Source: Methanocellales archaeon (GTDB lineage Archaea; Halobacteriota; JAWCLZ01). From it: DNA of 17,217 bases. Below the pieces are notes generated by a model. It made no database searches. It saw nothing but the letters and a program-made list of their open reading frames with translations, and was not told where the DNA came from. A program made the position numbers and the translations under genes. Shown here in pieces: positions 1 through 17,217 of the stretch; within the stretch, counting starts at the first letter, position 1, and every line of letters begins with the position of its first letter. Location: contig JAWCMA010000006.1 in NCBI GenBank assembly GCA_038850285.1, forward strand, positions 36,917 to 54,133, in the 5' to 3' direction.

Positions 1-327
1 GGGCTGGGAAAAGCCAAGAGAGAGTTTTCCATTGGAATCGCTGAAAGAGGTATAGATTTTTCACCTTTGCTTCGCGAGAAGGCAGAGAGTATTGCTGAAA
101 GTTTGAAGGGGGATGGGATTATTGATTTCAAGCTTGATTTGAAATATAGCTATCTGGCTTCAGGATATTTAGGCATGCCTTTTAAAGGAGATACATTTCT
201 GCTGAGAGCGAATTTGCAGGGCGATGTGCTCACCTTGATAGTTAATCATATCGATGGCCCGGGGAAAACTAGTTCTGTTGAAGTTGCGAATACCATAGTT
301 GAGGAGATAAGATTGAGCAATGAGTGA
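1..327 (+). CDS. Hypothetical protein, 5'-truncated by the window edge
   Basis: Frame 1 is open from base 1 (GLGKAKREFSIGIAERGIDFSPLLREK...) to TGA at 325-327, so the TTG at 67 is probably internal. Its end overlaps the next start (320), suggesting an operon. No family recognised. Confidence 0.7.
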   Translation, partial: GLGKAKREFSIGIAERGIDFSPLLREKAESIAESLKGDGIIDFKLDLKYSYLASGYLGMPFKGDTFLLRANLQGDVLTLIVNHIDGPGKTSSVEVANTIVEEIRLSNE

Positions 328-778
328 ATTGCTTATTACGATTGCGCAGCCATTTAAAAAAAGGGGTAAGAATTCTCTAACAGCAAGCGAATTTATTTTT
401 GCTTTATCTCTCGACCTAGGTTGGTTCTCCCCTGAGCAAGCGAAGCAAGTGCTAGCACTGGCAGAGAAAGCAGGTATTTTGATGAAAAAAGGAGATGAGA
501 TCAAGCCAAATTTCGATCCCAAAAGCATTGAAGCTCCATTTGGATTCAAGCCTGATTTAAAAGCAATTCTACAGCGAAATGTTTTTGATGAAATAGTTGA
601 GCGTATTATGAGCAGTGGTTTGAGTAGGAGAGATGCAATTGCATTGATAAATAAAAAGCAGGAATCTATCTCAAGGCTAGTAACCATTGAAGTCGCGGCT
701 TTGCTTGTGGCTAAAGAAAGAGAAGTTGAAATAGCCGATTTAGCGGAGAAGGCATTTATTGAGCTGGTGAAGAGTTAA
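320..778 (+). CDS. DUF2240 family archaeal protein
   Basis: 152 aa with the N-terminal pattern IAQPFKKRGK...EFIFALSLDLGWFSPEQAK...PNFD...PFGFKP and C-terminal EVAALLVAKE, typical of DUF2240 as recalled. Confidence 0.8.
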   Translation: MSELLITIAQPFKKRGKNSLTASEFIFALSLDLGWFSPEQAKQVLALAEKAGILMKKGDEIKPNFDPKSIEAPFGFKPDLKAILQRNVFDEIVERIMSSGLSRRDAIALINKKQESISRLVTIEVAALLVAKEREVEIADLAEKAFIELVKS

Positions 779-837
779 TTTCAATCAGCTGAAAAATATT
801 ATTCGATATCTTTTAATATTAGAATTTTATAAAATAT

Positions 838-1545
838 ATGGAAATGGGTTCTGGAAAGAAAAGAAGCATGGAACTGCTTTTGGATATAATCTGCCACGAT
901 ATCAAAAATATAAATCAAGTAGGCATGGGGTATCTCGAGCTTTTGCTTGAGGATAAAAACTTGGGGGAGAAGCAAAGGGAATATGGAGAGAAAGTCTTGA
1001 AAGCATTTCAAAGCTCTGCGAGATTAATTGAAAACATTGAAAAAATAAGACAAGCTAGAGCGCTTAAACTCGAACCGTTGGATCTCAATTGTATAATTAA
1101 AGAAGTAATCGAGGAATTCTCCACGCCTGCGGTTAAAGATAGGGAAGTTAAGCTTAAGATAAAATATAGCCCTAGAAAAAGAAAAAATCTCATCATAAAT
1201 TCTAGTCCCCTCGTGAGAGATGTATTTGCAAATCTCCTCGATAACGCTATCAAGCACGCGGGTAAAAGTAGAGTTAAAATTAACATAAACATTGAAGATT
1301 ATACTTGGAGAAACAAGGAATTTTATAAAATAACAGTTGAGGACAATGGAAAGGGAATGCCAGACGATCTGAAAAAACTCTTCAACCGCCAAGTTACAAA
1401 GCTCAAAGGCCTTGGTTTATATCTTGTGAAAAATATTGTGGGAAAAACCGGTGGAAAAGTATGGGTTGAAGATAGAGTTAAGGGAAACCACGCGAAAGGC
1501 GCTAGATTTGTAGTAATCCTCCCCAAGCTAGCTTCTTTCAGCTAG
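838..1545 (+). CDS. Histidine kinase (HisKA-like + HATPase_c) with no sensor domain
   Basis: H-box LLDIICHDIKNINQ, N-box VFANLLDNAIKH, G1 VEDNGKGM, G2 KGLGLYLVK, terminal VWVEDRVKG..KGARFVVILP. Start could be 838, 844 or 868. Confidence 0.9.
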   Translation: MEMGSGKKRSMELLLDIICHDIKNINQVGMGYLELLLEDKNLGEKQREYGEKVLKAFQSSARLIENIEKIRQARALKLEPLDLNCIIKEVIEEFSTPAVKDREVKLKIKYSPRKRKNLIINSSPLVRDVFANLLDNAIKHAGKSRVKININIEDYTWRNKEFYKITVEDNGKGMPDDLKKLFNRQVTKLKGLGLYLVKNIVGKTGGKVWVEDRVKGNHAKGARFVVILPKLASFS

Positions 1546-2403
1546 ATAAATACCATAAACCACTAAAACTCCACCAGTGAGAATTGCCCAAGTTATTGCT
1601 TCGCCTAAAAAGAGAGCGCTTAATAGAATTGCAAAGAGAGGAATGGTGTAAAGAAATACACCTGCCTCACTTGCCTCAAGCTTCGACAGCGCGCGATTAT
1701 AAAGCAAATAACCTAGCACGCTGCTTGCAATGCCTAGATAAAAAACACTAAACCAGCCAACTAAAGTTATCCTCTCAGGAAGCTCGATATTCAGCAAAAG
1801 CGGGAGAAAGCAAAGAGTGCCAATTATAAAGGTAATGGTGGTGGATGCAAGTGGTGAATAATCCCTTAAAATTTTCTTTCCCACAACTGTGTATATCCCC
1901 CAGCAAATCGCCGCTAGGAGCATAAGGAAAGCTCCATATATTGTGGTAAAATTAACATAAAAGTTGAAATCCCCATTCGTTAAGACCAAGCAAAGCCCGA
2001 AAAAGGAAATGAAAATTCCTAGCGTCCTCTTAATACCTATTCTCTCCTTATTTAAAAAGGCTGAGAATAGAGCGATAAAAATTGGATTGGTATTCACCAC
2101 GATAGAACCGATGGAAGCAGAGGTGTAAAGTAGAGAATTATACTGCAGAAAATAAAATAGCGTTACACCACTGAGTCCAAGTACTAAGAAAACGGGTAAA
2201 TCTCGAGTTGAATTTATGATTTTAAGCTTTTCATTTTGCCGCGTGTATAAGATTAAGATTAATATTGGAATAGCAACTAAAAATCGAAGAATGGAGAGCA
2301 GAACTGGTGCAAGTTCTTGCAAGCCTGCTTTTGCAGAAACAGTTGCACCAGCCCAGAGCACTGCTACTAAAATTAGGGATAAATATGTTATGAACTTGCC
2401 CAT
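1528..2403 (-). CDS. EamA/DMT family drug/metabolite transporter
   Basis: About 10 hydrophobic segments in two repeated halves (LWAGATVSAK..LRF; NTNPIFIALFSAFLNKERI; CWGIYTVVGKK; TIPLFAILLSALFLGEAIT). Start set at ATG 2403, 2 nt after the Hel308 stop. Confidence 0.9.
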   Translation of the reverse strand: MGKFITYLSLILVAVLWAGATVSAKAGLQELAPVLLSILRFLVAIPILILILYTRQNEKLKIINSTRDLPVFLVLGLSGVTLFYFLQYNSLLYTSASIGSIVVNTNPIFIALFSAFLNKERIGIKRTLGIFISFFGLCLVLTNGDFNFYVNFTTIYGAFLMLLAAICWGIYTVVGKKILRDYSPLASTTITFIIGTLCFLPLLLNIELPERITLVGWFSVFYLGIASSVLGYLLYNRALSKLEASEAGVFLYTIPLFAILLSALFLGEAITWAILTGGVLVVYGIYLAERS

Positions 2404-2405
2404 AT

Positions 2406-4589
2406 TTATTCCAGTAGCTTGGATTGCTTGTATATTATCTTCTCCTCTTCCCCTTCCCCCATGCCAATTCCCCCCCAAACCTGCTGCAGAATCTTCCTCG
2501 CTATTTTCTCGCCAATGGCGGGCACCCTTGCTAATTCCTCAACACTTGCATTTCTAAGTGCTTCAAGATCGCGATAGCCTGAGTTATAAAGCATTCTAGC
2601 ACGCACTCTCCCTATATCCCTGAGCTGTATCAAGGGTAGAAGTTCAATTGCAGCTCCATATCTAAGCCGCTGCTCAAGTGCTCTCGCTAGCTTGCTAGCT
2701 GGGTGTTTAAGGTGCTTAGCGAGCTCTGCCAGTGCATGTGCCAGCCATTCAGCAGTCTCAGCAAGTGCTCTGATATCTCCAGGGCCGATGTTGAATCTCT
2801 TGGTAATAAGCTCCTCTTTTTCCTCGGATATCCAGCTTTCCAACATCAAAGCAGTTTTAACCTCGCTTAAATACCATTCATATTCCTCGCCATCAAATGC
2901 ACTTTTATGCTCCAGCAGCTCATGTTCTCTTTCAATTAATGCATTTAAAATCCAGTCATAGTCTTTACTGCGCAGGTAAAGGCGGCGCATATCAGGTGTG
3001 CTGCAAATAATATGCAGCAGAGCAAGAGTAGAAGGCTGCTTCGATTTACTCAAAGCTTTTATCATGATCGAAGCAGAGAGGGGATCTATGTAGAGCCTTG
3101 AAATCAAACTTCCAAGTATAGTTGGCGATAGAAATTCCCCTTGAACTATAATCATTTTCTCGCTTTCAAAGAAAGCGATTAATTTGCATAGCAATGGCTC
3201 GATTTTTATTCCTTTATCAAGTCGCTGAAAGCCAAAGAAAGTTGTCATTAGGAATTCCTGGAGCTCAGCCTTTGTACTTGCAAATCCAGTTGCTATTAAA
3301 GAGAGCACGTGAGTGCGGAGCGCTGGTTCTGAGCCAAGTTTGGAATATATCCTCTCTGGCTTGGCATTTATGTATTCCGCCATGAGCTTGAGAAGTTCAC
3401 TATGGCTCTTCGCTAAGAGCACTGCCTCGCCATAGGGGTCCAAGCTAGGTCTGCCAGCTCTACCTCCCATTTGCTTTACTTCAAGCACCGGGAGAGCTTG
3501 CGATCCAAAGTTTGGATCATAGCGCTTATATTCCTTAATTATCACTCGCCTTGCTGGTAGATTAAGCCCTGCGGCTAGTGTTGGAGTGCAGGCAATAATT
3601 TTAATTTTGCCTCTTCGAAAGCCATCTTCAACTATCTTTCTATGCTCAGCTCTTAAACCAGCGTGGTGAAAAGCAGCTCCTCCCACTAGGCAGGCTGCGA
3701 GTTTTCTGCAGATCTCAGTTTCAGCGGTTGCCTCAACTTCACTTGAAAGGTCTAGAGCTGAGGAGAGTTTTTTGCTTTTTAAAATCCGGCTTATTCTCAA
3801 GGCAATGCTCTCGGCATTTCTCCTGGTGCTGGTGAAGATGAGGCACTGCCCTCCCTCTTTAACTGTATCAAGCGCTAGTGAAATTGTTTCCTCTTTCTCC
3901 TCAAGCTCGATTTCTCTTTTATCCTCTTTGAAAAAAATCACTCTGCTGAAGAAAACTCCTTCTTTTAACTCCACTGGTCTGAAGTCGCTTACAAGCAGCT
4001 CAGCTTGGAGCCAAGAAGCAAGTTCCTCTGGATTGCCTATTGTTGCACTTAAAGCGATGATTTGAGCATTTGGATTTAGCTTCTTGAGCTTTGCAACTGT
4101 AACTTCAAGAGTGGGACCGCGATCTGCTTGGTCGATTAAATGGATTTCATCCACAACTATTACAGTTATTTCATTCATCCAAGGGGATTGATTGCGCAGC
4201 AGGGAATCTGCTTTTTCTGAGGTTGCAATTATTATATCATTTCTACCTAGCCATTCATCGCGTTTGTCAAAATCCCCAGTTGAGATTCCAATTTTTATAT
4301 TAAATATATTGAATTTTGAAAAATATTCATACTTCTCACTTGCTAGTGCACGCAGGGGGACTATGTAGAGCGTTTTCCCCCCTTTATTCAAAATCGAGTT
4401 AAGCATGGCGAATTCAGCTATCAAGGTTTTACCGCTAGCTGTGGGTATCGCAGCGAGAATATTTTTACCCTGGAATATTCCTAGTTTAACAGCTTGAGCT
4501 TGAGGTGGATATAGCTCGTTTATCCCTTGAGCTTCATAAAACTTTAATACTTCCTGCGGTAGATATTCATTTAACTCACTAATTTTCAT
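2406..4589 (-). CDS. hel308: Ski2-like SF2 DNA helicase Hel308 (Hjm)
   Basis: Q-motif LYPPQ, Walker A PTASGKT, PLRALASEK, DEIH, SAT, HHAGL, TPTLAAGLNLPARRV, QMGGRAGRP, C-terminal HhH (IGRVRARMLYNSG, VPAIGEKIA); 727 aa. Confidence 0.95.
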   Translation of the reverse strand: MKISELNEYLPQEVLKFYEAQGINELYPPQAQAVKLGIFQGKNILAAIPTASGKTLIAEFAMLNSILNKGGKTLYIVPLRALASEKYEYFSKFNIFNIKIGISTGDFDKRDEWLGRNDIIIATSEKADSLLRNQSPWMNEITVIVVDEIHLIDQADRGPTLEVTVAKLKKLNPNAQIIALSATIGNPEELASWLQAELLVSDFRPVELKEGVFFSRVIFFKEDKREIELEEKEETISLALDTVKEGGQCLIFTSTRRNAESIALRISRILKSKKLSSALDLSSEVEATAETEICRKLAACLVGGAAFHHAGLRAEHRKIVEDGFRRGKIKIIACTPTLAAGLNLPARRVIIKEYKRYDPNFGSQALPVLEVKQMGGRAGRPSLDPYGEAVLLAKSHSELLKLMAEYINAKPERIYSKLGSEPALRTHVLSLIATGFASTKAELQEFLMTTFFGFQRLDKGIKIEPLLCKLIAFFESEKMIIVQGEFLSPTILGSLISRLYIDPLSASIMIKALSKSKQPSTLALLHIICSTPDMRRLYLRSKDYDWILNALIEREHELLEHKSAFDGEEYEWYLSEVKTALMLESWISEEKEELITKRFNIGPGDIRALAETAEWLAHALAELAKHLKHPASKLARALEQRLRYGAAIELLPLIQLRDIGRVRARMLYNSGYRDLEALRNASVEELARVPAIGEKIARKILQQVWGGIGMGEGEEEKIIYKQSKLLE

Positions 4590-4675
4590 TCTAAATTAAA
4601 ATGCTCTACCAGCAAAAAATAGTTTTGCAATAGCTTAAAATAAGCAAAGGCTTAATATTCAGCACAGGGAAATTT

Positions 4676-5089
4676 GTGAAGGTGAATATAACTGAGGTTA
4701 GAGTTAGATTTGGAGATACTGATCCATTTGGCGTGGTTTACTTCGTGAGCTATCTGCGCTATTTTAAATCTGGGTTAGATGACTATTTAAGATCTTGTGG
4801 GATTAAGCCTGAGGAACTCTTTCGCAATAGAGAGCGCAAAATTGGCTTTCCAATAGTTGAATGCCATGCGCAGTATAGAGCACCTGCTAGATATGATGAT
4901 TTGCTTGAACTGCATACCTCTTTAAAGGAACTTCGAGAGAAGGCGGCAATTTTTGAATTCAAGATATATAAAAAGGAAACAAAGCAGTTTCTAGCAAGTG
5001 GAACCATAACCTGCGTAGCAATAAACGATACTTGGAATCCAATTCCTATTCCCGAAGATATTGCAAGAAAGTTTAGGGGTGACACTTGA
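4676..5089 (+). CDS. Acyl-CoA thioesterase, 4HBT/YbgC hotdog-fold family
   Basis: VRVRFGDTDPFGVVY motif with the catalytic Asp, plus YRAPARYDDLL; 137 aa; GTG start. Confidence 0.88.
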   Translation: MKVNITEVRVRFGDTDPFGVVYFVSYLRYFKSGLDDYLRSCGIKPEELFRNRERKIGFPIVECHAQYRAPARYDDLLELHTSLKELREKAAIFEFKIYKKETKQFLASGTITCVAINDTWNPIPIPEDIARKFRGDT

Positions 5090-5178
5090 TTCAGTTTTTT
5101 CAAATCCAGATCAAAAAGAATAAGTAATAAGCAGTTAAGTTAAAATTGGAGGAAAACTTTGGGGAGGTGATAATTTTG

Positions 5179-5742
5179 GTGAAATATCGCTATAAGAAAG
5201 CGGTAACTCTAAAAGATGGCACTAAAGTAACGCTTCGCGAGTTAACAAAGGAAGATGAAGAAGCATTCATTCCTTTTTTCGACTATGTTTCTAAAGAAGA
5301 TGCGAGGTATTTGAAGCATAACATTAAAGATGAGAAACTAATTAAGCGTTGGATCGAGGAACTGGATTATAGCAAAACTCTGCCAATCATCGCAGAGAAA
5401 GATGGCGTGATTATTGGCGACGCTTCGCTGGATTTCTGCCCGCAGAGATGCAAGCACGTGGGCAGATTAAGTGTAACAGTACATAGAGACTATAGAGGCA
5501 AAGGCTTGGGCAAAGAACTTTTGAAATTCGTTGAAGAAATAGCTCAAACCAAACTAGGTATAAGCAAGCTATATACAGAGCTTGTATCCAGCGATATTAG
5601 AGCTATTAGATTCATGGAAGCACTTGGGTTCGAAAGAGAGGCAGTGCTCAGGGAGCACTTCATTTCAGAGGATGGAGCGGTGCATGATATAGTGGTTATG
5701 TCAAAATTCTACATACCTGAAGAAGAGGCTGAAGGCTGGTAA
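5179..5742 (+). CDS. GNAT family N-acetyltransferase
   Basis: Acetyl-CoA binding motif VHRDYRGKGLG, plus AIRFMEALGFEREAVLREH and N-terminal LKDGTKVTLREL. Start set at GTG 5179 behind a strong SD GGAGGTGA (5163-5170). Confidence 0.9.
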   Translation: MKYRYKKAVTLKDGTKVTLRELTKEDEEAFIPFFDYVSKEDARYLKHNIKDEKLIKRWIEELDYSKTLPIIAEKDGVIIGDASLDFCPQRCKHVGRLSVTVHRDYRGKGLGKELLKFVEEIAQTKLGISKLYTELVSSDIRAIRFMEALGFEREAVLREHFISEDGAVHDIVVMSKFYIPEEEAEGW

Positions 5743-5750
5743 ATAAATTT

Positions 5751-5802
5751 ATTTTATTATTTTATTATTTTATTATTTTATTATTTTATTATTTTATTAT
5801 TT
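5751..5802. repeat. Perfect tandem repeat (ATTTTATT) x 6.5
   Basis: Units start at 5751, 5759, 5767, 5775, 5783 and 5791, with a partial unit at 5799. Lies between convergent genes and overlaps the amidohydrolase stop. Confidence 0.95.
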
Positions 5803-6770
5803 GGGATTCCAAGCAGCTTTCTCGCATTTTTTCCAAAGATCTTTTCTTTCGCCTCGAGCGATATATCAAGTGCAGCAAGCCATCTCACGTAGTTCCTCAA
5901 GCCTGTATGGCGGTCGCAGAAGTTAGTTATAGCAGGATAGTCGCTTCCGAAGAGTATTCTCTCAGCACCCAGTCTTGCTATCGCCTTTTGAATCAAATCC
6001 TCAATGAATACAGCTGAGGTATCCAAATATATATTATCACTTGCACTCATTAGCTCTATTGCTTCATCCAAGTATTTCCCGGGGAGATATGGTGTATATC
6101 CACCTAGATGAGCGAGGATCAATTTTAAATCTGGAAATTCTTCAGCTATTCTTCTTAAGTGTTTAGGCCTTGCATATGCTGCAAGAGATGGCAGTTCAAA
6201 TGGACCAAAATTGCAGCCCATATGCATCAATATAGCAAGATCGTTTCTTTCAGCGAATTCATAGATAAAATCGAGTTTTCTATCACTTGGATTGAAAAAC
6301 TGAAGCGTTGGCAGTAGTTTAATTCCTTTAAATCCAGATTTCTTGATTTTCATTAGTTTTTCAAATACATATCCCTCTTCCACATTGGGATTTACGGATC
6401 CAAATCCAAGAAATTTAGCGGGATAGCGATCCATGAAAAGCTTTACTTCTTCCTCAGATGTTTTAACCACCTCTAAAATCTGCTTCCCTAAATCACGAAG
6501 ATATGCTTCGGCATAAGGGCTTTTAACTGGGATTTCACGCCAGAAATACCAGAAATACTTTCTAGCTTCCTCTACCTTGAGCTCTTTTAAATATACAAGG
6601 TCCTCAACGTTAGTATCTATTGCTAGCAACACTGCCATATCCACGCCTGCTCTGCTCAATGTATCAGCTAGCTGATCAATAACTTCTTCAGGAGTTTTAC
6701 TAGGTACTCTAGGCGGGTGCAAGTGAATATCTATTATTTCAACTTCTCTTTCCGCAATTTTTAGAGTCAT
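5781..6770 (-). CDS. Amidohydrolase_2 family metal-dependent hydrolase (TIM barrel)
   Basis: IDIHLH metal motif, GFKGIKL, ILMHMG, FPDLKLILAHLG, NIYLDTS, RILFGSDYP, KIFGKNARKLL. Start set at ATG 6770. Confidence 0.9.
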   Translation of the reverse strand: MTLKIAEREVEIIDIHLHPPRVPSKTPEEVIDQLADTLSRAGVDMAVLLAIDTNVEDLVYLKELKVEEARKYFWYFWREIPVKSPYAEAYLRDLGKQILEVVKTSEEEVKLFMDRYPAKFLGFGSVNPNVEEGYVFEKLMKIKKSGFKGIKLLPTLQFFNPSDRKLDFIYEFAERNDLAILMHMGCNFGPFELPSLAAYARPKHLRRIAEEFPDLKLILAHLGGYTPYLPGKYLDEAIELMSASDNIYLDTSAVFIEDLIQKAIARLGAERILFGSDYPAITNFCDRHTGLRNYVRWLAALDISLEAKEKIFGKNARKLLGIPNNKIIK

Positions 6771-6795
6771 CAACCAAATTTTTACCTTTGAGTTA

Positions 6796-6808
6796 ATATA
6801 AACTTCCC
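6796..6808 (-). promoter_or_regulatory. Probable archaeal BRE/TATA promoter of the amidohydrolase (leaderless or short leader)
   Basis: Minus strand reads GGGAAG-TTTATAT, ending about 26 nt upstream of ATG 6770. Confidence 0.5.
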
Positions 6809-6945
6809 CGATAACTATCCCAGCGATAGAGTAGAATAAATACAATACAGGAATACAGATACTAGATACTAGAATACTAGCAAAAGCTATATATGCAATT
6901 AATGTAATTCTTGCTCTAAGATAATAAGGATGGAGGAAGGAGGGT

Positions 6946-6968
6946 AGGCGCCTCATAATGAGGCGCCT
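6946..6968. repeat. Perfect GC-rich inverted repeat AGGCGCCTCAT-A-ATGAGGCGCCT (terminator or operator candidate)
   Basis: 11-bp arms with a 1-nt spacer, 3 nt beyond the stop of the minus-strand ORF ending at 6972. Confidence 0.8.
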
Positions 6969-6971
6969 TTT

Positions 6972-7166
6972 CTACTCAAGAAATTTCTCAAGCTTTTTCC
7001 TTCTATCATCAAAAATAGCAATGATCCTTGCCTCTCCCTTTACGACTTCTTCAAAACCTCGAGTTTCACTTTTAATTCGCAGCAGCGTAGAGAGCAAGCC
7101 TTTATGAAGCTCTAGGCTTTTCATTATTCTCTCATGCTCCTCTTTTAATTCTTCAACTCTGCACAT
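6972..7166 (-). CDS. Small hypothetical helical protein (about 64 aa)
   Basis: E/K/L-rich amphipathic sequence (MCRVEELKEEHERIMKSLELHKGLL...). SD-like GGGGTGG before ATG 7166, TATA-like ATATATAAA near 7206-7214, and an inverted repeat right after the stop. Confidence 0.6.
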   Translation of the reverse strand: MCRVEELKEEHERIMKSLELHKGLLSTLLRIKSETRGFEEVVKGEARIIAIFDDRRKKLEKFLE

Positions 7167-7199
7167 CCAGTCCACCCCAGATCGATTTTCTCTTTCTTT

Positions 7200-7265
7200 T
7201 ACATTTTTATATATTTTTTCCTGCCACTATTTTTGCTCTTTCCCAATACTGCTTTATATTTAAAA
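7200..7265. promoter_or_regulatory. Divergent promoter region for the small ORF and hisI
   Basis: Plus-strand TTTATATT at 7253-7260, about 20-27 nt before the hisI ATG. Minus-strand GGAAAAAATATATAAAAA around 7204-7221. Confidence 0.5.
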
Positions 7266-7279
7266 GGCTAGTAAAAAAT

Positions 7280-7654
7280 ATGAATGAAGTACTGCAGGAG
7301 GTAAATTTCAAGGATGAATTGATCACCGCGGTTGTACAGGATTTCAAAACCAATGAAGTACTAATGTGTGCCTTTATGAATAGGGAAGCCCTTGAGAAAA
7401 GCCTCTCAACAGGTAAAATGTGCTTCTACAGCAGAAGCCGCCGAAGACTATGGGTTAAGGGCGAGACCTCTGGTCATTATCAATATATTAAAGAGGTGAG
7501 AATTGATTGCGATGGCGATTCTCTTTTATTCAAGGTGGAGCAAATCAAAGCTGCTTGCCATGAAGGCTATCGCTCTTGTTACTTTCGCAAACTCGAGAAT
7601 GGGAAATGGAAAGTGGTTGAGCCAAAAATAATTCAAAAAGAGCACGATCAATAA
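7280..7654 (+). CDS. hisI: Phosphoribosyl-AMP cyclohydrolase
   Basis: VLMCAFMNREAL, YSRSRRRLWVKGETSGH, DCDGDSLL, ACHEGYRSCYFR signature motifs. Confidence 0.97.
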   Translation: MNEVLQEVNFKDELITAVVQDFKTNEVLMCAFMNREALEKSLSTGKMCFYSRSRRRLWVKGETSGHYQYIKEVRIDCDGDSLLFKVEQIKAACHEGYRSCYFRKLENGKWKVVEPKIIQKEHDQ

Positions 7655-7691
7655 TTAACTTTACTTTCTCTGCGCTCTAATTGATCTATTT

Positions 7692-7781
7692 CGCAAGATT
7701 TAAATGCAATTGTAGAGCTTATTTGAATAAAGACCTATTGAGCTGAGAAAGTGCTTAAAGCGACAGTTTATTTGAATAGAG
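7692..7781 (+). promoter_or_regulatory. Putative cdh operon promoter with two repeated operator-like sites
   Basis: BRE/TATA-like CGCAAGA-TTTAAAT (7692-7705). Direct repeat AGYTTATTTGAATARAG at 7716-7732 and 7765-7781. Confidence 0.45.
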
Positions 7782-7817
7782 TTAGTGACTTCTTCAATGG
7801 AGGAGGAAAATAGATTT

Positions 7818-10202
7818 ATGGCACCAAAGATTGAGGCAAAAAAGGAAATGAAATACGAAGTTGAGGGAATGCAAAACGTGGAGATAAAAATAGGCAAAAT
7901 CGAGGAGGAGGAAAAACCCTGGGAGCCAATGGGACCAACGCCAAAGCCAAGCGTTCTTGATCTGCGGAGTTGGGATCACCTTTTGCTTAAGAGATACAAG
8001 CCATTTTATGCACCCCACCAAGATTTCTGCAATCTATGCACAATGGGACCATGCGATTTAACTGGAAATAAAGAAGGCGCATGCGGATTAGATTTACAAA
8101 CCCAGAAATCTAGGATAGTGCTTGCCGCAGTTGGCATAGGCACCGCTTGTCATACTGGTCACGCTAGGCATATGGTGAACTACCTCTGCGAAACCTTTGG
8201 CGAAGATACGCCTATAAGCTTAGGTGTAAACGTAAATGTTGAAGCCCCACTTACGAGGCTAATTACAGGTATAAAGCCGAGAACCATTGGTGATCTTAAA
8301 GAGGTACTGGAATACATTGAAGAGGAATATGCAATAGTAATGGCAGCTCTTCATACAGGCCAAGAGGGTAGCTACTTAGACTTTGAATCCAAGTCACTGC
8401 ACCTTGGAATGCTTGATTTACTTGCACTTGAAGTTGCAGATATAGCTCAAATTTCAGCATTGAACTTCCCCAAGGCAGATCCCAATGCGCCTTTAATAAC
8501 CTATGGATATGGTAATATAGATACCTCGAAACCGGTGATCTTAGTAATCGGCCACAACGTGATACCAAGCACAGGTATAATAGATTATCTAGAGGCAAAT
8601 AATTTAATGGATAAAGTGGAACTCGCAGGAATATGCTGCACTGCTCACGATAACGCTAGATATAACAAAAAAGTTAAATACGCTGGATCACTCGCGCAGC
8701 AGCTTAGATTAATTAGAAGTGCGATTCCTGATGTCATCGTAACAGATGAGCAATGCGTGCGCACAGATGTATTTAAAGAGGCAAGCAAATTGGGAATAAA
8801 AGTTATAGCTGCCTCAGAAAAAATCTGCTATGGATTACCTAATAGAACTAAGGATAAACCCGAGGATATAATAAGAGATCTAATGGCAGGAGCACCTGGG
8901 TATCTAATCACCGATCCCAAAGTAGTAGGCCCAGTTGCAGTGAATGTAGCGATTGAGAATGCAAAGGTCAGGAAAACAAAGAATCAATTGATGAGCGATG
9001 AAGAATTCAAGAAATGGGTAACAGAGTGCACAAACTGCGGTAGCTGTACATTGGTATGCACCCATGGTTTGAGAATTGGCCCAGCGAATAAAGCAGCTGA
9101 GAAAGGAGATAACTCCAAGTTAATTGAACTATTAACTACTTGCATCTCTTGCGGTAAATGTGAATGGGAATGCCCCAAGAACATTCCCATCGTAGATGTC
9201 ATGATAAAAGCAGGCATAAACGAGCTCAGGAATGAAAAGGGATTTGTGAGAGCAGGTAGAGGTGCTATTGAAGATTCAGAGATACGCAAAGTTGGCTCGC
9301 CAATTGTATTAGGCACAATTCCAGGTATAATTGCATTCGTAGGCTGCCCAAATTACCCAGATAGCGCAGAGGCAGTATATAAGATGGCTGAGGAATTCTT
9401 GAATAGAAAATATATCGTGGTAGTCTCAGGATGCCATGCCATAGATATTGGAAGATATAAGAATGAGGAGGGCAAAACGCTTTATGAGAGATTCCCAGGC
9501 ACCTTTGATGCAGGTGGACTAGCAAATGTAGGCAGCTGCGTTTCAAACTCTCACATCGCAGGAGCTGCAATTAAAGTACCTAATATTTTTGCGATGCGGC
9601 CAATAAGGGCTAATTACGAGGAAATCGCGGATTACATTTTAAATAGAATAGGTGCGGTAGGCGTTTCTTGGGGAGCAATGTCTCAAAAGGCAGCTTCAAT
9701 TGCAACTGGCTTCAATCGGCTTGGGGTGCCAGTAGTAGTTGGCCCGCAGGGAGCTAAGTATAGAAGAAGCTACTTGGGAAGAAAGGATATAGCCGAGGAT
9801 TGGTGGGTCTATGACATCAAGGATAGCTCGAAAGTCCCAATCGAACCCGGTCCCGAGCACTTGCTATACATTGCTGAAACTTGGCAAGAAGCAATTGTGA
9901 AGATCGCTAGATTATGCATGAGACCTAATGACACCGATCGAGGAAGATCAATAAAACTATCGAATTACCTAGACTTGAGTGAGAAATACTATGGCAAGCT
10001 ACCGGATGACTTCCATCTCTTCGTGCGCTGTCCAACAGATCTACCAGTTGCTAGGAGAAAAGAATTACTTAGAGTGCTTGAGGAGAAATATGGCTGGAAG
10101 ATCGACCACGAGAAGATGAAGATCCTCGAAGGACCAATTAGAAAATTCGACGCCAGATTCAATCCAACTAACCTTGAGCGCTTGCTCAAGAAGAAAGCAT
10201 AG
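7818..10202 (+). CDS. cdhA: ACDS complex alpha subunit (Ni-CO dehydrogenase)
   Basis: MGPTPKP, B-cluster Cys (C-x2-C-x4-C-x9-C), C-cluster ligands GHN, GICCT, DEQC, GCPN, SGC, GSCVSN, SQKA lysine, and two ferredoxin-type motifs (CTNCGSCTLVC, CISCGKCEWECP). Start set at ATG 7818 after SD GGAGGAGG. Confidence 0.97.
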   Translation: MAPKIEAKKEMKYEVEGMQNVEIKIGKIEEEEKPWEPMGPTPKPSVLDLRSWDHLLLKRYKPFYAPHQDFCNLCTMGPCDLTGNKEGACGLDLQTQKSRIVLAAVGIGTACHTGHARHMVNYLCETFGEDTPISLGVNVNVEAPLTRLITGIKPRTIGDLKEVLEYIEEEYAIVMAALHTGQEGSYLDFESKSLHLGMLDLLALEVADIAQISALNFPKADPNAPLITYGYGNIDTSKPVILVIGHNVIPSTGIIDYLEANNLMDKVELAGICCTAHDNARYNKKVKYAGSLAQQLRLIRSAIPDVIVTDEQCVRTDVFKEASKLGIKVIAASEKICYGLPNRTKDKPEDIIRDLMAGAPGYLITDPKVVGPVAVNVAIENAKVRKTKNQLMSDEEFKKWVTECTNCGSCTLVCTHGLRIGPANKAAEKGDNSKLIELLTTCISCGKCEWECPKNIPIVDVMIKAGINELRNEKGFVRAGRGAIEDSEIRKVGSPIVLGTIPGIIAFVGCPNYPDSAEAVYKMAEEFLNRKYIVVVSGCHAIDIGRYKNEEGKTLYERFPGTFDAGGLANVGSCVSNSHIAGAAIKVPNIFAMRPIRANYEEIADYILNRIGAVGVSWGAMSQKAASIATGFNRLGVPVVVGPQGAKYRRSYLGRKDIAEDWWVYDIKDSSKVPIEPGPEHLLYIAETWQEAIVKIARLCMRPNDTDRGRSIKLSNYLDLSEKYYGKLPDDFHLFVRCPTDLPVARRKELLRVLEEKYGWKIDHEKMKILEGPIRKFDARFNPTNLERLLKKKA

Positions 10203-10214
10203 GAGGAGAGGTAA

Positions 10215-10727
10215 ATGGCGAAAGCTTGGAATTTAGCGGATGTAGCGGGACCGAAGCAAGCTAGAGTAACTAAGCCTGAGATTATAGCAGCCCTTGTGAA
10301 GAAAGCCAAGAAACCACTACTAGTAGTGGGCGCAGAAATACTGCGAGATGGAGTAATAGATAGAGTGATTGAGATAGGTAAAAAGGGCATACCAATAGCA
10401 GCCACAGCCCATACCATAAAAGCATTTTTAGAAAAAGGCTATACCCCAGCTTCAAGCGACTTAGGAGTGCACGAGGTAACCAACTTATTAAAAGATCCTG
10501 AGTGGAAGGGCTTCGATGGAAAAGGCAACTACGACATGGTAATATTCCTAGGAATAAACTACTACTTAGCATCGAGAATGCTATCCACACTCAAACACTT
10601 CGCCCCCCATTTAAGAGCTTACTCCCTTGATCGCTACTACCACGTAAATGCAGAGATGAGCCTAGATAACATCTTCGAAGACCAAAAATTCCTAGAAGCC
10701 CTCGATTTATTCATAAGCAAACTATGA
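10215..10727 (+). CDS. cdhB: ACDS complex epsilon subunit
   Basis: AGPKQA, KKAKKPLLVVG, LKDPEWKGFDGKGNYD, LSTLKHFAP, LDRYYHVNA. SD GGAGAGAGGT upstream. Position after cdhA. Confidence 0.95.
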   Translation: MAKAWNLADVAGPKQARVTKPEIIAALVKKAKKPLLVVGAEILRDGVIDRVIEIGKKGIPIAATAHTIKAFLEKGYTPASSDLGVHEVTNLLKDPEWKGFDGKGNYDMVIFLGINYYLASRMLSTLKHFAPHLRAYSLDRYYHVNAEMSLDNIFEDQKFLEALDLFISKL

Positions 10728-10781
10728 AGGCAAACTATAAAACAAAAAATAAATAATAGGAATAGAAGAAAGGCGGAGAAG

Positions 10782-12197
10782 ATGGCTGAGGAAAAAGAAG
10801 TATTCCCATTTGACATAAGCCCGATGTATGAAGGGGAGCGGATTCGAAAAGGCGAGATGTTCGTTGACTTAGCAGGACCGGAGTACAAGGGATTTGAACT
10901 AGTAGTATCGGCACCTATGGAGGAAGTTGAGGATGGCAAAGTAACCATCATTGGTCCAGATATTAAGGACATGAAAGAAGGCAGTGGTTACTCCTTTGCA
11001 ATGATCTATAAAGTGGCTGGAGAAATGGTAGAAAAGGACTTAGAAGGCATTATTGAAAGAAGAAACCATGACTTCCAGAACTATATACAGGGATTTATGC
11101 ATTTGAATTCAAGAGATGTAATTTGGTGCAGAATTAGTAAGGATGCCGTGAAAAAAGGCTTGAAATCCCTGGAGCAAATTGCCAAGGCAACAATGATGCT
11201 CTTTAAAAGTGAGATGCCCTTCATTCAAAAAATGGAGGCAACATATATAACTGATAAAGCTGAGATTGAGAAGCGAAGGCCAATGGCACAAGCAGCTTGG
11301 GACTGGAGAGATGCTAGAGCTAGAGGTTTAAATGAAGAGGATGTGGATACCTTCTATGGCTGCACCCTCTGTCAAAGCTTCGCACCAACTAATGTCTGCG
11401 TAGTCACCCCAAATCGCTATTCCCTCTGTGGAGCAATAGGTTGGTTCGATGGAAGAGCAGCTGCAAAGGTAGATCCAGAGGGCCCAAATGCACCAATTCC
11501 AAAGGGAGAGGTAATAGATCCAATCCTTGGGCAATATAGTGGAGTAAATGAAGCTGCAGTTAGATTAAGCGGTGGAGAATATAATAAGATAAATCTCCAT
11601 AGCTTCTTCGAGAGTCCGCATACTTCATGCGGCTGCTTCGAAGTCTGCGGTTTCTACATACCAGAGGTTGATGGAATAGGTTGGGTGGATAGGGATTATA
11701 CAGGTATAGCGGTGAATGGCTTGCCCTTCTCCACAATGGCAGGGCAAACAGGGGGAGGCAAGCAAATCATAGGCTTTCTAGGCGTAGGCATAGAATACAT
11801 GCGCTCCAAGAGATTCATCCAAGCAGATGGAGGTTGGTATAGAACTGTTTGGGTGACCAAGAGATTGAAGGAGAAAACCCAGGATTTCTGGCCACCTGAG
11901 ATGAAGGGGAAAATAGCTACCGATGAAGATGTAAAGAACTTAGAGGAACTTAAGGCATTTCTCAAGAAGGTAAACCACCCAGTGGTAACAGGGGTAATAA
12001 GACCAGTGGATGGCAAGAGAATAACCGAGGGCTGGCCATTTGAAGTAACCCCCGAGATAAAGCAAAAAGTAATTGCCTATATAGAGGAAACCGGGGGAGA
12101 AATAGATCTCGCGGTGGTGGAGAAAAAACTAGGCTTAACTGAAGCGCAATTCATGAAAGTAGTAGAAGTACTTCAAGCTGAGGGAATACTAGGGTGA
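10782..12197 (+). CDS. cdhC: ACDS complex beta subunit (acetyl-CoA synthase)
   Basis: FDISPMYEGERIRK, A-cluster ligands GCTLCQSFAPTNVC, SLCGAI and HTSCGCFE, plus GQTGGGKQ and QADGGW. Confidence 0.97.
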   Translation: MAEEKEVFPFDISPMYEGERIRKGEMFVDLAGPEYKGFELVVSAPMEEVEDGKVTIIGPDIKDMKEGSGYSFAMIYKVAGEMVEKDLEGIIERRNHDFQNYIQGFMHLNSRDVIWCRISKDAVKKGLKSLEQIAKATMMLFKSEMPFIQKMEATYITDKAEIEKRRPMAQAAWDWRDARARGLNEEDVDTFYGCTLCQSFAPTNVCVVTPNRYSLCGAIGWFDGRAAAKVDPEGPNAPIPKGEVIDPILGQYSGVNEAAVRLSGGEYNKINLHSFFESPHTSCGCFEVCGFYIPEVDGIGWVDRDYTGIAVNGLPFSTMAGQTGGGKQIIGFLGVGIEYMRSKRFIQADGGWYRTVWVTKRLKEKTQDFWPPEMKGKIATDEDVKNLEELKAFLKKVNHPVVTGVIRPVDGKRITEGWPFEVTPEIKQKVIAYIEETGGEIDLAVVEKKLGLTEAQFMKVVEVLQAEGILG

Positions 12198-12218
12198 AAA
12201 ATAAGATGAGGTGGAAAA

Positions 12219-12443
12219 ATGGCGGAGGAGAAAAAAGTATTAAAACTAACACTTAAGAAACCAGAAGCAGCACCAGCAGCACCAACCCCAGCGCCAGCAC
12301 CAACACCAGCAGTTAGACCAACTGTGGCAGCACCTGCACCAGCTGTAGCAGCGCCAGCGGCTGGAGGAGTGATAAAGTTAATTCTACAGAATGCTAAGAT
12401 ACACATCGACCAAGTAATAATCAAGAGGGAAGAGAAGAAGTGA
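12219..12443 (+). CDS. orf74: Ala/Pro-rich micro-protein resembling the detached C-terminal tail of CdhC
   Basis: Own SD GAGGTG (12208-12213) and ATG. Stop overlaps the cooC start (GTGA). Ends GGVIKLILQNAKIHIDQVIIKREEKK, like the terminal motif of typical archaeal CdhC. Confidence 0.85.
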   Translation: MAEEKKVLKLTLKKPEAAPAAPTPAPAPTPAVRPTVAAPAPAVAAPAAGGVIKLILQNAKIHIDQVIIKREEKK

Positions 12444-13195
12444 CTAGGATAATTGCCGTCACAGGTAAAGGTGGAACTGGGAAAACCGCGGTTTCCGCGC
12501 TATTGCTGAGATACTTGATTAAAAAAAATAATGCAAGAATCTTAGCAGTAGACGCGGACGCGGATTCCAATTTACCTGAAGCCCTTGGCGCTAATAATGG
12601 TAAAACAATCGGGGATGTGAAGGAAGTATTTTTAAGAGGGAGGCTAGATCTCCCGCCTGGAGTTGATAAAAGAGTTAGATTTGAGGGAATGGTCCACGAA
12701 GTCCTGAGGGAGAATGAGAAGTATGACTTAATAGTCATGGGCAGACCAGAGGGACCAAATTGCTATTGCTATACAAATGATATGCTGAGAGCAATATTAG
12801 ATAAAATCGTGAATAACTATAATTACGTGGTTATAGATACAGCTGCTGGACTTGAACATTTCAGCCGAAGGTTGATTCAACACATCGATATTCTCATAGT
12901 GGTAACCGATACCTCCAAGCACGGCTTGACCACAGCTCAGCGAATTAAAAAAATAGCCGAGGAAGTTAACATCAGGATTAATAAAATGTTTATCTTGGCT
13001 AATAAAGTGGATGAAGGCCAAGCAATAACTATAGCGCAATATGCAAAGCATTTGAGTCTGGAGGTAATAGGTGCTATTCCCTTTGATGAAGTGCTATTGA
13101 AATACGACCACCAAGGATTGCCTCTCTTGAATCTCCCCGATGATTCCATTGCGGCTAAAAAGGTTGAGGCAATAGCTAGAAAGATTGGGCTGTGA
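12440..13195 (+). CDS. cooC: CooC/AcsF-type nickel-insertion ATPase (MinD/ParA family)
   Basis: Deviant Walker A GKGGTGKT, VDADADSNL, MGRPEGPNCYC (CxC nickel site), DTAAGLEHFSR, ANKV. Located within the cdh operon. Confidence 0.93.
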   Translation: MTRIIAVTGKGGTGKTAVSALLLRYLIKKNNARILAVDADADSNLPEALGANNGKTIGDVKEVFLRGRLDLPPGVDKRVRFEGMVHEVLRENEKYDLIVMGRPEGPNCYCYTNDMLRAILDKIVNNYNYVVIDTAAGLEHFSRRLIQHIDILIVVTDTSKHGLTTAQRIKKIAEEVNIRINKMFILANKVDEGQAITIAQYAKHLSLEVIGAIPFDEVLLKYDHQGLPLLNLPDDSIAAKKVEAIARKIGL

Positions 13196-13199
13196 TCCT

Positions 13200-13415
13200 A
13201 TGACTAAAGTAACCGCTGAGGAAATTTTGAAAATCATTAGCGAACTGGAAATAGAGGAATTAAAAGGCATTGAAATGGAGGGAGACATAGAATTAGAACT
13301 CGAGTCCGAAGTTCTCATTCGGCAGATGGCTCCTCAAGTTCCTGAGACATTTGGAATGGAACTTTCAAGTGCTATGCAGCATTTATCAAATGCATTGAAA
13401 ATGATAGGCAAGTGA
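13200..13415 (+). CDS. orf71: micro-protein paralogous to the CdhD N-terminal region
   Basis: ATG 13200 lies 4 nt after the cooC stop. 24 of the first 36 residues are identical to the CdhD N-terminus (manual alignment). Confidence 0.85.
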   Translation: MTKVTAEEILKIISELEIEELKGIEMEGDIELELESEVLIRQMAPQVPETFGMELSSAMQHLSNALKMIGK

Positions 13416-13446
13416 GCTTGCCTTGAGCTTACCTTGAGGCTTGCAT
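13413..13446. repeat. Three imperfect 11-12 nt direct repeats
   Basis: TGAGCTTGCCT (13413), TGAGCTTACCT (13424), TGAGGCTTGCAT (13435). The first copy begins with the orf71 stop codon. Confidence 0.75.
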
Positions 13447-13479
13447 TAAATTTCAATAAAAAAGTTGTGAGGGAATTAA

Positions 13480-14829
13480 ATGGCAAAGATAAATGTAGCT
13501 GAGCTAATGAAAATCATGAGCGAGCTAGAGGTTGAAGAACTCAAAGGAGTGGATATAGAAGGAGATATTGAACTTGAACTTGAGAGCTCGGTGGTAACAC
13601 TTATGGCAGGGCTCTCGCCAGAGGCATTGCAAGCTCTTGGAAGCGAGCTAACGGAAGCTATGGCTCGGCTGCAAGCAGCTGCAAAAGCACTTGGCATACC
13701 AATTCCTCCACTCGCACCTCCAATTGCTCCACCAGTAGCTCCACCAGTAGCTGCACCCCCAGTAGCCCCCCCAATCGCACCCCCGAAACCGATTGAGCTG
13801 ATTAAAACCAAGTTCAGTGTTAAGCCTGAGAAGTATCCAATGCAAATTCAAGAAGTGGTATTAGGAGCAACTTCAAGCGATGGAGGCACCAGAAGTCATA
13901 CCATAAAACTTGGCGGGCAAAAGGCAATGCCCTATTGTATCTTCGACGATGCAATTCCCAATAGACCTCATGTAACGCTTGATGTATTTGATATGCCAAT
14001 GAGCCTTGCCAAGGCAGTTAGAGTTCACTACGAAGATGTAATGCAGAATCCTGCTGAATGGGCGAAGAAAGCTGTGGAGAAATTCAATGCAGACATGGTA
14101 ACTATACACCTCGTAAGCACTGATCCACTCATTAAAGACACCCCTGCTAAGGAAGCCTGCAAAGTAGTGGAAGAAGTACTGCAAGCAGTGAAAGTGCCAA
14201 TTGTAATAGGAGGCTCGGGCAATCCCAAGAAAGACCCAGAGGTACTTGAAAAAGCAGCTGAAGTTGCTGAGGGCGAGCGCTGCTTGCTTGCAAGTGCCAA
14301 TCTAAATATGGATTTCCCGAGAATCGCGGCTGCAGCTAAAAAATATGGGCACGTGATACTAGCTTGGACGCAGATGGATATAAATGCTCAAAAGGAGCTC
14401 AATCGAAAGCTTTTGAAAACATGCGGCATACCCCGCGAGGATATAATAATGGATCCCACGACCGCTGCGCTGGGATATGGACTGGATTATGCCTATACAA
14501 ACATGGAAAGAATGAGAATAGCTGGGTTAAAAGGCGATGCCGAGCTAGCATTTCCAATGTCATCAGGCACAACTAATGCTTGGGGCGCAAGAGAAGCTTG
14601 GATGACTTCCTCGCCTCTTGCCCAAGACTCAGACTGGGGACCGAGGGAATATAGAGGCCCAATTTGGGAGATAACCACGGGCATGACCCTTGCCCTAGCA
14701 GGTGTAGATCTATTTATGATGATGCATCCCGCAGCAGTGGCAGCGCTTAAAGAACTCACTCAATCTCTACTTGGGAAAATTGATGCAACTCAAGTTGATA
14801 TCAGCGACTGGGTGAGCAAGGAGGTTTAA
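13480..14829 (+). CDS. cdhD: ACDS complex delta subunit (small subunit of the corrinoid Fe-S protein)
   Basis: [83 protein letters not shown]. Acidic N-terminus and Pro-rich linker. Confidence 0.97.
13699..13786 (+). repeat. Coding repeat for the Pro-rich linker (APP[IV])n in CdhD
   Basis: Encodes [29 protein letters not shown] and includes an exact tandem GCTCCACCAGTA x2. Confidence 0.8.
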
Positions 14830-14831
14830 AG

Positions 14832-16244
14832 ATGAAGGTAAAAAGTCCGCTTGAGGTCTATCGCTATTTACCAGCCACAAACTGCACTAAATGCGGCCAG
14901 CCCACTTGCATGGCTTTCGCGTCTCAGATGATAGCTAGAGAGAGACCCCTTGAAGATTGCACTCCAATTCTCGAGGCAAAGTATAAAGCCAAATATGAAG
15001 AACTAAAGCGATTGCTAGCGCCGGAGATCAAGCAAATAACAATTGGCGTTGGAGAAACAGCGAAGAAGATCGGAGGGGAAGACGTACTCTATCGCCACGT
15101 CTTAACCTTCTTCAATCCACCGCCGCTTGCATACGATGTCTGGGATACAATGGATGAAAAAGCACTGGAGGAAAGAGTTAAGAAAATAATTTCCTTCCAG
15201 AAATTCTACGTGGGTGAATTCCTGAAGCCAGATATGATCGCTGTGAGATCCACTTCGAATAATCCAGAGAAATTCGCAGCTTGCGTTAAAAAAGTCATGG
15301 GCATGACAAACTTGCCTCTTATATTGATGTCCCTAAACCCAGCTGTGCTTGAAGCTGGACTTAAGCTAGCTGGTGACAAGCGTCCATTGGTCTACGCGGC
15401 TAATAAAGACAACTGGAGGAAAGTCGCGGAACTAGCCAAAAAATACCGCGTACCCGTAACAGTTTCAGCTCCCGGTGATTTAGATATGCTTGCTTCCCTC
15501 GCGAAAACCCTCTTAGGCTTGAATATCGAGGACATAGTGCTCGATCCAGGTACCTATTGCCATGGAAAGCAGTTGAAACAAACCTTTGAGAACTTCATAA
15601 AACTTAGAAGGGTAGGAATAGTTGAGGGACAGCGGGATATAGCATTTCCAATAATGTGCATCCCAATGACAGCTTGGCTTACTGAGAAAAACCCTCTTGA
15701 AGGAGCATATAGAGAAACAGAGATTGCAAATATATTCACCGTGAAATATGCAGATTTACATGTGCTGCATAGCCTAGAGCCATATTCAATAATTCCCATA
15801 TTATATCTCAGGAGAAATATCTACACAGATCCCAGAACACCTGTGCAGGTAACACCTGGTTTGAAAGAAACAGGTACGCCAACTAGAAAATCGCCTGTTT
15901 TCGTGACCACCAACTTTGCTTTAACCTTCTACACTGTTGAGAGCGATATTTCCTCGAATAAGATAGATAGCTATATAGTGGTCGTAGATACAGGCGGCTT
16001 AGGCGTGGAACCTTCAGTTGCAGGGGGGCAGTTGACAGCGAGTAAAATAAAAGAAGCAGTGGAATTCGCCAAAGTCAAGGAAAAAATAGATCACAACACC
16101 CTGGTGATCCCAGGTTTAGCCGCTCGATTAAAGGGCGATTTAGAGGATGCCACTGGAATGACAATATTAGTAGGCCCAACTGACTCAGGTAGAATACCAA
16201 GTTGGATGGAAACCCACTGGAAGAAAATAATGGGAGGAACCTAG
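14832..16244 (+). CDS. cdhE: ACDS complex gamma subunit (large subunit of the corrinoid Fe-S protein)
   Basis: LPATNCTKCGQPTCMAFA...C [4Fe-4S] motif, IGGEDVLYRH, IVLDPGT, NIYTDPR, TTNFALTFYTVESD, IPGLAARL, VGPTDS. Confidence 0.97.
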   Translation: MKVKSPLEVYRYLPATNCTKCGQPTCMAFASQMIARERPLEDCTPILEAKYKAKYEELKRLLAPEIKQITIGVGETAKKIGGEDVLYRHVLTFFNPPPLAYDVWDTMDEKALEERVKKIISFQKFYVGEFLKPDMIAVRSTSNNPEKFAACVKKVMGMTNLPLILMSLNPAVLEAGLKLAGDKRPLVYAANKDNWRKVAELAKKYRVPVTVSAPGDLDMLASLAKTLLGLNIEDIVLDPGTYCHGKQLKQTFENFIKLRRVGIVEGQRDIAFPIMCIPMTAWLTEKNPLEGAYRETEIANIFTVKYADLHVLHSLEPYSIIPILYLRRNIYTDPRTPVQVTPGLKETGTPTRKSPVFVTTNFALTFYTVESDISSNKIDSYIVVVDTGGLGVEPSVAGGQLTASKIKEAVEFAKVKEKIDHNTLVIPGLAARLKGDLEDATGMTILVGPTDSGRIPSWMETHWKKIMGGT

Positions 16245-16254
16245 ATTTTAGATT

Positions 16255-16282
16255 AACTCCCTTTAATTTTCTTCCCTTTTTT
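16255..16282 (+). terminator. Probable pyrimidine/oligo-T terminator of the cdh operon
   Basis: CTCCCTTTAATTTTCTTCCCTTTTTT directly after the cdhE stop, consistent with archaeal U-rich terminators. Confidence 0.55.
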
Positions 16283-16288
16283 ATAATT

Positions 16289-16438
16289 ATGGCAAAGACA
16301 TATAGATGCCAAGGATGTGGATTTGAAATTCGCACAGGGCCATATGCTTGGATGCTTGAAATTGAAGAGGAACTGGAGAAAACAGGTAAACTGCTCTGCC
16401 CCCGCTGTAGAAAGAGCAATATGGTAGAGGGGGAGTGA
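16289..16438 (+). CDS. Small CxxC...CPxC zinc-ribbon/rubredoxin-like protein (49 aa)
   Basis: MAKTYRCQGCGF...LLCPRCRK has two Cys pairs. Stop is 7 nt before the next ATG. Confidence 0.75.
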   Translation: MAKTYRCQGCGFEIRTGPYAWMLEIEEELEKTGKLLCPRCRKSNMVEGE

Positions 16439-16445
16439 GGAAAAA

Positions 16446-16928
16446 ATGAGTAAGAAAACTTGGCAAGAAAAATTAATGAATACCAAAGGGCTACCTAAAG
16501 TGGAGATAATCAGCTCTAAAATGGCTAGTAAATGGGGGACTAAAGCAGGGGATACCTTGGTAATTCCTGCACCAATTGAGGTTGATGCGATTATGAGAAA
16601 AGTTCCAAATGGAAAGCTTATTACTATTAATGAAATCCGTAGAGCACTCGCCAAGAAGCACGCTGCCACAATTGCTTGCCCAATTACCACTGGGATTTTC
16701 GCTCGCATTGCCGCTGGAGCTGCGGAAGAAGCAAGGATAAAAGGAAAAAACAAGGAAGATATAACCCCCTACTGGCGAACGCTAAAGGCAGGTGGAGTGA
16801 TAAATGAAAAATACCCAGGCGGGGTAGAGGTTCAGAAGAAACTTTTAGAGCAAGAGGGACATAGAGTTATCCAAAAGGGCAAAAAATATTTGGTTGCTGA
16901 TTTTGAAAAATACTTAGTAAATTTATAA
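16446..16928 (+). CDS. MGMT DNA-binding-domain family protein (alkyltransferase-like, no PCHR cysteine)
   Basis: IMRKVPNGKLITINEIRRALA (HTH start), TPYWRTL at the PCHRV position, QKKLLEQEG C-terminal motif. Confidence 0.75.
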   Translation: MSKKTWQEKLMNTKGLPKVEIISSKMASKWGTKAGDTLVIPAPIEVDAIMRKVPNGKLITINEIRRALAKKHAATIACPITTGIFARIAAGAAEEARIKGKNKEDITPYWRTLKAGGVINEKYPGGVEVQKKLLEQEGHRVIQKGKKYLVADFEKYLVNL

Positions 16929-17064
16929 AAGCTCTTTACTATAGAGAAGTTTTTTCAAAAAGCTCTTCCAAGGCTATTTAGCTCTAGAGGAAATAAAATG
17001 ACGCGTAAGGAACTTTCTCCTCCTTCACTTAAGCCTTGCTGGCTGGTGAATAATAGCGCTAGTA

Positions 17065-17101
17065 AGAAGATAGAAGATAGAAGATAGAAAATAGAAAATA
17101 G
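17065..17101. repeat. Heptamer tandem repeat (AGAAGAT)3(AGAAAAT)2
   Basis: Units at 17065, 17072, 17079, 17086 and 17093, read directly from the sequence. Confidence 0.9.
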
Positions 17102-17217
17102 CTATTTAAAAGAAGAGTGATTACTATTAACTATCACTAATTTGCCTCTAATCATTCTAATATTATGTTTGTGAATAACTGCATAGCTATGGTTAGGAAG
17201 AGCAAGGCTATGCAGAG

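Follow-up and report, generated by a model that had tools for sequence, protein, structure and literature searches.

The flexible tails of the big subunits are thought to hold the giant ACDS complex together. In M. acetivorans, the termini of CdhA, CdhC and CdhD have been proposed to form the ACDS hub, as described in the main text of a 2026 preprint (PMC13370988), in which the CdhD N-terminal region is a hexa- to octameric coiled coil. According to the same text, experiments show that CdhD residues 45-68 form the core as an alpha-helical coiled coil; GFP fused to CdhD 43-88 oligomerises, and this is lost in L50/57/64 mutants, CdhA 1-43 and CdhC 401-470 are the proposed tethers, and a crosslink is reported between CdhA E15 and CdhC K452. 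The C-terminal extension of Methanosarcina CdhC (~75 residues) is described in the available text of PMC11474084 as unresolved in cryo-EM, and a C-terminally truncated CdhC is reported there to be isolable as a subunit. The microProteins of plants and animals are small single-domain paralogues that modulate complexes of their larger relatives (abstract of PMC6003976). An initial annotation of the locus analyzed here had proposed an assembly hub built from termini of operon products; the hub idea is already published for M. acetivorans in the preprint text (PMC13370988).

The window, i.e. the whole stretch of 17,217 nucleotides that was analyzed, carries the gene order cdhA-cdhB-cdhC-orf74-cooC-orf71-cdhD-cdhE, with all genes on the forward strand. 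We consider it probable that the operon is of the ordinary archaeal ACDS type, except that separate small genes encode two of its three terminal hub extensions, one as a detached tail and the other as an extra copy; such tails usually sit on the big subunits. The CODH alpha gene cdhA (7818..10202, ATG at 7818; Pfam Prismane, 2.9e-63) starts with an N-terminal extension of 37 residues (7818-7928); when translated from this start, residues 9-57 are matched by NCBIfam TIGR00314, and residue 8 pairs with residue 5 of PDB 8riu_A in the alignment. It is followed by cdhB (epsilon subunit; 10215..10727; Pfam CO_dh, 5.3e-41) and by the ACS beta gene cdhC (10782..12197), whose 471-residue product lacks the usual Ala/Pro tail and is covered at residues 8-402 by Pfam CdhC (2e-61) and ACS_CODH_B_C (3.8e-76). 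The nickel-insertion accessory gene cooC, encoding a CooC/AcsF-type P-loop NTPase (12440..13195; Pfam CbiA, 3.1e-18, and ParA, 4.2e-10), keeps its place between cdhC and cdhD in related loci. The CoFeSP small subunit gene cdhD (13480..14829; Pfam CdhD, 4.5e-83, from residue 125) encodes an N-terminal module (residues 1-72, 13480-13695) with its helix 2 at 13615-13695, then a Pro/Ala linker (13696-13791) and a TIM barrel, and cdhE (14832..16244; Pfam CdhD family, 8.9e-143, and FeS, 5e-13) encodes the large subunit. An RNA library contained two contigs identical to 12277-12425, inside orf74, and to 13613-13768; this is weak evidence of transcription, as the contigs are short, DNA carry-over is possible and the library may come from the same source as the window itself.

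The 74-residue product of orf74 (12219..12443) consists of a basic N-terminal strand, KKVLKLTLKK (12231-12260), a low-complexity Ala/Pro linker (12261-12362) and a basic terminal motif, GGVIKLILQNAKIHIDQVIIKREEKK (12363-12440), directly upstream of cooC, whose GTG start overlaps the orf74 stop codon. Its best match in the PDB is to residues 418-470 of the 472 residues of M. thermophila CdhC (9c0s_E; E 0.0047), and it also matches the ends of NCBIfam NF003379 (positions 424-462 of 464; E 1.6e-4) and TIGR00316 (positions 431-460 of 460). Moreover, in nine related genomes (G004, G012, G014, G018, G022, G028, G032, G034 and G038) it matches the C-termini of frames of 447-499 aa, and its tail motif, scored with a profile from other families, reached 27.8 bits, the best of 372,663 windows. 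BLAST found no similarity of orf74 to CdhA (E 0.57) or CdhD (E 17), and aligned only MAEEK with the CdhC of its own operon (E 0.33). The PDB, NCBIfam and C-terminal frame matches identify orf74 as the C-terminal extension of CdhC in detached form, and not as an extra subunit.

The CdhC tail is fused in most archaea: its motif was found in 43 of 80 named loci, in 42 of which it is part of CdhC, and was not found within the stretch covered in the other 37. It is split in eight genomes of three families (G000, G001, G003, G008, G009, G019, G029 and G039) and in the named locus L104 (Ca. Methanoliparum thermophilum). At the junction in the window, the TGA of cdhC (12195-12197) is followed by a second in-frame TGA (12207-12209) and by the Shine-Dalgarno sequence GAGGTGG, 5 nt before the ATG at 12219; with these stop codons, orf74 is not covalently part of CdhC. 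Stops and Shine-Dalgarno sites were present at all eight split junctions read, with GAGGTG 5-8 nt before the start in seven of them, and the N-terminal K/L strand was present in all seven split genomes with a complete micro-protein sequence. Start, stop, Shine-Dalgarno site and both terminal motifs are kept across the three families.

In all eight split genomes, the split tail occurs together with a lineage-specific C-terminal domain of CdhC (11994..12194 in the window; alignment of eight sequences and AF2 model), which occupies the place of linker and tail in other CdhC proteins. In the AF2 model, which is of middling confidence (pLDDT 69), the domain is a hairpin followed by three helices and may be winged-helix-like, with strands at 24-28 and 31-35 and helices at 43-56, 62-69 and 73-86 of the last 90 CdhC residues. 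The best Foldseek match had an E value of 0.23, and small winged-helix domains ranked third and fourth (prob 0.96-0.98), the fourth being CdvB (2xvc_A; E 0.41, prob 0.96; rmsd 2.4 over 51 columns). A weak sequence match, far below the cut-off, was likewise to the CdvB C-terminus (NCBIfam NF041008, E 0.0033). The winged-helix domain of CdvB (PDB 2xvc) binds a CdvA peptide. None of these matches is significant, and the likeness to CdvB may serve as a lead for how orf74 could dock, not as a sign of family membership.

The second small gene, orf71 (13200..13415), has its ATG 4 nt after the cooC stop, lies 64 nt before cdhD and shows no clear Shine-Dalgarno site. Its product is identical to CdhD 1-72 at 36 of 72 positions (50%, E 1e-19), a true homology and not a motif alone; it matches positions 4-69 of 442 of NCBIfam NF003375, ranks second among 372,663 windows with the CdhD N-terminal profile, and ends at the point where CdhD runs on into its Pro/Ala linker. 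The TIM barrel (Pfam PF03599) is absent, with no Pfam family on the 76-aa frame and a stop at residue 71. Divergence from the cognate CdhD lies mostly between the motif and helix 2, and helix 2 aligns with that of 13 CdhD N-termini with its hydrophobic spacing kept, the leucine-zipper residues, as read from the alignment, not being the same letters. The AF2 monomer, which is of low confidence (pLDDT 61), contains helix 1 (residues 6-15) and the amphipathic helix 2 (residues 47-68, 13338-13403) and no strand, and so lends no support to the "beta-strand-like" character attributed to the motif at first. The helical part of orf71, whose equivalent in M. acetivorans CdhD forms the core, had been passed over by the initial annotation. 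We conclude that the first ~70 codons of cdhD were duplicated in tandem to give orf71, which is most likely a genuine extra piece of the hub devoid of a catalytic domain. Both micro-ORFs are real and derived from large subunits; of the two extra, catalytically empty hub subunits claimed originally, orf71 can be retained, whereas orf74 replaces the CdhC tail, so that the hub gains a single element instead of two.

Stand-alone copies of the CdhD module are rare. They were found between cooC and cdhD in G003, G019, G029, G039 and G032 and in 5 of the 80 named loci (L059, L060, L061, L064 and L074), and in a library of 1.84 billion proteins 33 of 63 matches were of 90 aa or less. A survey of the phylum found the module in 187 of 401 genomes, with a listed short frame in six and an unlisted second match in at most five further genomes; in G222 both matches are full-length cdhD. 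The same-genus genomes G001 and G002 gave no match to the CdhD module. In the tree, each stand-alone copy clusters with the CdhD N-terminal module of its own lineage; six changes of the "small" label are needed, of which at least four are forced by well-supported branches, and a single origin was recovered in none of 200 bootstrap trees, pointing to at least four independent origins. The copies of L061 and L064 are recent, since they are 87-90% identical to the 5' end of the cognate cdhD. In other genomes, the distribution of orf74-type genes is independent of that of orf71-type genes. Within family f7, which has the split tail, the stand-alone module is missing from G009 and present in G019, G029 and G039; it is therefore dispensable.

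The initial annotation had described one motif shared by four peptides, and these were found at the expected places, in CdhA (EVEGMQNVEIKIGKIEEE, 7857-7910), orf74 (12372-12425), orf71 (18 residues, 13248-13301) and CdhD (13528-13581). The CdhA motif is kept in 20 distinct CdhA N-termini from other families. To scan for the likeness, profiles of 12 columns were made from other families, with the own family left out, and in-register windows were scored against a rough proteome (1328 proteins, 372,663 windows) of the genome that the window comes from. The CdhC-tail profile gave 9.1 bits on CdhA, a score attained by 50 of the 372,663 windows, and the CdhA and CdhD profiles on orf74 were equalled by 95 and 134 windows, respectively. 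The corresponding counts were 1,739 for the CdhC-tail profile on CdhD, 15,162 for the CdhA profile on CdhD and 10,596 for the CdhD profile on CdhA, and the top 10 of every scan held no cross-family window. With hhalign, whose P values are rough for such short profiles, CdhA-N gave 2.7e-4 against the CdhC tail and 5.7e-4 against CdhD-N, the latter aligned just upstream, and the CdhC tail gave 0.11 against CdhD-N. Based on the scan counts and hhalign values, the likeness between CdhA and the CdhC tail, which have L-x-N-[VA]-x-I-x-I-[GD]-x-[VI]-[IV] in common, exceeds chance; for the CdhD/orf71 block, with only the six positions of L-x-[GN]-V-x-I in common, it is marginal. The claim of a single motif thus holds for CdhA and the CdhC tail and is not supported for its extension to the CdhD/orf71 block; overall, what the annotation had observed is partly confirmed and its interpretation partly supported.

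The charge pattern proposed with the motif is borne out. CdhC-tail cores carry +3 to +4 in 32 of 32 distinct sequences, CdhA cores -2 to -5 in 20 of 20 and CdhD cores -4 to -8 in 45 of 45, so that complementarity between a basic tail and acidic CdhA and CdhD motifs is conserved; in the window, the orf74 strand region is basic and those of orf71 and CdhD are acidic. Methanosarcina CdhA sequences in the PDB have E15 at the x position, within L14-E15-S16-V17, and in a Methanosarcina CdhC of 470 aa (L125) the K of F-K-N-A-K-I is residue 452. By this mapping, which is our own, the crosslink given in the text of PMC13370988 joins equivalent x positions of the two motifs.

Beside the homologies, gene order, conservation, recurrence and charge pattern observed in the present analysis, we propose the following scheme. 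The CdhC tail would have split off, with orf74 being translated from its own Shine-Dalgarno site, and in the split lineages the micro-protein would have gained the basic N-terminal strand KK-x-L-K-L-x-L-K-K. The orf71 product, which keeps both helix 1 and the acidic motif, together with the amphipathic helix corresponding to the M. acetivorans coiled-coil core (as given in the text of PMC13370988), could join the CdhD coiled coil as a protomer without CoFeSP; it may thereby lower or tune the number of CoFeSP per core and still offer an acidic docking motif. The basic C-terminal motif of orf74 would bind the acidic CdhA motif, and perhaps CdhD/orf71, in the manner proposed for the fused tail. 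More speculatively, its N-terminal strand might dock on the acidic C-terminal domain of CdhC and replace the lost covalent link.

Other readings of the locus were considered. The mixed beta-sheet core of the initial annotation, built from one homologous strand motif on four peptides with orf74 and orf71 as extra empty subunits, would agree with the 12-residue pattern of CdhA-N and the CdhC tail (50 and 95 windows, and the lower hhalign P), with the hhalign value for CdhA-N and CdhD-N, with the complementary charges and with the crosslink at equivalent motif positions (text of PMC13370988). We nevertheless regard it as unlikely: orf74 is the CdhC tail itself and not an addition, neither the CdhA nor the CdhD profile recognises the other's block, hhalign gives a P of 0.11 for the tail against CdhD-N, and the orf71 model has no strand. 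In addition, the sole core element tested in the text of PMC13370988 is the CdhD 45-68 helix, and the words "motif" and "strand" are absent from its main text. A dominant-negative role, in which orf71 as a microProtein would cap or poison CdhD oligomerisation and leave ACDS smaller or disassembled under some conditions, instead of being a constitutive structural protomer, is rather doubtful in our view. Consisting of one interaction module and having a larger multidomain relative, orf71 does fit the definition in the abstract of PMC6003976, and the retention of helix 2 without everything downstream and the repeated origin of such modules speak in the same direction; but its position inside the operon, so close to cooC and cdhD, carries no sign of separate regulation, and a co-transcribed inhibitor would appear whenever its target is made.

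That both micro-ORFs are functionless leftovers of gene fission and partial duplication, untranslated or neutral, is very unlikely. Each is missing from most cdh operons, no clear Shine-Dalgarno site precedes orf71 and the L061 and L064 copies are recent, yet orf71 and its G003 counterpart, which are only 51% identical, are both intact and of equal length with motif and helix 2 kept, and the split tail shows the conservation across three families and the top-ranking terminal motif described above. It is most improbable that orf74, instead of serving as a tether, acts with the CooC-type ATPase to insert nickel into the A-cluster: its stop overlaps the cooC start and the order is kept in all split loci, but this adjacency is inherited, the fused tail being the end of the cdhC gene that precedes cooC, and the tail also occurs in a second cluster fragment (G000:C37) with no cooC after it. 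The detached tail and the extra CdhD module of an otherwise ordinary operon remain our preferred reading.

In comparison with known systems, the motif G-G-[IV]-K-x-x-L-K-N-A-K-I-x-I-[DG]-x-[VI]-I-[IV]-K terminates both the micro-protein orf74 and the Methanosarcina CdhC extension, and both have a low-complexity linker and stand directly before cooC. They differ in that orf74 makes up a protein by itself (74 aa), with a Shine-Dalgarno site of its own and an added N-terminal K/L strand, while the CdhC of the window, unlike that of Methanosarcina, ends in the three-helix domain. The CdhD helix 2 of the window aligns with the M. acetivorans segment 43-88 (sequence as given in the text of PMC13370988), and orf71 has the counterpart of the amphipathic helix at residues 45-68 in the N-terminal region of M. 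acetivorans CdhD. Unlike that CdhD, orf71 is a free-standing protein that lacks both linker and TIM barrel, and can therefore bring no CoFeSP. With the plant and animal microProteins of PMC6003976, orf71 has in common that it is a small protein made up solely of the module by which a larger multidomain relative oligomerises; it differs from them in being prokaryotic, in being encoded immediately upstream of its target within one operon and in concerning a metabolic megacomplex and not a transcription factor.

The ACDS operon occupies positions 7818-16244 of the plus strand and reads cdhA, cdhB, cdhC, a 74-codon ORF (orf74, 12219-12443), a cooC-type NTPase gene, a 71-codon ORF (orf71, 13200-13415), cdhD and cdhE. 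Pfam provides names for all six large operon products and for neither of the small ones. The start of CdhA at ATG 7818, assumed in the initial annotation, fits the closest solved homologue, residue 5 of 8riu_A corresponding to residue 8. Directly 3' of cdhE lies a further small ORF (16202-16438, plus strand; probable ATG inside), which carries two CxxC pairs, is zinc-ribbon-like and matches no Pfam family; the next frame (16446-16928) encodes a 160-residue protein whose DNA-binding domain is of the 6-O-methylguanine-DNA-methyltransferase type. Two short contigs from metatranscriptome run X1 ('hot springs metagenome') are identical to 12277-12425 and 13613-13768; this run contains just 0.06 of the sampled words, 10700-14900 is otherwise uncovered, and the gaps are uninformative. 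RNA run X2 yielded only low-complexity pieces from other organisms.

Judged from its sequence, orf71 is the CdhD N-module encoded on its own, with 50% identity to residues 1-72 of CdhD (E 1e-19); besides CdhD, no relative was found in the window's genome. An alignment of the module (A1) and an AF2 model give the order short helix, acidic block (VEEL-x-GV-x-IEGD-x-E-[IL]-E), variable stretch and long amphipathic helix; orf71 ends a few residues past this last helix, at the point where CdhD continues into a Pro/Ala linker. According to sections 8-12 of a 2026 preprint on M. acetivorans ACDS, helix residues 45-68 of CdhD drive its hexa- to octamerisation, which is abolished by Leu-to-Ala or Leu-to-Asp changes (PMC13370988).

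Stand-alone copies are located between cooC and cdhD in five related genomes (G003, G019, G029, G039, G032), and among 80 named loci gathered by a search with full-length CdhD they turn up in five: L059 (Methanosarcinales ex4572_44), L060 (a GoM-Arc1 genome), L061 and L064 (two Methanosarcinaceae MAGs) and L074. In a phylum sample, 187 of 401 genomes carry the module; among the matches listed, 6 of these 187 have a short frame, at most 5 more have a second match beyond those, and in one further genome cdhD is present twice, each time at full length. A profile search of a 1.84-billion-protein library returned 63 proteins, 33 of them of 90 residues or less, and several of the short ones stop directly past helix 2, although contig fragments are possible among them. 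P0038 (1,846 residues, 8 matches), a bacterial protein built of LPEVHIEGDTEIC repeats, was discarded as a chance likeness. The closest relative of each stand-alone copy is the CdhD of its own lineage, and on the tree the 'stand-alone' label changes six times, with at least four changes forced by well-supported branches. Repeated duplication or ongoing gene conversion could have produced this lineage-wise grouping; in both cases the copy tracks its CdhD partner.

Two variants of the module were also observed. Library protein P0017 (82 residues, on a 536-base contig) runs from the first half of the CdhD N-module into a CdhE-type Fe-S cluster domain (PF04060); either a deletion or contig chimerism could explain it. 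At locus L053 (G008:C1), in a 1.1-Mb genome, cdhD (3098-4264, minus strand) encodes 389 residues, with helix 1, a degenerate acidic block and no helix 2 at the N-terminus; the CdhC tail is split there, and the hub of this organism may be built differently.

Homology likewise indicates that orf74 is the tail of CdhC. Of all PDB sequences, the one it matches best is M. thermophila CdhC (472 residues), at residues 418-470, and it falls on the last ~40 positions of two NCBIfam CdhC models. A survey of 41 related genomes gave matches at the C-termini of 447-499-residue frames in nine genomes and to short frames right after cdhC in seven others, besides the window's own. The orf74 product is rich in Lys and in Ala/Pro. 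As a CdhC tail, orf74 is thus a relocated part rather than an added subunit, and these matches do not bear out its earlier description as an extra component of the complex. BLAST of orf74 against CdhA, CdhD and CdhC returned nothing except low-complexity stretches and MAEEK. The tail motif is present in 43 of the 80 named cdhD loci: 42 carry it as part of CdhC, and L104 (Ca. Methanoliparum thermophilum) has it as a gene of its own; none was found within the examined stretch of the remaining 37. The starts of cdhC (10772-10805) and orf74 (12209-12242) are alike in DNA (GG-x-GGA...ATGGC-x-GAGGA-x-AA-x-A-x-AAGTATT) and encode MAEEKEV and MAEEKKV, respectively; this likeness was seen only within the window's family, and reflects either copying of the start region or convergence of starts rich in purines.

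Where the tail is split off as its own gene (eight genomes), CdhC terminates in an additional domain of ~50 residues, modelled by AF2 as a hairpin followed by three helices (pLDDT 69), and the micro-proteins open with a conserved strand, KK-x-L-K-L-x-L-K-K, that is absent from fused tails. Stop-codon readthrough could in principle fuse CdhC and orf74, the two being in one frame in the window and in G003, G029 and G039; in G009, G019 and G008 the frames differ. The stops themselves vary by lineage (two TGA in the window, TAA in G003, G029 and G039), so that readthrough is not needed and is unlikely, and GAGGTG is found 5-8 nt upstream of the micro-ORF start in 7 of 8 junctions. We thus rejected readthrough on the grounds of varying stops, differing frames and the Shine-Dalgarno sequence ahead of every micro-ORF. 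Speculatively, its N-terminal strand might dock on the acidic CdhC C-terminal domain, the only hints being perfect co-occurrence in the genomes seen and the weak resemblance this CdhC domain bears to small winged-helix domains, among them that of CdvB. The CdvB winged-helix domain is peptide-binding. Complex prediction with the last 90 residues of CdhC (A3) and orf74 (A4), run without controls, gave 0.11 and 0.06, where the mark is 0.32; these scores lend docking no support and do not count against it either.

The initial annotation had placed one motif on CdhA, orf74, orf71 and CdhD. Each of the three blocks (CdhA N-terminus, CdhC tail, CdhD N-terminus) is strongly conserved inside its own family: of 372,663 windows, profiles built without the window's family place its own members in the top two ranks. 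Across families, mutual recognition in the register of the initial annotation was confined to CdhA and the CdhC tail (50 and 95 of 372,663 windows as good), which align by hhalign with P 2.7e-4, for short profiles; the CdhA and CdhD profiles show no mutual recognition over the 12 columns. For this latter pair, hhalign aligns a stretch just upstream of these columns (P 5.7e-4, short profiles), and the CdhD profile gives a modest score on orf74 (134 of 372,663 windows as good). The six-column motif L-x-[NG]-[VA]-x-I was abandoned as too short, 44 to 1,140 of 1,328 proteins scoring equally well. Since the profiles are short and the register was chosen by eye, we regard the CdhA/CdhC-tail likeness as real but modest, and CdhD membership as unproven. 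Charge follows a robust pattern, all distinct sequences examined having a basic tail motif or, for CdhA and CdhD, an acidic one.

The window's genome (G000) holds a second cdhA at a contig end (C19:20258-22582; 80% identical over 746 residues, same N-terminal motif) and a second orf74 copy at a contig start (C37:1-207; 88% identical), the latter followed by DUF134-like and Lon-like genes instead of cooC or cdhD. A single cdhC and a single cdhD were found in this assembly, and the arrangement suggests a second cdhA-(B-C)-tail cluster that lacks cdhDE and is interrupted at the near-identical cdhC. In another genome of the genus (L054, G001:C1; minus strand, 7224-9044), a cdhC (93% identical) is followed by a micro-ORF, with no cdhA/B upstream and no cooC/cdhD downstream within the 15 kb examined; the micro-ORF has a TTG start and is split into two frames within its Thr/Pro linker, a break that may stem from misassembly of the repeat. 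The two GoM-Arc1/ex4572-type loci carry an inserted gene in the ~1.5 kb between cdhB and cdhC (L059 3130-4699, L060 2880-4404), a stretch matching no window gene.

ACDS processes most of the acetate that is converted to methane, and what holds its ~2 MDa assembly together is just beginning to be understood. The identities, gene order, conservation and recurrence of the micro-genes are observed; in the mechanism proposed here, orf71 would join the CdhD coiled coil as a CoFeSP-free protomer, tuning, capping or merely filling it, and the C-terminal block of orf74 would bind the acidic CdhA and CdhD motifs. In a broader reading, which we consider unlikely as a whole, archaea would repeatedly evolve catalytically empty, orf71-type copies of the CdhD core module that mix into the coiled-coil core and set CoFeSP, CODH and ACS numbers; the L-x-N-[VA]-x-I blocks on CdhA, CdhC tail and CdhD would be cognate docking strands pairing via charge; orf74 would act in split lineages as a free, bivalent basic staple joining acidic partners; and in the window's genome the second cdhA/cdhC set, lacking its own cdhDE, could share a single core. 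If true, this would amount to a genetically encoded stoichiometry dial on a central carbon-fixation machine. Operons with a free-peptide tail and an enzyme-less core module are natural dissections of the hub: they supply minimal constructs for binding and assembly assays, predict tail function in trans and suggest tunable core occupancy. When annotation pipelines or phylogenies record a CdhC as 'lacking the C-terminal extension', they can overlook a tail encoded by the adjacent gene.

The hub concept itself is already in print as the M. acetivorans preprint, whose main text contains neither 'motif' nor 'strand' and mentions no small genes (PMC13370988). Full-text literature searches returned no account of cdh-operon micro-genes; the preprint's supplements and extended-data figures may show terminal conservation. 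Section 10 of the preprint presents the CdhA and CdhC tail tethers as proposals, and one high-confidence crosslink is reported, CdhA E15 to CdhC K452, both in terminal regions (PMC13370988). In PDB Methanosarcina CdhA sequences, residue 15 is the E of L-E-S-V-Q-I, and residue 452 of a 470-residue Methanosarcina CdhC (L125) is the K of F-K-N-A-K-I; through L125, we infer that K452 of M. acetivorans CdhC is this same lysine. If this mapping holds, the crosslink would connect equivalent variable positions of two like motifs, as direct pairing would give.

Follow-up and report, generated by a model that had tools for sequence, protein, structure and literature searches.

The window, by which we mean the whole 17,217-nt stretch of DNA analysed, from a Methanocellales archaeon, carries a cdhABC-(cooC)-DE cluster, as judged from the Pfam assignments of the genes that surround a small open reading frame, orf74. 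This frame lies between cdhC and a cooC-type gene, and a second small gene precedes cdhD. The features on which the analysis draws are the following:

10782-12197, plus strand: cdhC, the ACDS acetyl-CoA synthase beta subunit (471 aa; Pfam PF03598 and PF19436; match to 9c0s_E)
12039-12194, plus strand: extra CdhC C-terminal three-helix, winged-helix-like domain (CdhC residues ~420-471; AlphaFold2 model)
12195-12209, plus strand: two in-frame TGA stops in the gap between cdhC and orf74 (12195-12197 and 12207-12209)
12208-12214, plus strand: Shine-Dalgarno-like GAGGTGG, 4 nt 5' of the orf74 ATG
12219-12443, plus strand: orf74, putative free-standing CdhC-tail protein (74 aa), assigned from homologues and conservation
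12231-12260, plus strand: Lys/Leu amphipathic strand KKVLKLTLKK at the orf74 N-terminus (residues 5-14, K5-K14)
12261-12362, plus strand: Ala/Pro/Thr/Val-rich linker of orf74 (residues 15-48, P15-A48, 34 residues)
12363-12440, plus strand: orf74 tail motif GGVIKLILQNAKIHIDQVIIKREEKK (residues 49-74, G49-K74), homologous to the C-terminus of fused CdhC
12440-13195, plus strand: cooC-type nickel-insertion ATPase (Pfam CbiA, ParA and NifH-type P-loop domains)
13200-13415, plus strand: free-standing small gene for 71 aa, paralogous to the first ~75 residues of CdhD (N-terminal scaffold region)
13480-14829, plus strand: cdhD (catalytic core from residue 125; Pfam PF03599 over 125-375)

The initial annotation of this DNA had described a basic strand, a linker of about 35 Ala/Pro/Thr residues and a tail, in an ORF that shares the cdhC frame behind TGA stops at 12195 and 12207, has a Shine-Dalgarno (SD) sequence of its own and is coupled to cooC through GTGA. 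This description agrees with the sequence at every point: the layout resolves into K5-K14, 34 linker residues and G49-K74, both stops are where they were placed, and GAGGTGG precedes the ATG by 4 nt. The ORF runs in the cdhC frame from the ATG at 12219 to a TGA at 12441-12443, and the cooC GTG start (12440-12442) overlaps this stop as GTGA, an overlap that recurs at a second locus, L001. With two TGA codons, its own SD and its own ATG, orf74 is not one polypeptide with the A2 and A3 domains of CdhC. A promoter and terminator scan of the window returned sites no more numerous than in shuffles.

A Pfam search with orf74 matched no family. When its last 26 residues were compared with CdhC C-termini, the CdhC tail motif cited in the initial annotation proved genuine, and the two were found to be homologous. 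The orf74 tail aligns with residues 418-470 of the 472-residue M. thermophila CdhC (9c0s_E; E 0.0047) and with two NCBIfam CdhC models, NF003379 (positions 424-462 of 464; E 1.6e-4) and TIGR00316 (positions 431-460 of 460), and profile-profile alignment by hhalign matched the family of small proteins to the CdhC family (probability 97.1%, E 5.5e-11). The window CdhC itself matches 9c0s_E over residues 7-407 (E 5e-181) and covers positions 3-405 of NF003379 and 3-418 of TIGR00316 only; it has the A2 and A3 domains, and lacks both the Ala/Pro linker and the tail motif. The tail match on NF003379 is thus complementary to the coverage by the window CdhC, and orf74 residues 15-48 are comparable to the linkers of fused CdhC forms. 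At the level of sequence, the tail homology is far beyond chance, and the alignments support the view that orf74 represents the C-terminal extension of the ACS subunit CdhC, encoded as a separate gene.

The same free-standing small gene was found behind cdhC at two further loci. In L001 it is in frame with cdhC, separated from it by one TAA stop and a different spacer, and preceded by the SD GAGGTGA; in L002 it begins with TTG after a 47-nt spacer and the SD GAGGTGG, out of frame with cdhC. The small ORF is therefore in frame at two of the three loci, and at each of them it has an SD and a start codon of its own. The L002 pair of cdhC and small ORF stands outside any cdh operon, away from cdhD, and the downstream stretch inspected contains no cooC; this copy is frameshifted within a Thr-Pro repeat, so that an assembly error or decay is possible there. 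A search of 1.84 billion representative proteins with orf74 returned six matches, all of 48-73 aa. With a profile built from nine members of the small-protein family, against which orf74 scores 105 bits, 112 matches were obtained, 106 of them free-standing proteins of 48-93 aa, some labelled Methanothrix.

Both ends of orf74 have diverged mainly at synonymous positions. For the N-terminal 16 codons the ratio of synonymous to non-synonymous differences is 6:2 against L001 and 5:1 against L002, and for the C-terminal 28 codons it is 7:4 and 8:1, respectively, which indicates purifying selection on both end modules; in alignments, the length and sequence of the linker vary between relatives. The earlier claim that a sequencing error does not account for the split holds, given the same free-standing gene in L001, in L002 and in about 105 small proteins elsewhere. 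We conclude that orf74 is almost certainly a real, conserved split-tail gene. The split is a conserved and widespread architecture that includes Methanothrix-labelled sequences, rather than a recent event in the window genome; the Methanothrix link comes from the source names given for individual proteins, and the features described below have direct gene context at three loci only.

Fused tails are the majority state. They were found in 105 of the best 120 CdhC homologues (103 by the tail profile, two more by motif) and in 48 of 75 loci, where the small-protein profile matches the CdhC C-termini; CdhC sequences of Bathyarchaeia and Asgard archaea likewise have the tail fused. An interim result that relatives lack the tail was traced to a too-strict regular expression and was ruled out by this profile search. 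Since the fused form is both the commoner state and the state of Bathyarchaeia and Asgard archaea, the split is more simply read as fission from a fused ancestor. The gene fission proposed in the initial annotation stands in this form, but not as a single clean event: placing all CdhC cores that carry the helical domain in one clade was rejected by an AU test (p 0.0086; a quick tree was undecided), and with it a single origin of this CdhC type, so the history is not one simple fission.

The window CdhC is not simply truncated: it has an extra three-helix domain that is absent from fused CdhCs. Among the best 120 CdhC homologues, 15 carry this helical domain, all of them without a tail, and none has both. 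Across the window and the 75 loci, no source other than the window, L001 and L002 has the domain, and in each of these three the small ORF lies immediately downstream. The small proteins are distinguished in turn by their basic N-terminal strand, present in 105 of 106 (99 with the strict motif and six with an MQLKLKPK variant) and found in the linkers of none of 103 fused tails, which match the small-protein profile only from position 16-49 onward. As far as the sequences compared go, the Lys/Leu strand is specific to the free-standing form of the tail, and the tail-less CdhC, the helical domain and the strand-bearing small protein appear in all-or-none association.

AlphaFold2 predicted three helices in the extra domain (residues 424-437, 443-450 and 454-467), with pLDDT values of 75-80 in this region against a model mean of 67. 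CdhC stops four residues after the third helix, which begins with an invariant E-x-Q-F-M, and the net charge of the domain is -5. The model suggests a three-helix helix-turn-helix core, and the top Foldseek matches are winged-helix and helix-turn-helix domains, with none at E <= 0.001. The best Pfam match, DUF7343, scored 17.3 bits against a cut-off of 27.6 (best E 0.0044). The NCBIfam CdvB model was matched at positions 213-256 of 260 (E 0.0026; 17.5 bits against a cut-off of 370), the best match in a PDB profile search was 2xvc_A (E 0.12), and the same structure ranked second in Foldseek (probability 0.95; TM 0.67 by target). Every winged-helix match of the domain is below the curated or significance threshold. 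The closest of these weak matches, reached by three concordant routes, points to the "broken" winged helix of CdvB.

In the AlphaFold2 model of orf74, pLDDT reaches 83-86 over residues 50-70, falls below 50 in the linker and is 54-58 in the N-terminal strand, which is not packed against the tail; DSSP assigned no secondary structure to this model. Prediction of a complex between full-length CdhC and orf74 gave a score of 0.11 (mark 0.32), which counts neither for nor against binding.

On balance, we infer that orf74 binds to ACDS and works as its tether, a non-covalent adaptor; it would be translated and incorporated into the complex. The initial annotation went further and proposed a free bivalent linker that could make ACS detachable and exchangeable, which we treat as speculative. 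Three changes go together in this clade of CdhC: CdhC ends in the new acidic three-helix domain, stop codon, ribosome-binding site and start codon come next, and the detached tail protein has gained one to three copies of the Lys/Leu amphipathic strand at its new N-terminus. This strand might then re-attach the tail protein to the CdhC helical domain non-covalently, much as the E3B motif of CdvA completes the winged-helix fold of CdvB according to the text of PMC12909875. Docking of the strand on the helical domain is the more tentative part of the proposal, and we put it forward as a possibility. The Ala/Pro linker would serve as a flexible arm, and the tail motif would, as in fused enzymes, anchor ACS at the complex core by way of the terminal regions of CdhD and CdhA. 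So anchored, ACS could swing between CODH and the corrinoid protein.

The N-terminus of CdhD would offer a different partner. Its first 124 residues comprise an acidic amphipathic stretch (DIELELES), a helix and a Pro-rich linker, and the free paralogue of this region at 13200-13415 is conserved in L001 at 8369-8584. A profile of the CdhD N-terminal module, run over the window and the loci, matched in the window and L001 only; a PDB sequence search with the CdhD N-terminus returned nothing relevant, and an ESM Atlas search with the paralogue nothing usable. In all 37 fused-tail loci that hold cdhD, at least 90 residues of the ORF precede the CdhD core, and in all 13 tail-less loci of bacterial type the core begins at or before residue 74; one locus, L026, is tail-negative, yet has the CdhD extension. 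We consider the paralogue probably part of the same tethering system as orf74.

These observations also permit orf74 to be read as a scaffold cross-linker free of CdhC: each of its two Lys-rich strands would pair with an acidic DIELELES-type strand, one of the CdhD N-terminus and the other of the CdhD-N paralogue, and orf74 would thereby bridge scaffold modules, with ACS joined otherwise or truly detachable. Both orf74 strands share a hydrophobic/Lys pattern, VLKLTLKK and VIKLILQN are charge-complementary to the acidic stretch in CdhD and the paralogue, and the conservation of the latter in L001, like the concurrence of tail and CdhD extension, would fit such a role. Left unexplained, however, is the coupling of strand and helical domain (the strand in 105/106 small proteins and 0/103 fused tails, the domain in 15/15 tail-less CdhCs), as is the pairing of cdhC with the small ORF in L002, away from cdhD; moreover, fused-tail organisms have the acidic CdhD stretch without the basic strand. 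We therefore regard a cross-linker detached from CdhC as rather unlikely.

The GTGA overlap that couples orf74 translationally to cooC, in L001 as well as in the window, might instead indicate that orf74 acts with CooC in metal-cluster maturation, for example by handing CdhC or CODH to the nickel-insertion ATPase. The L002 pair, with no cooC in the stretch inspected, speaks against this, and the conserved part of orf74 is the motif of fused CdhCs whatever the operon layout, Bathyarchaeial loci running directly from cdhC to cdhD. As no similarity to any maturation factor was found in Pfam or NCBIfam either, a partnership with CooC seems very unlikely.

Because orf74 is in frame with cdhC in the window, as its homologue is in L001, read-through or recoding could in principle yield an ordinary fused CdhC-tail protein, in which case orf74 would not be an independent product. 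Two TGA codons would have to be crossed in the window and a TAA in L001, and the L002 ORF follows several stops and the 47-nt spacer in another frame. The cdhB and cooC genes also end in TGA, at the points where their Pfam domains naturally finish, and no Rfam family, SECIS elements included, was matched in the window. With an SD and a start codon at all three loci, and with more than 100 homologues for which gene prediction gives a separate small protein beginning with this conserved N-terminal motif, we find read-through scarcely credible. Damage to cdhC through a sequencing or assembly error or a recent nonsense mutation, with a dead remnant left downstream, has a negligible probability: the frameshift in the L002 copy and the fused-type genes broken by frameshifts in L029 and L067 illustrate that such errors occur in metagenome-assembled genomes, but the window has an SD and an ATG besides its two stops, independent assemblies with different junction sequences keep the arrangement, both end modules bear the mark of purifying selection, and a break would not create a conserved N-terminal motif or a helical domain in CdhC.

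Returning to orf74 as an adaptor between CdhC and the core, a broader picture can be drawn, which we consider doubtful as a whole. The megadalton ACDS of this clade of archaea, to which relatives of the globally important acetate-using methanogen Methanothrix belong, might be held together by free "glue" proteins rather than by extensions of its catalytic subunits, with the CdhC tail clipped onto ACS through CdvB-like strand completion, the CdhD-N copy joining the core, and the supply of these proteins setting or exchanging the number of ACS units. If so, a very ancient carbon-fixing machine would exist here in a regulated, modular form.

The CdhC extension of about 75 residues was invisible by cryo-EM in 2024 and was thought likely to serve ACS movements, according to the text of PMC11474084. 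A 2026 preprint, as far as its main text goes, proposes the disordered termini of CdhA, CdhC and CdhD as module tethers, without biochemical data, and reports a crosslink between CdhA E15 and CdhC K452 (PMC13370988). None of the papers searched describes a split CdhC tail; the text of PMC13370988, whose supplements or extended-data figures might show such a tail, does not use the words "Methanothrix", "Methanosaeta" or "split". The role of the CdhC extension is an open question in current structural work on ACDS, and the natural, conserved occurrence of the tail as a protein of its own suggests that its function may not require covalent linkage to ACS. The split arrangement offers ready-made candidate docking modules and a natural route to study the cohesion of the complex. 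Our analysis predicts a small, so far unreported ACDS subunit in Methanothrix-type organisms, which are major acetate-using methanogens. For annotators, cdhC genes of about 470 aa comprise two architectures of nearly equal length, and the small ORF downstream of cdhC is easily missed or called "hypothetical".

Flexible Ala/Pro "swinging arms" link a small terminal module to a multienzyme core in BCCP and in the E2 component of 2-oxo acid dehydrogenases. These arms differ from orf74, which has neither a biotinyl or lipoyl domain nor a carrier function; matches of orf74 to BCCP-type models (E 0.017-0.22) are composition-driven, lie in low-complexity linker sequence and do not indicate homology.

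orf74 is itself a member of the unnamed family of free-standing small proteins, most of them 55-93 aa long, and shares their three-part layout. NCBI labels these proteins "hypothetical protein" and JGI labels them "CO dehydrogenase/acetyl-CoA synthase beta subunit"; an ESM Atlas search with orf74 led to archaeal "hypothetical protein" clusters of 94 and 74 members (scores 0.88 and 0.87), which we treat as a lead only. The window subgroup, which includes P0001, P0008 and P0009, starts with MAEEKK and has Q-N in the tail where most members have K-[ND]. In other subgroups the N-terminal strand is repeated, with two or three copies, or the tail diverges to the MTIELRGASIHVAEVVIK type.

CdvB (PDB 2XVC; Samson et al. 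2011, cited by PMC12909875) resembles the window CdhC in its small helix-turn-helix domain at the C-terminus, which terminates directly after helix 3, and the text of PMC12909875 provides, with CdvA E3B, a precedent for a partner peptide that completes such a domain in trans. CdvB differs in belonging to an unrelated system, cell division, and its similarity to the CdhC domain is below significance in every search.

The nearest counterpart of orf74 is the fused CdhC extension itself (residues 398-472 in M. thermophila, PDB 9C0S/9C0T, and 401-470 in M. acetivorans), encoded in the same operon, with the same Ala/Pro linker and a shared end motif, G-G-[IV]-K-[LI]-x-[LF]-K-[ND]-A-K-I-x-I-[DG]-x-[IV]-[IV], followed by a basic or acidic end. 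Its role is presumably the same, tethering of ACS within the 2 MDa complex, insofar as the text of PMC11474084 and of PMC13370988 describes it. Unlike this extension, orf74 is not covalently joined to CdhC and carries the Lys/Leu strand, and its cognate CdhC ends in the three-helix domain, whereas fused forms have at that point an acidic stretch that leads into the linker.

The ACDS operon identified in the window with Pfam carries a free-standing small gene, orf74, between cdhC and cooC.

Genes of the ACDS operon in the window
7785-10202, cdhA (Pfam)
10215-10727, cdhB (Pfam)
10782-12197, cdhC (Pfam), 471 aa, TGA stop at 12195
12219-12443, orf74, 74 aa, ATG at 12219, TGA end
12440-13195, cooC (Pfam), GTG start
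13200-13415, plus strand, small ORF of 71 aa between cooC and cdhD
13480-14829, cdhD (Pfam)
14832-16244, cdhE (Pfam)

The initial annotation regarded orf74 as the CdhC tether in a gene of its own, and the layout it described is borne out: KKVLKLTLKK (residues 5-14) is followed by a 34-residue Ala/Pro/Thr/Val linker and by GGVIKLILQNAKIHIDQVIIKREEKK (residues 49-74). The gene shares the frame of cdhC, is separated from it by two in-frame TGA codons (12195 and 12207), has its own SD (GAGGTGG at 12208-12214, 4 nt before ATG 12219), and is coupled to cooC by overlap of its TGA with the cooC GTG as GTGA.

The similarity to CdhC tails on which the annotation relied was found in a PDB sequence search, where orf74 residues 17-73 aligned with residues 418-470 of 472 of the M. 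thermophila CdhC chain 9c0s_E (E 0.0047). In NCBIfam, orf74 matched positions 424-462 of 464 of NF003379 and 431-460 of 460 of TIGR00316, and the window CdhC reached only 3-405 and 3-418 of these models, respectively; cdhC and orf74 thus complement each other on a single family model. When the small-protein alignment (A2) was compared profile to profile with that of CdhC (A3), the C-terminal tail columns matched with a probability of 97.1% (E 5.5e-11). Among the CdhC homologues analyzed (the best 120 of 7272 with E ≤ 1e-30, from 8000 scored candidates), the small-protein profile matched the C-terminus of 103, and two further proteins (P0093 and P0124) carry a divergent tail by motif. In A3, MAFFT set GGEIDLAVVEKKLGL, the start of a helical domain in the window CdhC, under the fused-tail consensus GGxIKLxLKNAKIxI, a likeness that is probably superficial.

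Comparison of 75 genome loci revealed how the tail is distributed. It is fused to CdhC in 48 loci (all Bathyarchaeia and Asgard records), is confined to a short ORF by a frameshift or contig start in three (L029, L059 and L067), and forms a free-standing ORF in two (L001 and L002). The remaining 22 loci have no tail: seven are cut by the contig end, 14 are of the tail-less bacterial type, and one, L026, is unclear. In the Bathyarchaeia loci L029 (7163-7390) and L067 (6918-7385), a fused-type tail is out of frame with the core and lacks a start motif of its own; such ORFs are probably assembly frameshifts, unlike the organised split in the window.

L002 and L001, two metagenome-assembled genomes labelled Methanocellales archaeon, are the closest genome records (CdhC 93% and 87% identical to that of the window, respectively). 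Their free-standing tail ORFs, with different junctions, uphold the earlier argument that the split exceeds a single sequencing error. The operon of L001 is the same, and its orf74 orthologue (60 aa) follows one TAA and a different, shorter spacer, has GAGGTGA as its SD and overlaps cooC at GTGA as in the window. The L002 ORF starts with TTG after a 47-nt spacer with several stops, in a frame different from that of cdhC. The in-frame position is therefore unconserved (two of the three loci), and stop-codon read-through is untenable as a general reading. In the window, TGA closes cdhB and cooC at their conserved-domain ends, and no Rfam family was matched. Codon comparison showed mostly synonymous differences in both orf74 end modules, almost solely so between L002 and the window. 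A frameshift interrupts the L002 small ORF within the linker's Thr-Pro repeat; P0001, from another assembly, is an unshifted version. At 5854-7668 of L002, an orphan cdhC and the small ORF lie amid unrelated genes, with cdhA, cdhB, cdhD and cdhE absent nearby; this pair fits a partnership of the small protein with CdhC.

The cdhC and orf74 products in the window both start with MAEEK, and 21 of their first 27 nt are identical (10782-10808 versus 12219-12245), a match that may be a coincidence of Lys/Glu codon use or stem from copying of the start region. The L001 and L002 small ORFs share the MAEEK-type N-terminus, and Methanothrix-type small proteins instead begin MQLKLKKK.

Six matches at E ≤ 0.001, all of 48-73 aa, were obtained from 1.84 billion representative proteins. 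With a profile built from nine members, 112 proteins were found at E ≤ 10, 108 of them at E ≤ 1e-3; 106 are free-standing (48-93 aa) and six are fused CdhC fragments. Some are hypothetical proteins of Methanothrix sp., Altiarchaeota or 'Halobacteria archaeon' at NCBI, and JGI often names them 'CO dehydrogenase/acetyl-CoA synthase beta subunit', so the similarity to CdhC is partly recognised by automated pipelines. Two tail subtypes occur, also among Methanothrix-labelled proteins: GGIKLILKDAKISIDKVVLAK and GGMTIELRGASIHVAEVVIKPKK (P0163, P0219). The longest-contig figure is identical (113,224) for one member of each subtype, a hint that a single genome may hold two paralogues.

Both new ends at the split differ from those of fused proteins. 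After the A3 domain of the protein, the window CdhC has an extra domain of ~50 residues (about 420-471), which is why it is as long as fused CdhC. AlphaFold2 predicted three helices (424-437, 443-450 and 454-467; pLDDT 75-80 there, mean 67); the domain has a net charge of -5, and the chain ends four residues past helix 3. This helical domain is present in 15 of the best 120 of 7272 CdhC homologues (one named Methanosaeta sp.), none of which has the tail, and in none of those with a tail. Across the window and the 75 loci, the domain is confined to the window, L001 and L002, and it is just these three that have a free-standing small ORF directly after cdhC. Of the 106 small proteins, 105 have the Lys/Leu N-terminal strand (99 with the strict motif, six with an MQLKLKPK variant), the exception being P0005, a 48-aa prediction from a 911-nt contig. 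None of the 103 fused linkers has it, and fused tails align to the small-protein profile only from position 16-49 on. Both new ends at the cut covalent link therefore carry a conserved new module. Longest-contig figures coincide for the helical-domain CdhC/small-protein pairs P0013/P0004 (28,637) and P0012/P0009 (24,932, L001), consistent with each gene pair lying on one contig.

Since fused tails are the majority and are present in Bathyarchaeia and Asgard sequences, it is simpler to assume a fused ancestor. For a quick maximum-likelihood tree, the C-terminal region was removed from the CdhC sequences, leaving 64 cores. Of these, 17 come from proteins with the helical domain and 47 from fused ones, the latter comprising every third one of the 105 fused proteins together with 12 loci; the ORF filter excluded nine tail-less bacterial sequences. 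Helical-domain cores fell in five groups, and the AU test rejected a single clade (p 0.0086). At 55-82% identity to that of the window, the helical domains are, judged by sequence, clearly homologous to each other. Either a 3' cassette moved between lineages, or multiple losses occurred through in-frame deletion recreating the fused gene.

The tail also co-occurs with a CdhD extension. In all 37 fused-tail loci with cdhD, at least 90 residues of the ORF precede the CdhD core, and this N-terminal part usually contains an acidic alternating E-L-E stretch; in all 13 tail-less loci of the bacterial type, the core begins no later than residue 74. These figures agree with a functional link between the two; L026 is either an exception or a broken gene. 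In PMC11474084, M. thermophila CdhC residues 398-472 are unresolved, with a suggested role in ACS movements between CODH and the corrinoid protein. PMC13370988 demonstrates an oligomeric scaffold formed by the CdhD N-terminus, proposes that CdhA and CdhC bind there through their disordered termini, and reports a CdhA E15-CdhC K452 crosslink. Because of this published tether view and the tail/CdhD co-occurrence, we propose that orf74 is a putative non-covalent adaptor: its N-terminal strand would dock on the helical domain of CdhC and its tail would contact the core of the complex, with the Ala/Pro arm between them to provide reach. Small proteins have between one and three copies of the strand, which is doubled or tripled as PLKLKLKKK-type units in P0003, P0132-P0135, P0141, P0143, P0144, P0149 and P0151; repeated units would let a single tail make two or more docking contacts.

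The plus-strand gene at 13200-13415 encodes a paralogue of the first ~75 CdhD residues, which form the N-terminal scaffold and coiled-coil region of PMC13370988; the acidic stretch and following helix are included. It is conserved in L001 (8369-8584), and no homologue was found in the other loci among the 75. The leading alternative to the adaptor, though a less likely one, is that orf74 acts as an unattached cross-linker, its two basic strands pairing with acidic strands of CdhD and of this free paralogue. Of the earlier reading as a split acetyl-CoA synthase, the split tail gene stands, by homology and by conservation of the split; the detachable module envisaged there is a hypothesis.

In literature searches and in term look-ups in the two key papers, we found no description of the split tail, the CdhC helical domain or the small protein. 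The split tail is a conserved new architecture within a known enzyme complex and offers direct experimental access to a question of ACDS structure.

Matches of the helical domain to known folds are each weak and all point in the same direction. Pfam matches (DUF7343, NirDL-like HTH and MarR_2) were far under the cut-offs, and in NCBIfam the domain alone matched the C-terminal part of CdvB (positions 213-256 of 260, E 0.0026). The best PDB match of the domain profile was 2xvc_A (E 0.12), which Foldseek, with nothing at E ≤ 0.001, placed second (probability 0.95, TM 0.67 by target, E 0.64) behind a Z-alpha winged helix. We treat the apparent likeness to CdvB as a working analogy rather than family membership. 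2XVC is the 'broken' winged helix of CdvB, whose fold, according to PMC12909875, is completed by the E3B motif of CdvA.

Follow-up and report, generated by a model that had tools for sequence, protein, structure and literature searches.

Both the archaeal Wood-Ljungdahl pathway and aceticlastic methanogenesis have the ACDS complex as their central enzyme. MicroProteins, or small interfering peptides, are truncated paralogs that keep only an oligomerization domain and act by co-assembly. In ACDS, a coiled coil of the CdhD subunit is described as the center (hub) of the roughly 2 MDa complex (PMC13370988, Zimmer et al., bioRxiv 2026). According to the main text of that preprint, residues 45-68 of CdhD from Methanosarcina acetivorans assemble as an antiparallel, hexa- to octameric coiled coil; fused to mEGFP, CdhD(43-88) oligomerizes, and exchanging Leu for Ala or Asp abolishes the oligomerization (PMC13370988). 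Binding of the disordered CdhA and CdhC tails to the disordered N-terminal region of CdhD is a proposal of the same source, which says that it has no biochemical data on this point, and it states that AcsD generally lacks the N-terminal region (PMC13370988). Here we examine a small gene, orf71, that encodes a free-standing paralog of this N-terminal module. We found no description of free-standing copies of the CdhD N-module in full-text searches of the literature, and the main text of the hub preprint mentions neither stand-alone copies nor a small protein; its supplements might bear on a co-purified small protein (PMC13370988). The hub module itself is known, and its free-standing copies, for which we found no description, appear to be new.

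In the window, by which we mean the whole 17,217-nt stretch of DNA that was analyzed, the + strand encodes an archaeal cdh (ACDS) operon in full. Pfam identifies cdhA (7785-10202), cdhB (10215-10727) and cdhC (10782-12197) through the families PF03063, PF02552 and PF03598 with PF19436. Downstream on the same strand lie orf74 (12219-12443), a gene for a cooC-type P-loop NTPase of 251 aa (12440-13195; PF01656, PF13614, PF10609), orf71 itself (13200-13415; 71 aa plus stop), a spacer of 64 nt (13416-13479), cdhD (13480-14829; 449 aa, with PF03599 over residues 125-375 at E 4.5e-83 and NF003375 at 683.8 bits) and cdhE (14832-16244; 470 aa, PF03599 and PF04060). Within cdhD, the N-module (residues 1-72) occupies 13480-13695 and the Pro-rich linker (about residues 73-104) 13696-13791, after which the TIM-barrel body follows. 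The range 13200-13700 marked by the first-pass annotation takes in orf71, the spacer and the CdhD N-module.

The start of orf71 lies 4 nt downstream of the cooC stop codon (13193-13195), and the spacing is likewise tight elsewhere, at 4 nt in the metagenome contig L042 and 8 nt in the genome G003. A fusion of the two genes, or read-through of the cooC stop into orf71, is ruled out because the reading frames differ (12440 versus 13200). On the other side of cooC, orf74 is a 74-codon Ala/Pro-rich frame that is a free-standing homolog of the C-terminal tail of CdhC, with an Ala/Pro-rich stretch plus GGVIKLILQNAKIHIDQVIIK, and it matches positions 424-462 of the 464 in NF003379 (ACDS beta) at E 1.6e-4. 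The CdhC tail is an ORF of its own also in G003, G039, G019 and G009, and is continuous with CdhC in G032. The spacer between orf71 and cdhD gives no signal as an RNA fold, with a minimum free energy of -18.5 kcal/mol, a z score of -0.42 and 62 of 200 shuffles as good; in a strain about 93% identical, the indels listed for this spacer are 12 out, 1 in and 3 out. Between 12100 and 13600, scans that use bacterial-type consensus and are uninformative for an archaeon return three promoter-like sites, where 2.5 are expected, and a sole terminator-like hairpin on the minus strand.

Aligned by BLASTP to residues 1-72 of the adjacent CdhD, the product of orf71 is identical at 36 of 72 positions and positive at 51, with one gap of two residues; the E value of 1e-19 is that of a single comparison. 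The first-pass annotation had read orf71 as a stand-alone duplicate of the CdhD N-terminal module, and the details on which it relied are confirmed by the sequences: residues 1-36 agree with CdhD at 24 of 36 positions, the second helix (GMELSSAMQHLSNALKMIG) agrees with its CdhD counterpart at 9 of 19, and 6 of 10 codons in an identical block differ synonymously, TCC versus AGC among them. It was also right that orf71 stops exactly where the Pro-rich linker of CdhD starts, since its C-terminal ...MIGK coincides with that point and CdhD continues. With E values of up to 0.01 admitted, orf71 matches no Pfam family. The NF003375 (ACDS delta) profile is matched over positions 4-69 of 442 (E 4e-6) with a score of 26 bits, versus a cut-off of 488, and orf71 is not a CdhD: the PF03599 TIM-barrel body is absent. 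A search of the window's own genome for a third copy of the module returned none, the matches being orf71 itself and cdhD. We also considered whether the end of orf71 (...IGK*) derives from the 3' end of cooC (...IGL*), in the manner of the ANME-2a junction. By eye it is identical to the cooC end at 12 of 18 nt versus 9 of 18 for cdhD, and at its age and length this stretch does not allow a decision.

Residues 1-36 of orf71 (13200-13307, + strand), made up of a short helix and an acidic motif, are the most conserved part of the module. The motif, I-E-G-D-[ILV]-E-[IL]-[ED], is present in orf71 as IEGDIELE, and alignments of 19, 27 and 18 rows show little or no variation at its I26, G28 and E31. 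Residues 47-70 (13338-13409, + strand) form an amphipathic helix that aligns with the coiled-coil hub helix of CdhD (CdhD 49-72), and an AF2 model of the monomer places helices at 6-15 and 47-69 with a mean pLDDT of 62. On our own reading of the heptads from the sequence, the core residues L55, A58, M59, L62, A65 and I69 of orf71 align with L57, A60, M61, L64, A67 and L71 of CdhD, and the core positions are hydrophobic in all six sequences compared, which are the small ORFs and the CdhDs of the clade. Eight surface positions of the same helix are class-specific: the small ORFs read ELSSA[MI]Q[HN]LSN.LK, and CdhD reads EL..AMARL[QN]A.A.

Now we consider the age of the copy and the selection acting on it. 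Between orf71 and cdhD 1-72 the synonymous sites are saturated and dN is 0.43. A 71-codon ortholog occupies the same position between cooC and cdhD in G003, a genome of the same family and another genus, and in L042, a contig of 1094 nt. The small ORFs of G000, L042 and G003 have exactly 71 codons each, no indels and 63-73% nucleotide identity, and the three pairs give dN/dS values (NG86) of 0.09, 0.24 and 0.18 with dS at or near saturation. Under simulated neutral change (substitution-only) at 25-50% divergence, the frame stays open in about 5-10% of trials. In a maximum-likelihood tree of the modules (33 rows, 85 of 101 columns), this clade's small ORFs fall together on a branch of their own (100/97) that is sister to its CdhD N-modules, which places the duplication before the split of the two genera. 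The claim that orf71 is an old, selected duplicate and not a decaying fragment holds for this lineage: the paralog comparison is saturated in dS at a dN of 0.43, the orthologs keep their 71 codons, their dN/dS values of 0.09-0.24 are not near 1, and a product of 71 aa that is 92% identical to orf71 (P0004) is found in a protein collection.

It is important to note what these ratios say. In the same pairs of G000, L042 and G003 the CdhD N-module gives 0.09-0.25, about the same as the small ORF, and constraint on that module is itself only loose (dN/dS 0.2-0.7), so the similar dN/dS of the copy shows retention, not a specific role. The closest strain is represented by P0004 and by X5, a sediment metagenome contig of 4929 nt that spans the region at about 93% identity; the longest contig that encodes P0004 is equally long and is thus probably X5 itself. 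P0004 differs from orf71 by six amino-acid replacements, all conservative, and among the differences listed for this strain at least four within orf71 are non-synonymous and at least two synonymous, so that, from the differences listed, the closest pair carries no sign of strong constraint on orf71. Two genomes of the same genus, G001 and G002, have no match to orf71, and this absence is uninformative because CdhD and CdhE above the cut-off are missing there as well. The contigs of one metatranscriptome (X6, 73 million letters) include some that are 100% identical to 12277-12425 (orf74) and 13613-13768 (cdhD) and none on orf71, which says nothing either way on the expression of orf71. Taken as a whole, the alignments and substitution patterns indicate that orf71 is a real gene, derived from a duplicated 5' end of cdhD and kept by selection in this lineage.

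Similar copies recur in other archaea. We searched 401 genomes of the phylum with a profile of the module; 188 of them gave a match, and every genome with at least two matches was followed up. A short frame (<130 aa) is present in 11 of the 188 (G000, G003, G019, G029, G039, G032, G163, G332, G276, G296 and G226); that of G226 is a half copy of 58 aa. In G241 a module match contains an internal TGA. With each species represented by a single genome, a further scan returned 80 loci, of which 11 have a short ORF: six loci of ANME-2a type (labeled Ca. Methanocomedens, Methanosarcinales and, for one bin, Anaerolineales), one Archaeoglobales MAG, two Ca. Methanolliviera MAGs, G003 (labeled uncultured Methanocellales) and, as an ORF of 35 aa, a Methanotrichaceae MAG. 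When 5.8 billion proteins were searched with a profile, 1659 candidates came up, 64 of which are 37-175 aa long at E up to 1e-3. Forms of 100 aa labeled Methanophagaceae and of 75-94 aa labeled Methanosarcina are among these 64, and a few of the 64 are fragments of CdhD at contig ends, for example P0005. In their records the small copies are unnamed, called 'hypothetical protein' or named as delta subunit.

In all, copies lacking the catalytic head are found in at least eight lineage groups, including Ca. Methanolliviera, ANME-2a-type, ANME-1-type, Archaeoglobales MAGs and Methanosarcina. Their sizes are 68 aa in ANME-2a-type MAGs, 75 aa in Ca. Methanolliviera, 80-81 aa in Archaeoglobales MAGs, 82 aa in G019 and 71 aa in G032. 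In five groups (the window's clade, Methanolliviera, G019, G032 and ANME-2a) the ORF ends at the end of the hub helix or within 4 residues of it. The first-pass annotation had proposed a search of the interval between cooC and cdhD in other archaea, and the order cooC, small ORF, cdhD indeed recurs in Methanolliviera, G019, G032 and G003. Upstream of the ANME-1-type copies (G276, G296) there is no cooC, and copies of Methanosarcina type lie apart from the cdh genes. Presence is patchy within genera, with a copy in G019 and none in G009, a copy in G032 and none in G138 and G381, and a copy in 2 of 13 genomes of g21, so the small ORF is dispensable for ACDS as such.

The copies do not go back to one event in our trees. 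A tree that covers six lineage groups forces at least six origins of the 'small' label on well-supported branches, and 0 of 200 bootstrap trees allow a single origin. Gene conversion could mimic part of this pattern, and it is hinted at by a residue common to both paralogs within each of the genomes G276 and G296 (SSGG versus SSDG). How such copies arise can be read most directly in the loci of ANME-2a type, where about 20 nt before the small ORF are nearly identical to about 20 nt before cdhD, and where the last codons of the small ORF plus its stop (ATGCGATGA) repeat the letters that precede this leader upstream of the small ORF. The repeated leader and the repeated ATGCGATGA letters point to a simple event in which the cdhD 5' end was duplicated in tandem. 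There, dS between the paralogs is only 0.09-0.18, and the small ORF has a dN/dS of about 0.6-0.9 (ten pairs; range 0.21-2.95), compared with 0.12-0.40 for the CdhD N-module and 0.01-0.11 for the CdhD body; by these measures the ANME-2a copies look young, weakly constrained and nearly neutral. Other pairs give lower ratios for the small ORF: 0.28 for G029-G039 (Fisher p 0.01), 0.15 for G276-G296 (p 2e-4) and 0.45 for G163-G332 (p 0.046). The picture from these comparisons is one of a mutationally easy duplication that is lost or left to drift in some lineages and kept under selection in others. Among the clear cases of retention, that in the window's lineage is the oldest.

What might such a module do on its own? 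We infer, with a probability of about one half, that orf71 co-assembles with the CdhD hub or docks partners for it. The product of orf71 would be the hub module alone, with its short helix, acidic motif and amphipathic helix and without linker or catalytic TIM barrel. As a subunit without a head, it would enter the coiled-coil hub of CdhD or dock onto it, and in doing so would alter the number of CoFeSP heads, or of docking sites for the CdhA and CdhC tails, per hub. The size or stoichiometry of ACDS would be tuned as a result. The first-pass annotation had suggested a scaffold, spacer, chaperone or competitive regulator of ACDS oligomerization, and that suggestion fits the published role of the CdhD N terminus and the conserved helix core. 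A structure prediction for three CdhD N-modules with one orf71 scores 0.48 (runs 0.52, 0.48 and 0.44) versus 0.01 for the best control, a result graded as 'weak support'; at least 50% of the contacts agree between runs, and the pLDDT of the partner is at or above 48 (about 49). Of 157 solved complexes, 116 reach the mark applied here, as do 2 of 215 mismatched pairs; values up to 0.60 account for just 18 of the 157 solved complexes but for both of the mismatches that pass. Since orf71 is a paralog of a self-associating module, the pass may reflect likeness alone. More tentatively, we consider it possible that hub subunits without heads are a repeatedly invented form of ACDS regulation, in which co-assembly would set the number of CoFeSP, ACS and CODH units per particle or would switch between regimes of synthesis and cleavage.

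A different reading of the same conserved features would have orf71 form its own homo-oligomer or adaptor apart from the CdhD hub, with the acidic motif docking orf74, the N-terminal tail of CdhA or both, so that it would serve as an extra or alternative platform or as a decoy. No part of the module is conserved as well as the acidic motif (I26, G28, E31), the diverged, class-specific surface of helix 2 could disfavor mixing with CdhD, this lineage encodes the CdhC tail, too, as a small ORF of its own, and binding of the CdhA and CdhC tails to the disordered region of CdhD has been put forward, if without biochemical data (PMC13370988). However, a copy without a head also occurs where the CdhC tail is fused (G032), a split tail occurs with no such copy in G009, and the core positions of the helix are kept as in CdhD; on balance we regard a separate platform as rather unlikely. 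The recurrent and patchy origins raise another possibility, namely that orf71 is a neutral by-product of a 5' end of cdhD that is prone to tandem duplication and whose copies linger without a role. The tandem-duplication footprint in ANME-2a with its dN/dS of about 0.6-0.9 would be expected from this, as would degenerate remnants such as the half copy of 58 aa in G226, the internal TGA in G241 and the ORF of 35 aa in L101. It sits poorly with the copy in the window's clade, which is old (dS saturated), keeps 71 indel-free codons in three divergent orthologs at a dN/dS of 0.09-0.24 and has a signature of its own, and with the ratios of 0.28 (G029-G039, Fisher p 0.01) and 0.15 (G276-G296, p 2e-4); we hold a role-less orf71 to be decidedly improbable.

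The position of orf71 right behind cooC admits one more interpretation, in which it would work in connection with CooC, as a chaperone for assembly or a helper in maturation, either capping the N terminus of CdhD transiently or handing over nascent CdhD during cofactor insertion. CooC is a Ni-insertion factor for the clusters of CODH/ACS. The short distance from the cooC stop to the start of the small ORF, 4 nt in the window and in L042 and 8 nt in G003, suggests translational coupling to cooC, and the order of cooC, small ORF and cdhD recurs in Methanolliviera, G019, G032 and G003. Against such a tie stand the ANME-1-type copies (G276, G296), which have no upstream cooC, and the Methanosarcina-type copies, which are unlinked to cdh genes; CooC is not known as an insertion factor for CdhD, and a position behind cooC follows simply from duplicating the 5' end of cdhD. 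We therefore find a CooC-linked helper very unlikely, and return to orf71 as a subunit of, or docking factor for, the CdhD hub as the reading that we prefer.

A conserved, free-standing hub module inside the operon, re-invented in lineages of methanogens, methanotrophs and alkane degraders, offers a concrete handle on the size of the hub and the stoichiometry of the subunits. Should the copies co-assemble, the equimolar models published for the complex would have to take in a sixth component for these organisms. There is also a practical side, since annotation pipelines miss the small hub-module ORFs or name them as delta subunit.

How, then, does orf71 compare with what is already described? 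With the hub region of CdhD it shares homology over its whole length, at 50% identity to its own CdhD, together with the acidic IEGD-IE-L-E motif and the aligned amphipathic helix; it differs in being a separate polypeptide of 71 aa without the Pro-rich linker and the TIM barrel, and in having conserved residues of its own on the surface of helix 2. The bacterial AcsD, the small subunit of CoFeSP, is homologous to the body of CdhD (CdhD matches NF040759), and orf71 corresponds only to the archaea-specific part of CdhD. Other ORFs for a CdhD N-module without a head in archaea have the same architecture as orf71 and differ from it in origin, age and constraint. Like a microProtein, orf71 is a truncated paralog that keeps only the oligomerization module of its parent, with the functional domain missing, but its target would be a metabolic megacomplex and not a transcription factor.

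Upstream of the small CdhD-like gene orf71, a homologue of the C-terminal tail of CdhC stands alone as orf74 (12219-12443, plus strand); it matches positions 424-462 of the 464 in profile NF003379 (E 1.6e-4), and its Ala/Pro-rich stretch is followed by the basic motif GGVIKLILQNAKIHIDQVIIK. A 100%-identical contig from an RNA library covers 12277-12425. The tail is likewise an ORF of its own in G003 (same family, other genus), in G039 and G019, which carry head-less CdhD N-module ORFs, and in G009, which has no such copy; in G032, another carrier, it lies in one frame with CdhC. Because the tail is encoded separately, both proposed hub-binding elements would be separate small proteins in the window's lineage. 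The Pro-rich linker of CdhD itself (13696-13791) appears to vary in length: 12 nt are missing at two sites, 13726 and 13768, in a strain of roughly 93% identity, which suggests change by four-residue units of the (A/I)PP(V/I) repeat.

The origin of the small ORF is legible in five ANME-2a-type loci (L049, L057, L058, L060 and L075), where the leader AATAAGGTGGAATCAnAATG precedes both the 68-aa ORF and cdhD, and where the terminal codons and stop of the small ORF repeat the letters 5' of its upstream leader. These repeats are the footprint of a tandem duplication. A 127-aa frame at L048 resembles an additional partial repeat. At the 5' end of cdhD in G019 (L016, 1713-2065), an N/X gap falls precisely within the stretch that the 82-aa ORF upstream duplicates, and the assembly was probably broken or collapsed there by the near-identical repeat. 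For the ANME-1-type tandem paralogues of G276 and G296 (L027/L029), the small ORF and CdhD of one genome carry the same variant, SSGG in G276 and SSDG in G296, whereas the two small ORFs have other derived residues in common; this pattern hints at gene conversion between the paralogues.

Within the genus of the window's genome, neither CdhD nor CdhE was found above the Pfam cut-off in G001 or G002 (92% and 100% complete); both proteins pass it in the window's genome and in G003. Either ACDS is variably present in the genus, or the binning of the window's contig, or of G001 and G002, differs.

Methanosarcina-type genomes carry a head-less CdhD N-module ORF of 75-94 aa that adjoins no cdh gene, as at L038 968-1195 (G163) and L039 (G332:C1:312693-312908, minus strand), the latter about 690 kb from cdhD. 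These ORFs form 8 clusters at 90% identity in the protein collection and have a conserved signature of their own, KDVQILSLEG...GDTELDL.
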